Positions 1 to 64,000 of a DNA stretch of 64,000 nucleotides are shown here, in pieces (positions within the stretch are counted from its first letter, which is position 1; every line of letters starts with the position of its first letter). The notes below the pieces were generated by a model. That model was not told where the DNA came from, searched no databases, and saw nothing but the letters and a program-made list of their open reading frames with translations. Both the position numbers and the translations under genes were made by a program. The stretch covers positions 1,248,001 through 1,312,000 of the forward strand of contig CAWDOD010000002.1 in the NCBI GenBank assembly GCA_963803805.1, in the 5' to 3' direction. Source of the stretch: an uncultured cyanobacterium. Its GTDB lineage: Bacteria; Cyanobacteriota; Cyanobacteriia; Cyanobacteriales; CAWCAG01.

Positions 1-518
1 TTTAAAAGCTGAAACTGTTGTTTTAACAATGGGTAATAAAGGAGATTTCTGTTTAGAAGAGGTGGGATTAAAAACCTTTAACCTGGGCTATTTAACCAGC
101 GAATTTCAAAAAGCGATCGCTTACTCTGCTGCTGATGTTTTTGTCTTACCCACTCGCCATGATAATTTGCCTTTAGTCCTACAAGAGAGTATGGCTTGCG
201 GTACACCTTTAGTTTCTTTCGATGTTGGTGGTGTTCCTGAATTAGTCAGAAATGGAGTTACAGGTTATTTAGCTTCTCCTGAAGATCCTCAAGATTTGTG
301 TCAAAAAATAACCGCAGGTTTTAGAAAATACTAACTTGCGAGTTAGTTTAAGTGAAAATTGCCGTCGTATTGCTGTTGAAGAATATTCTCTCAAGCTACA
401 AACTAAGCGCTATATTCAGTTGTACGAGAAAATTTTAAGCAAGAAAAAGGATAGTCCTCAACTAGAAAAACTATCCAATCAATTTAACCTGAATGCGCTA
501 GGTAGAAACTTCCCTTAA
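1..518 (+). CDS. GT4-family glycosyltransferase, C-terminal part (5'-truncated by window; frameshift near 325-335)
   Basis: ORFs 29-334 and 336-518 join into a GT4 C-terminus (YSAADVFVLP..DNLP...ESMACGTP..FDVGGVPE...GYLA; then RRIAVEEYSLKLQTKRY). It resembles the GT4 at 56833-58089. Confidence 0.8.
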
Positions 519-2925
519 TTAACTTTAACTCGGAAACTTACTGAACCAACATTACGAGGATTACTATTCGAAATAGTTGAACCTAAATCCACAATTAAAG
601 AACCATTAGTATTATTGCTATTTAGACAAAGGGGAGAACTAAAAGGAGAACTTAGGTCTAAGGGTTTAACAAAGGTTGCCCCATCGTCTCCTTCGGCATC
701 GGTTTGAGAAATACTTTGAGAACCAGCCGGAGGAAGAGTCAAGGAAATACTATTGGGGACATAGGTAGTAACTGGAGGTATAGCATCGCAAATTTTGGCA
801 TTTTCGACAGCTTGGGAACCACTAGCTAGAAAGTAAATGGTGTACTCCACAACATCGCCACTTTGTAGGATATTATTTGGTTCCAGGCTAACTAAGCCGA
901 AAGGGAGACTAGCAGACCAACCAGGGACAGTATCATTAGGATCGCTCTTTGTCATCAACAAATCTTTGGAAATTAACTCCTGGCAATGGTACACCGTTTC
1001 TAATCACATTGGTAATGCGTTTAACCAAAAGTAAGTTTGTGGTGTTGGGTTCTTGGACAACTACCACTGTTGGTTCATCATCTCCTGTTCCTGTACCAGG
1101 TAAATTGCCCCTATCTTGTCCATCATCTAATTCTTGGGGAATTTCCCCTGAACCACCCACAGCGTCTGTGACAGAAGGGGTTTGTATTCCAGGGCCGATA
1201 TCAGCCACAGCTACAGCTTGGTTTTCAACCGCGGCCCCAGCCCCAGCAACAATTGCTGCCTGGAATTTAATTGTTACTTGACCGCCATTAGCAACAAGAG
1301 TACCGGATTGATTAAGTTGAGGAACGCTTGTACCGTTAAAGCTAGGATTTGCGCTTACTGTAGTTCCAGGAGGGCCAGAAGTTGTTAAGTCATAGCCTCC
1401 AACAAACTGCAAAGTATTGGAGTCTAAGCTATCTGTTACTACAAAGTTAGTAACATTTGTGTTGCTGTTGTTGAGATAAACTACCACATACTCCAAAATA
1501 TCCCCTCTCGTAACTGAACCATCCTCGTCCACATCTTGAAATAAGCGTACAGATTTAGTTCCTACCGGAGAAGCCGGGGCTAAAACTACCAAGGGAGTAG
1601 GGTCGGGTACTGCCCCTGCCCCAGGAAAATCTGAGCCAACAGTTTCCGGAAAACTACCTCCAGGAAGGTTGCGGACAATAGCTTGGTTAAATACAGTACC
1701 AGGGGGCGTTGTCACCGGAACATTAACTTCAACAGTAACCTCAACTTGCCCTGGGGTTACTGTCCTAGCATTAGCAGCAGGAAGGGTTAAGCCTGTAATA
1801 GTGAAGGTACGATTATCGTTACTGAGAACAACATTGCCTGTGTTACCCCCCTGTCCACTCACAATTGCTACCTGGGGAGGTGCCAGGAATCTGCGACCAT
1901 TCGCCATGGTGTCGGTTATGGTTAGCCCTGTAATAGGTCTTTCTGGGGGATTTGGGTTAGTAATTAGGTAAGTGTAGGTAACGTTGTTCCCTGCTACTAC
2001 AGGAGAAGGATCAACAATTTTAGTTATCCGTGGTACAAAAGGACAAGCCGCACCATCGTTAAAAGTAACATCGGGGGCATTGCTAAGGAAGGTATATACA
2101 ACCGGAGTATCTAAAACATTAACGCTATATAGCAATCCTGGTTCATTCTGATAAGCATAGAGAGTACCAGCCCCATCAAAGAAAGTTGCCCCCACAGACT
2201 GATTGCCAATGGGATTGGTAGTTCCTGGCAAGTATTCTACAGTCACAGTGCTACCTTGTTCTGGGTCAAATCTTAGTAACCTGCTTTCAACTTGGTCATA
2301 GGCATAAAATTTACCATCCACAGGGCTATAAGCCATATCGGAAAATCGGGGAAAGCCTACCCCCGATTTTTGTAAGTCTCTAACTTGGAGAATTTGCGGT
2401 GGTCTTTGGGTAACATCAATTTGCACCAGCTTTCCAGTACCATTGTTGTAGATATAGTAAGTTCCATCCCCTGAAAAATCTCCAGCGATATATCTATTAT
2501 TAACGGGAGTGGCTGATGGTAAAGGTAAACCTAGAGGTTTGCCAATAGGGTCAACTTTACCATTGCGGTCGATGCGAAAGATTTCATAGGCATCAGGACG
2601 ATTAGCATCTCCTGCTTTTACAGGATCACCAGGTTCAATAGCATAGATAAAACCATCTTGAACCCGAAAGCCCATAGCATTATATTCTCTGGGGTCTGAT
2701 GCGGCAGGAGGACTGATGATAGGTAGGGTAAAAGGGGTTGTACTGGTGTTAACTGTGGTTAGTTGAGTGTTTTCTTGTTGAGAAAGAAAGAAGTCTCCAT
2801 CGCAAGCAAAAGGTGTTTGGGCAGAAGTTGGAGAGGAGATAATTTAAAGAGGCGATCGCAAAGCTTAAACTGCTGGTTAACCAACAAGTTATTTTTTTAA
2901 GCTGATAATTATTAGGTTGTTTCAT
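515..2925 (-). CDS. Secreted DUF11 (conserved repeat domain) adhesin-like protein with N-terminal beta-propeller-like region; frameshifts near 2840 and 945
   Basis: ATG at 2925 gives a signal-peptide-like start (MKQPNNYQLKKITCWLTSSLSFAIA). After a frameshift it reads AQTPFACDGDFFLSQ...YNAMGFR into ORF 936-2675, which has repeats ITKIVDPSPVVAGNNVTYTY and TKSV...GDILEYVV. It ends in ORF 515-994 (GDVVEYTIYF...FRVKVN). Confidence 0.7.
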
Positions 2926-3617
2926 AACTGAATTTGTTTAGTTACAGCAATTAGTTAATACGCTAATAAAGCTGTATCAGAAAGGCAATCTCTTAATTGC
3001 TTAGAGTTATTTTTTATTGAATGTTTATGATGGCTATTAGGGAAAATATGAGTGACGAATTTGCTAGCTTATCAATAAGCTAGTTTTATTGGTGACTATT
3101 TGTATTAGTAAAGCTAGGTTATGTTGACCGAAATAGGCTCAACTTAATTCAAGCTACTTTTAAAAATAAGCTGTAGAGCAAGGAAACAGCAGAGCAAGAC
3201 ATGAAAAACAAAGTGATTCTAGATTAAATTAGAATTTTACGTTTAGCAAATTAGCTCAGTTAAATCGAACTTATAATAGAGATATTACCTATTGGTTATC
3301 GAGATTTATTCCCTCTTAAGAGAGATTAAGCGGAAATTTCACAGCTATATTGGGATTTATAAAAAAATTACTTAAAAGGCTGAAACATCTATTGCTTTTC
3401 AATCATTTTGCTAGTTTTTCTACATCCCAGCTCAGGATTGGAATTCCTAGCTATAGTTTTAAGCAAAATAATCGTTGCCACCGAAATTAGTTTCAGGTGA
3501 GGGGTTCAAATAACAAGCTCACATTTAAACGAAATTATCTTGAAAGACAGAGAATTAATTCTCTAGTCATCTTTCATGATTTACATCAGTCCAAGGTTAT
3601 TTCTGACAAAATATTAG

Positions 3618-6117
3618 CTATTCTATTTGTACCCGAAAGCGGACAAAACCAACATTGTCAGGATTATTATTGGGAAAACTAGGGCTTAAGTCCACAGAAA
3701 TAGAGCCATCAGGGTTACTACTATCAGGACAAGGAGGTACAGGTACACTGGAGTCTAATTCATTGAAAAAGGTGCGTGTAGCTGTAGTTGGTGAAGAAGA
3801 AAGACTGTCAGCAACATAATCTGTTCCTACAGGTATAGCATCGCAGATTTTTAAGTTCTCAACTGGTTCCCTACCATTAGATAAGAAGTAAACAGTGTAC
3901 TCCACTATATCTCCAGTTGTTAAGGCGTTGTCTGTCCCTAAGCTAGTTACCCCCACAAGACCAGAAGGAAGGGCAGACCAACCGGGGAAGTTATCGTCAA
4001 TGTCAGCTTCATCATCAATAAAGTTGCTGAAGTCAACTCCAGGCAATGATGCACCATTTCTGATCACATTGGTGATGCGTTTAACTAAGGCTAAATTACC
4101 TGTGGCAGTAGGGATCTGCAACAACTAAGCTTGTTGGTTCGTCGTCTCCTGTATTCCCTGCAGAGTTACCTGTATCTTGACCATCATCAAGGACTTGGGG
4201 AATTTGAGCCGAATCACCTACTGCATCAGTGATGGAAGGGGTGATAATACCAGCACCTCCTGTTGAGGTTGCAACAGCTTGGTTTTGGATTTCTACTCCC
4301 GGTGATACACCAGCGTTAACTGTGCCGCGATAGGTAATCACTACTTGGGCATTTGGTGTGCTGGGTAAAGTTCCCCCAGGAGTAACAAGGTTAGTATCGG
4401 TAGTACCGTTAAACCCATTGTTACCAGTAACAGCAGCACCATTCAAAGCTTGAAAGTTGTAACTACCTGAAACAAAAGTCTAAGTTAGAGTCTAAGTTAT
4501 CTGTAGCTGCAAAGTTAGTAACATCAAGGCTGGAGTTGGTGTTGGTATAGGTGATAGTGTATTCAATGGTGTCTCCTGGGGTGACATTACCAGTGTTGTC
4601 AGCATCAATTGCTAAACTAACTGATTTCGTCCCGGCTGGAGTAGGGGGAGGTAGAATAATTAGGGGGGATGGGTCCGGTAAGGCTCCTGCTCCTGGGAAG
4701 TCGGAAGGAATGGAAGGAGGGAATGGGCCTGTCAAGCCGTTTAAGGTTGCTTGGTTAAAAACTGTTCCGGCAGAAGCATTGGGAGCAATGTTGAACTGTG
4801 GCGTTGATAGTTACCCTACCTACTTGTAGGGTCTGCTGGGATCTGTGGAAGGAAGTGCTAAATCGCTAATAGTTAAGTTTTGATTGTTGTTGGATAGAGC
4901 AACTGTACCAGGTGTAGTAGTCTCACCTAATACCTTCAAGAACAATGGTCTGTAACTGGCCCTCGTAGGTTCGACCATTAGTTAAATTATCACTAAAAGT
5001 TAAGCCAGAGAAAAATGACGCTGTTACTTTAGGCGTTAGGATTAGTAATAGTGTAGGTATAAGTAATAGTACCACCAGCAACAACTTGATTAGTGCTAAT
5101 GCTTTTTTCTAGCTTTGGTGCAAAAGGACAAGCAGAACCATCATTATCTGTAACGCTGTTCGGCGGGACTAAGGAGTGTAGCCGTATTGCCATCACCACT
5201 ACCATCAACTCCAACATTTACTTGTGTAAAGGTTACCACTGTTTTGGTAAAGGAATAAGTTACCAGCGCCATCAAAGAATGCTGCACCAACATTATCTGG
5301 TGGGGTAAGAGTTGGCAATCCGTTGATATGTTATTGTTTGGATAGTAGGATTAGCCTCAGTAGGATCAAAGTAAATAATTGTGATCTATTAAATCTCTAG
5401 TAAAAGCATAAAAATTGCCATCAAGGGGATTAAGAGCAAAGTCAGCTATGTTAGGAGGCTAGTTGCAGGAAAATCAGGAATGCTAGGATTAGTAACTGTG
5501 ATGTTAGATAGTTTTTTTTCAGTAACAAAAGTTGCTGTTGGTCCAGAAACATCAATTTCTAAAAGTACTCCATTTGCTCGAGCTCTGTCCGTATACATAG
5601 TAATTACCTGTTAGCAGGACTACAGGCAATGTCCCCAGCAATATAGCGAGTGTCCCTGAGCTTCGGGTGAAGCTCCCTGCCTAATAGCACCGCTAATTGG
5701 CGTTACCATACCATCTTGATCTATTCGATAAACAAAATGACCTTTTGGACTTCTACCGTTGTTATCAAGCTCTGACGCGTCACTAGCATCAAAAATATCT
5801 GGGTTAATACCATAAATAAATGACTGTTATCAAAGCGAAAGCCTGTAGCGTTATTTCTTGGTCTGGCCCCGTTCCATTAGGAGAACATGTTAAATTAAAA
5901 GGTACACTTCCTGTATTAACAGTCATTTAGAGTTGTTGGTGTTGCCTTGACTAAGGAAAAAAGTACCATCACAGGTGAAAGAGTTTTGCGCTTTTGCACC
6001 GGGAGAATAATAAGCAAGAGATGTTGTCCACAAACTCAAACCACCAAGTAACCAAGCAGCAGAGGTACGGAAATTAGATTTATTTGCAGTAGGTAATACT
6101 TTTAAAATTTGCTTCAT
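3618..6117 (-). pseudogene. Paralogous DUF11-repeat adhesin-like gene broken by multiple frameshifts (pseudogene or sequencing errors)
   Basis: Fragments 5923-6117 (signal peptide + AQNSFTCDGTFFLSQ), 5029-5217 (NDGSACPFAPKLEK..VAGGTITYTY), 4463-4735, 4096-4446 and 3618-4124 are collinear with the gene at 515-2925. Confidence 0.7.
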
Positions 6118-6173
6118 AATTCAAGACAATAAAATTTCTGACTCTGGTGTTGATGTTTTTGATAATTCCCCAA

Positions 6174-6199
6174 CAGTCGCCCCTGAGAGCAGGGGACTG
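6174..6199 (-). terminator. GC-rich hairpin between the beta-helix gene and the downstream adhesin gene
   Basis: cagtc(gc)ccctg-agag-caggggactg inverted repeat just after the stop at 6206. Confidence 0.4.
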
Positions 6200-6205
6200 A
6201 TGAGA

Positions 6206-7919
6206 TTAAGGCAGAGAAACAATTGCTGCATTAAAAGCAGGTTCTGATGTACCATAATCGCTATGGGTCGCTGTTGCTGTAACGCGATCGCCTGGTTGCA
6301 ATCCTGATATTTCTATCTCAAAATTGCCCCCTTTGTCTACTTCTACCGTGGCGATCGCTTGGTTAAGAGGCCCTTGTTGCCCGTTGTTTTCAATTACACG
6401 GTAAATTTCAATAGTAGACCCAGCTAAGGCTTTACCCATTAGTTTGGTTTTTTTGTTCAGGGCAAAAAACTCTCGACTAACAAAACTGGGAGCATTGATA
6501 CCCTTGTTGGCTGCTTGACGGCGACGTTGATAAAAATCAATTTCTGGGTTGGGACCATCACCTTTTTGATAATCCTTAACTTCTGTATTGTTTTGTGCTA
6601 CCAAATCAATACTTAGTCCTTGCAAGTTAGTAAATAGGTTATTGAGAATTACCACGCGATCGCTTTCTGGGAAAAGCTGCAACAGTAACTCCTGTACCGG
6701 GTTGATTAGCAATGCGATTTCTAGTAATTAAATGGTCACTACCGGAAAGATAAATGGCCGCACGTTCGTATCGTTTGCCGTTGTCGGTGATATTGTTGTC
6801 GCGCACTTCCACTGCACCCATGGGTTTAAAAGCAAAGATGCCGCTACCAGCATTGTTGCGAATCAAGTTGCCCTTAATCACAGAATTGGTGATATCTCCT
6901 TCCAAGCGAATGCCATCAGGCATTCCTGCAAAGCCATTTCTTTCAATCAGGTTGTCACTAACTAAAAGGTTGCTTGCCCTAACGCTGGTGATAATGCCGC
7001 TACCATCGTGATTAGCAATGATATTGCGGTGAATGGTTGTGCCTCTGCTGTTGAAAACATAAACGCCAAAACCTGATAGTTTCTTAGCTTCAGGAGAATC
7101 TGGTTGAGGAGAATCTGGTTTTGCGGCGGTAGGGACTACAAACAAAGCATCAGAAACACCAAACTCGTGGGGTTTAGCATTTCTGGCTACTTCATTTTTA
7201 CTGCGATCAAGTTGACTAATAAAGCGAGAATCTGTCCCTAACCCAGAAGGCACTCCCAACCAATTATGCTCAATCACCACATCCTGGGGAGGAACATCCT
7301 GTTCACTGAAAGGAAACTCGTCGTAGGGTATTTCCCTTTTAAAAGTATCTGGAGGTGGCAAGCGATGGGAAATAAAAATATCAGCGGTGGGGGTATTGGC
7401 TGTAGGCCCTTGGGGATAACTAAAGCCATAAATACTCAGTCCCCGCACCATCACACCATCAGCAACAATAGTTAAACCTCGCAGTACCTGAGTTTCTGTC
7501 GCTGGGGTAATAGCAATCACAGGAATAGGTGTTGCCCCCCCTTCTTTTTCTAATTCCTCACGGTCATAACCTGGTTGAGTTGTACCGTCAATAACCAGTC
7601 CTGGGGTAGATAGAGGCGGCAACATTTCCACTAAATTAATGGTTGTCTTTTGGGGAGACAAATTAAATTCAATGCGAGAATTACCTTCCCCTGGAGTCAA
7701 TTGCTGCCTTTCCGCTTCACTTAACTCCTCCATGGGCAAGCTACCATTAATAGCTGCGATCGCCTCTCGCAAACTAAGGAAGTTATCGGCTTGAATAGTA
7801 TCAGCGTTAGTATTAACCACCGCCCGCCAATTCATTGTTTCTGCATTAGCAAAGTTTGGGATTGCTAATAAGGCTAAATTAAAAGCCAGAATAGATGCTG
7901 TAACCTGAACAGAATTCAC
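6206..7919 (-). CDS. Secreted right-handed parallel beta-helix protein with CSLREA-like N-terminus and C-terminal Ig-like domain; one frameshift near 6670
   Basis: Signal peptide, VVNTNAD...LSLREAI motif, beta-helix repeats (NLIERNG..GIRL, NLIRNNAGSGI) and C-terminal ATATH..GTSE. Removing one C from the ccc at about 6669 joins ORFs 6639-7919 and 6206-6712. Confidence 0.7.
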
Positions 7920-8032
7920 TCTTGTTACTCCTTGTACTTAATCGAAACAGAATGGAAAACTTTAAAAATTGCTAATGGCTAGTCGCTAGTCGCTAATGGT
8001 AACAGACCGTAATTATGTTTACCCATTACCCA

Positions 8033-11000
8033 TTACCTATTACCAACCTCAGACTCTTGTTGCTGTGCCGGCACAGGCCTTTGCCTACCAAAACCGCCAA
8101 ACAATTCATTAACTTTAAGAGTTAAGTTTAAGTAAGGCCCACCATCGGAACGATAACCGTCAAAGTCCCCATCATCAACACTACCAAAGCTATAACCCAA
8201 ACCGATGCGTAGGTCAGGAGTGAGGTAGTAGCCAGCTTCGGCTGCAAAGCCAAATTCATCAAAATTGGTCGAAGGTTGCCCAATCCAACGCCCTTCTAAA
8301 GCAACATCGGTGTTATACCCTGTGCGGTAGGTTGCTCTTAGCTGACTCAGAAAGACGCTGCTGCTGTTGCTAAAGTTACTAGCTAAGTTCGTTGTACTAC
8401 TACGCATAGCGAACTTGCCGTAAAATTCCCAACGCCAATCGGGGGCATAAATCATATCAGTGGAAACTACATGGTCAGTAGACCCTGTACCACTGCCAAA
8501 AAGTAGGGTTTCGGGAATAATTGAAGGGTTGCGGCGATATTCGTATTTAAGTAAGGCGTTAAAACGGTCATCATGGGGGTCACGGTAAGCTAGTCCCATC
8601 TTGACTTTCACTGTATCTCCCAACCCACTTAAAATCTGGTTAGAGGTATTAGCTTGGTCAAAACGGAATAAAGCAGTTAACCCAGGAGTCACTTTACCTG
8701 CGGCGGCTGCATTCCAAACCGTATTCTCTCGCCCGGAACCATTCCTCTGTTCAAAACGACCGGAAACTTGAAAGTCTGGGTTCGCTGTATATTCAAAACC
8801 CACACTATAAGCTTCCCCGCCAAATACTCCCAAAGATGAGGAACTTTGACCCACCGCATAGGGTTGAGCAAAACGAGGTCCTGCGGCAGTAACGCTGGAA
8901 ATGTCACTGGTGACGAGTTCATAACCTAAGTTAATGCGGAAACCAGGGGCAATGGTTAAGCGATGTCCTAAGCCAATGGAACCTTGACCTGTGACACCAC
9001 TGTATCCCCCCACCAACGCATAGCGGTTGTATAAATAGGTATCCTCCCCTAACCTTTTTTCAGTAATGGTTTCTAAGCTAGTGATGGAATTATCCCCCAA
9101 CAAGCCCCCATCGTAAAATTGGTGTGCTAGTCTCATGGTCACTTCTGGTTGCACTTTCCAATCAATACCAAAGGTGGTGCGGTTAGGATAAAGTGGGTCT
9201 TCCCCATCTCCTAAATTAATTTCATTTTTAGCTCTTAAGGCAATGGTTTCTGTGACCGGAACATTAAGATAGGAGACAACTTGGTCACTGTCACTATCAA
9301 AAATATTACCTGCATCGTCGTTGCGAGAGCGATGCACATAGTCAACATTCAATTCTGCATCCCCAAGTTTTTGCCTTACCCCAGCAGAAATAGCGGTGAG
9401 ATCGTTATTAATAGCTGTTCCGGGGAGGGCTTCTGAACCAGGGTTAAACAAACTAGTGTTAGGATTAAAAAGATCAAAAGGAACTGTTCGTACCGCCGGA
9501 GCAACACCAAAATTTTCTTCGCGATCAAAGCTAGCTTGCAAGGTTGTAGTAGGGGCAACTTGAGCTAAGATTGCTGCTCCGTAGCGGGTTTGTCCTGGGG
9601 TAAAACTGGTGGTGGCATTGTTGGCAAAACCAGTTTCGACAGAACGATAAAAAGCCCGTGCGTTAAGTCCTTTAACAACTTCCCCTTGCAACTCCAAACG
9701 ATAAGCATTAGCAGCAACGTTTCCGGTTAAGGGAGAATTATTGTGGGAACGAGCAAATTCCCCGATGAAGCGCCCTTTTTCCCCCACATTAAATAAGAAA
9801 TCCGCTCCATATAACTCAAAATCCTGGCTCCCTTGATCTTCATAAAGATAGGTAGCTGCTAACCAGTTTTCTTGGTTCAAATCTTGGGAGAAGTTGTATT
9901 GCACTCTCCCTGCATAAATATCCGTCTCGCCGTCAGTATCCCCTTCAAACTGATAAGTAGCAACAATTTTCCTCACTAAGGTGTTACCAAAAGGATCAAA
10001 CTCTAGTTGCTGCATCGGACGGCGGAACAACAAAGTTCCCCTGTCGTAGTCAATTTCATAATCAGGACCACGAGTCAAAGCTTCGCGAGAAATAACAGTA
10101 CCGGGACGATTGATTTCTTCAGTTTCAATAAAAATATTCTCACTACCGGGAACTAACTGCCGTCGTGCCAGGAAGTAATAACCACTAGTACCGTCAGGGA
10201 CTAAAGTATCCCTTTGAAAGCCATCTACATCAGGGCTATATAAAGCGGTGAGTTGGAGATTACCCAGGCTAAAGTTACCTTTAAAACCATTTAAGGCGCG
10301 GGTTGTAGCCGTAAAGAGTTGGGAAGGACGACTAAATTCTGTGGTGTAATAATCTCCCCACATAAAGTAGTCTGGTTCAGCCCCCGTAACAGGGGATTGA
10401 CGTTCAAAGCGTAGGTAAACACTGGTGGTAGAGGGGGTTAAATATTCAACACTGGAACTATCCCCATAAACAGAATACTGCTTCTCACACTCTTGCGGCC
10501 CTCGAAATAATCTGCTAATGCCATCGCAGGTTTCATTAAGGGGTCGTTCGCTGTTATAAGCCCCGGTAAATAACCATTCACCAACAGCCCCAGTTGCAAA
10601 TACTGCCGCATCAACATCCGCTTCAAAATCATCATCCATAGTGCTGGGATTGAGAAATTCCCGGCGACTGCTAAAGAAATCTGTCCCCGCTTCACCAATG
10701 CGCAGGTTAAGGACTCCAGATACCAAAGAAGGACGAAGATAGGTAATAAATTCTACTTGAGTGTAGGTTTCTAAGTCTGCTGTTACTTTGCTTTGGGGGT
10801 TAATTTGAATAGCAGTTATTGCTTCTTCTTCTAATAGAGAATCTTTAAGATCAAAACTTTCAATAGCAGCACGAATCTTTACCTTTTGCGCTTCTAAGTT
10901 AGATTGCAACTCCGCTTTAAATATTCCTTCTCTCGCTAGTACCTGAAACCCTGGCCGATCTTCATCTTGATCTGTACCAATAAATTTACCAGCACTGGAG

Positions 11001-11698
11001 GTGAGGGTAACAAAAGTTTCTTCGGTAATCAGTTCCCCTGCTGCATCGGTAATGCTTCCTTCTAGGGTTATGGTAGAACGTCCATCGGCTGGTACTCGCG
11101 GATCTCCGGCTGGGAAGAGTTGAATTTGACCAATAACAGCTTCTTCTACGGTTAATTTGGTTGTTACAGGAGTACCATTATTAGCCACAACGGTAATAAT
11201 ATTTTCCCCTTCCTGCAACGGCACGTTATACCAAACTTGGGTAATCAGATTTTGCGCTTCATCTTGCTCAATTTGCGTCGGTAAGTTAGGATTAAGAGGT
11301 TTTTGATTAATTTCAACCCTAACCTCGCTGCTAGCGTTATATTGAACAATAAGATTGGTGGAACGGCTATTTTTTTGCCCCGCTTCAGGAGCTAAAATCC
11401 TCACCTCATCTAACTCCAAGGGTTCCTCAATTACAGTATCACCCGCTGTTTCTTCTTCTTGGGCTATTTCCTCTGTCTCAGTTACCTCTAGCTGACTATC
11501 AATGTTTAAAAGTTCTACATTGGTTTCTTCTAAAGAAAATGAAGTTGGTTCCAGTAATTCCAAATTCTCTTCTTCTGAGGCGCTAGCTACACCAGCTATG
11601 CCTATGCACCCAGATAGTAAAATTGCTAAATTTAAGAGCGGATAACGCCTGATGCTCAAAGGTTTGGGTCTACTAAGACCCTTTCTGCTTACAATCAC
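8033..11698 (-). CDS. Large exported protein: N-terminal Ig-like domains and a long C-terminal putative outer-membrane beta-barrel
   Basis: 1221-aa ORF with a signal-like N-terminus, an invasin/Big-like motif (VPADGRSTITLEGSITD) and many amphipathic strands ending in aromatics (AGYYLTPDLRIGLGYSFG...GPYLNLTLK). Confidence 0.65.
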   Translation of the reverse strand: MIVSRKGLSRPKPLSIRRYPLLNLAILLSGCIGIAGVASASEEENLELLEPTSFSLEETNVELLNIDSQLEVTETEEIAQEEETAGDTVIEEPLELDEVRILAPEAGQKNSRSTNLIVQYNASSEVRVEINQKPLNPNLPTQIEQDEAQNLITQVWYNVPLQEGENIITVVANNGTPVTTKLTVEEAVIGQIQLFPAGDPRVPADGRSTITLEGSITDAAGELITEETFVTLTSSAGKFIGTDQDEDRPGFQVLAREGIFKAELQSNLEAQKVKIRAAIESFDLKDSLLEEEAITAIQINPQSKVTADLETYTQVEFITYLRPSLVSGVLNLRIGEAGTDFFSSRREFLNPSTMDDDFEADVDAAVFATGAVGEWLFTGAYNSERPLNETCDGISRLFRGPQECEKQYSVYGDSSSVEYLTPSTTSVYLRFERQSPVTGAEPDYFMWGDYYTTEFSRPSQLFTATTRALNGFKGNFSLGNLQLTALYSPDVDGFQRDTLVPDGTSGYYFLARRQLVPGSENIFIETEEINRPGTVISREALTRGPDYEIDYDRGTLLFRRPMQQLEFDPFGNTLVRKIVATYQFEGDTDGETDIYAGRVQYNFSQDLNQENWLAATYLYEDQGSQDFELYGADFLFNVGEKGRFIGEFARSHNNSPLTGNVAANAYRLELQGEVVKGLNARAFYRSVETGFANNATTSFTPGQTRYGAAILAQVAPTTTLQASFDREENFGVAPAVRTVPFDLFNPNTSLFNPGSEALPGTAINNDLTAISAGVRQKLGDAELNVDYVHRSRNDDAGNIFDSDSDQVVSYLNVPVTETIALRAKNEINLGDGEDPLYPNRTTFGIDWKVQPEVTMRLAHQFYDGGLLGDNSITSLETITEKRLGEDTYLYNRYALVGGYSGVTGQGSIGLGHRLTIAPGFRINLGYELVTSDISSVTAAGPRFAQPYAVGQSSSSLGVFGGEAYSVGFEYTANPDFQVSGRFEQRNGSGRENTVWNAAAAGKVTPGLTALFRFDQANTSNQILSGLGDTVKVKMGLAYRDPHDDRFNALLKYEYRRNPSIIPETLLFGSGTGSTDHVVSTDMIYAPDWRWEFYGKFAMRSSTTNLASNFSNSSSVFLSQLRATYRTGYNTDVALEGRWIGQPSTNFDEFGFAAEAGYYLTPDLRIGLGYSFGSVDDGDFDGYRSDGGPYLNLTLKVNELFGGFGRQRPVPAQQQESEVGNR

Positions 11699-11743
11699 GA
11701 TCCCTTTCCCTGATTTGACGGCTACTTATTTAATTTGTTGATT

Positions 11744-12700
11744 TCAATTAACTTGTTGCTGTTGTTCTCCAGAAGCTGGAGTTACAGCAAAATTCATTCT
11801 TACTAGTCCACCTGGTTCTAAGCGCACTAAGCGAGACTGGCTATTGCGCTCGATAAAGTAAAGGTTGGGGGCTAGTGTGTATCCCGGCAAACTACTTAGG
11901 TCGAGAGTACCCGTTCTATTACCAGAAATTACGTTAGCCATAGAAAATAACCCGTTAGCATCAGCAGTAATGCGGTTGCCGTCGTCCATAATGACTACGG
12001 CATTAGGTACTCCAGGTTCTCCCTGCTGCTGTTCACCATCAAAATTCTTGTCGACGAAAACTCGACCGATAACCGTACCACAGTCAGAAAGAATTCCGGG
12101 ACGAATTCGTAATCGATAGCTAGCTAAATTACTGCGGGGTTCTTGTGCTGTATTTCTACCGTCACCCCTAACTGCATCTGGGGTAACTACAGCAGCATAA
12201 ATAATATTAAGAATTTGACCCGGATTTAGGGTATCTGAAGATGTAAAGGTAACTGTTCGACCTGAGCGAGTTGCTATTGGTGTAGTAGTTGGTGTAGTAT
12301 TCGTATCATCAGTAATTGAACTTTGCAAAGATTCAGCTAAAAAGTTCAGCCCTAATGGCATGGTGTCCGTTATGGTGAATCCTGTCACTACTGTTGTACC
12401 AGAGTTTTTCAGAGATAAGCGATAAACTACCGTATCTCCTGGTTCCGCTGCTGCTCTGTCTGCTGTTTTAATCAGCTCTAATTGGGCTGGTTCAGCTACA
12501 TCAACAGGAGTGGTGATGGTGTTGGAAGTAACAACACGATTAAGGTTGGAGTCTACCTTGGGCAGGTTATCTCCAGACGCTGAAGCTGTGTTCTCGATTT
12601 GTTGCTGGGCAAGAGCTGGGGAAACCCCAGCAACTAGGGAAATCATTGTTGTCAAGGCAATAATGTAGAAGCTCCCTGACCCTAGTTTGATAAGTTTCAT
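11744..12700 (-). CDS. DUF11 domain + SdrD B-like domain secreted protein
   Basis: Signal peptide (..PALAQQQ), LELIKTADRAAAEPGDTVVYRL..N (DUF11) and GRVFVDKNFDGEQQQGEPGVPNA (SdrD-B-like). Confidence 0.75.
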   Translation of the reverse strand: MKLIKLGSGSFYIIALTTMISLVAGVSPALAQQQIENTASASGDNLPKVDSNLNRVVTSNTITTPVDVAEPAQLELIKTADRAAAEPGDTVVYRLSLKNSGTTVVTGFTITDTMPLGLNFLAESLQSSITDDTNTTPTTTPIATRSGRTVTFTSSDTLNPGQILNIIYAAVVTPDAVRGDGRNTAQEPRSNLASYRLRIRPGILSDCGTVIGRVFVDKNFDGEQQQGEPGVPNAVVIMDDGNRITADANGLFSMANVISGNRTGTLDLSSLPGYTLAPNLYFIERNSQSRLVRLEPGGLVRMNFAVTPASGEQQQQVN

Positions 12701-13054
12701 GGGTATGGTCTACTGTTAGCGAGTATTCCGGTTATTTTTACTGGTCTTTTGGGTCTTAGAATGAAAATTCAAGTACTTACTCTAGCCCGAATGATGATTA
12801 TAGATGGATTTCCCTGATTTATAACAGTCTATGCCCATTTCTTAAAGTAAAGGAGGGAATATCAAAGATATTCACCCTTAAGCTAGGACAATTGCCCAAG
12901 CTGGCTTGTTTATAACTACCTTAATTTGAGAGAACACAAAAAATTATGACAAAGACTGATAATTATTAAGTTTGGAAGTAGTAGATGCTGATGAAACAAG
13001 TCTAAGTAATAGAGCTTAGATGAAGTTATAAATATCTACGCTCTATTGCTGACG

Positions 13055-13083
13055 AGATTTAGGTGATGCTATCACCTAAATCT
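13055..13083. promoter_or_regulatory. Perfect 13-bp inverted repeat (terminator of the cupB operon or an operator)
   Basis: agatttaggtgat-gct-atcacctaaatct in the cupB/DUF11 intergenic region. Confidence 0.45.
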
Positions 13084-13256
13084 GCATTGTTCAATATGAA
13101 CTTGAATAATATCTCTCTTATGGCATAATATACGGACTCTTTTTGATATTTTCCTGTTTAATAAGAGGATTTAAAAGTAAAGACATCGTTGTTTTTTTTG
13201 TGTAGAAAGTAAATTAATCAAAATTAACTTTTATAACAATTGATTAATTTCAAACA

Positions 13257-14387
13257 TCAATTATTAGCTTTAAGCAAACGTGAACTTTGCAAGCGTTTCA
13301 TCCAACCTGCTAAATATTGACGATTAGCAATTTGCTCTTGGGGATCTAAGGTATCTAAAGGATGGGGAGCTAAACCTTGGATAGTAGCGGTAGTTACACA
13401 AAACATCGACTTTTGAAAAGTTTGACAAATTTGCACTCTAATATCATCCTCTCCCCTTAAACTTTTGCTGTACAACTCATGAAGATAATCCGGTAGGAAG
13501 TGGCGCATATCTTGCATGAGTAAAGTGGGAGGAATGCCAGCACCTCCTATGGGTAAAGGGTCTGCATATAAAGCCCCATAAGTAAAGTAACCAGGATCAT
13601 AGGGGATTTGATAAGCTTGAGCATTGTAGGAAATTGTTCCTAAAAAAGGTGTACCTCGGAAAAATATGGCTTCTACATAAGGTACGGCTGTATCCATCAA
13701 GAAAGTCAATCTTGCTGATTGAGGAATAATTTTGTATTCCTTACCGCGAATAGTTACTTGATAAGTAATCGGTTGATTAGCTGCGGCTACCAAACCATCA
13801 AGAATATGCTTCACCACTTGAGGAATTGAGTTGATTTTTCCTTTGTCGTATTCATCAGATAAAGAAAGAAACATATCGCTCATCACGCGCCAAAACTGTC
13901 CTAAACCACTGTAATAGGCCATTTGGCGTACTTGCTCTGGTAAAAAATCCGAGAATCCTAGATGTATAATTTTGAAGAAAGGATTATCTTTGAATTTAGC
14001 TTGAATAACTTCTTGAGCTATTTGCTCAAATTCTGGAGAATCTAAATAGGTATCTAAACCACCGCCACCATGCCAAAACATACTTTTCATGCAGTATTCA
14101 GCATATTCATAGTTGATGCGGTCATGACTCAAGTGAGCAAGTAGCTTTTTAAAGGATACTTGACCATTAAAATATTTAAAGAAAGGAAAAAAGACGAAAA
14201 GTTGGTTTTCAGAAATATAAATTAAGTTTCGCGAATAAGCATCTAAAACAACGCTATAACTTTTGAGAATACCAACAACTTCTATAAGATTTTCAGGAGT
14301 ATCTTCAAGTAAAGCTTGTCCTGATTCTAAACGCCGAATATATTCAGGGAGAGGAGGTTGGGCAGCTTTTTTGGGGGTACTTACCAT
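13257..14387 (-). CDS. cupB: CO2 hydration protein CupB (ChpX) of NDH-1(4)
   Basis: 376 aa with HDRINYEYAEYCMKSMFWHGGGGLD and YGALYADPLPIGGAGIPPTLLMQDM motifs; short length and position after ndhF4/ndhD4. Confidence 0.92.
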   Translation of the reverse strand: MVSTPKKAAQPPLPEYIRRLESGQALLEDTPENLIEVVGILKSYSVVLDAYSRNLIYISENQLFVFFPFFKYFNGQVSFKKLLAHLSHDRINYEYAEYCMKSMFWHGGGGLDTYLDSPEFEQIAQEVIQAKFKDNPFFKIIHLGFSDFLPEQVRQMAYYSGLGQFWRVMSDMFLSLSDEYDKGKINSIPQVVKHILDGLVAAANQPITYQVTIRGKEYKIIPQSARLTFLMDTAVPYVEAIFFRGTPFLGTISYNAQAYQIPYDPGYFTYGALYADPLPIGGAGIPPTLLMQDMRHFLPDYLHELYSKSLRGEDDIRVQICQTFQKSMFCVTTATIQGLAPHPLDTLDPQEQIANRQYLAGWMKRLQSSRLLKANN

Positions 14388-14401
14388 GATAAAGATGGGG
14401 G

Positions 14402-14433
14402 AAGTAATAAGTAATAAGTAATAAGTAATAAGT
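14402..14433. repeat. Short tandem heptamer repeat (AAGTAAT)n, STRR-like
   Basis: aagtaat repeated about 4.5 times between ndhD4 and cupB. Similar heptamer arrays occur near 7970-8000, 14473-14500, 22240-22325 and 32220-32250. Confidence 0.7.
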
Positions 14434-14503
14434 TAAGAATGTACTGTCTCTTATTTCCTATTACCTTGCACAACTAGCGACTAGCAATTAGCAATTAGCA
14501 AAA

Positions 14504-15991
14504 TCATTTAATTTGTTCAACAGCAACCAAATTGTGGCGTTTAGAAATTAAAGCCAACCCTTGAGGCTCACTCCAACGCAACATCCAGTTGGGTTGAAGC
14601 CCTAAAACAATGATTAATACTGTTAAAACTAAAGCAGGAATATGTTCGGGCCACTGTACCTTTGGTAAGTTAGACAGTTTGTCTGTGAGGCGACCGAAAA
14701 AGACGCGGTTGATGACTAATAAAAAATATACAGCAGTTAGACCTGTGCCAACCATACAGAGCAAAGTTTGGACAGGAAAAATGGCAAAACTTCCCCGAAA
14801 GACCACAAATTCGGCGATGAACCCTACCATACCAGGAATACCAGAACTAGCCATTACCCCTACTACCATTAAACTACCAGTAATTGGTAAACCGCGCTCT
14901 GGATTTAGCAAACCGCTCAAAGATTTCACTTCACGAGTTCCTGTTTTTTCATAAACTAGTCCGACTAAAATAAACAACAAAGCTGAAATCAAACCATGAC
15001 TGACCATTTGGAAGATTGCAGCTACTAAACTCAAAGGAGTGGTTGCAGAAGCAGCCAGAAGAATGTAAGCCATGTGAGCGATAGAAGAATAAGCTACTAC
15101 CTTTTTCATATCAGTTTGGGCGATCGCACAAGAAGCTCCATATAAAGCGCTTATGGCTGCGATGGTGGCTAACCAAGGAGCAAAAATAATCCAAGCTTCT
15201 AAAAATAAGCCAACTCCAAACCTCAGTAAACCATAGGTTCCTAATTTTAAAAGCACCCCCGCTAAGAGTACAGAAATAGGGGTGGAAGCTTCGACGTGGG
15301 CATCCGGTAGCCAGGTGTGGAAGGGGAAAATGGGAATTTTAATACCGAAACCAATTAACAGACTCCCTAAAAGCCACAATTGCGTACCTACAGGTAGGGT
15401 TTGCGAACGTAATACCTGATAGTCAAAACTAGTTGCACCGGTAAACCAAACTAGACCTAAAAATGAAGCTAAGACTAAAATACCGGAAAAAGTTGTGTAC
15501 AGGAGAAATTTCATAGCTGCATAACCCCGCCGCTTTCCTCCCCAAATAGCAATCAAAAAATATAAAGGAATAATTTCTACTTCATAAAAGAGGAAAAATA
15601 GCAACAAATCCTGAGCTAAAAATGCTCCTGCTGCCCCAGCACTTAATATTAATAAAAGAGCAAAGTAGAAACGGTGTCTAGGAATAGAGCGACTACTAAA
15701 AATAATCGCGATTAAGGTTAATAAGCTGTTTAAGAACAGCAAAGGTAATGACAATCCATCTAAACCAAGGTGATAATTTAAACCAATCCATTCAATCCAA
15801 TGAATGTTCTCAGAAAACTGCATCTCAGTTTGAGTTGGATCAAACTGTAAAATGAGGAAAATATTCCAAACTAAAATAGCACTGGCAAAAATTAGTGCCA
15901 CTAAACGATAATGACTAGATTGCCACTTTTGAGGTAAAAGGCTAATCGTCAGCGCACCTAAAAGTGGTAATAAAATAAAAATACTGAGCAT
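14504..15991 (-). CDS. ndhD4: NDH-1 subunit NdhD4 (NuoM-like)
   Basis: KIPIFPFHTWLPDAHVEA and KKVVAYSSIAHM motifs; lies between ndhF4 and cupB. Confidence 0.9.
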   Translation of the reverse strand: MLSIFILLPLLGALTISLLPQKWQSSHYRLVALIFASAILVWNIFLILQFDPTQTEMQFSENIHWIEWIGLNYHLGLDGLSLPLLFLNSLLTLIAIIFSSRSIPRHRFYFALLLILSAGAAGAFLAQDLLLFFLFYEVEIIPLYFLIAIWGGKRRGYAAMKFLLYTTFSGILVLASFLGLVWFTGATSFDYQVLRSQTLPVGTQLWLLGSLLIGFGIKIPIFPFHTWLPDAHVEASTPISVLLAGVLLKLGTYGLLRFGVGLFLEAWIIFAPWLATIAAISALYGASCAIAQTDMKKVVAYSSIAHMAYILLAASATTPLSLVAAIFQMVSHGLISALLFILVGLVYEKTGTREVKSLSGLLNPERGLPITGSLMVVGVMASSGIPGMVGFIAEFVVFRGSFAIFPVQTLLCMVGTGLTAVYFLLVINRVFFGRLTDKLSNLPKVQWPEHIPALVLTVLIIVLGLQPNWMLRWSEPQGLALISKRHNLVAVEQIK

Positions 15992-16073
15992 AAAATTTGA
16001 CTAAACTCCCCATATCCTTTTACACAAATCCGGTTCATACAAACTGTTCCCTACCTCCATAGGTGATCTCAGC

Positions 16074-17984
16074 TTATTGGTAGTGATTAACCAAAGATGA
16101 CCATTGCTCAACTAGAATTGGCCATTGACCATTGGAAATTGACCAAGTAAGCAGCAAACTTACCCCCAGCAAGATGGTTAGTAGATAAAACTGAGATTGA
16201 CCAGAAATACTGTATTTCAAAGCATTACCACTAAATACTGTAAATAACCCCACTAAATTAACCACACCATCAACTACATAACGGTCAAACCAAGTAGTAA
16301 TTTTAGACAGAGAAGAAACAGCAAAAACAACCGTTAGGTCATAAAGTTTTTCAATATAAAAGTCATAGGCAAGTAAGTCTTGGATGAAGCGCAAATACAA
16401 TTGGGTTGATCTGGCCCAATTCCGACGCAGTTCTATAGCTGCCCCAATTAAGCAACCTACAGCACCAGAAAAAATTAATAAAGCCATAGCATACTGGCTG
16501 AAAAGAGGACCACTTGGAGAAATAAGTTCTCTACTATTTGAAAGTAGCTGTCTTTGTTGGAAAATAATCGGAATTAAAAGAGTAACAATAGTTAAAGAAA
16601 CCATCGCTAATGCCATGGGCCAAGGGGCTTCTAAGGCGCGACGAGTTTTGACTTGAGGTTTTCCCAAAAAGACTAAGCGAAAAAGACGAGTTAAGTTAAT
16701 AGCACTCAAACAGTTGATTAATAGCAACATGGCGAGTAACCACCAAGGAACAGCAAAGAAACCAGCTATCCATTGTTGCATAGCCCAAAACATTCCCATG
16801 GGGATAAGTGCTACTAACCCAGCTATCCCAACTACAAAAGCTATGGTGGTGGCTGGCATTTTTGACCCCAAGCCCCCCATTTCCGTAACATTCTGACCAC
16901 TGGTAGCTAAAATAACTGAGCCGGCACTCATGAAAAGTAGAGATTTAGCTAAAGCATGGGTAAATAAAAGTAGTAAAGCAACATTGATGGGTTGTCCAAT
17001 ACCAACGGTGATAAAGACCAATCCTAAGTAAGCGCTAGTGGAATGGGATAAAGCACGTTTGAAGTCAATTTGAGCAATAGCTATTAAAGAAGCCCCAATA
17101 GCTGTAACCATACCGATGACTATTAAGGCGTTAGAAGCAATGGGGGAGAGGGTGAAAACTGGTTGGAGTTTGATTAGTACAAAAGCACCCGCCGAAACAA
17201 CTACAGAGTTTCTCATAATTCCAGCAGGGTTTGGTCCTTCCATGGCTTCATCTAACCACAGGTTCAAAGGAAACTGAGCGCATTTTCCCGTTGGTCCGGC
17301 GATTAAAGCTAAACCTAATAAGTTAGCTGTAAGGGGAGAAACCGGAGATGTTTGTACCCATTCTCCTAGTTCGCTAAAATTAAGCCCTTCTCCATAAGCA
17401 GAAAGGGCCACTACACCCATAAAAAGGATAATATCCCCTACTCTTTTGGTTAAAAACGCATCTCTAGCTGCAGTTACTACTAAAGGCTGAGCATACCAAA
17501 ATCCCACCAGTAAATAGCTAGAAAGGGTGAGCATTTCTAGCAAACCATAGGTTAAAAATAAAGAGTCGCTAATGGCAATACCGCTCAATGCTGCTTCAAA
17601 AAAGCCCATAAGTCCGTAGAATCTTGCCAAAGACCAGTCTTTTTCCAGATAGCCCAAGGCATATATCTGGACAAGAAAGCTAATCCCTGTGACGACTTCC
17701 ATAGCTCCCATACTAATGGGAGAGATTTCAATAGCCAAAGATAAGTCTAAATCAGCTACTTTTAACCAAGAGAAAACCAATTGTTGAGGTTCTTGATGCC
17801 AAATCAAAGCTAAAACAATTGACCCATGAACAAGAGCCAATAAAGTCATGAATAAATTGATATAAGCTGCTGGCCTCGGCCCCTTTCTGCGAATAATTCC
17901 TACTGACCAAGGTAAGCTAAGAATCGCCCCTATTAGTCCGTATAAAGGAAGGAACCAATAGTTATTAATTAAAAAATCAGTCAT
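16074..17984 (-). CDS. ndhF4: NDH-1 subunit NdhF4 (NuoL-like)
   Basis: GPRPAAY, AARDAFLTKRVGD and GKCAQFPLNLWLDEAMEGP motifs; synteny with ndhD4-cupB and the ccm operon. Confidence 0.9.
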   Translation of the reverse strand: MTDFLINNYWFLPLYGLIGAILSLPWSVGIIRRKGPRPAAYINLFMTLLALVHGSIVLALIWHQEPQQLVFSWLKVADLDLSLAIEISPISMGAMEVVTGISFLVQIYALGYLEKDWSLARFYGLMGFFEAALSGIAISDSLFLTYGLLEMLTLSSYLLVGFWYAQPLVVTAARDAFLTKRVGDIILFMGVVALSAYGEGLNFSELGEWVQTSPVSPLTANLLGLALIAGPTGKCAQFPLNLWLDEAMEGPNPAGIMRNSVVVSAGAFVLIKLQPVFTLSPIASNALIVIGMVTAIGASLIAIAQIDFKRALSHSTSAYLGLVFITVGIGQPINVALLLLFTHALAKSLLFMSAGSVILATSGQNVTEMGGLGSKMPATTIAFVVGIAGLVALIPMGMFWAMQQWIAGFFAVPWWLLAMLLLINCLSAINLTRLFRLVFLGKPQVKTRRALEAPWPMALAMVSLTIVTLLIPIIFQQRQLLSNSRELISPSGPLFSQYAMALLIFSGAVGCLIGAAIELRRNWARSTQLYLRFIQDLLAYDFYIEKLYDLTVVFAVSSLSKITTWFDRYVVDGVVNLVGLFTVFSGNALKYSISGQSQFYLLTILLGVSLLLTWSISNGQWPILVEQWSSLVNHYQ

Positions 17985-18041
17985 TAAATTTGCTTGAAAA
18001 AATCATTATACTGACCATAAATTTTCTCCTTTTAAAATCAG

Positions 18042-18076
18042 CTATTTAAATCTTGAAAAACAAAAGATTTAAATAG
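18042..18076. promoter_or_regulatory. 13-bp inverted repeat upstream of ndhF4
   Basis: ctatttaaatctt-N9-aagatttaaatag. Confidence 0.35.
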
Positions 18077-18638
18077 TGTAGAGACATTGTTTTTAAACTT
18101 GGTCTGAGATATCTAAGCTTTTTCCGTTAAAGCCTGACTCTTCTTCTCTAGGAAGTATTCTTACCTACCACTGCCGATAGAGCAAGTTCTGTGAGAAATC
18201 AAAGGCTAGTATCTGCAACCCTCAAGATTATCTTGAATTTATAAAGAAATTATAAAACACGAAGAAGCCTTCTAGTCAAAGGTCGAATTTTCAATGATCA
18301 CAGGGGATACATTAATTTTTATTAACTTTGCGATTTTAAAATATTATAAAGACTTATATTGTCAAAGGTACAAAGCTTTCCTATGCTTTATTTATAGAGT
18401 TAAAAAAATTAGCCATTTCAATATTTCGCCAAGAGTCAATTTTTATTTACTTGCTTAGATGGGATGTGTTAATTGTGACTTTAATATATTTATTGAGTTG
18501 TGGAAACCTGTTTCATACCTAGATTTTGTATCTAGCTGTTGTCTTGGCTGGATGAGTTTAGTTGCACAAAAAATTGGCTTAAATAAAATGGCAATTATAT
18601 GAAAATGAGCTTGGCTTATTGTAGAGGAAATTTGAGAT

Positions 18639-18947
18639 ATGCCAATTGCGGTAGGAATGATTGAAACCTTGGGTTTCCCAGCAGTGGTAGAAGCTGCTGA
18701 TGCCATGGTTAAAGCCGCTCGCGTTACCTTGGTAGGTTATGAAAAAATCGGTACAGGTCGCGTCACAGTAATTGTTCGCGGCGATGTATCAGAGGTTCAA
18801 GCCTCAGTATCTGCCGGCACTGATGCAGCTAATCGTGTCAACGGCGGTGAGGTCTTATCTACCCATATTATTGCCCGTCCCCATGAAAACTTGGAGTATG
18901 TCCTACCCATTCGCTATACCGAAGAAGTAGAGCAGTTCCGAATGTAG
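18639..18947 (+). CDS. ccmK2: Carboxysome shell hexamer protein CcmK2
   Basis: BMC domain [27 protein letters not shown]; 102 aa, no C-terminal extension. Confidence 0.92.
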
Positions 18948-19020
18948 CTTAAGATAACTTGCCAACTTCCCACCTTAGTTATTTTCAATCCCAATTAATT
19001 TTTTAGGAGTTTAAGAATCC

Positions 19021-19359
19021 ATGTCTATTGCAGTAGGAATGATTGAAACCTTGGGTTTCCCAGCAGTGGTAGAAGCTGCTGATGCCATGGTTAAAGCCGC
19101 TCGTGTTACCTTAGTAGGCTATGAAAAAATTGGTACAGGTCGCGTCACAGTAATTGTTCGCGGCGACGTATCAGAAGTTCAAGCTTCAGTAGCGGCTGGA
19201 GTAGAAAATGTCAAAAGAGTTAACGGAGGTCAAGTACTTTCTACTCACATTATTGCTCGTCCTCACGAAAACCTAGAATACGTATTACCTATTCGTTACA
19301 GCGAAGCAGTAGAGCAATTCCGTGAGAGCGTTTATGCTCCAAGATCCTTACCTAGATAA
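19021..19359 (+). CDS. ccmK1: Carboxysome shell hexamer protein CcmK1
   Basis: BMC domain plus a ~10-aa C-terminal extension ([11 protein letters not shown]); AGGAG RBS. Confidence 0.9.
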
Positions 19360-19418
19360 GTGTTTAGTTAATTATTTCTAGTCTCTTCCTACCATCTAAA
19401 TCTCCATTCCCTTAATTA

Positions 19419-19721
19419 ATGCAAATTGCTCAGGTTCGTGGCACAGTTGTTAGCACACAAAAGCTCCCTAGTATGACAGGAGTTAAGCTACTCTTGGTAC
19501 AATTTGTAGATGAAGAGGGACTGCTTGTGCCGAAGTATGAAGTGGCAGCAGACCGAGTAGGAGCTGGTATTAGCGAATGGGTATTAATCAGCCGCGGTAG
19601 TGCAGCTCGTCAAGAAGTTGGTAGTGAGGAGCGTCCCCTAGATGCCACGGTAATAGGAATTATAGATACAGTTACTGTAGAAAATAGCTTGATTTATAGC
19701 AAAAGAGAGCAATATCGCTAA
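19419..19721 (+). CDS. ccmL: Carboxysome vertex pentamer CcmL
   Basis: MQIAQVRGTVVSTQK...GAGISEWVLISRGSAAR, EutN/CcmL family. Confidence 0.95.
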   Translation: MQIAQVRGTVVSTQKLPSMTGVKLLLVQFVDEEGLLVPKYEVAADRVGAGISEWVLISRGSAARQEVGSEERPLDATVIGIIDTVTVENSLIYSKREQYR

Positions 19722-19793
19722 CTTTAACTTTGTGTTGCACTACCCTCATTAATTTAATCAGGGATTGCTTGTTGTATTAGGAGGATTCAATCA

Positions 19794-22229
19794 ATGGTAG
19801 CCCGCAGACAAGCGGCTCCCCCAACTCCTTGGTCGGAAGACTTAGCAGAGCCGCAAGTTGATAAAACAGCTTATGTCCATTCTTTCTCCAGGGTAATTGG
19901 AGATGTTCACATTGGCTCAAAGGTGATGATAGCCCCAGGAACATCTATCCGCGCTGATGAAGGGACTCCGTTTCACATTGGTGATAGTACTAACATCCAA
20001 GATGGAGTAGTAATTCACGGTTTAGAAAAGGGTCGAGTCACTGGAGATGATGGTAGGGAATATTCGGTTTGGGTCGGTGATGATACTTGCATAACCCACA
20101 TGGTTTTGATTCACGGACCAGCCTATGTGGGAAACGAGTGCTTCATCGGTTTTCGCTCTACTGTCTTTAACGCCAAGGTGGGTAATGGCTGTATCATTAT
20201 GATGCACGTCCTGATTCAAGATGTAGAAATTCCCCCTGGCAAGTATATTCCCTCCGGGACTGTAATTACTAACCAGCAACAAGCAGATCGCCTTCCTGAT
20301 GTGACAGAAGCAGACAAAGAATTTGCTCATCATGTGGTGGAAGTTAATGAGGCTTTGGGTGCTGGCTATCTTTGTGCAGAAAATGAACGTTGTCTACTTT
20401 CCCTAGATAAGAAAATGGGTACATATAATACATATAAAAGTAAAAGCGCTGGAGTTTCCAGCCAAACAGATTTAGATACAGAAACTTTAGAGCAAGTACG
20501 TTCTCTGTTAGCTCAGGGATATAAAATTGGCATAGAACACGCTAACAAGCGTCGCTTTAAAACTGGCTCTTGGCTCAGCGCACCTTCACTTGAAGGACGA
20601 CATACAGACCAAGTAATAGCAGAATTAGAAGCAGCTTTAAATGAGTATTCAGGGGAATATGTACGCTTAATTGGCATTGACCCCGAACATAAGCGGCGGA
20701 TTACAGAAACAGTCGTACAACGCCCTGATGGCAAGTCAAATCATAATGGCTCACAGAGCAAAAAATCATCTACTAGTTATCGTAATTACACTACTTCAAG
20801 AAGTAGCCACAATAACGGCTCTAATAATGGCTACCAGGCAAACAATGGTAACGGTGGCTTAAACCCGGATATTACTGAACAAATCAACTCTTTTTTAAGC
20901 CAAGGCTACAAAATAAGTTTAGAACACGCTAATAAGCGGCGTTTTAAAACCAGCTCCTGGCTTACTGGCTCTTCAATTAAAGGTACAAGGGCAAAAGAAG
21001 TCATTGCTGAGTTGGAAGCAGCTTTAGTAAACTACCCCCAAAAATATGTTCGTATTATTGTAGTTGATGCTAACGCTAAGCGCAGAATAGCTGAAATAGT
21101 CATTCAGCGTCCTGATGGCAAAGCAACTTCCACCCAAAGTTCTCACTCAAACTCAAGTTCTTCTAATTACCAAAGTTCAAGAAGGCAATCTTCTTCTTCT
21201 ATTAGTAGTAGCTTAGATTCAGAGATTGTTGAACAAGTTGAATCTCTACTGCAACAAGGCTACAAAATTAGTTTAGAACACGCTAATAAACGGCGTTTTA
21301 AGACTAGTTCCTGGTTGGGGGCGACTTCAGTTCGGGGGACAAGAGCCAAAGAAGTTATTGCCGAGTTAGAAGCAGCTTTGGTGAACTATCCTCAAGAATA
21401 TGTTCGTATCATTGCTGTGGATGCTAATGCCAAGCGCAGGATTGCCGAAATAGTTATTCAGCGTCCTGATGGCAAAGCAATTTCTACCCAAAGTTCTAGC
21501 TCAAATCCAAGCTCTTCTAATTACCAAAGTTCGAGAAGGCAATCTTCTTTTCCTTCTTCCTCTTCTGCTTCTATTAGGACTAGCTTAGAGCCAGATGTGG
21601 TTGAACAAGTTGCCTCCCTATTGCAACAAGGTTATAAAATCAGCTCAGAACACGCTAACAAACGGCGTTTCAAGACTAGTTCTTGGTTGAGTTGTGGTTT
21701 CCTCGAAGGTAACAGTGAACAAGAAGTTCTCTCAGAACTAGAATCGTGCTTAGTAGAGCATGAAGGGGAATATGTACGTATCATTGGCGTAGACTCCCAA
21801 GCTAAGCGCCGGGTAGCGGAAATAGTTGTGCAGCGTCCTGACGGTAAAGCAACTTCTAACGGCAGTAACAATCACGTTTCTAGCCGGACTAAAACTCATG
21901 TAGGCTCGCCTCCTCGGTATAACACCGTTAATTCTAAAACCGATTTCTCTAGCAGAAGCTTGGGCCCAGAAGTGGTTGAACAAGTACGCTCTCTCCTTGC
22001 TCAAAATTACACAATTGGCACAGAACACGCAGACAAGCGCCGCTTCAAAATTAATTCTTGGCGCAGTTGCTCCCCCATTGAGTCTCAGCGAGAAGCAGAG
22101 GTGCTTACGGCTTTGGAAGCTTGTTTAGCAGAACATCAAGGGGAATACGTTCGTTTACTGGGTATTAACCCTAAAGAGAAACGGAGGGTGCTGGAAGAGG
22201 TTATTCAACGGCCAAATGGGAAAAAGTAG
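19794..22229 (+). CDS. ccmM: Carboxysome assembly protein CcmM (gamma-CA domain + 5 RbcS-like domains)
   Basis: PPTPWS N-terminus, hexapeptide-repeat gamma-CA domain and five EHA(N/D)KRRFK..SW repeats. Confidence 0.95.
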
Positions 22230-22360
22230 GTAGACCCGTTAAAGGGTAAGGGGCAAAGGATAAAGGGAAAGGGGAAAGGTAATACTTCTTTTAGCTCCCT
22301 ATTACCCTAGCTCCCTAGCTCCTCAATCCCCCTACAGCCTGACTTGAGAGAATTAGTATC

Positions 22361-22990
22361 ATGTATTTGCGCCCTCTGCAACCAGTTGGTGATCTTCAAG
22401 TTCATCTGAGCGGTGACGTGACAGTTGATCCGAGTGCAATCCTGGCTCCAGGAGTCATTTTAAGAGCAGCAGCCAATAGCAAAATTGTTGTTAAGGCGGG
22501 AGTTTGTATTGGTTCGGGAACAGTTATTCATGCCTGTAAAGGGGTTATTGAAATAGGCTGTTCCGCTAGCTTGGGTGTAGGAGTTTTAATTGTCGGTGTA
22601 GGAAAGATTGGTGCTAATGCTTGTATAGGGGCAGCAACGACCATCTTTAATGCTTCTGTTAAAGAAATGCAAGTTATCCAAGCCGGTTCATTGCTAGGAG
22701 ATCCTTCGCGCCAAATCTCCCTTAATTCTGGGACACAAGCTACAAAAGAAGTTGAAAGTCCTTCAACAGCAAAAGAAGAAGATAGTTCTGGCACAGATGT
22801 GGTAGAAGAGAAGAAAGAATCTGATGCTGTCCCTGAACAAGAGCCTACATTAGGGGAGCAAAATGGTAAATCTGAGGTTAAACCGAAATCTCAGGCTTAT
22901 ATCTACGGACAAATGCAAGTTCAACAAATTTTAGGGACTATTTTACCCCATCGTCAATCTTTGAATAATGGCTCTGAAGATAGCCATTGA
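22361..22990 (+). CDS. ccmN: Carboxysome assembly protein CcmN
   Basis: Hexapeptide repeats, acidic linker and C-terminal encapsulation peptide IYGQMQVQQILGTILPHRQ. Confidence 0.9.
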   Translation: MYLRPLQPVGDLQVHLSGDVTVDPSAILAPGVILRAAANSKIVVKAGVCIGSGTVIHACKGVIEIGCSASLGVGVLIVGVGKIGANACIGAATTIFNASVKEMQVIQAGSLLGDPSRQISLNSGTQATKEVESPSTAKEEDSSGTDVVEEKKESDAVPEQEPTLGEQNGKSEVKPKSQAYIYGQMQVQQILGTILPHRQSLNNGSEDSH

Positions 22991-23603
22991 AGGAAAGAGT
23001 ATTTATCTCAATCGGGTTAATACAATAGTTGGCTCTTTGAGTAAAGATTAGAAGGAAATTTTTGCCGAGTATTTTAAGAAATTACTTTATTTTCTACTTT
23101 TAATTAAGCAAAATAACATTAGTTTGTGGTTAGCCATGTTTTGAGTAGTTTATGGCGATAAGTTGTACTATGAAAAAAAACTATCGTAGCAAAGCTTCTT
23201 CTAAATAAGCTTACAGGCACTGACTTCTAGCAACCTTGGTTTCAAATTTAGTAGCACTCAATTTGTTGCTATTGCAGCATAGTGATGGAGTTTAAACAAT
23301 CAAAGTTAACAATAGTTAATAGTTTTTTATGGCAGTTTACTTATCATGAATTAAATTAGTGTAGTCTACAAAAAAGTGTAATGAACAAAGGAGAAAATAA
23401 ATAGTTGTTGCTTAACAAAAAAACTTGGATTTATGTTAAGATAACCTCTTAAATATGAGAAAAGTAGTCAACAATAACTGGCTATCAATTTCCCACTTTA
23501 TGGTGTGCAAACTATTTTTCTAGATACTAGAAATTAAATCAGTAAGCATTCCGACAATCTCTTAGTAAAAAATCTGCCTCCGAAACGATAGAGGAATTAG
23601 CAA

Positions 23604-25022
23604 ATGGCACGAACAAAATCATCCGCTGGCTTTGAAGCTGGTGTAAAGGACTATCGTCTAACTTATTACACCCCTGATTACACACCTAAAGATACTGATC
23701 TTTTAGCTGCTTTCCGCATGACTCCCCAACCAGGAGTCCCCGCAGAAGAAGCTGCTGCTGCTGTAGCTGCTGAATCTTCCACAGGTACATGGACAACAGT
23801 TTGGACTGACGGACTAACAGACCTAGACCGCTACAAAGGTCGTTGCTACGATATTGAAGCAGTCCCCGGAGAAGATAATCAATATTTCTGTTTTGTAGCT
23901 TATCCTTTGGATCTGTTTGAAGAAGGGTCTGTTACCAATATGCTGACCTCAATTGTCGGCAACGTATTTGGTTTTAAAGCATTACGAGGATTGCGTTTAG
24001 AAGATTTAAGAATCCCCGTAGCTTACATGAAAACCTTCCAAGGTCCTCCCCACGGTATTGTGGTTGAGCGGGATAAGTTAAATAAATATGGTCGCCCCTT
24101 ATTAGGTTGTACTATTAAGCCTAAATTGGGTCTATCAGCAAAAAACTATGGTAGAGCTGTATATGAATGTCTGCGGGGTGGTTTAGACTTCACCAAAGAC
24201 GACGAAAATATTAACTCTCAGCCTTTCATGCGTTGGCGCGATCGCTTCTTATTCGTTCAAGAAGCTATTGAAAAAGCTCAAGCAGAAACCAACGAAGTTA
24301 AAGGTCATTACCTCAATGTTACTGCTCCTACTGTAGAGCAAATGATGCAACGGGCTGAGTTTGCCAAAGAAATTGGCACTCCCATCATCATGCACGACTA
24401 CCTCACCGGTGGTTTTACAGCTAACACCACCTTAGCCCGTTGGTGTCGCGAGAACGGTTTACTTTTACACATTCACCGTGCTATGCACGCGGTAATTGAT
24501 CGTCAACGTAACCACGGTATTCACTTCCGCGTTTTAGCTAAGTGCTTACGGATGTCTGGTGGTGATCACCTCCACTCTGGAACCGTTGTTGGTAAGCTAG
24601 AGGGTGAGCGGGGCATCACCATGGGTTTTGTTGACCTAATGCGGGAAGACTATGTAGAAGAAGATCGTGAGCGCGGTATCTTTTTCACTCAAGACTATGC
24701 TTCCATGCCTGGAGTCATGCCTGTAGCTTCCGGTGGTATCCACGTTTGGCATATGCCAGCCTTAGTAGAAATCTTCGGCGACGACTCTTGCTTACAGTTT
24801 GGTGGTGGTACATTAGGACACCCTTGGGGTAATGCTCCTGGTGCAACAGCTAACCGTGTTGCCTTAGAAGCTTGTATCCAAGCCCGTAACGAAGGTCGTA
24901 GTTTAGCCAGGGAAGGCAATGATGTCATCCGCGAAGCTACTCGCTGGAGTCCTGAGTTGAAAGTTGCTTGTGAACTTTGGAAAGAAATCAAGTTCGAGTT
25001 CGAGGCAATAGATACTCTGTAA
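23604..25022 (+). CDS. rbcL: Rubisco large subunit (form IB)
   Basis: [20 protein letters not shown] active-site motif; 472 aa. Confidence 0.99.
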
Positions 25023-25032
25023 CAGTTTGTTA

Positions 25033-25076
25033 GTGGTTAGTTGTTATAAATTGGTGAACATCAAACAACTAACCAC
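25033..25076 (+). other. Stem-loop after rbcL (mRNA stabiliser/processing signal)
   Basis: gtggttagttgtt ... aacaactaaccac, perfect 13-bp inverted repeat. Confidence 0.5.
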
Positions 25077-25108
25077 CACAAAAACCCTCATTGGGATGGG
25101 TAAGTGTA

Positions 25109-25492
25109 ATGTATCCAAAAAAAGTTGCCCAAGAGACAACTAAAGCAATTCAAAACTACTTGACCTTTCAAGCGGTAAAGACGATTGCGGAGCAGTTGTC
25201 AGAAACCAATCCACCTCAAGGGATCTGGCTGAGGCAATACTCTTCTGGCAAACTCCAAGATGGAGAGGCTTATTTAGAAGGTTTGATGTTAGAAAGGAAA
25301 GATTTAGTGCTGCGGATTATGATAGTTCGCCAAGAACTAGCAGAAGCAGTGGTAGATTTTTTGCCAGGAATGGTGCGTAATAGCATCCAAGAATCTAACT
25401 TAGAAAGGCGCAAGCAACTTTTGGAACGTTTAACCCAAACCTCTGAACAGGATACAGAAACGGAGTTGGATGCCAATGACTCCCCAGATTAA
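25109..25492 (+). CDS. rbcX: Rubisco assembly chaperone RbcX
   Basis: NYLTFQAVKTIAEQLSETNPP and LVLRIMIVRQELA motifs; lies between rbcL and rbcS. ATG at 25109 is preferred over TTG at 25091. Confidence 0.93.
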   Translation: MYPKKVAQETTKAIQNYLTFQAVKTIAEQLSETNPPQGIWLRQYSSGKLQDGEAYLEGLMLERKDLVLRIMIVRQELAEAVVDFLPGMVRNSIQESNLERRKQLLERLTQTSEQDTETELDANDSPD

Positions 25493-25525
25493 CAAATTTA
25501 CTAATTTAAGCCAAAGGCAAAAAAG

Positions 25526-25861
25526 ATGAAAACATTACCAAAAGAGCGTCGTTACGAAACTCTTTCTTATTTACCTCCTTTAACTGATCAGCAAATTGCT
25601 CGACAAATTGAGTATATGTTGGATCAGGGTTTTATTCCTGCTATTGAATTTGAAGAAGATCCTGCACCTACAGATTACCATTGGACTTTGTGGAAGTTGC
25701 CTTTATTTCAAGTTAATAGCCCTCAAGATGTTCTCAATGAAATCAGAGAGTGCCGTCAGGAGTATCCTAATGTTTACATTCGGGTAGCTGGTTTTGACAA
25801 TATTAAGCAATGTCAAACTATTAGCTTTATTGTTCACAAACCTGGGACTAGCCGTTACTAA
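25526..25861 (+). CDS. rbcS: Rubisco small subunit
   Basis: [24 protein letters not shown]...WTLWKLPLF. Confidence 0.98.
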
Positions 25862-25886
25862 GTTAGTTAGAGTTTGAATTTCAAAG

Positions 25887-25925
25887 ATGATGCTGAGTTA
25901 TTAAATTCTCAGCATCATTTTTTTT
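25887..25925 (+). terminator. Rho-independent terminator of rbcLXS
   Basis: atgatgctgag-N10-ctcagcatcat followed by a T-run. Confidence 0.8.
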
Positions 25926-26104
25926 GTGATCGCTATTGGGAAATTTCTTACAGGAAATTCTTGATACTCAGTTGATTAAACTTGGGCTTGTTAACCGAAT
26001 AACTTGAATAAAGTATTGCCATAACAACATCACATCCTGGGAAAGATAGTAGCAAAGAATAACCATTGTTATCCTGGGGGAAAGTTTGATGGGGGTGTTG
26101 AGTT

Positions 26105-28384
26105 ATGGCATCTGTTAGTAATCCTGATTATGAAGTAGGAAAATTAGCTTTAAATGAAAGGGATTATGCCACAGCGATCGCACATTTTCAGGGTATATGT
26201 GAAGTAGAGTTGGATGAAAACCTGATTACTCTGGCACAACAAGGATTAGTATTAGCCTATTGCGAAAGCGGTGAACCAGAAAAAGCGATCGCCCTATGTC
26301 ATGGTTTGACAGAAATTCGCGATCCGAAAATTAGTGCTTGGGCATCGCGAACTTTGGTAGATTTGAATAATCGCTTTTCCCAAGCTAAAGCTTCTAATTC
26401 CCCGGTTAAGCTGAAACCCCCCGAAGAAATCCCTAATCCTCAACTTCCGGTTAATGTAGCTTCTCCTTCCCAATACCGCCCCTCAATTTTCACCCCAGGT
26501 AGACAGTGGCGTAATGCTGAGGGGGCGGAAACTTGGAAACCCATGAAACGATTGAAAAGATATCGTTTGTGGGCAGTGGAACTTGTCTGTGGGGTAGCTT
26601 TTTTTGTGGTGTTGCGTTGGTTGGTCTACTTAGCCATGACAACTATTAATAATATTCTTAATTGGTTGCCTTTGGTTCGTCCTTTACAAATTTTATATCG
26701 CAACCCCACTAATTTTTTACTAATAGTTTTAGGTATTTTGGCCATAGCTGCCCCTTGGTTATTAGATTTCCTATTCAAAAAGTTCCATGGTTGGCAACCT
26801 TTCCCCGTTACTAAACTGGCAGCACAGTATCCTGAAGTTGCTAAGACTTTACAAAGATATTGTCGGAAGAAGAAAATTCCCATTCCCAAGTTAGCTATTT
26901 TACCGACGGATATTCCTTTAGCTTTAAGTTACGGTAACTTACCTCGTACAGCTAGAATTGTCGTTAGTCAAGGCTTATTAGATAAGTTAGAGGTAGAGGA
27001 AATTGAAGCGATTTATGGCCACGAATTAGGACATATTATTTATTGGGATTTCCTACCGATGTCTGTGGCGATGTTAGTTATGCAAGTTCCCTACATTCTT
27101 TATTGGCAAATTTCGCGATGGGGAGAAACAACTAAAGATAGGTCTAAATCTCCCCCATACTTCCCCATAATTAGAGGGATTGCAGCTATCTTAGCCGCGA
27201 TTTTTTATAGTATCTACTGGGTATTAAGATTGCCCCTTCTCTGGTTTTCCCGGCGGCGAGTTTATTATAGTGATCGCGCTGCAACGGAAATTACTGGCAA
27301 CCCCAACGCCCTTAGCCGTGGTTTGCTTAAAATAGCCATGGGTATGGCGGAAAGTATCGAAAAAAAAGGTTACACAACTTGGCTTTTAGAAGGCTTTGAC
27401 GTAATGATGCCTCTAGGTTATAAACAAGCTATTGGCGTAGGCAGCTTTCCGGATCATACTCCTTTGGAATTAGTCCTAGCTTGGGAATGCACCAACCCCT
27501 ATCGTCATTGGTTAGCCTTAACCAACTCCCATGCCCTTACTGGCGATCGCCTTTACCTTTTAGGACGTTACGCTTATTTCTGGAAACTACAACCAGAACT
27601 AGATTTACCTACCCTCACGCCCCCACCAAAAAACAATGTAGCCTTGTTGGAAAAAATTAAAAACAGTTATCGTGCTTTACCAATTCTGCAAAGTGCTATC
27701 ATTGCCGGTACAGTCTTCGGTCTTCTGTTCCGAGGTTTGCTTTGGGTTATTGGTAAAATTAGCGATTGGCTCAATATTACTCAGCTAATTTGGTTATACA
27801 ACGCTCAATTTTTCCTTGATGCTTGCATTCTCTTTGCCTTTAGTATTGTCACCATTCTTTTGGTTAACAATTACTTCCCGGATATACGCATTTCTCCCAC
27901 TCGCACTGAACCTCGTCTACAAGATTTAGTCAGCGATTCTCAAGCTTTACCTCCAGATAGTCAAGGAATAAAAATCAGTGGCAAACTTTTAGGCAGAGAA
28001 GGCATCAGTAACTGGTTAGTACAGGATTTAGTCTTGGCAACTTCCACTGGTTTAATAAAACTCCACTTCTTTTCTAAACTTGGCCCTTTGGGTAATTTGT
28101 TACCTTTAGATATTGCTCAACATCGTTCTGGGAAAGTGATTTTGCCTATGTTACATTTTAATGCTTGGCGATGTCTTGTCGTTAAACGTCCTTGCCAGTT
28201 AATTGAGCAAGATGTTACGATTACAGGCTGGTTTCGCCGGGGTAGCACGGCTTGGATTGATGTAGATACTATTGAAACTAAAGACGGGAAAATAATTCGT
28301 AGCGGTTATCCAGTTTGGGTGACTATTCTTTTAATTATTGCTGCCCTTTGGGGAGCTTATTTAATTTGGCAAGTAGGAATTTGA
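26105..28384 (+). CDS. M48-family (HtpX-like) membrane zinc metalloprotease with N-terminal TPR
   Basis: HELGH zinc motif, SRRRVYYSDRAA..TGNPNAL, TM helices and TPR-like N-terminus. Confidence 0.85.
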   Translation: MASVSNPDYEVGKLALNERDYATAIAHFQGICEVELDENLITLAQQGLVLAYCESGEPEKAIALCHGLTEIRDPKISAWASRTLVDLNNRFSQAKASNSPVKLKPPEEIPNPQLPVNVASPSQYRPSIFTPGRQWRNAEGAETWKPMKRLKRYRLWAVELVCGVAFFVVLRWLVYLAMTTINNILNWLPLVRPLQILYRNPTNFLLIVLGILAIAAPWLLDFLFKKFHGWQPFPVTKLAAQYPEVAKTLQRYCRKKKIPIPKLAILPTDIPLALSYGNLPRTARIVVSQGLLDKLEVEEIEAIYGHELGHIIYWDFLPMSVAMLVMQVPYILYWQISRWGETTKDRSKSPPYFPIIRGIAAILAAIFYSIYWVLRLPLLWFSRRRVYYSDRAATEITGNPNALSRGLLKIAMGMAESIEKKGYTTWLLEGFDVMMPLGYKQAIGVGSFPDHTPLELVLAWECTNPYRHWLALTNSHALTGDRLYLLGRYAYFWKLQPELDLPTLTPPPKNNVALLEKIKNSYRALPILQSAIIAGTVFGLLFRGLLWVIGKISDWLNITQLIWLYNAQFFLDACILFAFSIVTILLVNNYFPDIRISPTRTEPRLQDLVSDSQALPPDSQGIKISGKLLGREGISNWLVQDLVLATSTGLIKLHFFSKLGPLGNLLPLDIAQHRSGKVILPMLHFNAWRCLVVKRPCQLIEQDVTITGWFRRGSTAWIDVDTIETKDGKIIRSGYPVWVTILLIIAALWGAYLIWQVGI

Positions 28385-28387
28385 TTT

Positions 28388-29839
28388 CTAATCACAACCA
28401 CAGTTGTCGCAATGTCCACACTGCCATTTTGGTGTTTCTTGAGGGCAACCAAAAGCATCAAGAAGAAACTGCCAACGGCAAGTTTTTATCTTAAGATAGT
28501 CAATCATTTGCTTTTGGTAGCTTTTTTGTCTAGCTTTAAGTTGAGAAAAAGAACCAGAGGATTTATTTTTTGTTAGCTGATAATGAAAAGGATTTTGCCA
28601 TTGTAAATGCCCCGTACTACGGAGAATAGCTAAAGCAATCCCTGCATCAGGAAATTCTTTAGTAATAGTTTCTATTTCTCCTTGGGAAGGTAGTTGCTTA
28701 GCTAAATTGTGCGCTTGTTGATACTTTTTTTGTAAACTTTCACTAAAAAAACGGTTGCGTTGTTTATCCTCTGGATTCAAAAATCCTGTTGGTTCACTAA
28801 CTAAAGTAAGGGCAATGGCAGATTTACCATCTCTTCCTGCCCTGCCTACTTCTTGAATATACTCAGAGAGAAGTTGGGGGGCTTGGAAATGAACAACCCA
28901 ACGTACATTAGATTTATTGATGCCCATGCCGAAAGCAGAGGTACAAACCGTGAATTGAGTTTGCCCTGCTAACCAACTCCCTTCAATTTGCCTCCTTTGC
29001 TGGGCATTTAAACCAGCGTGATAAGCTGCGGTTTTGTAACCTAAAGATTTTAACCACTGTGCTAATTCTTGACTCTCACGACGGGAACGAACATAAACTA
29101 GTCCTGTCTGTCTACCCTGGCTACGGATAAATTTCAGGAGTTGGGCTTTTCTGCCTTTAGGTGTCCAAACTATTTTTACCCGCAAATTGAGATTAGAACG
29201 ATAGGGACTGTGGAGGAAAAGTGCAGGGTTTTGAAGTTGTAGACTATTGGTAATAATTTGTTGGGCTTGAGGATCTGCTGTGGCGGTAAAAGCGGCGATC
29301 GCAATTTTAGTGCCGGGAGGTTTTATTTTTAACAACGCAGGGCGTACAGTCCCCAAACGGCGATAAGTTGGCCTAAAAGTGTCTCCCCACTGTACTAAAC
29401 AATGTGCCTCATCAAGAATTAAACCATTGATTGCTAAGTGAGGGCGAGACAAAATTTCCCAAACAGGTTTACTCAAAAGTGTCTCTGGCGAAAGATAGAG
29501 TAACCGGAGTTGTTGTTTAACCAAAGCTTGCAATACACTACGCTTTTGGGAAGTGGGTAGCTGAGAGTGTAAAAGGGCAGCCGGTAAACGGCGATCGCGT
29601 AACTCCTTAACCTGATTTTCCATCAAAGCTACTAAAGGGGAAATAACTAAAGTTAAACCCGTTTGTAGCAAGGCTGGAAGTTGAAAACAAACTGATTTAC
29701 CTCCACCCGTTGGTAAAACAATTAAAGCGTCCTTAGTTTGTAAAAGATTACGAACAATTTCCCCTTGGGGTGGCCGGAAATCATCATAGCCCCAAATTTT
29801 TTGAAAAGTAGTCCGAACTTGATTTAAATCTTTTTGCAA
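28388..29839 (-). CDS. recQ: RecQ-family ATP-dependent DNA helicase
   Basis: PTGGGKS, DEAHC, QEVGRAGRDG and C-terminal Zn motif CGHCDNC. Confidence 0.9.
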   Translation of the reverse strand: MQKDLNQVRTTFQKIWGYDDFRPPQGEIVRNLLQTKDALIVLPTGGGKSVCFQLPALLQTGLTLVISPLVALMENQVKELRDRRLPAALLHSQLPTSQKRSVLQALVKQQLRLLYLSPETLLSKPVWEILSRPHLAINGLILDEAHCLVQWGDTFRPTYRRLGTVRPALLKIKPPGTKIAIAAFTATADPQAQQIITNSLQLQNPALFLHSPYRSNLNLRVKIVWTPKGRKAQLLKFIRSQGRQTGLVYVRSRRESQELAQWLKSLGYKTAAYHAGLNAQQRRQIEGSWLAGQTQFTVCTSAFGMGINKSNVRWVVHFQAPQLLSEYIQEVGRAGRDGKSAIALTLVSEPTGFLNPEDKQRNRFFSESLQKKYQQAHNLAKQLPSQGEIETITKEFPDAGIALAILRSTGHLQWQNPFHYQLTKNKSSGSFSQLKARQKSYQKQMIDYLKIKTCRWQFLLDAFGCPQETPKWQCGHCDNCGCD

Positions 29840-29982
29840 ATAGCTGTTCCTTGTTTATTTGACACTCAGGAAAAGATCAAATGCAGTTTTTATAGCCTGA
29901 TCAAGGAGGAAGCGATCACCTTCCCCCCTATTATCTATTCTTAGAGTAGTTAAACTATTGCCTACTGCCTACTCCGTTTTTC

Positions 29983-31868
29983 CTACAACTGAGGTACATA
30001 CTGTTCCTTTTCCGGTACATCAGTATACTCAGCAACAATTTGCCGAAACTCTTCGCCGTCAATTGTTTCTTTTTCGATCAACAAATCTACCAAGCGATCC
30101 ATCACTTCGCGATTCTCTCTCACTATTTTCCTAGCTAAGTTATGACCATGTTCAGCAAGGATGCGAATTTGGTCGTCAATTTTTGCCGCAACTACTTCAG
30201 AATATTCGGCACGGTTCATAAAACTTCCCCCCAGGAAAACTTCTCCTTGTTGTCCTTCTAGGGAAAGGGGGCTAAATCACTCATACCAAAACGAGTTACC
30301 ATTTGCCTAGCCATGCCAGTAACTTGTTGTAAGTCACCCCCAGCACCAGTTGTTACTTCTGCATCGCCAAATATCTCTTCCTCAGCGGCTCTTCCACCCA
30401 TGGCCCCCGCAATACGAGCCATCAACTGCGCTCTAGTTGTTAAACCTTGTTCTTCATTGGGGGTAAACCAAGTTAAACCTTGAGCCTGTCCTCTAGGAAT
30501 TAAGGTAACTTTTTGTACAGGATCATGGTCTTTAAGCAAAGTTCCTACCATAGCATGACCAACTTCATGGTAAGCAATTAAACGCTTGCTCTTACTATCT
30601 ACTAAAGGAGTACCTTCCATCCCGGCAACTACACGATCCACCGCATCATCAATCTCTTGCATGGTGATGGCTTCTTTACGGCGACGGGCAGTTAAAATAG
30701 CAGCCTCGTTGAGTAAGTTAGCTAAATCAGCCCCAGTAAAACCAGGAGTGCGCCGTGCGATGGTTTCTAAGGAAATTTCCTCTGCCAGCTTTTTATTGCG
30801 GGCATGAACGTCTAGCACTCCTATACGTCCTTTTAAGTCGGGGGCATCAACAATTACCTGGCGATCAAAACGTCCGGGACGCAATAAAGCAGAGTCTAGA
30901 ACATCAGGACGGTTAGTAGCAGCAATAATAATGATTCCTGTGTTGCCTTCAAAACCATCCATTTCTGTTAATAATTGGTTGAGGGTTTGTTCCCGTTCAT
31001 CATTTCCTCCCCCAATACCTGCACCACGCTGGCGACCGACAGCATCAATTTCATCAATGAAAATGAGACAAGGGGCATTTTCTTTCGCTTTTTTAAACAA
31101 ATCCCGAACGCGAGAAGCACCAACACCGACAAACATCTCGACAAATTCCGAACCAGAAATACTAAAGAAAGGTACTCCAGCTTCTCCGGCGATCGCTTTG
31201 GCAAGTAAAGTTTTACCTGTTCCTGGAGGCCCTACTAATAATACGCCTTTGGGAATACGAGCGCCTACTGCGGTGAAACGTTCCGGTTGCTTAAGGAAGG
31301 TAACTACTTCCTGTAATTCTTCTTTGGCTTCGTCAATACCAGCCACATCATCAAATAAGACCCCGGTTTGGGCTTCCATTTGGAAACGAGCGCGAGACTT
31401 GCCAAAATTCATTGCTTGTCCGGGACCTCCTGGTATATTGCTGGAGCGTCGGAAGAGGAAAAACAGAGCCACAATTAGTAAAATGGGGAAAATTAAATTG
31501 CCCAAAAAGCCCCATAAAGCCCCTTCATTACCGGCAGGATGAGCATCTAAAGCAACATTAGCATCCCTAAGCTTGGTAATTAATTCTGGAGCAGTAGCGG
31601 GTAAATCTACTCGCAGTCTTTGGACTCGATTATCTAATTCTGGGTCTACCGCTTGAACAATTGCTGTGCGACCTCCTTCAAATAAGTCAACACGATTAAC
31701 TCTGCCTGCATCTAAATACTCCAAAAACCGACTATAGGTCATGCGAGTGCTAGCAGTGTTGTTAGTCATGTTAGTTGTGGCTGAAGCAAATGTCCCTTGC
31801 CAAAAGAAAAAGCCGATGACTAAAGCTGGTAACGTCCAAAGTAGTACAATTCTCCAGGAAAATTTCAT
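29983..31868 (-). CDS. ftsH2: ATP-dependent zinc metalloprotease FtsH2; single-base frameshift near 30270
   Basis: MKFSWR N-terminus, GPPGTGKT Walker A and HEVGH. Adding one G restores [31 protein letters not shown] and joins ORF 29983-30219. Confidence 0.9.
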
Positions 31869-32273
31869 ATTTTTTATTTAGTGTCTAAATACTTGAATTA
31901 CAGTTAACGAGGGCTGAGAAGTTAGTTTTTAATAGGGGGATAGTTGAACCTCTATACTATAAAAACGTTTTTTTGTCAAAAATACTTGAGGTTGTTTTCC
32001 AAGAAATGTCCTTTAAAGCACATCTATCTTAACTAAATTTAACTTAATTCTCATCTTTTGTACAACCAAAAACAAACTTAGCGCGTTAGTATCGTTCAGT
32101 CTTAACTGAAAATACCAACGCGCTTGTTCTAGAAAATATTGGTTGCTACAAACCAGTTAAAAGAAACTAGTGGTCTGTCAAAACTAAATTTGGGGATAGC
32201 TTGACTATCAAATCTACTACCCCTGACCCTTGACCTCTAACCTCTGACCTGTCAATTTCCAATTGACAGAACA

Positions 32274-33524
<1,251 letters not shown>

Positions 33525-34035
33525 CTACTTCACAATCCTCAACCCATCAAGATTTCACTGATGATTAGCTGAGACTTGAGAAGAAGTTACGCTTTATAAA
33601 GCGTATCATTGCTAGCGTAGCTAGCTGTAGAGTTGGGGTGATATTGAATATTCCTCTTAAAGGAGTTCTTTTAGAGAAGATACTTGTTTTGCAACCCATA
33701 AACTGTCAATATTGAGTCAATTTAATGTTTTCTTTAGCCAAAATGCACTGGCTACTTTAGCATAAGTACTGGGCGAGATATTCCAATCCCACTCAGCCTT
33801 GTAAGGAAAATCCTCTTCTGACCAAAGCCCACAAGTAAGTACTTAGTATGAAATACCTACTAGAGTTGACTTCGGTTTTGTTTAATGATGTTGCTTGAGA
33901 TGTAACTACGCTATTTTATTCTTAAAAAGCTTAATTGCTAAAAGCTACATTATTACTAGGGGGAGTAACTTCAAGGGGCAGGATTTTAACTTGCTTAATA
34001 CTTTTTAGAATATCAGTTTTGTATAGAGGGAAGCT

Positions 34036-35037
34036 ATGACCACTAAGTTTGATCGTGTGGTTTTAATTGGTGTTGCGGGGGACTCTGGATGCGGTAAATC
34101 GACATTTTTACGCCGCCTCAACGATTTGTTTGGTGAAGAGTTTATGACGGTTATCTGTTTAGATGATTATCATAGTCTTGACCGCAAAGGTAGGAAAAAA
34201 GCCGGAGTCACCGCACTCAATCCAAAAGCCAATAATTTTGACCTGATGTATGAGCAAATTAAAGCTCTCAAAAATGGTCAGGCAATAGACAAACCTATTT
34301 ATAATCATGAAACAGGAGAACTTGATCCTCCAGAAAGAATTGAACCAAATAGAGTTGTTGTCATTGAGGGTTTGCATCCTCTCTATGACGAAAGGGTTAG
34401 AGAATTAGTTGATTTTGGTGTTTATCTAGACATTAGCGATGAGGTCAAGATTAACTGGAAAATTCAGAGGGATATGGCCGAGCGAGGCCATACTTATGAA
34501 GATATCTTAGCTTCTATTAATGCCAGAAGACCCGATTTTACTGCTTATATCGAACCACAAAAGCAACACGCTGATGTGGTTATTCAAGTACTACCAACGA
34601 AGCTAACTGATGATAAAGAAAGCAAACTTTTACGGGTGCGCTTAGTTCAAAAAGAAGAAGTGCCAGGTTTTGATACAGTGTACTTGTTCGATGAAGGTTC
34701 TACTATTGACTGGCGACCTTGTGGACGGAAGCTAACTTGTGCTTATCCTGGTATTAAGATGTACTATGGCCCCGATAATTTTGAAGGCAACGAAGTTTCT
34801 ATTTTAGAGGTTGACGGTCAATTCGATAACCTCGAAGAGATGATCTACATCGAAAGCCATTTGAGTAATACAGCAACTCGCTACTATGGTGAAATGACTG
34901 AACTATTACTTAAACGCCGAGATTATCCAGGGTCTAAAAATGGTTCAGGGCTATTCCAAATTCTTGTCGGTTTGAAGATGCGCGAAGTTTATGAGCGTTT
35001 GACTTCTGCTGAGAGTAAAGTGGCAGCTAAGGTTTAG
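34036..35037 (+). CDS. prk: Phosphoribulokinase
   Basis: IGVAGDSGCGKSTF and ICLDDYH motifs; divergent from petH. Confidence 0.97.
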   Translation: MTTKFDRVVLIGVAGDSGCGKSTFLRRLNDLFGEEFMTVICLDDYHSLDRKGRKKAGVTALNPKANNFDLMYEQIKALKNGQAIDKPIYNHETGELDPPERIEPNRVVVIEGLHPLYDERVRELVDFGVYLDISDEVKINWKIQRDMAERGHTYEDILASINARRPDFTAYIEPQKQHADVVIQVLPTKLTDDKESKLLRVRLVQKEEVPGFDTVYLFDEGSTIDWRPCGRKLTCAYPGIKMYYGPDNFEGNEVSILEVDGQFDNLEEMIYIESHLSNTATRYYGEMTELLLKRRDYPGSKNGSGLFQILVGLKMREVYERLTSAESKVAAKV

Positions 35038-35078
35038 TTGGCTTTTTGTCGTTAAAATCAACTATTAATTGTGCTAGT

Positions 35079-35120
35079 CGCGAGATACTTTCAAAGGGGA
35101 ATCTCGCGATCGCCTTTTTT
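35079..35120 (+). terminator. Probable terminator after prk
   Basis: cgcgagat...atctcgcg inverted repeat followed by a T-run. Confidence 0.5.
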
Positions 35121-35146
35121 CATAATTTTACTTTTGAAATAATTTA

Positions 35147-35443
35147 GTGTTTGTGGGGTTTTTGAACGTGAGATTTTGGACGGCTAGCTTTTTGGTATTA
35201 TTGGGCGTTGCTGAATTTTATCAATGGGTGAAAGATTTCACTTTACCTTTACCCATTTATGTTTTTGGTGGGGCATTTCTTGCCCTTGCTTCCAATTACG
35301 AGAAAGGTATAGCTCTTTTAAATCCACCACAATCTGTTTCTGTTAGCTTTCCAGTAGGTTCAACAGAAGTCAAACCTGTACCCCCTTCTCAAAAAATCTC
35401 TCAACCTCCTAAGCCCATCTCTTTTAAGATTAAGCAGGATTAG
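35147..35443 (+). CDS. Small hypothetical membrane protein
   Basis: Two hydrophobic segments, LPLPIYVFGGAFLALASNY, and a Pro-rich tail ending ISFKI. The start could be GTG 35168. Confidence 0.6.
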   Translation: MFVGFLNVRFWTASFLVLLGVAEFYQWVKDFTLPLPIYVFGGAFLALASNYEKGIALLNPPQSVSVSFPVGSTEVKPVPPSQKISQPPKPISFKIKQD

Positions 35444-35467
35444 TTTTTCATTAGGGAATGAAGCTTG

Positions 35468-36058
35468 CTATTTACCCAAATCCCGTTTCATTTCTTCAAG
35501 TTCTTTATCTAATTCCCAACGCTGAAACTGACTATCTAAAGGATCTGCGGCGCGACTATAGTTAGTGGAGTTAGAATTTGTATAGCCTTGATTCCAACCC
35601 GAACTTTCTGAAGAATAAGTGCTTTGGGTTGTTGTCTGTTCGGTTTTGACTCTAGCGGCTTCTGCTTTTACTTCCTTCCTTTTCTCTTGGGTTTGTTGTA
35701 AAAGTTCCTTAGCTTTAGAAATACGCTGTTTGACACCTTCCATTTGTCCCCAGCGCTGATTTCCCAAACGTAGTAAAGACTCCTCCCTTTCTTGGGCTGC
35801 TTTAGCTAAGTCCTCTCTCCCCGAACTTTGAGCCTTGCTAATCCGCGAGTGCCAAGTTTGAATATCTTTAGCAAGGGTGAGAATCTCCTCTTGAAGTTTG
35901 GTTTCCTGGTGTTGCAAATCGATAAGTAGTCGCAGAGTATCTTTTTCTTGCTCCCGGAGTTGTTCATCTAGTGCTTGTAGCTCTAGATGGGGATGAGCGC
36001 GCAGAAATTCGTCTAACCGGCTTTCAAAAAACCGACTGAAATCGTCAAATAAGCCCAT
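35468..36058 (-). CDS. Coiled-coil PspA/Vipp-like protein (TIGR04376-type)
   Basis: MGLFDDFSRFFESRLDEFL...GREDLAKAAQERE...FQRWELDKELEEMK. Confidence 0.7.
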   Translation of the reverse strand: MGLFDDFSRFFESRLDEFLRAHPHLELQALDEQLREQEKDTLRLLIDLQHQETKLQEEILTLAKDIQTWHSRISKAQSSGREDLAKAAQEREESLLRLGNQRWGQMEGVKQRISKAKELLQQTQEKRKEVKAEAARVKTEQTTTQSTYSSESSGWNQGYTNSNSTNYSRAADPLDSQFQRWELDKELEEMKRDLGK

Positions 36059-36141
36059 TACTTTTATACTGCTTTGGGTTGATTACTGCCGTAAGGCTTA
36101 TAGGTAGGATTAAGAGTTAAAAAACTTAACTCTAATCTCTC

Positions 36142-37236
36142 CTAAAAACCTTCTCCAGCATAGATAGAGCGTACTTCTCCGTTACGACGAATTGTGGCCT
36201 TTTCGTTAGCAATAGATACCAACTTCCAGCCGCTTGAGCCAATATCTTCCCCTAGCATTATACGCTGAGTGACTCCATTAAATTTAAATAAGGCTGCTGA
36301 GCGTTCACCTAAGTCTAGTACTCCTACCAAAGTATAGTCGATAGTTGGAGTTGCTGTTGCTACTGCGGTATTAGCTGGAGTTTCTGCTGAATTAGTAGGG
36401 GGCGGAGTGCTAGCAGAAGGTGCTGGTTTGGGAACAGGTTTAATGGCTGGCTGAGCAGTAGTTGCGGGCTTGGAAGCAGGTTTAGCAGTTGGTTGAGATG
36501 ATTGGGAACTTGATTGAGGGCTAGGACTAACTTGAGGATTTGCTCGCAGGGCTGCCCCCGCAGAGGGATTCTGATTAGGGGGAAAAACAGGTATATAAAC
36601 TCGCTCCAAAGTTTTTTGTCCTTGAGGAGCAACAGGAAAATTGCTGGGGAGAGGGTAAGGAGCCACACTAGGAGGTACTCCAGGAGGAACATTCCCGTTT
36701 ACCCCTTGAGCAGCTTTAGCTTGGCTCTCAATGGCATCTAACGACTGACGCATATACTTAGCAAAAGGCTCTTCCTCTTGAATCGAACTAATTTGGGCTA
36801 CTTCTTTACTACTGTTAGCAAAAAAAGGTAAGCGGAGCTTATTTTGAATAAATAGCCAAGCAACTACAGCAACTAAAGAAGCACAAGCTGTACCAAAGAG
36901 GGCTTTTTCTACAGTTGTAACCTGACGACCGGGAGAACGAGATTTTTCCTGTTGCTCTTCTGGGGTTAAAACTTTAGTCTCTCCAGTATCTTCAGATAAC
37001 TGTTCTAATAATTCTGAAGACTCTCTTAAGGCGGGAGGCAAACTTGCAGCAGGAACAACAATGTTTTGCAAAGAAACGTATTCTGGTTGTGCCGTTTGGG
37101 TTGGCAACTTACTGCCCCCTTCTAAGATCCGATCAATATCAGAAAACAGATCATTCATTAATGTATCGGCATCAGTTTCTACTGACCAAGGTTGGTTAGT
37201 AGCAGCTAGTTGGTTCTTACTGGCATCCTGAGACAT
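36142..37236 (-). CDS. Bitopic membrane protein with Pro-rich linker and C-terminal GspC/PilP-like domain
   Basis: One TM helix; C-terminal LVGVLDLGERSAALF...GEDIGSSGWKLVSI...IRRNGEVRSI. Confidence 0.6.
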   Translation of the reverse strand: MSQDASKNQLAATNQPWSVETDADTLMNDLFSDIDRILEGGSKLPTQTAQPEYVSLQNIVVPAASLPPALRESSELLEQLSEDTGETKVLTPEEQQEKSRSPGRQVTTVEKALFGTACASLVAVVAWLFIQNKLRLPFFANSSKEVAQISSIQEEEPFAKYMRQSLDAIESQAKAAQGVNGNVPPGVPPSVAPYPLPSNFPVAPQGQKTLERVYIPVFPPNQNPSAGAALRANPQVSPSPQSSSQSSQPTAKPASKPATTAQPAIKPVPKPAPSASTPPPTNSAETPANTAVATATPTIDYTLVGVLDLGERSAALFKFNGVTQRIMLGEDIGSSGWKLVSIANEKATIRRNGEVRSIYAGEGF

Positions 37237-37418
37237 GGATTCTATTTATTTAACCTATACAAATCGAGGATACGGTGGCTCACTCTTTTACTGAAAAACT
37301 ATTTGTGTTTCCCAATTAAATTATTTTTGCCAGACTTTTTTGACGATTCTAAACTTTTTTCGTCATTTGACCAATTTTTGTGTCAAAATTCCCAAGGCAT
37401 TTAATATAGAAAAATTTT

Positions 37419-38924
37419 ATGATTCCTTCAAGGGCTAGCGGTATTTTGTTACATCCTACCTCTTTACCTGGTCGTTTTGGTATTGGTGATTTGGGTAAAG
37501 AAGCTTATAACTTTGTAGATTTTCTAGCCGAGAGTGGCCAACAGCTTTGGCAAATTCTACCTCTGGGACCGACAGGGTTTGGTAACTCTCCTTACTTGGC
37601 TTATTCTGCCTTAGCAGGGAATCCTCTACTCATTAACCTAGAATGGTTGGTTTCAGAAGGATTACTAGATGAAGCAGATTTAGCTAATTTACCAGAATTT
37701 TCTGAAGACTCGGTAGATTTCGATTTAGTTATTGAAACTAAAATGCCTTTGTTGAAAAAGGCCAGCGGTAATTTTTACAACAGGGCATCTGAGTCGAGAA
37801 AAGAAGAATTTCACAAATTTTGTAGTCTTCATAGTTATTGGCTTGATGATTATGCCCTGTTTATGGCCATCAAAACTGACCAAAAAGGAGCGAGTTGGAA
37901 TAGTTGGGACGAAGATATTGCCCAAAGGGAACCCCTCGCTATTTCTAGGTGGCAACAAAAGCTGGAGCAAGAGATTTTTCACCACAAATACCTCCAGTCA
38001 GAATTTTTCCGTCAATGGTCGCACCTTAAGCTTTATGCCAACGAAAAAAGAGTCAGGATTTTTGGGGATATTCCCATTTATGTCGCCCATGATAGCGCTG
38101 ATGTCTGGGCCCATCAAGAAATTTTTTGCTTAGATGAAGAAACAGGGGAACCAGCTTTAATGGCTGGGGTTCCTCCTGATTATTTCAGCGCCACAGGGCA
38201 GCTTTGGGGCAATCCTGTTTACGACTGGGAACAACTAGAAAAAAATGGTTTTCAGTGGTGGATACAACGTATTGAAGGAATGCTCGATTATGTAGATATC
38301 ATGCGTATCGATCACTTCCGGGGCTTTGAAGCGTTTTGGGCAGTGGAAAAAGGAGAAACCGTTGCTACTGAAGGAAAATGGATTGAAGCTCCTGGAGAGG
38401 CTTTCTTCACCCTACTGAGGGAAAAATTGGGACAACCTCCTATTGTTGCCGAAGATTTAGGAGTAATTACTCCAGAAGTAGAAGCTTTGCGGGATAAGTT
38501 TGGCTTTCCGGGGATGAAAATTTTACAGTTTGCTTTCGATTCTGACCGTTCCAATGCTTTTTTACCCTTTAACTACGCTTCCCGTAACTGCGTCGCTTAT
38601 ACAGGAACCCACGACAATAATACAACTGTGGGTTGGTATGAAGAGCGTAGTGACGAAGAAAAACAGCGAGTGATTGATTATTTGGGTTGTATTTGTCCAG
38701 AGGGCATACATTGGAGCCTAATTCGCCTTGCTTTAAGTACTATAGCTAATAATGCGATTATTCCTTTACAAGATGTTTTGGGCTTAGGTACAGAAGGGAA
38801 AATGAATGCTCCGGGTAAAGCCGAAGGTAATTGGGCTTGGCGTTACAAAAGTGGGGATTTGACTCTAGATTTGCGTGATCGCCTTAAGGAGTTAACTTAT
38901 CTTTATGGTCGTGGGCCTCAGTAA
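37419..38924 (+). CDS. malQ: 4-alpha-glucanotransferase (amylomaltase, GH77)
   Basis: RASGILLHPTSLP, GVPPDYFSATGQLWGNP, RIDHFRG, AEDLG and YTGTHDN motifs. Confidence 0.96.
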   Translation: MIPSRASGILLHPTSLPGRFGIGDLGKEAYNFVDFLAESGQQLWQILPLGPTGFGNSPYLAYSALAGNPLLINLEWLVSEGLLDEADLANLPEFSEDSVDFDLVIETKMPLLKKASGNFYNRASESRKEEFHKFCSLHSYWLDDYALFMAIKTDQKGASWNSWDEDIAQREPLAISRWQQKLEQEIFHHKYLQSEFFRQWSHLKLYANEKRVRIFGDIPIYVAHDSADVWAHQEIFCLDEETGEPALMAGVPPDYFSATGQLWGNPVYDWEQLEKNGFQWWIQRIEGMLDYVDIMRIDHFRGFEAFWAVEKGETVATEGKWIEAPGEAFFTLLREKLGQPPIVAEDLGVITPEVEALRDKFGFPGMKILQFAFDSDRSNAFLPFNYASRNCVAYTGTHDNNTTVGWYEERSDEEKQRVIDYLGCICPEGIHWSLIRLALSTIANNAIIPLQDVLGLGTEGKMNAPGKAEGNWAWRYKSGDLTLDLRDRLKELTYLYGRGPQ

Positions 38925-38966
38925 ACTTAGTTGCTAGAAACCAATCCAAGTAAAAGCTTCGTCAAC

Positions 38967-39067
38967 AGGACTTACCCACGAGAGTGCCTCTAATCTACGA
39001 CAACGCTACGCGAACCCTGTTCACGACGGCTGAAACCACTAACTTCTCGTTTCATTGCGTAAGTCCT
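38967..39067. repeat. ~100-bp element bounded by AGGACTTAC(C/G)CA inverted repeats (MITE/REP-like dispersed repeat)
   Basis: aggacttaccca at 38967 versus tgcgtaagtcct at 39056-39067 (11/12 match), between convergent malQ and phoH. Confidence 0.55.
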
Positions 39068-39099
39068 AGCTCACACAAATTAGGTGCGGAGTTCTTAAT

Positions 39100-40050
39100 T
39101 CAGTTTTCATATTCCTCATAGGCTGCCACAATCTTTTGTACCAAAGGATGGCGCACTACGTCCTTCTGGGTTAACTGACAAAAAGCAATGCCGTTGATAG
39201 ACTTGAGGATTTTCGTGGCCATTGATAAGCCGGATTCTTGATACTTGGGTAAATCCGTTTGGGTAATATCTCCTGTCACTACCATGCGAGAATTAAAACC
39301 TAAGCGGGTTAGAACCATTTTCATTTGTGCCGGGGTGGTATTCTGGGCTTCATCCACAATCACAAAAGCATTACTTAAAGTGCGCCCTCGCATATAAGCT
39401 AAGGGGGCCACCTCGATTTTGCCGTCAGCCATCAAGTCAGGAATGCGATCTGCTTTAATTAGTTCATATAAGGCATCATAAAGGGGACGTAAAAAAGGGT
39501 TTACTTTTTGCTGCAAGTCCCCTGGTAGGAAGCCTAACTTCTCCCCTGCTTCTACCGCAGGACGGGTCAGAATCAACCTTTCGTAATCATCATTCAATAA
39601 AGCTTGTACTGCTAAAATTGCTGCTAAAAAAGTTTTTCCTGTCCCGGCAGGACCAATACAAAAAGTAATATCGTGGGTTTGAATTGCTTTAACGTACTGT
39701 TTTTGCTTAAAGGTTTTTGCTCTAATTGTTTCTCCCCGTAGGGTAGTAGCTAAAACATTTTTTTGCAAATCCTTTAACTCATCTGTTCGGCCAGTATCTA
39801 CTGCTTGAAAAGCCGTTTGTAAATCTGCTTGGGAAATAGTCTTACCTTCTACCCAATAAGGTTTAAGGGAACGCACTATTTGTATAGAGCGTTCCACAGC
39901 CCTTTCTTGACCAGACACTAACAAATCTTGACCTCGGAGAACTAATTGCGCCCCCGTATGGCGGGATAAAAGTTGTAAGTTATCTTCTCGATTACCTGCT
40001 AGGGCGATCGCGCTTTCAGTACTTGGTAGCTGAATGGTCTTTGATATCAA
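39100..40050 (-). CDS. phoH: PhoH-family ATPase
   Basis: GPAGTGKT, RPAVEAGEKLGFLPGD, YMRGRT and DEAQN motifs. Confidence 0.93.
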   Translation of the reverse strand: MISKTIQLPSTESAIALAGNREDNLQLLSRHTGAQLVLRGQDLLVSGQERAVERSIQIVRSLKPYWVEGKTISQADLQTAFQAVDTGRTDELKDLQKNVLATTLRGETIRAKTFKQKQYVKAIQTHDITFCIGPAGTGKTFLAAILAVQALLNDDYERLILTRPAVEAGEKLGFLPGDLQQKVNPFLRPLYDALYELIKADRIPDLMADGKIEVAPLAYMRGRTLSNAFVIVDEAQNTTPAQMKMVLTRLGFNSRMVVTGDITQTDLPKYQESGLSMATKILKSINGIAFCQLTQKDVVRHPLVQKIVAAYEEYEN

Positions 40051-40192
40051 AGCAACTGTTAATTGAGGTTGAAAGTATTAAGTAAAAAGAGAATGCAGAA
40101 TTTTCTCTCTGGGCTATTCTGTAATGAGAATATAGCCTTTGTTGACGGCTGTTTATCCCTTGTTTATCCCTAATTGCTGATGCCTAAAAAAA

Positions 40193-40621
40193 TTAATTGA
40201 TTAGTTTTTGAGGACGAGATTTGAATTTAGGGGGTGCTACACGGGAAGGAGAGGAAGAGGGTCTTCTGCCATTATACTGACTACTGGAGCGAGAATTACG
40301 CTCAGAACTACTGTTGGTGCTACCATAAACATCTAAGTAAATAGACTGGCCTACGAGCTTTCCAGTCGCTTCTAGAACTGACCTTATCGCTTCAATATTG
40401 CGTCCACCGCGACCAAATACTCTTCCTTTATCTGAGTCATCAAAAGCTAGCCGAATCCATACTCTTTGGTTACCCCTAGCATTTTCGCAGTCTACTTTTA
40501 AAGAGTTTGCTGATTCTAATAAGGGCTGAATGAGAAACTTAACCATTTCCAGATAATCTGGCTTGGTTAGGCTAGCTTGGTCAGATGACACTTGAGTCTT
40601 AAGAGGCATTGACTTGTTCAA
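40193..40621 (-). CDS. khpA: KH-domain RNA-binding protein (KhpA-like)
   Basis: [17 protein letters not shown]xxG motif; follows rpsP. Start is uncertain (TTG 40621 or ATG 40609). Confidence 0.8.
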
Positions 40622-40850
40622 AAACTTGCGCTTTTTTCAAAATGGCACGTACTGTATCTGTAGGCTGGGCCCCTTGTTGGAGCCGCTTAACAATAGCAGG
40701 TACGTCTAAGCGGGTTTCGTTAGTTCTGGGGTTATAAAAACCTAACTCTTCTAAGGGTCGTCCGTCACGACGCACTCTACTATCCATTGCGACTATGCGA
40801 TAGCTAGCTTCACGCTTTTTGCCGTATCTTTTTAATCTTATTTTGATCAT
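40599..40850 (-). CDS. rpsP: 30S ribosomal protein S16
   Basis: [20 protein letters not shown]...LGFYNP; AGGAGG RBS upstream of ATG 40850. Confidence 0.97.
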
Positions 40851-40998
40851 CTTAGTTAAAAATCCTCCTGATCTGATTTTAAAGGTTTTAGGCAACCTTG
40901 GCGATAGGGCATTTAGCCCTAGGGATTGGGTATTTGATTATACTCTACTTGTAGAGGGAGCGGGGGTAGGGTCAATCAAAGATTAAAAATTCCGAAAA

Positions 40999-42471
40999 CT
41001 AGAAAAGTTCTCCGAAGCCTTTTTTCTTTTTCCCTTTCTTCTTCTTTTTCTTGGAACCCCCTGAATAGCCACGGAAGCCAGGGCGAGGAGCATTCCCACC
41101 TATGCCACCAAACATTCCCCCCATATCGCCTCCCATACCACCCATTCCAGGCATTCCCATTCCGGGCATTCCTCCCCCCTGTCCCATTTGCTGCATCATG
41201 CCTCGCATCCGGGTAAAATCTTTGACTAATTTGCCGACATCGCTTTCTTTGAAGCCGGAACCTTTAGCGATGCGGCGGCGACGGCTGGGAGATTTGGCTA
41301 GTAAGTCAGGGTTTGACCTCTCTTCTGGGGTCATGGAGTTAATCATCGCCTCAGTACGCTTAAGTTGTACTTCCCCTTTTTCCAAGTCTGAACTACTCAA
41401 CTTGCCCATACCGGGAATCATCTTCATCAATCCCCCCAAAGAACCCATATTTTTCAAGAGGCGCATTTGTTTGAGGAAGTCATCAAAGCCAAATCTGGCT
41501 TCCATGATTTTGGCTTGCATTTCGGCAGCATCAGCAATATCAACTTCTTCCTGGGCTTTTTCTACCAGGGTTAGAACATCCCCCATACCCAAAATGCGAG
41601 AGGCCATACGGTCAGGATAAAAGGGTTGCAGGGCTTCTACTTTTTCTCCTACTCCCACAAATTTAATGGGTTGACCAGAAATGCGACGTACCGAAAGTGC
41701 CGCCCCCCCACGAGTATCTCCATCTAATTTGGTGAGAATTGCCCCGGTGATGCCGATTTGTTCGTGGAAGGTGTAGGTAAGGTTAGCGGCTTCTTGCCCT
41801 GTCATGGCATCTACAACCAGGAGAGTATCGTCAGGTTGAATCGTTTCTTTAATTTGCCCTAACTCCCCCATCATTTCTGGGTCAATTTGGAGTCTTCCGG
41901 CAGTGTCAATGATGACGGTATCAACACCCATTTCCTGGGCTTTCTCTACCCCTTGGCGGGCAATTTCTACCGGGTTAGCATCCGTACCCATTTCAAATAC
42001 AGGTACGTTAATTTGTTCTCCTAAAGTGACTAACTGATCAATAGCTGCTGGGCGGTAAATATCCGTAGCCACCATTAAGCAATCGCGGTTTTGCTTACGC
42101 AAATGTAGTGCTAGCTTAGCTGTGGCAGTGGTTTTTCCTGTACCTTGCAAACCTGCCATTAAAACTACAGTTGGTTTAGTTTCAGCTTGGGCGAGGGGAA
42201 CATTGGTTTCTCCCATCACCTTAACTAATTCATCATGAACAACTTTAATAAATTGCTGATCAGGACGTACCCCGGAAACTACTTCAGCCCCTTGGGCTTT
42301 ACTTTCTACCTCAGCGATAAAGTTCTTAACCACTTGGAGGTTAACATCAGCCGCTAAAAGGGCGCGGCGTACTTCTTTTAAGGCTTCTTGAATATTAGCT
42401 TGAGAAATTTTATCTTGACCGCGTAGCTTTTTCCAAGCATCCTCTAAACGGTCGGCTAGGGCATCAAACAT
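40999..42471 (-). CDS. ffh: Signal recognition particle protein Ffh
   Basis: GLQGTGKTT, DTAGRL and TKLDGDTRGG motifs; Met-rich M domain. Confidence 0.97.
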   Translation of the reverse strand: MFDALADRLEDAWKKLRGQDKISQANIQEALKEVRRALLAADVNLQVVKNFIAEVESKAQGAEVVSGVRPDQQFIKVVHDELVKVMGETNVPLAQAETKPTVVLMAGLQGTGKTTATAKLALHLRKQNRDCLMVATDIYRPAAIDQLVTLGEQINVPVFEMGTDANPVEIARQGVEKAQEMGVDTVIIDTAGRLQIDPEMMGELGQIKETIQPDDTLLVVDAMTGQEAANLTYTFHEQIGITGAILTKLDGDTRGGAALSVRRISGQPIKFVGVGEKVEALQPFYPDRMASRILGMGDVLTLVEKAQEEVDIADAAEMQAKIMEARFGFDDFLKQMRLLKNMGSLGGLMKMIPGMGKLSSSDLEKGEVQLKRTEAMINSMTPEERSNPDLLAKSPSRRRRIAKGSGFKESDVGKLVKDFTRMRGMMQQMGQGGGMPGMGMPGMGGMGGDMGGMFGGIGGNAPRPGFRGYSGGSKKKKKKGKKKKGFGELF

Positions 42472-42555
42472 AATTAGTTATTCTATAAACGATAGATTTA
42501 GGGGTAGGGAGTGGGGAGTAGGCAGCAGTTAATAGCTATTTTAAAACTTTACCGA

Positions 42556-43152
42556 TTAATTCAACTCGGAGTTGAACTCGTTGAAGGAACGCCTTTTCAA
42601 CTCCACTGACTCAGAACGAGGTAGGAGATCAAATACTTCCCGGAAAACACTATCAATGTCTTCAAACTTAGCTTGTCCAGTTTGATTAAAGACAATCTCA
42701 CGATTTTGATTTAGTAAGACAGTTTGAGGAATTGCCCCTTGGTAGTAATAACCTACTTCTTCAGGACTGTATTCAGCCTTGATCGGAATAGAATCGACAT
42801 TGATGGGAATAAAACTCGCTACTTTGCCGTAAAATCGCTGTAACTGAGAGATAACCTCAGAAAATCTTTTACAATCGCTGCTATCTTCTACATAAAAAAC
42901 TAACAGAGCAACTTTATCTCTTTGGAAAGATTCTACTAAGGTCATGCGAGGGGGGACTAAAGAGCCATTCCCGGCATAAAGAGCAAAGATATTGCCATCA
43001 AACCTGTCGTCTTCAAGCCCTGCTTTGGCTGAGGGGGTTCCGAAAAGCAAGAAACTGCTTAGCCCAGCTATGAGTATTATTGAGCAAAAACGAAAGCAAA
43101 TTTTTCTTAACTGAAGGTTATTTAGCCAGTGGTGCAACCGCGAAAAAATCAT
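42556..43152 (-). CDS. Thioredoxin-like thylakoid protein (putative photosystem I accumulation factor family)
   Basis: Signal/TM segment then DDRFDGNIFALYAGNGSLVPP...SSDCK...RRSFNEFNSEL. Start trimmed to ATG 43152 because the longer ORF overlaps the tRNA. Confidence 0.7.
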   Translation of the reverse strand: MIFSRLHHWLNNLQLRKICFRFCSIILIAGLSSFLLFGTPSAKAGLEDDRFDGNIFALYAGNGSLVPPRMTLVESFQRDKVALLVFYVEDSSDCKRFSEVISQLQRFYGKVASFIPINVDSIPIKAEYSPEEVGYYYQGAIPQTVLLNQNREIVFNQTGQAKFEDIDSVFREVFDLLPRSESVELKRRSFNEFNSELN

Positions 43153-43236
43153 AAGGTTCTTTTTACCAATTAAATCAGCTATTATTAATAGTACAGCTAG
43201 GGGCTGTGGCTCAGTTGGATAGAGCAAGCGCCTCCT

Positions 43237-44086
43237 GAACAATCGGGCCTCTTGGGGGAAACTCCAGGTAGTGAATGCGGTCAAATTCAAGGAAGCCTAA
43301 GTCTGTTTAAACAGAGAGGGTAATCTTGAGCCAAGCTTATATTTGTCTATATAGACAAGTTATTTGAAGGTGCAGAGACTGGTTGAATGAGAGCTAAAAA
43401 ATGATGGACTATGATGTCTCATCAAAAGTAGAGCAAAGAGGCATTCTGGCCGGGATGTTATTGGGTGCAGGCAGGAGAAATAAACAAAATTTCTATCTTC
43501 TAAACCTGAATTTGCCAGAGGAATATGTTCTATTTAAAAAGCAACTCCTTGAACAAATCATCCGTAAGCCAGTTAGTCTTCGGGAAAGAAAAACTAAAAA
43601 CGGTACTGCCTTAATACGCTTAGAGCCAAAGTTAATTCCCTTAACTAGGGTTTTGGTTAAAAAGTTTTATCAAGGAACAACTCCTAAAATTACGAGGAAG
43701 TTTCTTGGTCTTCTAACCCTTCCTAGTATCGCAATTTGGTTTATGGATAAAGGTTCTAAATCTTTTAAGAGAAAGAACGGAAAAATCCATAGCCTGGAAG
43801 TTAACTTCAATACCAATATCTGCCAAGCAGAAAACGAGTTGATAGTAGCTTATTTTGCTGAAGTTTGGGGTTTTAAGTGGGGATTAAGCCAAGGTAGAAA
43901 CGCTTACCGTTTAAGGATGGGGACGAAAGAAGGTAAAAGGTTTTTCCGTTTCCTTCATCCCTATATTCATCCCGCTATGCTCTACAAAATAGAAACCTCT
44001 TGTCAACATAACGGCCGCCACCTAAAAGAGTTTTGTTCTTATGGTGAAGGGATAGTCCAGAGAGTGGGGAAACTCACACAAATCTG
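43237..44086 (+). ncRNA. Group I self-splicing intron (IC3-like), 850 nt, inserted 3' of the CCU anticodon
   Basis: P1 CCU|GA:UCGGG with U.G at the 5' splice site; P2 with GAAA loop; P3 GCGGUC:GGCCGC (44013-44018); P4 UUCAAG:CUUGAG; R GCAGAGACUG; S AAGGGAUAGUCC; P8 CACC..GGUG with CCUAAA/UAUGG receptor; P9 GUGGG-GAAA-CUCAC; terminal omega-G at 44086. Confidence 0.92.
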
Positions 44087-44087
44087 A
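43401..44087 (+). CDS. Intron-encoded two-motif LAGLIDADG (LAGLIDADG_2-like) homing endonuclease/maturase, degenerate active sites
   Basis: Motif 1 ILAGMLLGAG, EEYVLFKK, motif 2 LTLPSIAIWFMDKG and C-terminal PYIHPAMLYKI. Basic protein lying inside the intron. Confidence 0.8.
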   Translation: MMDYDVSSKVEQRGILAGMLLGAGRRNKQNFYLLNLNLPEEYVLFKKQLLEQIIRKPVSLRERKTKNGTALIRLEPKLIPLTRVLVKKFYQGTTPKITRKFLGLLTLPSIAIWFMDKGSKSFKRKNGKIHSLEVNFNTNICQAENELIVAYFAEVWGFKWGLSQGRNAYRLRMGTKEGKRFFRFLHPYIHPAMLYKIETSCQHNGRHLKEFCSYGEGIVQRVGKLTQI

Positions 44088-44535
44088 AGCGCTAGGTCGC
44101 CGGTTCAAATCCGGCCAGTCCCGTTTTTTCAATGCTCAATGCTAAGTTATCTTGGTTTAGCCACTTAAGTTCAATCTAGTATAAGTAATAGTTTGTCTAA
44201 GTTCAGTTGGTTATTAAATCTTTTGAATTTACATAACTTCAACTTAAAATTTGTCAAGTCCCAAAAATTTCTCCAAAGGACGCATTTGTGTGGTTTAATT
44301 AGGAAATCAGAAAATTACACTGCTACGTTTTTGTCTAAAGTCAACATCAAATCTCTATAAGGTAGATAAATCGTTGGTTTTGATGCTATTTTTCCACAAA
44401 AGCATAGTGATAAGAAGGGCTAGGTCGAACAAATTTTGAGGCAATTTCAAAAGTTTTTTTGACAAATAAAGCGCTTTAAGTTAGAAGCAATTTGCTTGTG
44501 ACTTTTTTTGTCTATTCCATTTTTCTTCCTTGACA

Positions 44536-44580
44536 TTCCCATTTACTAAAACATCGTTCCCATTTACTAAAACATCGTTC
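44536..44580. repeat. 21-bp direct tandem duplication
   Basis: ttcccatttactaaaacatcg x2 + ttc. Confidence 0.85.
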
Positions 44581-44647
44581 TCTGTTTGTAAGGTTGCCTG
44601 ATGAGTATTCGTTAGTTGAAGCTAAATTATTACAATGTTAAGCAGAT

Positions 44648-44698
44648 TCGTAATTCATCCCCACACCTACCTGCAAAGAGGTGTGGGACTTCTTACGA
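44648..44698. mobile_element. Isolated palindrome resembling an IS200/IS605-family end hairpin
   Basis: tcgtaa-ttcatc-cccacacct-N10-aggtgtggg-acttc-ttacga; no transposase nearby. Confidence 0.4.
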
Positions 44699-44762
44699 TT
44701 GAATATTAAATACAGAATTGTTGGTACGGACAGTAAAATAATTGCTGCACCAACCTAATAAT

Positions 44763-44909
44763 CTAATTTTTCCTTGCTCTCTTATCCCGATCTTGACGAC
44801 GGCGATCACGCCATCCTGCGGAAGTCAAATAGACTATGCCCCCGGTAACTAATATGAGCATAGCTAAAGCCGAGAAAAAGAGAAAACTGAGAAGATACTT
44901 TTCTGCCAC
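44763..44909 (-). CDS. 48-aa single-TM hypothetical protein downstream of petN
   Basis: GTG start 6 nt after the petN stop; MAEKYLLSFLFFSALAMLILVTGGIVYLTSAGWRDRRRQDRDKRARKN*. Confidence 0.65.
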   Translation of the reverse strand: MAEKYLLSFLFFSALAMLILVTGGIVYLTSAGWRDRRRQDRDKRARKN

Positions 44910-44915
44910 TTGCCT

Positions 44916-45005
44916 TTAAAACCCGTTACGACCCCAAATGACCATGGTAATTGACCAAGTGAACAGAACTAAAAGGGATACCCAGCCTAAAGTTAAAATA
45001 TCCAT
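44916..45005 (-). CDS. petN: Cytochrome b6f subunit 8 (PetN)
   Basis: Hand translation [29 protein letters not shown] (29 aa); below the ORF track cutoff. Confidence 0.95.
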
Positions 45006-45089
45006 AATGCGCTTGTAAAAATCGTTGGTAAACAATAAAATAACTCCACCCATTATGATACTTCTAAGTGGTCGTATCTTCGTAGAATT

Positions 45090-45536
45090 TTGAGAAGTTT
45101 GCAGGAAGAAAGAATTGAATCTATTAAAGCCGGACTAATCTCTAGTGCTGCTTTTACCCTAGCTTATGTCGTTGTAGCTTTGCTTAACCACCTTTGCTTA
45201 GCAAGTATTTCACCACACTTAACTTTGCTGCAAACGGCTACAACTGCTGAGTTTTCACTAAAGTTGGCCGTTTCTTGCCTAAGTGGTTTCCTGTTTGGCA
45301 TTGCCTATCGCTACATTATCAGGGGCGATCACAATTCTCACCTTAGTGAAGGTGCAGTCTTAGCATTCGGTTTGGTTAGGGGTTTAGCTACCGTAGAAGT
45401 AAAAGGTAACTTACTCACTAACTTTTGGTTTGTAAGTATTTTAACTGTCGAAAGTTTAATTTGTTTTGCGATCGCTCGTTTCATTCTTGATTTTGCCTTA
45501 CATCAATCCTGGATAGAGCCTTATAACCCTCAATAA
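45090..45536 (+). CDS. Hypothetical multi-pass membrane protein
   Basis: ERIESIKAG...[33 protein letters not shown]; about 4 TM segments. Confidence 0.7.
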
Positions 45537-45687
45537 ATATCTTCCTTAAGTTGTATTTATTAGTCAAATTTAGATGACATCAGCAATTTACTTCTTTAAG
45601 TTTTAGATAGAAAATCAGCCCACTAAGCAATGTTACTTTGCTAACCTAATTGTTCTAGCCAAGACCAAAGCTAGAGCAACAACTTTG

Positions 45688-45722
45688 TATATTGTATAAA
45701 AATATTATTTTTATACAATATA
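45688..45722. promoter_or_regulatory. 35-bp palindrome upstream of the EPS cluster
   Basis: tatattgtataaaaata-t-tatttttatacaatata (17-bp arms), followed by TTGACA at 45741. Confidence 0.5.
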
Positions 45723-46038
45723 ATAATTGTTTAGGGGGAATTGACAAGGTGAGAAATCTGTTTTTAACTTATATTAAATCTGCATTTTGACTTTATTTTA
45801 ACATAAAGGGTTCTTCCAAAGAAGCTATTCTTTTTCCAGAGAAAATTAATGTCAAAGCAACTGAAGTTTTTAGCTACTGTCTCTAGTCTCGATTCCACTA
45901 AAGCTTCTCTAAGCTAATAACAATTGCGAATATGAGGAATTATTATCTAGATATTTTCATGAATTCATTGGCTAGAACTGGGTTTATTTAGTCTATCGAG
46001 CAGTTTAGATTCCGTGTTTTCCTCACTCTCTCAGGGTT

Positions 46039-47466
46039 ATGCTCAAAAACGCTAACGACATACGCTCTCCTGTTTCTACTAAAATTCCTTATCGAATCAT
46101 TGTTAACTGGTTAAGAATTATTGTCTTAATCGTTTTAGACACTGTAAATTTGTCTTTAGCTTGGTTAGCGGCTGAGAGATTAGGTACACCAGTCAATAAC
46201 TTCAACTTAGTTTGGCAACCTGGACAAGAAGCGCCTCTGCTAATACCCATTTTGATAATCACCTTGGGTATTTTGGCAGCATCTGGACTTTATAGCACAG
46301 ACGATAAACGACGCAGCTTCATAGCTTTGCTCAAAGCTATACTTCTAGCTCATACCCTCTTGTTGATCACTGCATTTCTCTACAACCCCAAAACTTGGAT
46401 ATCCCGCTCAGTATTCCTCTGGGCTTGGTTGCTAACCCTTGTCTTTGTTAGCATAGAGCGTTTTCTGCTGCACTTTGTCATAGTCAACCTACGTCGCCGA
46501 AAAGCTGTTTTACGTCCCCTAGTTTTTCTCCTCGGTAATCCAGAAGATATTACTGGGGCTCAAAAGCTACTTAAGCGTTCTAGGGAATTTAAGATTTCTG
46601 GGACAGCAGATTTATCAATTCGTGAAGATCCGGAAAAATGGGCACAAATGCTCCAAGATATCGCAGCACAAAGGGTTAGCGAAGTATTCGTCTGTTCCTG
46701 GCAATCTGTTCAAGACCCAATTATTTTATTTTGGGAACTAAAATCAGCCGGAATCCAACTAAGAGTTCTACCCATTAGTTTGGATCTACCAGGACAGTGG
46801 TCTGAAATAAAAATGATTGGTCAATTTACCACCATTAGATTCAGTACCCCTCCAATAATAGGAGGGGATTTCTGGCTTAAAAGAGGTTTTGATTTGGTTG
46901 CTTCATCAACATTGCTACTCTTGCTGAGCATACCATTACTAATAATTTCTATTTCTATTCAACTAGATTCCCCTGGCTCCATATTTTACAAGCAAACTCG
47001 TGTAGGTTTAAAAGGTCGCCGTTTCAAAGTCTGGAAATTTCGTACTATGGTTGCTAACGCTAGTCAATTGCAAAAGCAGCTTGAAGAAAGAAATGAAGTT
47101 GAAGGAGGAATTTTATTCAAGATTAAAGACGACCCACGCATTACTAAAGTAGGTAAGTTTCTGAGACAGTATAGTCTTGATGAATTACCTCAATTAATCA
47201 ACGTCCTGCGGGGAGAAATGAGTCTGGTTGGCCCCCGCCCTCTGCCCGTAAGAGATGTAGAAAAGTTTTCAGAAACACACTTTTTGCGCCACGAAGTACT
47301 ACCGGGAATAACAGGTCTTTGGCAAGTTAGCGGTCGTTCTAATGCAGATTCTGAAGAGGTATTTTACTTAGACCTTGCCTATATTCAACATTGGTCTTTG
47401 GCTCTTGACTGTAAAATTTTACTAAAAACTATTCAAGTTGTTCTAGCCAGGGAAGGAGCTTATTAA
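46039..47466 (+). CDS. Priming polyprenyl glycosylphosphotransferase (WcaJ-like sugar transferase)
   Basis: KRGFDL, FKVWKFRTM, DDPRITKVGKFLRQYSLDELPQL, GEMSLVGPRP and PGITGLWQVSGRS motifs. Confidence 0.93.
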   Translation: MLKNANDIRSPVSTKIPYRIIVNWLRIIVLIVLDTVNLSLAWLAAERLGTPVNNFNLVWQPGQEAPLLIPILIITLGILAASGLYSTDDKRRSFIALLKAILLAHTLLLITAFLYNPKTWISRSVFLWAWLLTLVFVSIERFLLHFVIVNLRRRKAVLRPLVFLLGNPEDITGAQKLLKRSREFKISGTADLSIREDPEKWAQMLQDIAAQRVSEVFVCSWQSVQDPIILFWELKSAGIQLRVLPISLDLPGQWSEIKMIGQFTTIRFSTPPIIGGDFWLKRGFDLVASSTLLLLLSIPLLIISISIQLDSPGSIFYKQTRVGLKGRRFKVWKFRTMVANASQLQKQLEERNEVEGGILFKIKDDPRITKVGKFLRQYSLDELPQLINVLRGEMSLVGPRPLPVRDVEKFSETHFLRHEVLPGITGLWQVSGRSNADSEEVFYLDLAYIQHWSLALDCKILLKTIQVVLAREGAY

Positions 47467-47467
47467 A

Positions 47468-49744
47468 ATGGAATCCATAGAATTTCCTGAAGAAATAAAT
47501 ATCCGCAAATACTGGCTAGTGCTAAAAAGGCGTTGGTTACCTATAGTTTTGGTTTTTACTGCAGTTGTCACCCTGGCTTTTCTCTATGCTTCTCGCAAAG
47601 AAAATATGTATGAAGCCAAAGGTAAACTTTTATTCAAAGAAGACCGTTCTTCTTCTTTAACAGGTTTAGAAGGGTTAGATGATTTAACTCAAATTGAAGG
47701 TTTAAGTAGAGAAACTGAACCAGTATCTACAGAAGCAGAAATTGTTATTTCTCACCCCATAGCTAGAAAAGCCATTGAAAAAATCAATCTCAGAAACGAA
47801 GATGGCGACTTATGCAAACCTAGTTGTATTACATCTGAAATAGAGGTAGAACCTTTGCCAGGAACTGATGTCATGCAAATCGCTTACAAGTCTAAATCTC
47901 CTGAAGTGGCAGCTAAAATAGTTAATGCTGTCATGGAAGTCTACATAGACAGTGACGTTTCTAGCAATCGGGCCCAAGCTATAGCCGCGAGGGAATTCCT
48001 TGAAGAGCAGCAACCCAAGGCAGAAGCAAGAGTGAGTCAAGCTGAAGCGGAATTAAGGAAATTCAAAGAAGCAAATCGTGTTGTTTCTCTTTCTGATGAA
48101 GCTAAAACATCTGTAGAAACCATTGCTCAATTAGATCAAAATATAGCCAGAGTTAGGGCTGAACTAGCCAAATTTAGCAGTAGAGCAGCCGAACTTCAAG
48201 AACAGATAGATTTAACCCCATCTGAAGCATTAGCTGCAACTTCTCTGAGTGAATCTAATGTAGTGAAAAACCTACTCGAACAAGACAGTACAGTTCAAAG
48301 CAAACTCGCTGAAGCTCGCAGTCGCTACAGACCAGGGCATCCAATTGTAGAACAGCTTGAGCGTGAATCTGAAGCTTTAAGAGCAAGATTACTAGACAAT
48401 ATTCAATCAGTGGCTGGAGATGATATATCCTTAAGCTCTCCTGAATCAACTCAAAGTAGCGTAGCTATACCTTTAGAAAAAATTCAGTTAGGGGAAGTAG
48501 AACGAGAGTTAGTTGCTGATTTTGTCCAAGCAGAAGTAGAGCGTCTAGGCTTAGTAAACCAACTAGATACCTATATTAGCAGCAGAACTGCCTACAGAGA
48601 TAGGCTTGATAGCCTACCAAGACTAGAACAAAAACAAGGAGAGCTAGAAAGGCGCTTGGAAGTTGCTAATACAACATATGCTAGTCTTCTCGGTCGTTTG
48701 CAAGAAGCTCAAGTAGCAGAAAATCAAGACGTAGGTAATGCTCGGATTATTTCTCCTGCTGTAGAACCCCAGGAGCCTATTCCCGCTCGAGAAAAATTAA
48801 TCATTTTGGCTGGTAGTGTAGCTGGGTTACTCTCTGGTATTGCTGCTGCCTTCTTACTTGATCTCATTGATAGTTCTGTTAAAAATGTTAAGGAAGCCAA
48901 AGAGCTTTTAGGCTATACCTTATTAGGCATTATTCCTCAATATGCTAAAGAGAAAAAAGCTCCTAAGTTTCTCAAGGAAGAAGACGAAAAAATTCCTCCT
49001 CTTTATGTTAAGGACAAACCCCATTCTCCCATTAGCGCAGCTTATCAAATGTTGCAAGCGAATCTTAAATTTCTTAGCTCAGATAAGCAGCTCAAAGCTA
49101 TTGTGGTCACTAGTTCTATTCCTAAAGAAGGGAAATCCGAAGTCTCAGCAAATTTGTCCGTAGCCATTGCTCAAGTTGGTCGTCGCGTCTTATTAGTAGA
49201 TGCCGATATGCGAGATCCGACTCAACACCATATCTGGAGACGGACTAATGCTGTGGGTTTGAGCAACGTCCTAGTTGGTGAAGCCGAATTGGACATTGCT
49301 ATTGAAAAGGTTATGCCTAACTTAGATATTCTGACTGCTGGGGTAATACCTCCTAATCCAGTAGCACTACTTGATTCTAAGCGCATGGCTTTTTTAATTG
49401 AATCTCTTTTAAAAGATTATGACTCGATTATCTTTGATACTCCTCCCTTAGTTGGGGTTGCTGATGCGCCCATTCTCGGTAAAATGGCAGATGGCATCCT
49501 CATGGTAGTTAGGCCTAAAGTTCTCAACGTTGCTGGTGCAAAAGCTGCCAAAGAATTTTTAATCCAATCTGGTCAAAAAGTTTTAGGTTTAGTTGCTAAT
49601 GGGGTAATCATCAAAAACGAGCCAGATAGCTATTTTTATTACGCTAAAGAGCAATATGGAGCGCAAGCTTATGCGAAACAACAGCAAGAAGAATTAGGTT
49701 TCCCTAGTCTTTCTCAGTTGCCTTGGAATAAAGGCGAAAAATAG
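47468..49744 (+). CDS. wzc: Polysaccharide co-polymerase/tyrosine autokinase (Wzc/GumC)
   Basis: Two TM helices around a coiled coil; SSIPKEGKS Walker A, LLVDADMR, DTPP and Tyr cluster SYFYY. Confidence 0.9.
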   Translation: MESIEFPEEINIRKYWLVLKRRWLPIVLVFTAVVTLAFLYASRKENMYEAKGKLLFKEDRSSSLTGLEGLDDLTQIEGLSRETEPVSTEAEIVISHPIARKAIEKINLRNEDGDLCKPSCITSEIEVEPLPGTDVMQIAYKSKSPEVAAKIVNAVMEVYIDSDVSSNRAQAIAAREFLEEQQPKAEARVSQAEAELRKFKEANRVVSLSDEAKTSVETIAQLDQNIARVRAELAKFSSRAAELQEQIDLTPSEALAATSLSESNVVKNLLEQDSTVQSKLAEARSRYRPGHPIVEQLERESEALRARLLDNIQSVAGDDISLSSPESTQSSVAIPLEKIQLGEVERELVADFVQAEVERLGLVNQLDTYISSRTAYRDRLDSLPRLEQKQGELERRLEVANTTYASLLGRLQEAQVAENQDVGNARIISPAVEPQEPIPAREKLIILAGSVAGLLSGIAAAFLLDLIDSSVKNVKEAKELLGYTLLGIIPQYAKEKKAPKFLKEEDEKIPPLYVKDKPHSPISAAYQMLQANLKFLSSDKQLKAIVVTSSIPKEGKSEVSANLSVAIAQVGRRVLLVDADMRDPTQHHIWRRTNAVGLSNVLVGEAELDIAIEKVMPNLDILTAGVIPPNPVALLDSKRMAFLIESLLKDYDSIIFDTPPLVGVADAPILGKMADGILMVVRPKVLNVAGAKAAKEFLIQSGQKVLGLVANGVIIKNEPDSYFYYAKEQYGAQAYAKQQQEELGFPSLSQLPWNKGEK

Positions 49745-49772
49745 AACTTATTCACTCGGTTGACATAAATTC

Positions 49773-50876
49773 ATGCCAAACCTAAATAGACTTTGGACTA
49801 CTAAGGGAGCAGCTAGTTTGGGAATATTATTCTATTTTGCTTTCCCTTTACCAACACTTGCTCAAATACCTACATATCCAGCTCAAGAAGCACTACCTTC
49901 TTCAATTGTTAGGCCAACTAATTCATTAGCCCCTGGCAGTAATTTATCTGATTATTTTCTTGGTGCAGGGGATCGAGTAAATATCAATGTTTTTGGTTAT
50001 GAAGAATTTACTGATTTAGAAAGAGTTATTTTGCCAGATGGCACGATCACTTTACCTTTACTAGGTAGCGTTGAAGCAGCAAGTAAAACACCAGAAGGGT
50101 TACAACAAGAATTAACTGTTCGCTTAAATGAGTACCTTATTGACCCCCTAGTCACGGTTAGTATTAGTCTCTTGCGACCTGTAGTAGTAAATGTAGCTGG
50201 AGAAGTAGAGCGTCCCGGTCCGGTTCAACTCAATAGTATAACCACCAATAATAACCTCAATAGATTTGAGTTAAACGAACGTGATCGCAGACTACCTACA
50301 GTCAGTGCGGCTTTGGTTGCAGCAGGGGGAATTACCAGAAAAGCAGACTTACGCCAAATTGTTTTAAGGCGTTTTACAGGAACAAATAATGTAGTTGTTA
50401 GAGAAATCAATCTTTGGGATGCGCTAACTTCTGAAATAGCTCCTGAAGATTTGATTCTTCAAGAGGGAGATTCTATTTTTGTACCTAAGTTAGGAGTAGA
50501 TTCTGATATCAATCCTAGGCTACTATCTCGTTCTAGTCTAGCTCCAGAAAGCGTCAAAGTCCGAGTAGTAGGGGAGGTGAAATTACCAGGAGAAGTCTCC
50601 ATTTCACCTGACAGCAGTGTTTCTGGGGCAGTGGCAGCAGCGGGTGGTCCAACAGATGATGCTGAAATCAATTCAGTAACTTTTGTTCGCATTAACGAAG
50701 AAGGCTTTATTGAAAACAAAGAAATTGATTTGAGCAATCTAACAGACAACTTTCAAGTACAAACAGGAGATGTGATATTTGTCCCAAAAACCAATGTTGC
50801 AACTGGGTTAAATGCTGCAGGGAGGGCAGTCGGACCAATAAATGTTCTATTAAATATTCTCGATTTTCTATTTTAA
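49773..50876 (+). CDS. wza: Polysaccharide export protein (Wza/OPX, SLBB repeats)
   Basis: YFLGAGDRVNINVF, PDGTITLPLLG, VAGEVERPG and AAGG SLBB motifs. Confidence 0.9.
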   Translation: MPNLNRLWTTKGAASLGILFYFAFPLPTLAQIPTYPAQEALPSSIVRPTNSLAPGSNLSDYFLGAGDRVNINVFGYEEFTDLERVILPDGTITLPLLGSVEAASKTPEGLQQELTVRLNEYLIDPLVTVSISLLRPVVVNVAGEVERPGPVQLNSITTNNNLNRFELNERDRRLPTVSAALVAAGGITRKADLRQIVLRRFTGTNNVVVREINLWDALTSEIAPEDLILQEGDSIFVPKLGVDSDINPRLLSRSSLAPESVKVRVVGEVKLPGEVSISPDSSVSGAVAAAGGPTDDAEINSVTFVRINEEGFIENKEIDLSNLTDNFQVQTGDVIFVPKTNVATGLNAAGRAVGPINVLLNILDFLF

Positions 50877-50910
50877 AGCAATTTATTAAGCTCACCAATT
50901 AAAAATTTAG

Positions 50911-52704
50911 ATGATTAACTATCTTTCTAAGGTTCTATATGTATTAACAGGGCGCAGAATCCAGCTCCTTTTTCTGCTGTTGATTTTTGGTATAACCTCA
51001 ATTTTAGAAGCAGTTGGTGTTGGATTAATAGGGCCTTTTCTTAGTGTTGCTTCTCGACCTGAATATATTCGGGAAATAGCTGTACTCGAATGGTTTTACC
51101 AGCAACTTGGCTTAGAATCTACTAGAGACTTTATCCCTGTGCTTGGCTTGACAATAATCGTAGTATTCTGCCTTAAGTCATGCTTGTATTTTTTGGCTCG
51201 TTCTTATATCTTTAAGTTTAGCTTCACACAAAAAAGCATTCTTTTTTCTCGGCTACTTAGTGCTTATATGAAAGCTCCTTACACCTTTTATTTAAGCCGC
51301 AATACTGCTAGCATCATCAAAAATATTATTACTGAAACCACCCAATTTATTTTGAATTCGCTTCTGCCGTTACTAACGGGAACCGCTAATTTTGTAGTTA
51401 TTGTTTTCCTTTTAATAGTCCTTGGTTATACAGACTTATTATTGTTAGTGATGATACTAGCTATTATTTTACCTACGTTTATTTTATTTCAAAGATTAGG
51501 TACAAAGTTCCAGAACTGGGGAGAAACTCTCTCTATTTCCCATCAAGAAATGATCCGAGTTATTAATCATGGCTTAGGAGGAGTTAAAGAAATGAGGATC
51601 ATAGGTTGTGAACGATACTTTGAAAATCAAATGAAGGAGCAAGCAAAAAACTATTCTCGGTCTGCTACTTTATTTCAAAGTTCTCAAGTATTACCGCGCA
51701 TCCTAATTGAAACAACTTTAGTAATATTTTTGATCGCTTTCCTTTGCCTTTCCTTTGCTTTTTCCCAATCTAGCTTTGAAAATTTAACTGCGGTTATGGG
51801 GGTTTTTGCGGTGGCTGTAGTGCGTTTAATTCCTGCTTCAAGCCAGTTTATCCAAGCTCTGGGACAACTAAGAAATTCAACCCATGCCCTTGATATGCTC
51901 TATTTAGATTTAAAAGAAATAGAAGAACAAACTTCAATTAGGGCTTATTCACTTGAGAACAAGAAGTTATCAAAAGCTGGTGATTTGGAAAATAAAGTCA
52001 TTAAGTTTGATAATAAAATTGAATTACTTAATGTTAGTTACCACTATCCTAATGCCACTGAAGAATCGGTAAAAAATATTTCCTTTGAGATTAAAAAAGG
52101 TCAATCTATTGCTCTAATTGGAAAATCAGGAGCAGGTAAAACAACTCTTGTTGATATTATCTTAGGTCTTTTAGAACCTCAAAATGGAGATATTCGTGTA
52201 GATAATGTTTCTATATATGATGAGCTACGTTCTTGGCAAGATTTGATTGGTTATATTCCCCAATCAATATTTCTTACTGATGACACAATAGAAAGGAACA
52301 TTGCCTTTGGAACTCCTGATGAGTTAATTAATAGTCAAAAAATGTATGAAGCTATTGAAGCAGCTCAGTTAGTTGAATTAGTTGAACAATTACCCCAAGG
52401 TCTAAAAACCAACGTTGGCGAAAGGGGTGTTCGTTTATCCGGAGGGCAACGACAACGTATAGGTATTGCGAGAGCGCTTTATCACCAAAGAGAAGTTTTG
52501 GTTCTTGATGAAGCAACTTCTGCTTTAGATAATGAAACAGAACGACTTGTTAGTAAAGCTATAAACTCTCTAGCAGGTACAAAAACAATGATTATTATTG
52601 CCCACCGCCTCTCTACAGTAGAAAATTGTGACTTTGTTTATGTGTTAGAACGAGGTCATATCACTAAAGCCGGTAGCTACGAAGAGGTTGTTCTAGAAAA
52701 GTGA
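50911..52704 (+). CDS. ABC transporter ATP-binding/permease (glycan-flippase type)
   Basis: N-terminal TM domain; GKSGAGKT, LSGGQRQR and DEATSALD motifs. Confidence 0.9.
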   Translation: MINYLSKVLYVLTGRRIQLLFLLLIFGITSILEAVGVGLIGPFLSVASRPEYIREIAVLEWFYQQLGLESTRDFIPVLGLTIIVVFCLKSCLYFLARSYIFKFSFTQKSILFSRLLSAYMKAPYTFYLSRNTASIIKNIITETTQFILNSLLPLLTGTANFVVIVFLLIVLGYTDLLLLVMILAIILPTFILFQRLGTKFQNWGETLSISHQEMIRVINHGLGGVKEMRIIGCERYFENQMKEQAKNYSRSATLFQSSQVLPRILIETTLVIFLIAFLCLSFAFSQSSFENLTAVMGVFAVAVVRLIPASSQFIQALGQLRNSTHALDMLYLDLKEIEEQTSIRAYSLENKKLSKAGDLENKVIKFDNKIELLNVSYHYPNATEESVKNISFEIKKGQSIALIGKSGAGKTTLVDIILGLLEPQNGDIRVDNVSIYDELRSWQDLIGYIPQSIFLTDDTIERNIAFGTPDELINSQKMYEAIEAAQLVELVEQLPQGLKTNVGERGVRLSGGQRQRIGIARALYHQREVLVLDEATSALDNETERLVSKAINSLAGTKTMIIIAHRLSTVENCDFVYVLERGHITKAGSYEEVVLEK

Positions 52705-52858
52705 GAGTAATTGTCCAACAAAAAGCTTTTTAAAGTCTTGAGGATAGCTATAAATCAGCTTGATTTGCTTGTTATAAGTTATCTATTGTTTAGTCTAGAC
52801 GAGAATAGAATCTAAACTGTATAACTTATGCTATCACAAGATTTATTTAAGTGTAACC

Positions 52859-54055
52859 ATGGATAAAATTGGGTCTTTAATGGGAAAAAAATCGAGTATA
52901 CTTCCTCAATATATTAAAAGTAAACTGAAAATCTTCATCATTAATTTAGTCAGAGAAAACAGTCTCTTTCATGCCCTAGGATTATTTACTTGTAGAGAAT
53001 ATGTCCAAATTAAAGCTAGTAATATTGGTAAAACCCTTCCTGAAAATGAGCTAATTGAGTTTCAAACAATTGTAGATCAGAATGAAGAATCAACCCAAGA
53101 CCCAGTTCACCTCAAAGAACAAATAATAGAAGCAATTCAACCAATTACCCCCAAGACAGAAACTGTTATCTTGACCATAAAAGATCCTGGATTTTCCTTG
53201 CGCAACAACCATTTATTTGATCAAAAAATGAACGTTTGGGATGAAGGGGGAATGAAATTTGAGAGAATGCCTGTAAGACAGAAGTTACTTTCTAGACCTC
53301 AAAAAGTATCCGGGACTGTAGCTTATTTAACTAATGTTGATCCCTTAAACTATTATCATTGGTTGTGTCGTACTTTACCTCTGTTGAGAATATATCAAAA
53401 GCTCTTTGATCTGTCCAAAATAGACTTTTTTTATATTGGAGAGTTTAGTTTAGCTAACTTCCATCAAGAAAGCTTAGTTAGGGCAGGTATTGAGGAAAAT
53501 AAGCTTCTGCAAAAAGCTTGTAAAGCAGATAAAATTTTGGCAGCTATTAGCACGAGAAATAAATATTTTGGCTCAGCTCCTATTAGCAAGAAAAACTACC
53601 TCTTTAGTCGTAGCTTATTTGCAGAGGAAATAAATCAATCTAAACAAGAGCCAAAAACTCGTATCTACGTCCAGAGAGGGAAGGTAAAACGCAGAAAAAT
53701 TATTAATGAAAAAGAAGTTATTAATTTACTAGCATATTATGGTTTCCAATCGGTAACTATGGAGGGTAAAGCTATTGAAGAACAAGCCAAGATTTTTGCC
53801 CAAGCAGAAGCAATTATTGCTCCTCACGGTGCAGCTTTAACTAACTTACTTTTCATACAACCAGAAACCAAAGTAATCGAATTACTTCCCTATGGTTATA
53901 CTAATAATTGTTATTATGCTATGACTAACTATGGAGGGGGACAATACTTTTATCTACAAGGAAAACCTACTAGTCAAAATAAGCAAATGCACAGTCTTGA
54001 TATCGTCTTAGATATTAATCAACTCAAGCAAATTTGCCAATTAGCATTTTCTTAA
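52859..54055 (+). CDS. Glycosyltransferase family 61 (DUF563) protein
   Basis: NYYHWL, RIYVQR..RRKIINE and IIAPHGAALTNLLF motifs. Confidence 0.85.
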   Translation: MDKIGSLMGKKSSILPQYIKSKLKIFIINLVRENSLFHALGLFTCREYVQIKASNIGKTLPENELIEFQTIVDQNEESTQDPVHLKEQIIEAIQPITPKTETVILTIKDPGFSLRNNHLFDQKMNVWDEGGMKFERMPVRQKLLSRPQKVSGTVAYLTNVDPLNYYHWLCRTLPLLRIYQKLFDLSKIDFFYIGEFSLANFHQESLVRAGIEENKLLQKACKADKILAAISTRNKYFGSAPISKKNYLFSRSLFAEEINQSKQEPKTRIYVQRGKVKRRKIINEKEVINLLAYYGFQSVTMEGKAIEEQAKIFAQAEAIIAPHGAALTNLLFIQPETKVIELLPYGYTNNCYYAMTNYGGGQYFYLQGKPTSQNKQMHSLDIVLDINQLKQICQLAFS

Positions 54056-54072
54056 ATTGAATATCATCATCC

Positions 54073-54966
54073 ATGAATCTACCTAACTTCATAATTATAG
54101 GTGCTGCTAAATCAGGAACTACAGCTCTTTATCATTACTTAAAACAGCATCCCCAAATTTACCTCAGCCCTATCAAAGAAACCGAATTTTTTGCCTTTGA
54201 AGGAGAGGAATTGAACTTTTATGGGCCCGGTGATTTACCCCGTGCTACTATTACTAATTTTGCTGACTATCAAGCTCAGTTCCAGGGGGTAACTGATGAA
54301 ATAGCTATCGGTGAAGCTTCTCCGGTTTATATTTACAGTTCTAAAGCACCAGAACGCATTAAAAACTATTTACCAGATGTTAAACTGATCGCTATTTTAC
54401 GGGAACCAGTTGAGAGAGCTTATTCTCAATATCTCATGTTTATTAGAGATCAACGCGAAACATTAATGGATTTCGCTCAAGCGGTTAAACAAGAAGAAAC
54501 CCGCCAGCAAAAAGGTTGGGCTTGGGGATGGCGTTACTTGGAATTAGGCTTTTATTACACCCAGTTAAAACGTTACTTTGATATATTTGAGCGTCAACAA
54601 ATCAAAGTTTATCTTTATGACGATTTACGCGACAACCCTCTAAAAGTTATTGAAGATATTTGTGGCTTTTTGAATGTGGATACTAACTTCAGCCCTGATA
54701 TGTCCTTTAAGCCCAACATATCAGGAGTTCCTGACAATAAATTACTCCATGATTTTCTCAGGAAACCCAATGCGGTCAAAGATTTATTGAAGCCTTTGCT
54801 GCCGGCTAAGCTGCGTAAAAGTATGCGCCTCAATTTGCAAAATAGCAACCTTTCCAAACCAAAACTAGAGCCAGAAGTAAAAGAGCAACTATCACCTCTA
54901 TTTCGCAAAGATATTTTACAGCTACAGGATTTAATTCACAGAGACTTATCTGGTTGGCTCAAATAA
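54073..54966 (+). CDS. Sulfotransferase
   Basis: PNFIIIGAAKSGTT 5'-PSB loop, GEASPVY and LREPVERAYS 3'-PB motif. Confidence 0.92.
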   Translation: MNLPNFIIIGAAKSGTTALYHYLKQHPQIYLSPIKETEFFAFEGEELNFYGPGDLPRATITNFADYQAQFQGVTDEIAIGEASPVYIYSSKAPERIKNYLPDVKLIAILREPVERAYSQYLMFIRDQRETLMDFAQAVKQEETRQQKGWAWGWRYLELGFYYTQLKRYFDIFERQQIKVYLYDDLRDNPLKVIEDICGFLNVDTNFSPDMSFKPNISGVPDNKLLHDFLRKPNAVKDLLKPLLPAKLRKSMRLNLQNSNLSKPKLEPEVKEQLSPLFRKDILQLQDLIHRDLSGWLK

Positions 54967-55009
54967 ACTTTTCATTCTCTCAATCAACATCTCAATCCAA
55001 GGTCAAAAA

Positions 55010-55891
55010 TTGATAAATTTTCCAAACTTTCTAGTTATTGGGGCAATGAAAGCAGGGACAACCTCGCTCTATCATTATCTAGATCAACATCCCCAAATTT
55101 TTATGAGTTCTCTGAAAGAGCCACACTTCTTTTCCTATGAAGGTAATAGGCAACAACCTATAACTACAAAAGAAGACTATTCTTCTTTGTTTGCTCAAGC
55201 GAGGAATGAAATAGCAATTGGGGAAGCTTCTACTACCTATTTAGCTAACCACAATGCTCCGGAGCGAATCTATCAGCTTATTCCCCAAGTTAAGCTAATA
55301 GCTATTTTGCGAGATCCCGCAGATAGAGCCTATTCTCAGTACCTTATGCATTGTCGTATCGATAAATCCGATCAATCAGTTTTACAAGAACAGGTACTTC
55401 TTGAAAATTTTGCTCAAACAATTGCCGAGAAACGCCCCGGATTAATAGGAGGAGGAAGGTATTATCATTGCTTGAAGCACTATTTACATTTCTTCGAGCC
55501 ACAGCAACTCAAGGTATGTTTTTTTGAAGATTTAAAAGATCAACCTGTTACCTTGCTTCAAGAAATTTTTGCTTTTCTGGGAGTAGAAGAGGATTTTGTT
55601 ATCACTAAAGCTAATCAAGCTTATAATTCTGGAGGGATACCAAATAATCAGAGCTTTCATGCTTACTTAGAGACTGTGAAAGACCAATTTAACCAAATCG
55701 TCAAACCCCTTTTACCTAAAACATTACTAGACCCAATATATGAAGTCTATGCAAACTTCAGAAATAGTAATCTAGTCAAAGCACCTCCTCTTCCTGAAGC
55801 CATGCGACAGCAAGTTATTGAGGTATATCGTTCAGATATTCTTGCTTTGCAAGAGTTAGTCCAACGGGATCTTGCCCACTGGTTAAAGTAA
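55010..55891 (+). CDS. Sulfotransferase
   Basis: PNFLVIGAMKAGTT, GEASTTY and LRDPADRAYS. Confidence 0.92.
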   Translation: MINFPNFLVIGAMKAGTTSLYHYLDQHPQIFMSSLKEPHFFSYEGNRQQPITTKEDYSSLFAQARNEIAIGEASTTYLANHNAPERIYQLIPQVKLIAILRDPADRAYSQYLMHCRIDKSDQSVLQEQVLLENFAQTIAEKRPGLIGGGRYYHCLKHYLHFFEPQQLKVCFFEDLKDQPVTLLQEIFAFLGVEEDFVITKANQAYNSGGIPNNQSFHAYLETVKDQFNQIVKPLLPKTLLDPIYEVYANFRNSNLVKAPPLPEAMRQQVIEVYRSDILALQELVQRDLAHWLK

Positions 55892-55915
55892 TTATAAGAA
55901 GGGGGAAGATAGTTT

Positions 55916-56836
55916 ATGAAGATGAATATGCCCAACTTCCTAATCATTGGTGCAGCAAAAGCCGGGACAACCTCCCTGCATAGTTTTTTAGGTCAACATC
56001 CCCAAATCTATTTAAGTCCTGTCAAAGAGCCAAATTTTTTTGCCTTAGAAGGGGAGAAACTGAATTTTCCTGTTGGTACAATTAGCCCAGGTTACTTAGC
56101 TGAGTGTAAAACTGATTTGACGGCTTATCAAGAACAATTTCAAGATGTTACTAGCCAAAAAGCTGTGGGAGAAGCTTCCCCCCTTTATCTTTACCATTCT
56201 CACGCTCCCCAGCGCATCAAAAACCATCTTCCTGATGTCAAACTAATTGCTATCCTCCGCAACCCAGTAGAAAGAGCTTACTCTAACTTCCTACATCATG
56301 TTCGAGAAGGTTTTGAAACTTATACAGACTTTGCTGAAGCTTTGAAAGCAGAAGAGCAACGCAAGCAAGAACATTGGTGGTGGGGATTTTATTACCTTCA
56401 AGGAGGATTTTATTATCAACAACTGCAAAGATATTTCCAACTTTTTGAACCTCAGCAAATTAAAGTTTATCTTTACGAAGATTTAAAATCTCAATCGGTT
56501 AAATTGCTTCAAGATATTTTTCAATTTTTAGGAGTAAACGCTGATTTCACCCCTAATACTGCTGCACAATATAATGTCGGTGGTGTGCCTAAAAATCAAA
56601 CTTGGTATCGTTTCCTTACTACTAAAAACCCTTTAAAAGAACCTCTCAAACTATTATTGCCGGAAGAAGTACGTAAAAGTTTAGTACTAAAGTTAAAAAA
56701 TAAAGCCTTAGCCAAACCACAACTATCTCCAGAAATTCACGCTCAACTCACCGCCAAATATCGTGAGGATATCTTGAAATTACAAGACTTGATCGGGCGG
56801 GATCTTTCATCTTGGTTAGAGGAGGGGAAAAGATGA
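55916..56836 (+). CDS. Sulfotransferase
   Basis: PNFLIIGAAKAGTT, GEASPLY and LRNPVERAYS. Confidence 0.92.
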   Translation: MKMNMPNFLIIGAAKAGTTSLHSFLGQHPQIYLSPVKEPNFFALEGEKLNFPVGTISPGYLAECKTDLTAYQEQFQDVTSQKAVGEASPLYLYHSHAPQRIKNHLPDVKLIAILRNPVERAYSNFLHHVREGFETYTDFAEALKAEEQRKQEHWWWGFYYLQGGFYYQQLQRYFQLFEPQQIKVYLYEDLKSQSVKLLQDIFQFLGVNADFTPNTAAQYNVGGVPKNQTWYRFLTTKNPLKEPLKLLLPEEVRKSLVLKLKNKALAKPQLSPEIHAQLTAKYREDILKLQDLIGRDLSSWLEEGKR

Positions 56837-58089
56837 AAACTTTGCTTCTTAGTACTGATGATATCCAAGGGGGTGCAGCTAGGGCAGCTTATCGCTTGCA
56901 TCAAGGTTTGCAGAAAGCAGGGGTAAGTTCCCAAATGCTAGTCAAGGAAAAATCCAGCCAAGATCCTACAGTTATTGCTCCTGCAACTAAACTAGCAGAA
57001 GGCATCGCGAAAACAAAACAAACCTTTGCTGCTTTCCCCCTCAAACTTTACTCCCAAAGGCAAAGTACCACCTTTTCTACCCAGTGGTTGCCCGACAACA
57101 TTCTGCCTCAAGTTGCTCAAATTGCTCCTGATATAATTAATTTGCATTGGATTAACAACAGCTATATGCAGATCGAAACCTTGGGGAAACTAAAGCAACC
57201 TCTGGTTTGGAGTTTGCATGATATGTGGGCATTTACCGGAGGATGTCACTATAACCAAAACTGCCATGGCTACACAAATTCCTGCGGTAGCTGTCCCCAA
57301 CTAGGTAGCAACCAAGACTGGGATCTCTCCCGTTGGATCTGGCGACGCAAGGTTAAAGCTTGGCGAAATATCAACTTAACCATTGTCGCTTTAACTTCCT
57401 GGTTAGCTAGTTGTGCCGCTTCAAGTTCCCTCTTTAAGCAACAGCGCATTGAAATCATTCCTAATGGCATAGATACCAATATATATCGCCCCATCTCCCG
57501 CCAGCTAGCACGAGAAGTGCTTAATTTGCCCCAAGATAAAGAATTACTCCTCTTTGGTTCCCTCAATGCTACCAGTGACAAACGCAAGGGCTTTCACTTG
57601 TTGCAAGCAGCTCTTCAAGATTTAAGAAACTCCAGTCCTTGGCAAGATAGGCTGGAGTTAGTAGTTTTTGGAGCCTCAGAACCAGAAAATCCCCCAGACT
57701 TAGGCTTTAAAACCCATTACTTAGGTACATTCGCTGATGATCTTTCCTTAGCGTTAATCTACTCAGCGGCAGATGTATTTGTCTTACCTTCTGTGCAAGA
57801 CAACTTACCCAATACCATTATGGAAGCGATCGCCTGTGGCATTCCTTGCCTTGGCTTTGAAATAGGGGGTTTACCAGACATGATTGAGCATCATGGTAAT
57901 GGTTACTTAGCCCAACCCTTCAACATTGAAGACTTAGCCCAAGGGATTACTTGGTTGCTAGAAAACCATGATAGACATCAAAAGCTTTCCCGTCGTGCAA
58001 GGGAAAAAGCCGAACAAGAGTTTACCTTAGAATTGCAAGCACAGCGCTACCTAAAACTTTTTCGGGAGCTTAGGGAGGAGGAACAGTGA
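56833..58089 (+). CDS. GT4 glycosyltransferase (WcaC-like)
   Basis: GGAARAAYRLH, LHDMWAFTGGCHY and DNLPNTIMEA. ATG 56833 overlaps the upstream stop. Confidence 0.9.
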   Translation: MKTLLLSTDDIQGGAARAAYRLHQGLQKAGVSSQMLVKEKSSQDPTVIAPATKLAEGIAKTKQTFAAFPLKLYSQRQSTTFSTQWLPDNILPQVAQIAPDIINLHWINNSYMQIETLGKLKQPLVWSLHDMWAFTGGCHYNQNCHGYTNSCGSCPQLGSNQDWDLSRWIWRRKVKAWRNINLTIVALTSWLASCAASSSLFKQQRIEIIPNGIDTNIYRPISRQLAREVLNLPQDKELLLFGSLNATSDKRKGFHLLQAALQDLRNSSPWQDRLELVVFGASEPENPPDLGFKTHYLGTFADDLSLALIYSAADVFVLPSVQDNLPNTIMEAIACGIPCLGFEIGGLPDMIEHHGNGYLAQPFNIEDLAQGITWLLENHDRHQKLSRRAREKAEQEFTLELQAQRYLKLFRELREEEQ

Positions 58090-59348
58090 AAATAAGTTTA
58101 CTCCAATATCTAGCTAGGTTAGAACCAGTAATTGTTATCCTATTACTGGCATTTTATGCTGGGGTTAACTTACCAGAACCTCTGGGATCTCCCTGGTCAA
58201 AATTAATGAAGCTTACGGCCTATGCTTTAGTGCCTTTATTAGCCTTGATACGCTGGAAAAGATGTTTATATGTTGCTAGCAAAGATATTCCCCTTTTGCT
58301 TTTGACAGGTCTAGCTTTATTATCTTTTCTTTGGTCTGCATCCCCAGATGCTAGTCTGAGTTATGGTAAGGCCCTATTCCGTACCACAATATTTGGTCTC
58401 TATCTAGCGACCTGCTATAGTCCTAAAGAACAAATGCGTATGACAACTTGGGCTGTAGGAATAGCGAGTCTCTTAAGCCTGTTTGTTTGCGTTGCCATGC
58501 CTGCTACAGGAGTTTCAGAAGAAGGTCTTTGGCAAGGAGTTTTCAACCATAAAAATACTATGGCCCGGTTTATGGCTTTAGCAACTTTACTACTTACATT
58601 AGTGAGTATAGATAATAGAAAACGACGCTGGCTTGCTATTTTAGGTATTGGTTTAAGTCTTTTTCTACTTGTGAAAACTCAAGGCAAAACCTCCTTATCC
58701 CTATTACTTTTTGGATGGGGTTTGTTACCTATTTACTACGCTGTACAGCAAAAGTACAAGCTGCGAACCTTACTAATCCTGGCAGTAATAGTTATAGGAG
58801 GTGGTGCGGCTTTGTGGCTAGCTAACAACCTAGAAACTATCATTGTCGATGGCTTGGGCAAGGATATGACCATGAGTGGAAGGGATGAACTCTGGGATGC
58901 CTTAATTTATCGAGGTATGCAAAGACCTTGGTTTGGTTATGGCTTTGCTGGCTTTTGGAATAATAAACGCGAGATATTTATTGTCGCTCGTCTAGTATCT
59001 TGGTTTGGTACAAAGACTCATGGCCATGCCCACAGTGGTTTTATCGATCTATTTCTGCAAGTAGGCTTTGTGGGTGTGGGACTTTATGTTTTGAGTTTAG
59101 TAACTTTAATCGGGAGGATAATTGCTTTATTAAATAATACCGGCAAAGTAGAATATTTTTGGTTTCTTGAATTCACAATTGTCAGTTGTTTATTCAACTA
59201 TACTTTAACTCAGACTATTCTTAACCAAAGCGAATTAATTTGGCTTTTATATATAGCCAATGCTTTTTCTACCGCTCTACAGCAAGAACGCCTAAATAGA
59301 ACTCGCCACTGGATGGCAAGTAAACAAAAGCAAATGATAACTAGCTAA
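58086..59348 (+). CDS. O-antigen ligase/Wzy-like polymerase
   Basis: Multi-pass membrane protein with WQGVFNHKN, SGRDELW, RPWFGYG and HAHSGF motifs. Confidence 0.85.
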   Translation: MKISLLQYLARLEPVIVILLLAFYAGVNLPEPLGSPWSKLMKLTAYALVPLLALIRWKRCLYVASKDIPLLLLTGLALLSFLWSASPDASLSYGKALFRTTIFGLYLATCYSPKEQMRMTTWAVGIASLLSLFVCVAMPATGVSEEGLWQGVFNHKNTMARFMALATLLLTLVSIDNRKRRWLAILGIGLSLFLLVKTQGKTSLSLLLFGWGLLPIYYAVQQKYKLRTLLILAVIVIGGGAALWLANNLETIIVDGLGKDMTMSGRDELWDALIYRGMQRPWFGYGFAGFWNNKREIFIVARLVSWFGTKTHGHAHSGFIDLFLQVGFVGVGLYVLSLVTLIGRIIALLNNTGKVEYFWFLEFTIVSCLFNYTLTQTILNQSELIWLLYIANAFSTALQQERLNRTRHWMASKQKQMITS

Positions 59349-59368
59349 ACTAAATTACAACCAGGAGT

Positions 59369-60430
59369 ATGTGCATGAAAGTATTAGTAACAGGATCAAG
59401 CGGTTTAATTGGCTCTGAAGCTGTGGCCTATTACGACCAACAAGGTCATGAAGTGATTGGCGCAGATAATAATATGAGGGCAGAGTTTTTTGGTAAACAG
59501 GGAGATACTACTTGGAATCTCAATCGCCTTAAAGAAGTGAGCAATAACTTTACTCATTATAATCTTGATATCCGCGATCGCGACGGGGTTTTTGAGTTAT
59601 TTAAAAATAATCCCATTGATTTAATTATTCACTGTGCAGCCCAACCTTCTCATGACAAAGCTTGCGAAATTCCTCTGTTGGATTTTGAAGTTAACGCTTT
59701 GGGTACTGTGAATTTGTTGGAGGCAACGCGGCAGTTTTGCCCAGAAGCAGTTTTCATTCACATGAGTACCAACAAAGTTTATGGTGATGCTCCCAATGAA
59801 GTACCAAGGGTGGAGTTAGAAAAGCGCTACGATTACGCTAACCCAGAAGATCATGATGGTATTTCTGAAGAGTGTCGCATTGATCGTTGTTTGCACTCCC
59901 TATTTGGGGCTTCTAAAGTTGCTGCTGATGTTGTTGCCCAAGAATATGGCCGCTACTTTGGCATCAAAACAGGTATTTTCCGGGGTGGCTGTTTGACAGG
60001 CCCTTCCCACTCTGGGGTTGAACTGCACGGCTTCCTTTCTTACTTAGTTAAAGTGGGGGTAACAGGGGGAACTTATAAAGTATTTGGTTACAAAGGCAAG
60101 CAAGTTAGGGATAATATTCACAGCTACGATGTCATTCAAGCCTTTGAAGCTTTTCGCCGCAACCCAAGACCAGGAGAGGTTTATAACTTGGGGGGAGGCC
60201 GGGATAATAGCGTCTCAGTGTTAGAAGCTTTTGACAAGGTGGGGGAGTTAGTAGGCAAAGAAATGAACTGGACTTATGTGGACAAAAATCGCATCGGTGA
60301 TCACCTTTGTTATATCTCTGACTTGAGTAAGCTGAAGGAGCATTTTCCTGACTGGGGTATTACCCGCAGCTTGACGGATATTCTTGAGGAGATGGTTGCA
60401 GTGGAGCAAGAAAGATATGCCCAAGTCTAG
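59369..60430 (+). CDS. NAD-dependent epimerase/dehydratase (CDP-paratose 2-epimerase-like)
   Basis: [30 protein letters not shown] and YNLGGGR motifs. Confidence 0.88.
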
Positions 60431-61631
60431 GGATGATAACTTACTGCTTTTCGATCTTTTCTCTACAGGGCATCATGCTGGCTACCTCCTGCATCTCATT
60501 GAATATTGGCGAAAAATGTCTCTTCCTGGCAGTTTGCAGGTGTTAGTAACTCCCACCTTTATCCAGTCTCATGCCGATGTGGTTGCAGCAGCCTCTTCAG
60601 AAGTTAGTTTAGTTACAATCACCCCTGAAGAAGCAGGGGAACTCAAATCGGAACAGTCTAGCCGCGATCGCCTGACCCGTAGTTTTCAAGAATGGAAGTT
60701 GTTGCAAAAGTATGTTCAAGAGTTGCAGCCGACTCATTGTTTACTGATGTACCTTGATTCCATCCTTTTAGCTTTAGCTATGAAAGGGCAACTGCCTTGT
60801 GCAATGTCAGGAATTTACTTTCGCCCCATCTTTCACTATGGAGGGTTTGCAGATTTCCATTCTTCCTGGAAAGAACGCATTTTGCAAGGGCGCGATCGCC
60901 TAATACTCTCACGATTATTAGGGAAAGAAAAATTTCAAACTCTTTTCTGCCTTGATCCTTTTGCTGTAGAGAAAATTGACCAATTCGACACTACCGTTAA
61001 ACCACTCTATTTAGCTGATCCTGTACAAATATATCAGCATTCTGATGCTCAATTAGAGAAACTTAAAGCAAGTCTAGGTTTACCCCAAGATCGACAAGTT
61101 TTTCTCATGTTTGGAGTTCCTCAACCCCGTAAAGGCATTTATCAATTATTAGAGGCGATCGCTCTTTTACCTAACAACTTAGCCGAGAAATTTTGTCTAT
61201 TATTAGTAGGACCTAAAAGTGAAGATCCTTTTATCCATAAGCGTATCACAGAACTGCAACAAGTCCTACCTATAAAAATACTTAAACGGGAACAGTTTAT
61301 CCGAGATCAAGAAATTCAACCTTACTTCCAACTAGCTGATGTTATTCTTGCCCCCTATCAACGCCATATTGGTATGAGTGCTATTTTAGTCCGTGCTGCG
61401 GCAGCTCAAAAACCAGTACTTAGTTGTAATTATGGTTTGATGGGTGAAATGGTAAAACGTTATGAATTGGGCATAACAATTGATGCTAGTTCCCCAAAGG
61501 AAATTGCGAAGGGGATAACTCAGTTTCTGCAACAACCAGGAGAAAAGTTGAGTAATTCTTCTAGTATGAAATCTTTTGCCCAAATTAATACCGCAGAAAA
61601 CTTTGCTCAAACTATTTTCGAGAATTTATGA
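60417..61631 (+). CDS. Glycosyltransferase (GT4-like)
   Basis: GHHAGY N-terminus, [13 protein letters not shown]...[14 protein letters not shown]. Likely start ATG 60417. Confidence 0.82.
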
Positions 61632-62785
61632 ACATCCTTTTCTTGACAACAATTCTCTTAAGTAAAAATAGAAATGGCGGTGAAGTTGCTTCCCAATGTT
61701 TTATTGATAGTTTGAGAGAAGGAGGACATGAAGTTAAAGTAGTTGGTTATCTTCGTAAAGGAGATATCTTTGAACATAATTCTCAAAATACTATTGTTGT
61801 TGAGGAACGTTACACAGAAACTAGCAAAAATAAAGTTTATCCTCTAATTTGGTTTATCTTGAGTATTTTACTCAATTTACCTTATTCTGCTGCTAAGTAT
61901 TATTCAAGTAAATATAAGCAGATTGTCAAACAACTTCTAGCTACTGATAAATACGACTTAGTAATTATCGACCATTCTCAACTCAGTTGGCTAAAAAATG
62001 TAGTTAATTCTCAAACTAAGTTGATCTTTGTTGCTCACAATATTGAACACGAAAACTATCAAGAAAATTCTCGCAATGCTAGTAACTTAGTTGCTAAGTC
62101 GGTTTATCAAAGAGAGGCTACTTTGATGGCGAAACAAGAAAACAAATTAGCAATGAAAGCAGAGCAAGTTTGGACATTAACTCATTATGATGCTAAATAC
62201 TTTGCTAAATTCAAAAGTACCAATCAAGTTAAGGTATTTTCTCTTCCCCCTAGTAAGGGTAAATTACCAAACAAACCCCCTAAAAAACAATGTGATATAG
62301 GTCTTTTAGCCAGTTGGTCATGGCAAGCTAATCGAGAAGCTTTACAATGGTTTCTAGACAAAGTTTATCCTCTTCTACCTACGGACTTTTCCATTCAAGT
62401 TGCGGGCAAAGGTGCAGAATGGTTAAAAGAAAAATATCCTCAAATCAACTATTTAGGAGTAGTGCCAGATGCCCAAGAATTTATGGCCCAAGCTAAGGTA
62501 TTTGCAATTCCTACCCTTAGTGGTGGTGGTATCCAAATCAAAACATTAGATGCCCTTGCTTCCGGTTCAGCTATTGTTGCTACTCCGGTGGCTTTAAGGG
62601 GGATTGAAAAATTGCCAGCAACAGTCAAGGTAGCTCAAAATCCTGAAGAATTTGCCCATTGTCTCAAAACAGTAGTTACTTCTCCAACTTCAAACCAAGA
62701 TTTTGCTAAATCTCGACATTGGTATCATCAAAGACAGGAGCAGTTTGATACAGAATTAATGACAGCAATCAATGAAGCGGAGTGA
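61628..62785 (+). CDS. Glycosyltransferase (GT4-like)
   Basis: AHNIEH, WQANREALQWF and GGGIQIKTLDALASG motifs. Confidence 0.82.
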   Translation: MNILFLTTILLSKNRNGGEVASQCFIDSLREGGHEVKVVGYLRKGDIFEHNSQNTIVVEERYTETSKNKVYPLIWFILSILLNLPYSAAKYYSSKYKQIVKQLLATDKYDLVIIDHSQLSWLKNVVNSQTKLIFVAHNIEHENYQENSRNASNLVAKSVYQREATLMAKQENKLAMKAEQVWTLTHYDAKYFAKFKSTNQVKVFSLPPSKGKLPNKPPKKQCDIGLLASWSWQANREALQWFLDKVYPLLPTDFSIQVAGKGAEWLKEKYPQINYLGVVPDAQEFMAQAKVFAIPTLSGGGIQIKTLDALASGSAIVATPVALRGIEKLPATVKVAQNPEEFAHCLKTVVTSPTSNQDFAKSRHWYHQRQEQFDTELMTAINEAE

Positions 62786-62933
62786 TTATTGACTAAATGC
62801 TATTTTAACGAGGCGATTTAGATTGGTGGATTTGCGATTAGCAATAGTTGCACATCCTGTTAATATGTATGTTAAATTTACACAAGCTTATTACTTAACT
62901 AAATCTCCAACCTAATCAAAGGGGCAAGAAGGC

Positions 62934-63545
62934 ATGAATAAAGCTAAAGTATTCGGTATTGGCTTCCACAAAACAGGAACTAGTAGCTTATCTAATGCAC
63001 TAACTAAATTAGGCTATCGTGTTCGCACTTGTGGACCCTTTGTAGAAGACTTTGAAAGTAGAAACAGCGTTTGTGAGGCGGCCTTTGCTGAGGTTGAAAA
63101 ATATGACGCATTTCAAGACAATCCTTGGCCCATTATCTATAAAGAATTAGACCAAAAATATCCTGGCAGCAAATTTATACTCACTACAAGACCAACAGAT
63201 AAATGGCTTAAAAGTGCTGTGAGATATTTCGGCTCTAAAGATACCCCAATGAGAAAGTGGATTTATGGAGTTGGTCATCCTGAAGGACATGAAGAGGTTT
63301 ATGTTGAGCGTTATGAACGCCACTACCGAGAAGTGAAAGAGTATTTTCAAAATAGACCTGAAGACCTTTTAATAATCAGTTTAACGGAAGGGGAAGGTTG
63401 GGAAAAACTTTGTTCTTTTCTTGATAAGGAAATACCTGATTTTGCTTTTCCTCACACTAATAAGCAGGAAAATAAATATCAATCAAAAATAACTAAGCTA
63501 AAACAGAAGATTGTCAGAAAGTTACGTTCTATTAGCGCAAATTAA
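62934..63545 (+). CDS. Sulfotransferase-family protein (Sulfotransfer_4-like)
   Basis: KVFGIGFHKTGTSSL, SKFILTTR and GWEKLCSFL..FPHTN motifs. Confidence 0.85.
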   Translation: MNKAKVFGIGFHKTGTSSLSNALTKLGYRVRTCGPFVEDFESRNSVCEAAFAEVEKYDAFQDNPWPIIYKELDQKYPGSKFILTTRPTDKWLKSAVRYFGSKDTPMRKWIYGVGHPEGHEEVYVERYERHYREVKEYFQNRPEDLLIISLTEGEGWEKLCSFLDKEIPDFAFPHTNKQENKYQSKITKLKQKIVRKLRSISAN

Positions 63546-63588
63546 GTAAATCAAAATAGGTATTTTGTTAAATAACAGAGGTGCTTTA

Positions 63589-64000
63589 ATGAGGGTCAAT
63601 ATATGTGGGGTGAGTATTGACCAATACTCTTTTAATGAAGTAGTAGAAATTATTGTTCAACAGTCCCTTAATGGTAAAAAACCAGAATATGTTGTTACTC
63701 CTAACGCTCAACATTTGGTGACACTACAAAAGGATGCTGAGTTTCGGGAAATATATCGCCATGCTTTTTTGGTTGTACCTGATGGTGTCCCTTTGCTTTG
63801 GGCAGCAAATTTTTTGCAAACCCCATTAAAAGGTCGTGTTAACGGAACAGATCTCTTTGAGAGTTTGTGTGCCGTTGCTTCGGAGAAGGACTTAAAAGTA
63901 TTTCTATTAGGAGGTCGTCCTGGGGCAGCAGAAGAGGCAGCAAAGCTCTTGAAAACTCGACACCCTAGGTTAAACGTTGCAGGTACTTACTGCCCACCCT
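63589..64000 (+). CDS. WecB/TagA/CpsF-family glycosyltransferase (3'-truncated by window)
   Basis: Hand translation MRVNICGVSID...VVTPNAQH...LVVPDGVPLLWAA...RVNGTDL...VFLLGG. Confidence 0.9.
   Translation, partial: MRVNICGVSIDQYSFNEVVEIIVQQSLNGKKPEYVVTPNAQHLVTLQKDAEFREIYRHAFLVVPDGVPLLWAANFLQTPLKGRVNGTDLFESLCAVASEKDLKVFLLGGRPGAAEEAAKLLKTRHPRLNVAGTYCPP

Follow-up and report, generated by a model that had tools for sequence, protein, structure and literature searches.

A LAGLIDADG reading frame without its catalytic aspartates, under purifying selection in a group I intron of a cyanobacterial tRNA-Arg(CCU) gene

An interrupted tRNA-Arg(CCU) gene

The stretch of DNA analysed (64,000 nt from an uncultured cyanobacterium, hereafter ‘the window’) carries a tRNA-Arg(CCU) gene in two pieces, which, like every feature described below, lie on the + strand. 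Exon 1 (43200..43236) supplies the acceptor 5′ strand, D arm, anticodon stem 5′ strand and the loop through CCU; exon 2 (44087..44123) supplies the anticodon-loop AA, anticodon stem 3′ strand, variable loop, T arm, acceptor 3′ strand and discriminator G, with no encoded CCA at its 3′ end. An earlier note on this DNA had proposed the split gene, and ARAGORN, run on the joined exons (43200-43236 plus 44087-44123), agreed, returning a 74-nt tRNA-Arg(CCU) with a 7-bp acceptor stem (one G.U), a 5-bp anticodon stem and the loop CUCCUAA. With introns allowed over 43100-44250, the same program reported tRNA-Arg(cct) of 74 nt with an 850-nt intron directly 3′ of the anticodon; the site was printed as ‘ctcct-Intron-aagcg’, that is, after the third anticodon base, and removal of the intron at these splice sites gives back a canonical anticodon loop. 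A whole-genome search, covering 46 tRNAs, revealed no second tRNA-Arg(cct): the interrupted gene is the genome's only tRNA-Arg(CCU), decoding AGG. Further ‘introns’ printed by the introns-allowed whole-genome run for SeC, Glu, Val and Gln tRNAs had no Rfam support and were discarded as false positives.

Standard searches passed the gene over. Default ARAGORN called no tRNA in the window, and no Rfam family reached its gathering score there, exon 2 giving only a partial RF00005 match (19.8 bits). The group I intron model RF00028 covered 43224-43551 with 43.3 bits (E 1.8e-9) against a gathering score of 50, only the 5′ half being properly aligned, and scored the intron at 37.6 bits in a genome-wide search; the window score falls below the gathering score because an ORF splits the ribozyme core. 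Homologous introns that align column by column with that of the window fared better: five ORF-less introns scored 54.5-81.4 bits and the ORF-bearing intron of a congener 53.2 bits, although one further homologue (L001) gave no RF00028 match. The earlier prediction that annotation pipelines would miss the gene, leaving the ORF as a lone hypothetical protein, thus held in its first part, for default ARAGORN and Rfam gathering-score scans, but not in its second, since several relatives of the protein are named ‘LAGLIDADG endonuclease’ or ‘DNA endonuclease’ at NCBI.

Evidence at the RNA level was drawn from four RNA-library runs, all of them contig sets rather than raw reads. A single contig, 6211 nt long, held the joint 43236>44087, with 6 mismatches over 76 nt; this contig was rejected as a spliced product, as it probably represents the intron-less gene of another organism. 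Contigs spanning both splice sites exist and may be DNA or precursor. No spliced product assignable to this organism was present among the contigs of the four runs.

Fold of the intron and the reading frame within it

On sequence comparison (RF00028, homologues and covariation), the 850-nt insert (43237..44086) is a compact group I intron that belongs with the small bacterial tRNA (IC3-like) introns. Its fold was assessed on an alignment (A1) of 31 homologous introns, with slid partners and 500 shuffles as controls. The 77 pairs were paired in 95.9% of cells, compared with 30-40% with slid partners, and 29 of them showed changes on both sides (compensatory changes), a level reached by 0/500 shuffles. 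Such changes were present in P3, P5, P6 and P8. P7 was invariant in 31/31 sequences, and is therefore conserved but untouched by the covariation test; the same applies to P4.

P1 (43234..43247) pairs CCU|GA with UCGGG (5 pairs, 100% paired) and places U43236.G43245 at the 5′ splice site, as in 31/31 sequences. P2 (43248..43273; 10 pairs, 7 changed on both sides) is capped by a GAAA tetraloop, L2 (43258-43261), invariant in A1. The P3 5′ strand, GCGGUC (43277..43282), finds its partner, GGCCGC (44013..44018), across the ORF (6 pairs, 100% paired, 2 changed on both sides). The P4-P5 domain (43287..43329), with 9 pairs at 100% paired and a further 5 pairs, 4 of them compensatory, holds a receptor-like CCUAAG at 43296-43301, and P6 (43330..43371) comprises two helices, one with 7 pairs of which 6 are compensatory. 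The 5′ strand of P7, the G-binding helix (43375..43380), forms a pseudoknot with P3, pairing with AGUCC (44054..44058) through 5 pairs. Between P7 and the P3 3′ strand, at the P7.1 position, lies an extra hairpin (43382..43390 with 43998..44007, the latter placed by comparison of 3′ tails; 9 pairs, 6 compensatory, 86.7% paired), which is missing from the minimal 211-nt intron (L044). P8 (44019..44046) consists of three helices with compensatory distal pairs and carries receptor-like CCUAAA (44021-44026) and UAUGG (44040-44044); P9 (44064..44077; 5 pairs, 99.4% paired) ends in a second GAAA tetraloop, L9 (44069-44072). The last intron nucleotide, omega-G (44086), is invariant in A1 and coincides with the intron end given by ARAGORN. 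The GAAA loops L2 and L9 and the receptor-like motifs in P8 and P5 are conserved as sequence motifs. All elements named in the earlier note (P1-P9, the U.G at the 5′ splice site, omega-G, the GAAA loops and the P8 receptor) were in place, and the covariation supports the proposed ribozyme.

Group I introns in tRNA-Arg(CCU) were first described in Agrobacterium and other alphaproteobacteria, and the classical examples of this type, Arg.5Ug, are short and not known to carry an ORF. The type is taken to have the same small core, GAAA L2/L9 loops and receptor-like motifs in P8 and P5 as the window intron, which differs in holding a 228-codon ORF in the extra P7/P3′ hairpin. Small bacterial tRNA introns have their structural model in the Azoarcus pre-tRNA-Ile(CAU) intron (IC3), which we take to share helix order and size and two tetraloop/receptor pairs with the window intron; presumably it differs in its host tRNA and in having neither a P7.1-position hairpin nor an ORF. 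The labels subgroup IC3 (here IC3-like) and type Arg.5Ug follow common usage and Williams 2020 (bioRxiv 10.1101/2020.01.27.920355), where the Arg.5Ug introns outlined have the same gene, insertion point, U-1 and omega-G as that of the window.

The ORF (43401..44087) lies in the loop of the extra hairpin. It had been described beforehand as LAGLIDADG-like, and the ORF list, Pfam, an I-SceI profile alignment, AF2 and Foldseek bear this out, placing it in the I-SceI family: the LAGLIDADG_2 model (PF03161) scored 96.1 bits, where the cut-off is 25, over profile positions 1-168 of 168, whereas no NCBIfam family was found for the protein. In the AF2 model (pLDDT 86.9, with the tail 202-228 below 50) the LAGLIDADG helices terminate at residues 21 and 117, and its best fold matches in Foldseek were I-WcaI and I-SceI (TM 0.66-0.71), in keeping with the two-fold pseudo-symmetric alpha-beta-beta-alpha-beta-beta-alpha fold expected of the family. 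These monomeric PF03161 enzymes, at 19-23% identity, are thus kin of the window protein by Pfam, sequence profile and predicted fold.

Coding sequence and ribozyme overlap at both ends. The second ATG (43404) serves as the conserved start and sits in a putative small hairpin, GAUGGAC/GUC(U)CAUC (43403..43423), weakly suggested by 20 ORF-bearing rows: ATG accompanies CATC in 12 of them and ATA accompanies TATC in 8, amounting to one covarying pair with the rest invariant, and the conserved start codon reads ATA in 8/20 of these introns. The UAA of the P8 receptor is the ORF stop in 22/29 distinct ORF-bearing introns. In the window, one extra base in the hairpin 3′ strand (43998..44007) shifts the ORF by +1 and takes it past the usual stop into a further 27 residues, a tail that AF2 predicts to be disordered; the TGA stop straddles the 3′ splice site. 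With the usual stop doubling as the receptor UAA and the start codon inside a small hairpin, the overlap forms a compact dual constraint.

Distribution, loss of the catalytic aspartates and selection

The intron was widespread among related cyanobacteria. Its exon/intron junction was detected in 174 of the 391 genomes sampled from its order, and the intron ORF in 73/401; a query containing exon sequence matched 318/401 genomes, compared with 150/401 for the intron alone. The insertion point was identical in 44/44 fetched loci (the window itself accounting for two), and ORF-less introns (211-297 nt) coexist with ORF-bearing ones (832-969 nt) at this tRNA-Arg(CCU) site, the best 30 loci comprising 11 of the former and 19 of the latter. 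The survey of trnR-CCU loci that the earlier note had called for thus recovered intron-less, ORF-less and ORF-bearing alleles, in a patchy pattern among relatives. Presence was nonetheless strongly structured by family (intron and ORF in 11/11 sampled genomes of family f53, 0/14 in f8), so that much of the inheritance looks vertical, and with 11/11 occupied no empty target site was seen in f53. Sequence comparisons gave no hint that phages or plasmids carry the ORF: a tblastn search with it returned five of 50,697 phage records, at 28.8-31.7% identity and all from gut phages, and none of 72,556 plasmid records.

These frequencies do not bear out the earlier description of the intron/protein pairing as unusual, and nor does the published record: Williams 2020 (bioRxiv 10.1101/2020.01.27.920355) counts Arg.5Ug among the four classical types of bacterial tRNA intron and reports split tRNAs to be most abundant, among phyla, in cyanobacteria. 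Full-text literature searches found no description of a tRNA-Arg(CCU) intron paired with a LAGLIDADG ORF. The ‘group I introns’ of 22-49 nt reported in cyanobacterial tRNA-Arg(ACG), Gly and Lys (Mohanta 2017, PMC5733544) were set aside as far too short to be such introns. A cyanobacterial parallel, the tRNA-fMet intron of Synechocystis PCC 6803, is likewise a group I intron in an anticodon loop with a homing endonuclease gene, but its product, I-Ssp6803I (150 codons), is a PD-(D/E)XK enzyme, as the earlier note had it and as listed in Haugen 2007 (PMC1995217), whereas the window protein is an I-SceI-family LAGLIDADG protein without the catalytic Asp residues. LAGLIDADG genes of bacterial tmRNA group I introns share the location, 19/23 being reported as inserted ‘in the P7.1 region’ (PMC11915505); there the host is tmRNA (T-loop), mostly in other phyla, rather than tRNA-Arg.

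In the profile alignment to I-SceI chains, A23 of the window protein aligns with the D of ‘GLILGD’, and K117 with the second D of ‘WFMDDGG’. The codons (43467-43469 and 43749-43751) confirmed Ala23 and Lys117 at the positions of the two active-site Asp residues of I-SceI, D44 and D145, which we take to be metal ligands; the acidic residue that would close each LAGLIDADG helix is thus absent at both sites. For this reason the window protein was not classed as an active endonuclease. The earlier note was silent on the absence of both residues.

By alignment, loss of the Asp pair is a trait of the protein family and not of the window protein alone. Only 33/120 family representatives kept D/D, 20/120 kept one acidic site and 67/120 had no acidic residue at either; the motif 2 position was K in 37/120 and R in 20/120, and a FastTree tree of the 120 representatives implied at least 14 changes of Asp state. 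With both metal-binding Asp residues replaced, canonical double-strand cleavage has most likely been lost in the window lineage. A working homing enzyme, using other residues to cleave or nick the intron-less tRNA-Arg(CCU) gene and owing its selection to ongoing homing, could draw on the mobile-looking distribution of the intron, with ORF-bearing and ORF-less forms side by side, on the 20 representatives with one acidic site, which are possible nickases, and on Asp116, which adjoins the lost site 117 and is invariant in 120/120. Such an enzyme is nevertheless improbable here, as the window protein has neither acidic residue, a Lys in place of a metal ligand is unable to bind Mg2+, and in f53 the ORF persists although every sampled genome is already occupied.

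Loss of the Asp residues was not accompanied by decay of the gene. Selection was measured as pairwise NG86 dN/dS over 192-193 codons, with 1000 bootstraps of which none reached 1. The window ORF and that of its congener, both A/K at the two positions, gave 0.18 (CI 0.10-0.32) at dS 0.38; values for other Asp-less comparisons were 0.25 (A/K against T/K), 0.26-0.30 (a V/C and A/C trio) and 0.15 (S/A against C/A), an overall range of 0.15-0.30 up to dS 0.7, compared with 0.09-0.27 for D/D Coleofasciculus pairs, bearing in mind that pairwise dN/dS is silent on which function is selected and that a predicted-protein database favours intact ORFs. The ORF is intact and under purifying selection. It is very unlikely, then, that it represents a recently disabled homing endonuclease gene, functionless and drifting to loss in the decay phase of an invasion-decay-loss cycle: neutral decay predicts dN/dS of about 1 plus stops, whereas the Asp-less pairs gave the low values above, and open frames of at least 206 codons were found in nearly all loci. 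What speaks for decay is that the catalytic residues are gone, that the +1 frameshift has swapped the usual stop for the tail, that ORF-less introns prove the ORF deletable, and that a few relatives are truncated (L028) or split (G435); broken ORFs were rare, with split matches in about 2/73 genomes.

Possible role of the protein

The reading that best accommodates these data is one in which the precursor tRNA would adopt the P1-P9 ribozyme structure, in which P3 and P7 close over a loop of ~610 nt, and would be spliced by two guanosine-dependent transesterifications, at U43236 and G44086, to yield the mature tRNA, a course suggested by the fold. The ORF in the extra hairpin loop would descend from an I-SceI-type LAGLIDADG homing endonuclease gene that once carried the intron into empty tRNA-Arg genes. 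An ORF that stays intact under purifying selection despite the loss of both Asp residues indicates that the protein is probably kept, in the same fold, for a non-cleaving role. Leaving aside what that role may be, we consider it likely that the locus comprises the genome's only tRNA-Arg(CCU), interrupted by a group I intron whose former endonuclease gene is retained for an activity other than cleavage.

As to the specific role, it is possible, and proposed here tentatively by analogy, that the protein binds its own ORF-swollen intron RNA and aids its folding, as a maturase. Homing endonucleases can outlive loss of nuclease activity in this way, as set out in two reviews (PMC3943268 section 8; PMC3984707 section 9), and maturase-like activity is noted for the LAGLIDADG protein of a Thermotoga neapolitana 23S intron (PMC3984707 section 7). 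Like that protein, yeast bI3 and I-AniI, which are intron-encoded and aid folding of their own group I intron, the window protein would act on the intron that encodes it; the known LAGLIDADG maturases, however, reside in rRNA or mitochondrial protein genes and the window protein in a tRNA gene. The bI3 maturase structure ranked ninth among the Foldseek matches. ORF-bearing introns have ribozyme cores that look no less intact than those of their ORF-less counterparts, and hence there is no sign of dependence on the protein.

The same freedom from the decay that would require a helper also fits a protein that is instead a sequence-specific binder of DNA (or tRNA) without cleavage, acting as a regulator or target-site occupier, in the manner of the WhiA transcription factors, which derive from LAGLIDADG proteins, and not as a splicing factor. 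The I-SceI-like DNA-binding saddle, predicted with high confidence by AF2 and Foldseek, the fold matches to WhiA and to its LAGLIDADG domain (ranks 10, 15, 21 and 27) and the basic residues in place of Asp fit such a binder. It remains an unlikely alternative, as the gene for the LAGLIDADG ORF was found only inside the intron in all 44 loci, unlike that of a free-standing host regulator, and no result points to a target beyond the tRNA-Arg site.

What is new here is that the window protein has lost both catalytic Asp residues and yet is conserved. For annotation, default tRNA finders and Rfam gathering-score scans miss the gene, and such genomes therefore appear to be without tRNA-Arg(CCU); this apparent absence may affect close to half of the sampled genomes in the order. 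At one and the same tRNA site there are dozens of natural intron variants, whether ORF-less or encoding a protein with both Asp residues, one or neither, and the intron family is thus a ready system for asking what sustains a homing endonuclease gene after cutting ends, a matter discussed in reviews (PMC3943268, PMC3984707) and one with few bacterial test cases. The more far-reaching proposition, that a large and long-lived group of cyanobacterial tRNA-Arg(CCU) intron proteins, including that of the window, has abandoned cleavage and now consists of dedicated splicing helpers (maturases) for an intron whose catalytic core has to close over the gene it carries, must be regarded as doubtful at present. 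If true, it would provide the first maturase for a group I intron in a tRNA and, within one order, a natural series with the active homing enzyme (D/D) at one end, possible nickases (one Asp) in between and a pure RNA chaperone at the other.

The split tRNA-Arg(CCU) gene and its intron

When exons 43200–43236 and 44087–44123 were joined by script, ARAGORN called a tRNA-Arg(cct) of 74 nt with a regular cloverleaf, and with introns allowed it found the same gene in the unaltered sequence, with an 850 nt intron (43237–44086) immediately 3′ of the anticodon (‘ctcct-Intron-aagcg’). Default ARAGORN called no tRNA in the whole window, and an Rfam scan of the window at gathering score returned no family. 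The gene is the sole tRNA-Arg(CCU) gene among the genome's 46 tRNAs. The split gene, the group I ribozyme and the LAGLIDADG ORF proposed in an earlier note, made from the sequence alone, were all upheld, as were its coordinates on checking against the sequence. In the same genome default ARAGORN called tRNA-Leu(UAA), where the group I intron of cyanobacteria classically resides, as uninterrupted, making the tRNA-Arg(CCU) intron its only clear tRNA intron.

Searched in E-value mode, the window matched Rfam RF00028 (group I intron) at 43224–43551 (43.3 bits, E 1.8e-9, below the gathering score of 50). The alignment was good from P1 through the 5′ strand of P7, and its 3′ half was wrongly forced into the ORF. 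Five ORF-less homologues (54.5–81.4 bits) and the window's ORF-bearing congener, a relative whose ORF shares the same residues at the catalytic positions (53.2 bits), scored above the gathering score; one Coleofasciculus locus searched with RF00028 gave no match. Outside the window, a second, weak match in the same genome (contig C2:997698–997787, minus strand; L046:1501–1590; 27.4 bits, E 2.8e-4, model positions 60–149 only) lay inside no tRNA callable by ARAGORN; it may represent a chance match, or the diverged core of a group I intron in some other gene.

The tRNA-Arg(CCU) intron has a conserved, covarying group I fold. This was seen in A1, an alignment of the window intron with 30 others (11 ORF-less, 19 ORF-bearing), folded by RNAalifold with ORF columns removed and edited by hand (two spurious local hairpins deleted, P7 entered as a pseudoknot). 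The 77 pairs showed standard pairing in 95.9% of cells, against 30–40% when partners were slid by 1–3 columns; 29 pairs had changes on both sides, and 0/500 shuffled alignments reached any of five measures. Compensatory changes were found in P2 (7/10 pairs), P3 (2/6), distal P5 (4/5), P6 (6/7) and an extra hairpin (6/9), and were also present in distal P8. P3 (43277–43282 with 44013–44018) spans the ORF. P1, P4 and P7 were invariant or nearly so, and are supported by conservation rather than covariation. P2 and P9 are closed by GAAA loops, and P5 and P8 carry CCUAAG-type receptor motifs, which we take to be the architecture of small bacterial tRNA introns, with Azoarcus as the model. Several ORF-bearing introns (L013, L014, L021, L025, L028 and L030–L032; A1 columns 85–260) have extra insertions of tens to ~110 nt in P5 or P6 loops, indicating that peripheral loops tolerate further expansion. 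With such a fold, the transcript of the split gene would be expected to self-splice.

The surrounding genes are ordinary: SRP54/Ffh (40999–42471, minus strand), a thioredoxin-like protein (42556–43290, minus strand) and a bacterial sugar transferase (46039–47466, plus strand). The thioredoxin-like call, the longest ORF, overlaps the tRNA exon and certainly exceeds the real gene. Genes of mobile elements were not seen next to the tRNA.

Distribution of the intron and its ORF

The earlier note had also judged the pairing of intron and protein unusual, which did not hold: a junction pattern (exon 1 end plus intron start) matched 174/391 sampled genomes of the window's order, its reversed control matching none, and the element is of an ordinary, widespread kind already known. 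Exon 1 with the 5′ core as DNA query matched 318/401 sampled genomes of the order; the best 30 places, window included, were all tRNA-Arg(cct) with an intron at the same site, 11 short (211–297 nt, ORF-less) and 19 long (840–923 nt). The 5′ core alone matched 150/401, a few weak matches among them possibly deriving from other, related tRNA introns. The ORF itself was present in 73/401 genomes of the order and only 6/401 of a phylum-wide sample. Among 368 candidates its protein had 155 database relatives at E ≤0.001, the named ones all cyanobacterial and mostly from filamentous genera (Coleofasciculus, Oscillatoria, Lyngbya, Symploca, Laspinema); 8/8 Coleofasciculus loci carried an 866–868 nt intron at the same site in tRNA-Arg(cct). 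Junction presence was strongly structured by family within the order (f53 11/11, f2 22/26, f8 0/14, f13 0/11). In f53 the ORF-containing intron was present in 11/11 sampled genomes, which left no empty site among them.

Environmental RNA-library contigs (X1–X4; window 43319–43338 and 44040–44125) contained ORF-less relatives of the intron, including a 169 nt contig in which 96 other letters link 43338 to 44041, and several variants with differing P8 loops; a 6.2 kb contig held an intron-less tRNA-Arg(CCU) gene. These are evidence of allele types coexisting in nature rather than of splicing of the window gene.

Of the tRNA intron types of bacteria, Arg.5Ug is one of four counted as classical, all of them IC3, in a survey that put split tRNA genes at 0.69 per cyanobacterial genome and reported a second-longest intron of 922 bp (Williams 2020, bioRxiv 10.1101/2020.01.27.920355), the length of three introns here (L022, L024, L032). 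According to one study, tRNA introns had until then been reported in cyanobacteria only for Leu(UAA) and fMet (Mohanta 2017, PMC5733544); in another, I-Ssp6803I was the only entry for tRNA introns with endonuclease genes (Haugen 2007, PMC1995217). In the full-text literature searched, which covers few subscription journals, we found no description of a LAGLIDADG gene in tRNA-Arg(CCU) introns, nor of loss of catalytic residues in its protein.

Position, start and stop of the ORF

In a minimal intron (L044, 211 nt) P7 is followed directly by P3′. Most others have a hairpin between them, at the P7.1 position, and in ORF-bearing introns the ORF (43401–44087, 228 codons, in the window) occupies its loop. 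The site has precedent in tmRNA group I introns, for which one survey places LAGLIDADG genes likewise ‘in the P7.1 region’ in 19/23 introns with genes (PMC11915505).

The final codons overlap the 3′ strand of the hairpin, then P3′ and the P8 5′ strand. In 22/29 distinct ORF-bearing introns the ORF ends at the UAA of the receptor-like motif CCACC-UAA-RG in P8 (44021–44026 in the window), so that a single triplet is part of the RNA fold and also the stop codon. A 1 nt insertion has abolished this arrangement in the window and its congener; in the window, an extra base in the hairpin 3′ strand (~44000–44003) takes the frame past the P8 UAA to a TGA spanning the 3′ splice site. The window protein's tail (residues 202–228) was modelled at pLDDT <50 by AF2.

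The conserved start codon lies inside a small hairpin (43403–43423, GAUGGAC / GUC-U-CAUC). ATA replaces ATG in 8/20 ORF-bearing introns (all f53 rows of A1, plus L012), and the partner CATC is TATC in exactly those eight. These ORFs therefore lack a canonical start at the conserved N-terminus; they are nonetheless open, with low dN/dS.

A LAGLIDADG-fold protein conserved without its catalytic aspartates

The ORF matched the whole profile of Pfam PF03161 (LAGLIDADG_2, I-SceI family) at 96.1 bits (cut-off 25). Its AF2 model, from a 36-sequence alignment (mean pLDDT 86.9, pTM 0.82), has two long helices ending at residues 21 and 117; Foldseek ranked I-WcaI (E 6.6e-12, TM 0.70) and I-SceI highest, with further matches to bI3 maturase and WhiA. 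Alignment of the family profile with I-SceI chains placed Ala23 against the Asp of ‘GLILGD’ and Lys117 against the second Asp of ‘WFMDDGG’, D44 and D145 in chain numbering, presumably the metal-binding catalytic residues. Asp occupied both positions in 33/120 family representatives (motif 1 D in 41; motif 2 D in 43, K in 37, R in 20), and acidic residues (D or E) both positions in 33, one in 20 and neither in 67; on a FastTree tree the state must have switched between ‘both’ and ‘not both’ 14 times or more.

Selection was measured by NG86 over codons 8–200, which precede the stretch shared with the 3′ core. Between the window and its congener (A/K at motifs 1/2 in both) dN/dS was 0.18 (dN 0.068, dS 0.380; CI 0.10–0.32). 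Values were similarly 0.25 for L010 and L011 (A/K, T/K), 0.26–0.30 among L017, L020 and L023 (V/C, A/C, V/C), 0.15 for L025 and L030 (S/A, C/A), 0.13 for L021 and L027 (D/R, E/R; dS 1.0) and 0.09–0.27 for Coleofasciculus pairs (D/D), and 0/1000 bootstraps reached 1 for every listed pair. Open ORFs of at least 206 codons were the rule among loci, and only about 2/73 genomes had a broken copy. The window ORF thus encodes a LAGLIDADG-fold protein that lacks the catalytic Asp and is under purifying selection; low dN/dS, intact ORFs and the absence of an empty site in f53 together indicate that the protein is maintained without a canonical active site.

The ORF probably began as a homing endonuclease that spread the intron, as D/D forms such as those of Coleofasciculus may still do, and in the window lineage the protein would have been retained for a non-cleaving role. 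We tentatively favour a maturase-like one, because P7 and P3′ must meet across ~610 nt and because reviews describe the maturase role as the known escape route of homing endonucleases (PMC3943268; PMC3984707). Against it, A1 shows no poorer conservation of the ribozyme core in ORF-bearing than in ORF-less introns. The rivals, all held less likely, are residual nicking or cleavage, pure decay of the ORF, and DNA binding without cleavage. The aspect that merits a bench test is the conservation of an endonuclease-derived protein without its active site.

Follow-up and report, generated by a model that had tools for sequence, protein, structure and literature searches.

A LAGLIDADG_2 protein without its two catalytic acids, encoded in a predicted group I intron of a cyanobacterial tRNA-Arg(CCU) gene: a candidate splicing maturase

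The split tRNA-Arg(CCU) gene and its intron

The window, i.e. the whole stretch of 64,000 nucleotides of DNA that was analysed, carries a tRNA-Arg(CCU) gene interrupted after its anticodon by an intron, in which an open reading frame (ORF) for a LAGLIDADG_2 protein is found. The features are the following.

43200..43236, plus strand: 5' exon of tRNA-Arg(CCU), with the anticodon CCU at its end (ARAGORN with intron option)
43237..44086, plus strand: predicted group I intron of 850 nt, starting after the anticodon U and with G as its last base (Rfam RF00028, ARAGORN)
43381..43393, plus strand: 5' strand of the stem closing the ORF loop, holding an SD-like GAGAG (43389-43393) that ends 7 nt before the ATG
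43401..44087, plus strand: LAGLIDADG_2 ORF of 228 aa, frame intact, with a TGA stop (44085-44087) straddling the 3' splice site
43467..43469, plus strand: codon 23, GCA (Ala), catalytic position of motif 1, equivalent of I-SceI D44, in the context G-M-L-L-G-A-G
43749..43751, plus strand: codon 117, AAA (Lys), catalytic position of motif 2, equivalent of I-SceI D145, in the context W-F-M-D-K-G
43996..44007, plus strand: 3' strand of the closing stem (CCUCUUGUCAAC), inside codons 199-203
44007..44084, plus strand: C-terminal tail of the protein, residues 203-228, arising from a 1-nt insertion near 44000-44004
44087..44123, plus strand: 3' exon of tRNA-Arg(CCU) (ARAGORN with intron option)

When run with its intron option, ARAGORN reports a tRNA-Arg(cct) with an 850-nt intron at genome C2:1291200-1292123, corresponding to window 43200-44123. 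This is the only tRNA-Arg with a CCU anticodon among the 50 tRNA genes of the genome, and a default ARAGORN run misses it. Since standard tRNA finders miss the gene, intron-bearing genomes appear to be without tRNA-Arg(CCU).

[quoted passage not shown] It matches Rfam RF00028 with 43.3 bits (E 2.5e-9), short of the gathering score of 50 owing to the interruption of the match by the ORF; ORF-less homologues reach 56.7, 69.7 and 83.5 bits. The consensus structure obtained from 21 ORF-less homologues contains 90 pairs, 29 of them with compensatory changes, including a P1 in which the terminal U of the 5' exon pairs with G. The last base of the intron, at 44086, is a G. The window intron retains the conserved core sequences of the ORF-less introns when compared by eye, and it is the only credible group I intron match of the genome in Rfam. 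A second group I intron that could be served in trans was considered and rejected, the other Rfam match (27.4 bits) being a spurious one inside an intact Rieske-oxygenase ORF.

Public contigs of other organisms join 43236 to 44087 exactly; since the joint is present in a DNA run as well, such contigs represent alleles without the intron instead of splicing products. Two salt-marsh RNA libraries yielded contigs over 43379-43996 and 43366-43566 (~98-100% identity), but RNA-library contigs are no proof of transcription. Among 401 genomes of the order, at least 67 have an ORF-less version of this intron, indicating that the ribozyme family does not inherently depend on the protein. One further ORF-less version of the intron was checked by hand. 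According to PMC5733544, the only tRNA introns reported until then in cyanobacteria were those of tRNA-Leu and tRNA-fMet, and a full-text literature search, with subscription journals outside its coverage, returned no description of a LAGLIDADG ORF in a cyanobacterial tRNA-Arg(CCU) intron.

Within the intron, the 22 nt that follow the P7 5' strand form 9-14 bp with the 3' end of the ORF in 55/55 loci evaluated, with a median energy of -12.8 kcal/mol vs -5.4 with shuffled partners, and an SD-like GGAG or GAGAG precedes the ORF start in the homologue contexts inspected. The equivalent element of ORF-less introns is an optional hairpin that follows the P7 5' strand and precedes the P3 3' strand (columns 198-255 of alignment A2) and that is missing in one genome. 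With the SD-like sequence held in the stem, ribosomes would start only while the 3' end of the ORF is not yet transcribed; once formed, the stem would join the P7 and P3 strands and the ribozyme could fold.

The ORF of most homologues ends ~59 nt short of the 3' end of the intron, with a TAA that is part of ACCUAA. This TAA (44023-44025) is out of frame in the window, where the tail reads through the P3 3' strand (44013-44018), P8 (~44019-44046), J8/7 with the P7 3' strand (44047-44058) and P9 (44064-44077) and is disordered in the protein model (pLDDT <50). The same-genus copy has its stop, a TGA, inside P8 and encodes 216 aa.

The protein and the loss of its catalytic acids

The ORF product is a LAGLIDADG_2 (I-SceI-like) protein, as confirmed by its match to Pfam PF03161 with 96.1 bits (E 2.9e-27; cut-off 25 bits) over residues 13-181 and profile positions 1-168 of 168. 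In its AlphaFold model (mean pLDDT 86.6, pTM 0.81), the order of helices and strands fits the two-domain alpha-beta-beta-alpha-beta-beta-alpha LAGLIDADG fold with two packed helices. The top structural matches in Foldseek are I-WcaI and I-SceI (TM 0.67-0.70), with the bI3 maturase in 7th place (TM 0.48) and WhiA at ranks 9-10. No other LAGLIDADG_2 gene is found in the genome, no second Pfam domain was found in the protein and an NCBIfam search gave no match; in the phage collection, the best relatives show merely 29-32% identity and belong to gut phages.

The preliminary description of this locus had reported an intact frame with both catalytic positions changed (Ala23, GCA; Lys117, AAA) and had proposed a check of the register by HMMER against Pfam and by structure prediction. 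The register is confirmed by the Pfam match, by alignment with I-SceI and by the AlphaFold model. [quoted passage not shown] K196, the counterpart of I-SceI K223, is nearly invariant in the family, members without acids included. G22, D116, G118 and W113 are invariant across 152 family members; D116, adjoining Lys117, is kept whether the two acids are present or not, and a residual metal site might conceivably persist.

Two accompanying arguments of the preliminary description carry less weight. Both codons do differ from GAY at two positions, as had been stated, but one of the Ala differences is synonymous, and the point tells no more than that the loss is not very recent. The protein is indeed basic (pI 10.2, K+R 40 vs D+E 17); however, members with both aspartates (D/D) are basic as well, so that basicity is uninformative on the loss.

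The loss is a family matter. In genomes, 57 distinct ORFs were confirmed inside tRNA-Arg(CCU) introns, with D/D in 11, one acid lost in 15 and both lost in 31 (the last referred to below as acid-less), and among the 120 homologues listed the corresponding numbers are 33, 20 and 67. The closest to the window among these listed homologues are acid-less as well (A/K, G/K and A/K at 82-87% identity), and the copy in the same-genus genome is A/K. On the rooted tree of 152 tips the root is D/D and at least 14 changes between both positions acidic and not are counted, showing a reconstructed D/D ancestor and a repeated, family-wide loss of the acids. This loss is not chance noise, since D/D is retained by 21 of 24 LAGLIDADG_2 proteins of the outgroup and nearby motif residues are invariant within the family. 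Across the family, each of the two catalytic positions holds 13 different residues, Trp, Val and Cys among them, and 74 of the 100 members that are non-acidic in motif 2 have Lys or Arg there. A rise of net charge in acid-less members was looked for and not found (median +17 vs +18). The ORF itself is present in 11/11, 3/3, 2/2 and 19/25 genomes of four families.

Broken core pairs of the intron were also compared between classes. The apparent difference between ORF-less introns (1.3/61) and ORF-bearing ones (6-7/61) was rejected as an artefact, because the structure itself had been built from ORF-less introns and because the fixed-length alignment had cut P2 and P6 short in the window intron. 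Introns with D/D ORFs and with acid-less ORFs show no difference (6.4/61 vs 6.8/61) in this count, which is biased by the alignment.

Purifying selection after the loss of the acids

Comparison of the window ORF with the same-genus copy, both A/K, over 197 codons with the tail left out gave a dN of 0.068 and a dS of 0.372, hence an omega of 0.18 (bootstrap 95% 0.10-0.32; Fisher p 1.3e-10). Maximum likelihood (ML) estimates of omega are 0.196 for ORFs with both acids lost (31 sequences), 0.186 with one lost (15) and 0.182 with D/D (11), and omega = 1 is worse by 558 lnL units in the both-lost set. In clades made up of acid-less members throughout, ML omega is 0.196, 0.190 and 0.233, with omega = 1 rejected by 52-82 lnL units. 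Purifying selection is thus equally strong before and after the loss of the acids. A full-length ORF is present in 52/53 intron loci, and a split (frameshifted) frame in 2/73 ORF-bearing genomes of the order. Because the inactivated genes are not decaying, as judged from the low omega and the few frameshifts, a selected non-nuclease function of the acid-less ORFs is well supported.

These values strongly support the earlier proposal that an intact frame with both active sites lost reflects retention for a non-nuclease role, the closest homologues being acid-less too. The opposite pattern that had been named alongside it, close homologues all with D/D and a copy evolving neutrally, is not what is observed.

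Site by site, constraint is largely alike in D/D and acid-less members (Spearman 0.73). Several positions are nearly fixed in D/D yet variable in acid-less members, including 36, 38, 130 and 139 in the beta-strands, which form the presumed DNA-binding saddle; sites 108, 189, 192 and 195 are relaxed as well. The share of changes falling in beta-strands is 0.327 in acid-less vs 0.292 in D/D members (chi-square p 0.08); as this rise is not significant, DNA binding may still be under selection in acid-less members.

A putative intron maturase and its alternatives

The best inference, to which about even confidence is given, is that the protein of the acid-less ORFs would be a splicing maturase for its own intron. 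Its ancestor would have been a homing endonuclease with the anticodon region of tRNA-Arg(CCU) genes as its target, and the ORF does lie within an intron at the site that an active homing endonuclease would target. Replacement of both metal-binding aspartates (Ala23, Lys117) would have ended DNA cutting, and purifying selection keeps the protein for a second function, most likely that it would bind the group I intron RNA encoding it and aid its folding, so that the only tRNA-Arg(CCU) is spliced efficiently. The ancestor may already have been bifunctional, like I-AniI, and the Lys/Arg of motif 2 may stand in for the missing metal ion beside a phosphate of the backbone.

Of the traits of a bI3-type maturase, encoding within an intron, loss of both acids (one to Lys, as in bI3) and purifying selection afterwards are found here. 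According to the passages cited from PMC3173205, the bI3 maturase (yeast mitochondrial cob intron 3, PDB 2ab5) is an intron-encoded two-domain LAGLIDADG protein with an acid-to-Lys change at a catalytic position, a Glu-to-Lys change by which nuclease activity was lost; the motif-2 replacements of the cyanobacterial family are likewise mostly Lys/Arg. On the other hand, bI3 is structurally more distant from the window protein than the I-SceI type (TM 0.48 vs 0.67-0.70), lost one acid instead of both, is mitochondrial, resides in a protein-coding gene and works with Mrs1, and its maturase activity is demonstrated whereas that of the window protein is inferred. I-AniI (Aspergillus cob intron) resembles the proposed ancestor in that one LAGLIDADG protein serves both homing and the splicing of its own group I intron (PMC3173205 and PMC3384342), but it keeps its catalytic acids and matches the model weakly (rank 21-27, TM ~0.5). 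I-SceI and I-WcaI (PDB 1r7m, 6x1j) are, among solved structures, the nearest relatives in both sequence (family-profile E 2.2e-11 to 1.3e-9) and fold, belong to the same Pfam family and have W-F-M-D-D-G as motif 2; unlike the Ala/Lys window protein, they are active endonucleases with both Asp, in mitochondrial rRNA introns.

Other LAGLIDADG proteins offer partial parallels. Some lineages of the coral and corallimorph cox1-intron LAGLIDADG ORFs lack the acids in both motifs with Ka/Ks <1, and according to PMC5344465 their Ka is higher in the degraded group, read by the authors as relaxed selection or decay; in the cyanobacterial family, by contrast, omega is equal in acid-less and intact members, and the host is a bacterial tRNA gene and not animal mitochondria. 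The LAGLIDADG protein of the Thermotoga neapolitana 23S rRNA group I intron is bacterial, with reported maturase-like activity (PMC3984707, citing Mo et al. 2011), and is the only bacterial intron-encoded one with such a report in the literature searched; it differs in belonging to an rRNA intron of a hyperthermophile. I-Ssp6803I is an endonuclease of a cyanobacterial tRNA anticodon-loop (tRNA-fMet) group I intron, as given in PMC3384342 and PMC3984707, but its fold is PD-(D/E)xK and not LAGLIDADG, and it is an active tetrameric nuclease.

Against a maturase stand the frequency of ORF-less introns, in which the ribozyme evidently does its work unaided by the protein, the conserved core sequences kept by the window intron, the net charge that does not rise in acid-less members, the lack of a significant beta-strand relaxation, the DNA binding kept by bI3 and the invariant D116; the core-pair count is uninformative in this respect.

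An unlikely alternative, though one with some weight, is that selection maintains a sequence-specific DNA-binding factor that no longer cuts, bound for example to the tRNA-Arg(CCU) gene or the old homing site in regulation or protection, with no role in splicing. The WhiA family consists of free-standing host genes with an added C-terminal DNA-binding domain. The near invariance of K196, the equivalent of I-SceI K223, and the D/D pattern of constraint largely kept in acid-less members are consistent with such a factor, and a Lys/Arg in motif 2 (74/100 non-acidic members) suits a phosphate of DNA as well as of RNA. WhiA is itself an acid-less LAGLIDADG fold turned DNA-binding regulator (PMC3384342), but the window gene is not free-standing, being still within its intron, and has no extra DNA-binding domain, its tail 203-227 being disordered. 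The bI3 maturase retains high-affinity binding of the I-AniI DNA target (PMC3173205), so that loss of the acids cannot separate RNA binding from DNA binding. However, the old target, uninterrupted anticodon-stem DNA, is absent from the genome, whose only copy is intron-split, and several positions near-fixed in D/D members, the beta-strand residues 36, 38, 130 and 139 included, have become variable.

It is very improbable that the protein still acts as a nuclease or nickase through other residues such as the invariant D116. Conservation of D116 and of K196 (I-SceI K223) in D/D and acid-less members would agree with this, and the one-acid members (15/57) might keep partial activity; but both canonical metal ligands are gone, one of them replaced by a cation, the same acid-to-Lys change abolished the activity of bI3 (PMC3173205, passages cited), and the 13 residues found at each position, Trp, Val and Cys included, are unlike a relocated active site.

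Similarly little credit is given to a constraint on intron RNA structure or on translation as such, and not on the protein. The last ~10 codons of typical members do overlap the closing stem, the P3 3' strand and P8, and the SD lies within the conserved stem, but over the 197 codons without the tail synonymous sites are free (dS 0.37) and replacement sites are not (dN 0.07). Moreover, the hairpin whose loop holds the ORF is optional, and ORF-less introns have a short form of it or none; if selection favoured no more than an open frame, omega would be close to 1.

It is scarcely credible that an ordinary homing-endonuclease gene is decaying here within an invasion-fixation-loss cycle, neutrally and as yet without stops: nuclease loss after fixation is predicted by that cycle (PMC3984707), a 1-nt insertion alters the last codons of the window copy and 2/73 genomes have frameshifted copies, but omega is 0.18-0.23 in every acid-less set tested with neutrality rejected, frames are intact in 52/53 loci and 71/73 genomes, changes gather at the two catalytic positions, whose neighbours are invariant, and the ORF is retained across whole cyanobacterial families.

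As regards the maturase, a further-reaching set of claims is possible, although we lean against it as a whole: the family would be the first case in which a bacterial homing endonuclease turned repeatedly and convergently into a dedicated tRNA-intron maturase, with the motif-2 Lys/Arg positively selected as a metal-free phosphate clamp, with an SD-sequestering stem enforcing translation first, then folding and splicing, and with the only tRNA-Arg(CCU) dependent on a protein encoded in its own gene.

Work on the conversion of endonucleases into RNA helpers has centred on a small number of proteins from fungal mitochondria. The present family is a natural replicate series of D/D, half-dead and fully dead orthologues at one intron position, with ORF-less versions of the same intron as built-in controls and with bacteria, not organelles, as hosts. 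The Coleofasciculus type is one of the D/D orthologues, and D/R is one of the half-dead states. It can address whether maturase activity is ancestral or acquired, which role the recurrent motif-2 Lys/Arg plays and whether the tRNA supply of a bacterium depends on an intron-encoded protein.

A feedback through AGG codons was also considered and rejected: AGG accounts for 5/15 Arg codons in the window ORF vs 12.9% in the long ORFs of the genome, but for 9% across the 57 ORFs.

The ORF protein and its catalytic positions

The reading frame under study (the ORF) lies in an intron of a tRNA-Arg(CCU) gene, with the following features (window positions, forward strand).

43200-43236 and 44087-44123: tRNA-Arg(CCU) exons
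43237-44086: group I intron, 850 nt, directly 3' of the anticodon
43401-44087 (+): the ORF, 228 residues, frame intact
43467-43469 (+): codon 23 (site 1, motif 1), GCA, Ala, on I-SceI D44 in the family-profile alignment
43749-43751 (+): codon 117 (site 2, motif 2), AAA, Lys, on I-SceI D145 in the same alignment

The ORF protein is matched by Pfam LAGLIDADG_2 (PF03161) across the full profile (96.1 bits, cut-off 25). I-WcaI and I-SceI are its nearest solved relatives by sequence and fold, with Foldseek TM values of 0.67-0.70 for the AlphaFold model (mean pLDDT 86.6, pTM 0.81). In this model, the two LAGLIDADG helices are 9-21 and 107-117, with Ala23 and Lys117 at their C-terminal ends; D44 and D145, on which these residues align, are the metal ligands of I-SceI. 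The preliminary description had read Ala at codon 23 and Lys at codon 117, which is borne out by both codons and by their register on D44 and D145, a register upheld in turn by the Pfam match and by the predicted helix ends. [quoted passage not shown]

The usual family stop is a TAA within ACCUAA (P8 5' strand), some 59 nt short of the intron's 3' end. In the window ORF, the frame is shifted by a 1-nt insertion near 44000-44004, so that translation runs on through the P3 3' strand, P8, J8/7, the P7 3' strand and P9 to give the last 26 residues. Owing to this lineage-specific frameshift, by which ribosomes translate the ribozyme core's 3' half as well, the stop TGA (44085-44087) spans the 3' splice site, between TG and A. 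The tail has a pLDDT below 50 and the same-genus copy (an orthologue, also Ala/Lys at the two sites) terminates sooner, at a TGA within P8. The tail is an accident, and all selection analyses were restricted to residues 3-199, leaving it out.

Acid loss and selection across the family

A word-indexed search returned 155 relatives, and the 120 listed were all of cyanobacterial type with PF03161. Among these 120, both acids were kept (D/D) in 33, one was lost in 20 and both in 67, while the motif residues around the catalytic positions were conserved. A scan of the genome collection gave 56 loci, 53 of which are flanked on both sides by the same tRNA-Arg(CCU) exons and one by the 3' exon alone, where its contig ends. 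The other two, from Pyrinomonadaceae MAGs, hold a D/D homologue within a tRNA-Leu(UAA) intron, so that the ORF family covers two tRNA introns and two phyla. These Acidobacteria copies (L051:1315-2323 and L056:1-450 of the retrieved loci) show 56% and 52% identity.

Once the scan loci, the window and the relatives' genomes were pooled and duplicates removed, 57 distinct tRNA-Arg(CCU)-intron ORFs remained: 11 with both acids, 15 with one lost and 31 with both lost. Outgroup LAGLIDADG_2 proteins are D/D in 21 of 24 cases, and parsimony on an outgroup-rooted FastTree tree (176 sequences, 152 ingroup) also places D/D at the ingroup root. State changes numbered 34 at site 1, 26 at site 2 and at least 14 for both sites acidic or not, against a median of 14 per column and zero at G22, D116, G118 and W113, these counts being approximate since the tree was built from about 197 columns and is uncertain at its deep nodes. 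Acid loss is a pattern found throughout the family. Lys or Arg occupies site 2 in 74 of 100 non-acidic tips (13 of 95 at site 1) even though reaching either from GAY takes two or more nucleotide changes, an excess suggesting that a cation at motif 2 may be favoured by selection.

The preliminary description had suggested checking whether homologues conserve Ala/Lys with dN/dS (omega) below 1, and a value below 1 was found for the window ORF and the same-genus copy.

Estimates of omega. Nei-Gojobori medians include only pairs with dS 0.05-1.5; ML fits used GY+F3X4; losses in lnL units at omega=1 are approximate because kappa was fixed at 1.7 in those fits.
Window vs same-genus copy, both Ala/Lys, 197 codons: 0.18 (dN 0.068, dS 0.372; bootstrap 95% 0.10-0.32; Fisher p 1.3e-10)
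Nei-Gojobori, both-lost pairs, n=70: median 0.179
Nei-Gojobori, D/D pairs, n=48: median 0.164
ML, D/D, 11 sequences: 0.182
ML, one acid lost, 15 sequences: 0.186
ML, both lost, 31 sequences: 0.196 (loss 558)
ML, Q/R clade (residues at sites 1/2), 10 sequences: 0.196 (loss 82)
ML, W/K clade, 5 sequences: 0.190 (loss 76)
ML, x/C clade, 4 sequences: 0.233 (loss 52)

What the data show is a LAGLIDADG_2 protein that has lost its metal ligands and is still preserved by selection. Frames are full-length in 52 of 53 intron loci, and the ORF, carried by 73 of 401 genomes of the order, is split in only 2 of the 73. In four families it is present in 11/11, 3/3, 2/2 and 19/25 genomes, site 2 being Arg, Gln or Ser in the examined members of the 11/11 family. 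Such family-wide retention with a non-acidic site 2 indicates that the gene appears to have outlasted its nuclease by at least one family-level radiation.

Site-wise change counts of 41 D/D and 84 both-lost tips are strongly correlated (Spearman 0.73). Residues 36, 38, 108, 130, 139, 189, 192 and 195 are near-fixed in D/D members and variable in those with both acids lost; in the model, 36 ends strand 30-36, 38 lies just past it and 130 and 139 fall in strand 128-140, while 189, 192 and 195 are close to K196, the counterpart of I-SceI K223 in the alignment. The beta-strand share of changes is slightly larger in the both-lost members, not significantly (p 0.08). These changes may mark some loosening of constraint on nuclease or DNA-specific residues in a protein whose remaining parts are conserved, a reading that is suggestive only.

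Likely function and known systems

The likeliest reading, at about even odds, is that the selected function is to aid folding or splicing of the protein's own intron. Precedents argue for such a maturase: yeast bI3 lost its nuclease activity by a catalytic Glu-to-Lys change (PMC3173205), other LAGLIDADG maturases lost theirs too (PMC3384342), and maturase-like activity is known for one bacterial case, a Thermotoga protein (PMC3984707). Moreover, the gene never left the intron, and with the sole tRNA-Arg(CCU) gene interrupted, the host should benefit from efficient splicing. Against this count the ORF-less introns of the same family, which are common (a contiguous match in at least 67 of 401 genomes, plus one checked by hand), the apparently intact core of the window intron, and the cores of introns with a both-lost ORF, no worse than those with a D/D one in an admittedly biased test. 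DNA binding may also persist, by analogy with bI3, and a cleavage-dead DNA-binding role is possible though unlikely; each remaining alternative is very improbable. Of the interpretation first proposed, retention for a non-nuclease role stands, the genes lacking both acids being under purifying selection, while the splicing role is a candidate only.

Acid-less intron LAGLIDADG proteins still under selection are an already known kind, described for bI3 (PMC3173205) and coral cox1 introns (PMC5344465). In the coral case Ka was raised in the degraded group (PMC5344465), whereas in the cyanobacterial family selection is equally strong before and after loss. The system itself appears to be new: a family of I-SceI type housed in the cyanobacterial tRNA-Arg(CCU) intron, with its many independent losses, Lys/Arg preference at motif 2 and undiminished selection. 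No published description of this family was found in the freely accessible full-text literature; according to PMC5733544, reports of tRNA introns in cyanobacteria had been limited to tRNA-Leu and tRNA-fMet. The family constitutes a ready-made natural experiment.

The intron, its tRNA gene and the closing stem

The tRNA-Arg(CCU) gene, the only one with this anticodon among 50 tRNA genes of the 5.3-Mb genome, was detected by ARAGORN solely with introns allowed, and LAGLIDADG_2 genes are likewise single-copy. A default scan yields zero tRNAs across the whole 64-kb window, the gene at 43200-44123 needing intron-aware settings, so that routine annotation would list the genome as lacking this tRNA. 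Genome-wide, the intron mode called four further long-intron tRNAs (SeC 1195 nt, Glu 550 nt, Val 395 nt, Gln 41 nt), which may be false positives.

The Rfam group I score of the window intron (43.3 bits, gathering score 50) is low because the ORF splits the match; ORF-less homologues score 56.7-83.5 bits. An alignment of 21 of these supports a 90-pair consensus structure, with compensatory changes in 29 pairs. In ORF-less introns the P7 5' strand and P3 3' strand are separated by an optional hairpin, missing from one genome, whose loop is occupied by the ORF in ORF-bearing introns. Rfam found no second credible group I intron in the genome; a 27.4-bit partial match on the window's contig (C2:997698-997787; L092:1501-1590, - strand), inside an intact 370-aa Rieske/VanA-type oxygenase ORF, was judged spurious. 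ORF-less introns have at least two core variants differing in the P5-P6 region (L093:1361-1603, genome G168; L068:1325-1583, genome G049). The G168 variant (243 nt) breaks a BLAST match in two, hence split matches in the ORF-less count do not always mean an inserted ORF.

A mechanical 244-aa ORF at 42556-43290 (-) takes in the tRNA 5' exon together with the first part of the intron. A thioredoxin-like domain (PF13098, E 3e-9) is carried by the part 42559-43104, and the true start of this frame therefore probably falls downstream of the tRNA gene. Further on, the ORF at 40999-42471 (-) has a translation suggestive of the signal-recognition-particle GTPase Ffh.

The strand right after P7 pairs with the 3' end of the ORF in all 55 evaluable loci, 2 of the 57 being left out as the anchor pattern was not matched. 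This closing stem has 9-14 base pairs, a median energy of -12.8 kcal/mol (-5.4 for shuffled partners) and several compensatory variants. Its 5' strand contains an SD-like GGAG or GAGAG, at 43389-43393 in the window, ending 7 nt ahead of the ATG. Ribosome loading would be possible only until the 3' strand of the stem is transcribed, and the completed stem would draw the intron core strands together. Behind the same SD-like GGAG, ATA replaces ATG at the conserved start in 11 of 57 loci (L002, L014, L017, L027, L029, L030, L034, L040, L054, L055 and L060, with L054 being D/D); either ATA serves as a weak start or translation of these copies begins elsewhere.

Follow-up and report, generated by a model that had tools for sequence, protein, structure and literature searches.

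Locus and intron boundaries

The window analysed here, a 64,000-nucleotide stretch of cyanobacterial DNA, carries on its forward strand a tRNA-Arg(CCU) gene (43200-44123) in which a group I intron of 850 nt follows the anticodon, and the intron contains an open-reading frame for a LAGLIDADG_2 protein. Exon 1 (43200-43236), which ends with the anticodon CCT, and exon 2 (44087-44123) were identified from the sequence, from the intronless gene of genome G013 and from a contig of DNA run X1. The intron (43237-44086), delimited with the Rfam model RF00028, the homologue L063 and the P3, P7 and P8 pairings, ends with the omega-G, G44086, and is followed by A44087, the first base of exon 2 and A37 of the tRNA. 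The exon boundaries are fixed by natural intronless alleles: one X1 contig has 43236 fused straight to 44087, and in G013, whose gene was called as tRNA-Arg(cct) by ARAGORN, both exons are contiguous and share 97% and 92% identity with those of the window. Across its two splice sites the window reads ..CCT|G... ...CTG|A, with the 5′ exon ending in U and the intron in G, and the intronless alleles indicate that removal is precise. ARAGORN called no tRNA on the interrupted window gene, and Rfam at its gathering threshold returned no match in the whole window; both misses are due to the 850-nt intron and carry no weight against the tRNA gene.

The LAGLIDADG_2 ORF (43401-44087, 228 codons) was recognised by the ORF call, Pfam and a structure model, and its tail is read from the 3′ strand of P7.1, P3′, P8, P7′ and P9. 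The start conserved among relatives is the second ATG, at 43404. For comparison, 55 loci encoding relatives were collected from species-representative genomes. A tRNA-Arg intron context was present in all 53 loci uncut by contig ends, and the two cut loci (L053 and L056) show the remaining half; these two were omitted from alignment A2, which therefore holds 54 sequences, the window and 53 loci.

On the reverse strand, a listed 244-aa ORF (42556-43290) overlaps tRNA exon 1 and the start of the intron, so its true start is probably further in; its C-terminal part is thioredoxin-like by eye. The neighbouring 490-aa ORF (40999-42471, also reverse strand) resembles, by eye, the signal recognition particle protein Ffh.

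The group I core

At relaxed thresholds, the window scored 43.3 bits against RF00028, below the gathering score of 50, with only the 5′ half properly aligned. This low score results from about 600 nt of ORF that split the core. The cmscan alignment of the window was rejected for P3′, P8 and P9, as it forces these elements onto ORF sequence. The ORF-less homologue L063 scored 67 bits (E 4.8e-17), and its Rfam alignment runs in the order P7, inserted hairpin, P3′, P8, J8/7-P7′ and P9, which confirms both the position of the hairpin between P7 and P3′ and the identity of the elements crossed by the reading frame.

The 5′ strand of P3, GCGGTC (43277-43282), pairs with P3′, GGCCGC (44013-44018), as placed by covariation, the MFE fold and the L063 alignment; over the 54 sequences of A2 its 6 pairs are 100% paired, two of them with changes on both sides. 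The 5′ strand of P7 (43375-43380) consists of a G, a bulged A and GACT, and pairs with P7′, AGTCC (44054-44058), which is preceded by the J8/7 sequence AAGGGAT and was placed by the L063 alignment and covariation. The four GACT/AGTC pairs are invariant in 54 of 54, and the G43375-C44058 pair and the bulge were read from the sequence. P8 (44019-44046), a CACC...GGTG hairpin located by the L063 alignment, the stop survey and covariation, contains a TAA (44023-44025) that is the majority stop of the family and out of frame in the window; its proximal part is 100% paired over the 54 sequences with one covarying pair. The P9 hairpin, GTGGG-GAAA-CTCAC (44064-44077), was placed by the L063 Rfam alignment and the sequence. 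P9 pairs, and a single distal pair in a poorly aligned column, were left out of the covariation evidence. With P3, P7 and P8 supported by comparison over 54 sequences, the intron can be assigned to group I.

The subgroup is putatively IC3, by resemblance to classical tRNA introns, among which the extra P7.1 is atypical. ORF-less IC3 introns interrupt the tRNA-Ile of Azoarcus, the tRNA-Arg(CCU) of Agrobacterium and cyanobacterial tRNA-Leu(UAA), and the window intron resembles them in its anticodon-loop insertion, its compact core and its GAAA-capped P2 and P9. The classical forms are without P7.1, like the relative L068, whereas the window lineage has it with or without an ORF. Among the works cited in PMC3984707 are studies of the Azoarcus and Synechococcus IC3 pre-tRNA ribozymes.

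A P7.1 stem encloses the ORF

The first-pass annotation, made from the sequence of the window, had proposed that a stem between 43382-43393 and 43997-44007 loops out the ORF between P7 and P3′. The stem is real and its pairing slightly better than drawn, with 11 bp and one bulged A. Its 5′ strand, GTTGAATGAGAG (43382-43393), holds the SD-like sequence GAGAG (43389-43393) and is supported by RNAduplex, covariation and the MFE fold; its 3′ strand, CTCTTGTCAAC (43997-44007), is supported by alignment A2, RNAduplex and covariation and is one base longer than in most relatives. RNAduplex gave the stem -10.8 kcal/mol, and the MFE fold of the whole 925-nt pre-tRNA recovered both P7.1 and P3 (z = -6.9, 20 shuffles), the bulge falling on A43386 or A43387 depending on which of the two predictions is used.

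The stem is formed in all 54 homologous introns (-9.7 to -16.3 kcal/mol by RNAduplex). On A2, 90.9% of its cells are paired and four of the nine proximal pairs have changes on both sides; pair 321/986, for example, occurs as AU (21), GC (15), UA (13) and CG (3). For the whole tested structure (P3, P7, P7.1 and P8), the covariation score was 0.180, compared with 0.028-0.071 when the partners were slid. The relatives are not independent, so a shuffle control overstates significance and the slid-partner control is the fairer one. Together with the L063 alignment, the presence of the stem throughout the family bears out the placement of the ORF in a P7.1 loop between P7 and P3′, and P7.1 is a genuine element of the lineage.

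The tRNA-Arg site takes four forms in 41 related genomes: it carries an ORF-bearing intron, an ORF-less intron, an intron that has no P7.1 (L068), or no intron. The introns L063-L068 come from genomes G012, G018, G014, G038, G035 and G019, and the site states also involve G013, G007 and G028. ORF-less forms give a pre-tRNA of 320-371 nt. Of the six ORF-less introns read, five (L063-L067) retain the P7.1 hairpin, in which compensatory changes have arisen afresh, such as GCTGTAG/CTACAGC in L066 and GTTACAGA/TCTGTAAC in L067; L068 has no P7.1 hairpin. L063 and L066 retain the GAGAG/CTCC stem together with remnants of the final ORF codons, a pattern that looks like deletion of the ORF and not like a primitive ORF-less state. 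The stem is present without the GAGAG/CTCC pairing in L064, L065 and L067.

An SD-like tract lies within the stem

As had been noted from the window sequence, the GAGAG in the stem is the sole SD-like tract in the 19 nt from the start of the stem to the ATG. It lies 7 nt before the ATG at 43401 and 10 nt before the ATG at 43404, and across the family a purine tract stands about 5-13 nt before the conserved ATG, as read from the per-locus table. Such a tract (AAGGAG, GGGAG, GAGAG and the like) is found in the distal 5′ strand of P7.1 in 53 of the 54 sequences. On the facing 3′ strand, 37 of the 54 have CCTCC and 44 have CTCC or CCTC; CCTCC is the sequence of the 16S anti-SD core. This CCUCC-like tract occupies the codons for a conserved ..T-S.., just after the protein fold ends. 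An SD tract base-paired in a conserved helix has the features of an RBS-sequestering structure, and on this comparative evidence the proposal of an SD within the stem generalises across the family.

Cyanobacteria often initiate translation without a strong SD, and the GAGAG of the window is a weak SD-like tract. For these reasons, and because L064, L065 and L067 keep the stem without the GAGAG/CTCC pairing, the P7.1 stem may owe its conservation to the architecture of the ribozyme and not to control of translation.

The encoded protein has lost the catalytic residues and remains under selection

The window protein, which is single-copy in its genome, matched PF03161 with E 2.9e-27 and 96.1 bits (cut-off 25), residues 13-181 covering profile positions 1-168 of 168. 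Profile searching placed I-SceI and a related intron endonuclease (PDB 1r7m, 3oor and 6x1j; E 3e-10 to 3e-9) nearest among solved structures, and the alignment with the I-SceI profile covers the whole fold and ends at ..YKL. An AlphaFold model had a mean pLDDT of 83.5; values exceed 85 as far as about residue 200 and drop under 50 over residues 203-228. The tail is thus modelled as disordered and outside the protein fold.

The LAGLIDADG motifs read GAG and DKG in the window protein and GDA and DDG in I-SceI, so that the acidic residue expected at the eighth position of both motifs in an active double-motif homing endonuclease was not found; I-SceI has Asp at both positions, and the window protein Ala (A23) and Lys (K117). 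We take the two motif Asp of I-SceI to be its catalytic residues. Among the 120 relatives listed of 155 matches, both acids are kept in 33, one in 20 and none in 67, and the motif 2 replacement is often Lys (37) or Arg (20); for the 54 loci, the counts for both, one and no acids are 11, 15 and 28. The dN/dS of the window against G001 was 0.18 over codons 1-198, and the median (NG86, ungapped) was 0.17 for 52 pairs with neither acid and 0.15 for 52 pairs with both, these pairs not being independent of one another. The body of the ORF is under purifying selection. This suggests a retained function other than canonical cleavage, and the protein may have a non-nuclease role, for example as a maturase. 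PMC3984707 cites a cyanobacterial group I maturase.

Variation at the 5′ end of the ORF was also seen. The conserved ATG is ATA in 10 of the 54 loci, and some ORFs in that clade open far upstream. The frame of L040 (512-1418) and L054 (512-1419) is open from 3 nt past the 5′ splice site; it has an ATG in the P2 region and passes through P3-P7 into P7.1, a 5′ core creep over the whole 5′ half of the ribozyme. L012, L037, L038 and L045 were listed alongside L040 and L054 in this observation. For L015, L017, L031 and L055 an upstream start is lacking, and these ORFs may be dead; the ORFs of L015 and L055 are truncated.

The frame ends at the splice junction

The stop codon of the window ORF (44085-44087) is a TGA made up of a T, the omega-G and the A that begins exon 2, as seen in the sequence, the ORF call, the X1 contigs and the stop survey. 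Every sequence statement of the first-pass annotation holds: the frame runs through P3′, P8, P7′ and P9 to the junction, and the excised intron of the window, which ends ...ATCTG, has no in-frame stop.

An indel had been raised as a caveat. Over 43968-44069 and 44055-44131, Logan contigs of X1 show 0 differences from the window and 0 gaps; X1, though assembled independently, may be the source sample of the window. The same frame is common to G001, a contig of run X3 and P0002. The out-of-frame TAA at 44009-44011, which had been suggested as the stop after a single indel, was rejected as the true stop, being used by none of the 54 relatives; a one-base deletion would instead give the majority frame, with the stop TAA at 44023-44025. 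A salt-marsh metatranscriptome, run X2, contains two contigs spanning 43379-43996, a stretch that begins with P7.1 and stops immediately ahead of its 3′ strand, and their ends are probably assembly-graph breaks at the conserved core and not evidence for processed RNA. The RNA runs X2 and X6 consist of contigs only and are silent on transcript ends, splicing level and translation.

Where the frame stops in relatives was surveyed by reading all 54 sequences onward from the conserved Tyr-Lys codons. The stop is a TAA just after P3′, at the start of P8 (CCACC-TAA), in 37 of 54 loci; it lies inside P8 in 12, is the TAG of J8/7-P7′ in two, falls in the P7.1 3′ strand in one (L040), and is the junction TGA in two, the window and L021. 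Termination before P3′, which had been named as an outcome contrary to the proposal, is therefore confined to L040, most relatives stopping just after P3′. Since the 3′ half of the ribozyme lies within the reading frame, a translating ribosome and a folded core do exclude each other on one molecule, as had been suggested for the window; this applies to 53 of the 54 and not just to the window.

Compared with most relatives, the P7.1 3′ strand of the window is longer by one base, matched by one in the 5′ strand, and the extra base in the 3′ strand shifts the frame so that it misses the P8 TAA. In 53 of 54 sequences, the three frames leading into J8/7 terminate at fixed sites, namely the junction TGA, a TAG at -31 and a TGA at -39; in the columns of window 44043-44087 these are the TGA in GGTGAAGG, the TAG in AATAGTCC and the TGA at the splice junction. 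The sole exception is L042, whose junction reads CCG|A. The junction UGA is latent in 53 of 54 owing to RNA conservation (..AAUCUG|A), and would be used only when the ORF arrives in that frame without having met a stop in the variable P8. G001, of the same genus and with 91% nucleotide identity, has the stem and frame of the window and ends ...HLKELLL* at a TGA in P8, since one extra base in P8 brings a TGA 46 nt upstream of the junction into frame, giving a protein of 213 aa; the X3 contig has the same P8 insertion.

Ends of the form ...TQI or ...AQI occur in 4 of the 120 listed protein clusters (of 155 matches): the window, P0002 (87% identity), P0026 (from L021) and P0086. The likeness of these four long forms over GEGIVQRV.KLTQI comes from ribozyme sequence (J8/7, P7′ and P9) read as protein. 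A FastTree tree built on residues 2-196 of the 120 listed proteins places those with a shifted frame in two distinct clades. One comprises P0001 and P0002 (support 0.82) and sits beside the unshifted P0003 and P0004; the other comprises P0020, P0040, P0026, P0079 and P0086 (0.90), with ends in P8, J8/7 or at the junction. Both lie within a 29-leaf clade whose remaining 22 leaves are unshifted. The idea of the junction stop as a conserved or selected device is not upheld by this distribution: two of 54 loci, four of 120 listed proteins, in two clades, and not kept in G001. Given P0002, P0026 and P0086, it may still be of benefit in some lineages.

A more distant protein, P0111 (231 aa), reads through GEGIVQ (J8/7-P7′) and then differs (..TTNCKAYRRRKP); it may represent another creep through the 3′ core with a different P9 or host context.

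Comparison with known introns

In the core creep model, an intron ORF extends into the group I core to the next in-frame stop, and the model predicts that the length of the extension varies between lineages and that the extension lies outside the protein fold (Edgell, Chalamcharla and Belfort 2011, PMC3073962). Both predictions agree with what was found in this family by the stop survey and in the AlphaFold tail. The window resembles the systems described there in having an ORF in a peripheral loop whose 3′ end extends into core helices (PMC3073962), but its creep reaches the end of the intron, with a stop made of two intron bases and one exon base. A literature search, not exhaustive, found no junction-spanning stop and no tRNA-Arg(CCU)/LAGLIDADG intron family.

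The T4 td intron with I-TevI is alike in that the RBS is buried in RNA structure, the 3′ end of the ORF overlaps the core and translation competes with splicing; there, an RBS-sequestering hairpin is described, as is a splicing defect upon ribosome entry into the core (PMC3073962). The td element is a local hairpin in the P6 loop and its enzyme is of the GIY-YIG type, whereas the window has a long-range P7.1 that closes the ORF loop and a LAGLIDADG protein (td details from PMC3073962). Unlike in td, the 3′ strand of the window clamp is itself coding sequence, and there is no upstream exon translation, since the host gene is a tRNA. Among cyanobacteria, Table 1 of PMC3073962 gives an overlap with the core of 81 nt for a LAGLIDADG ORF in P8 of the Synechococcus lividus LSU rDNA intron and of 61 nt for a PD-(D/E)xK ORF in P1 of the Synechocystis PCC 6803 tRNA-fMet intron. 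These introns share with the window a cyanobacterial host, a structural RNA gene and an endonuclease ORF that uses core-helix nucleotides; the window differs from them in its host gene, tRNA-Arg(CCU), and in the insertion site, P7.1. The overlap of the window ORF with the core is about 90 nt (43997-44086) and takes in the P7.1 3′ strand, P3′, P8, P7′ and P9.

Interpretation

The reading that we favour, and consider likely, combines a conserved P7.1 clamp with core creep, the junction stop and its non-stop excised intron being real but most likely a neutral, lineage-specific by-product. The P7.1 stem is probably a conserved feature with a function, and the 26-30 residue tail is most likely without a role of its own. 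In this mechanism, P7.1 would clamp the SD-like purine tract against the CCUCC-like tract about 600 nt downstream, in the last conserved codons. Ribosomes could load while transcription of the ORF was still under way; once the 3′ strand had been made and the last ribosome had gone, the stem would close and block initiation, and with the stem closed the core (P3′, P8 and P7′) would fold and splice. The ORFs of the relatives would have crept beyond the stem into the core (53 of 54 by stop position). In the window lineage, the gain of one base in both strands of P7.1 would have moved the frame off the usual P8 TAA and into the frame left open by conserved ribozyme sequence, in which the first stop is formed by U, omega-G and A37. 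The anatomy, the covariation, the spread of stop positions, the lack of an indel, the purifying selection on the ORF body and the disordered tail are results of the analysis, and from them we infer both the neutrality and the order of translation followed by splicing.

The first-pass annotation had gone further and taken the junction stop for a switch, in which protein is released from the unspliced precursor alone, tmRNA deals with the excised intron as a non-stop message, and expression ends with splicing. That this device was selected seems quite improbable to us, even though the excised intron of the window does lack an in-frame stop, the arrangement recurs in L021/P0026, P0002 and P0086, and translation and core folding are physically exclusive. 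The junction stop is used in just two of 54 loci and four of 120 listed proteins, within the genus it either disappeared or never reached fixation (G001), the end points vary inside both shifted clades, and the junction TGA is there in 53 of 54 whether used or not; moreover, sequestration of the SD in P7.1 would already silence the excised intron. The stop position would carry no meaning at all if the ORF were an untranslated, decaying relic of a homing endonuclease, as the replacement of both canonical catalytic acids (A23 and K117), the weak SD, the loss of the start codon in some relatives (ATA, 10 of 54) and the truncation of L015 and L055 might suggest. This we regard as improbable, given a frame open for 228 codons, a model that is confident over residues 1-200, a dN/dS of 0.18 against G001, and a value in pairs with neither acid (0.17) that matches that of intact ones (0.15).

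Nor is the long frame readily put down to the assembly. A spurious base in 43997-44007 would account for the window being one base longer there than most relatives, but X1 contigs match 43968-44131 exactly (though X1 may be the source sample), the extra base or the frame recurs in G001, the X3 contig and P0002, and the 5′ strand of the stem is likewise one base longer, with pairing kept; we find an artefact very hard to credit. A bolder reading, which appears unlikely as a whole, is that the protein abandoned DNA cleavage in most cyanobacterial lineages and was kept, most plausibly, as a maturase or chaperone of its own intron; in that case a timer, with translation first and splicing later, would arise from the clamp together with reading through the 3′ core, and in the window lineage only the unspliced pre-tRNA would release the finished protein.

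Under the favoured reading of a neutral by-product, the junction stop is an extreme but ordinary outcome of a process already described, core creep. The family to which it belongs shows, as in a natural experiment, how nucleotides are shared between a protein gene and a ribozyme: a single intron at a single site in more than 50 species, with at least six ORF end points including the splice junction. It also offers ORFs extended at the 5′ end across the whole 5′ half of the ribozyme, derivatives in which the clamp stem persists without an ORF, and a widespread loss of catalytic residues without relaxed selection. These natural alleles allow a direct test of what core creep predicts and of the proposed long-range SD clamp.
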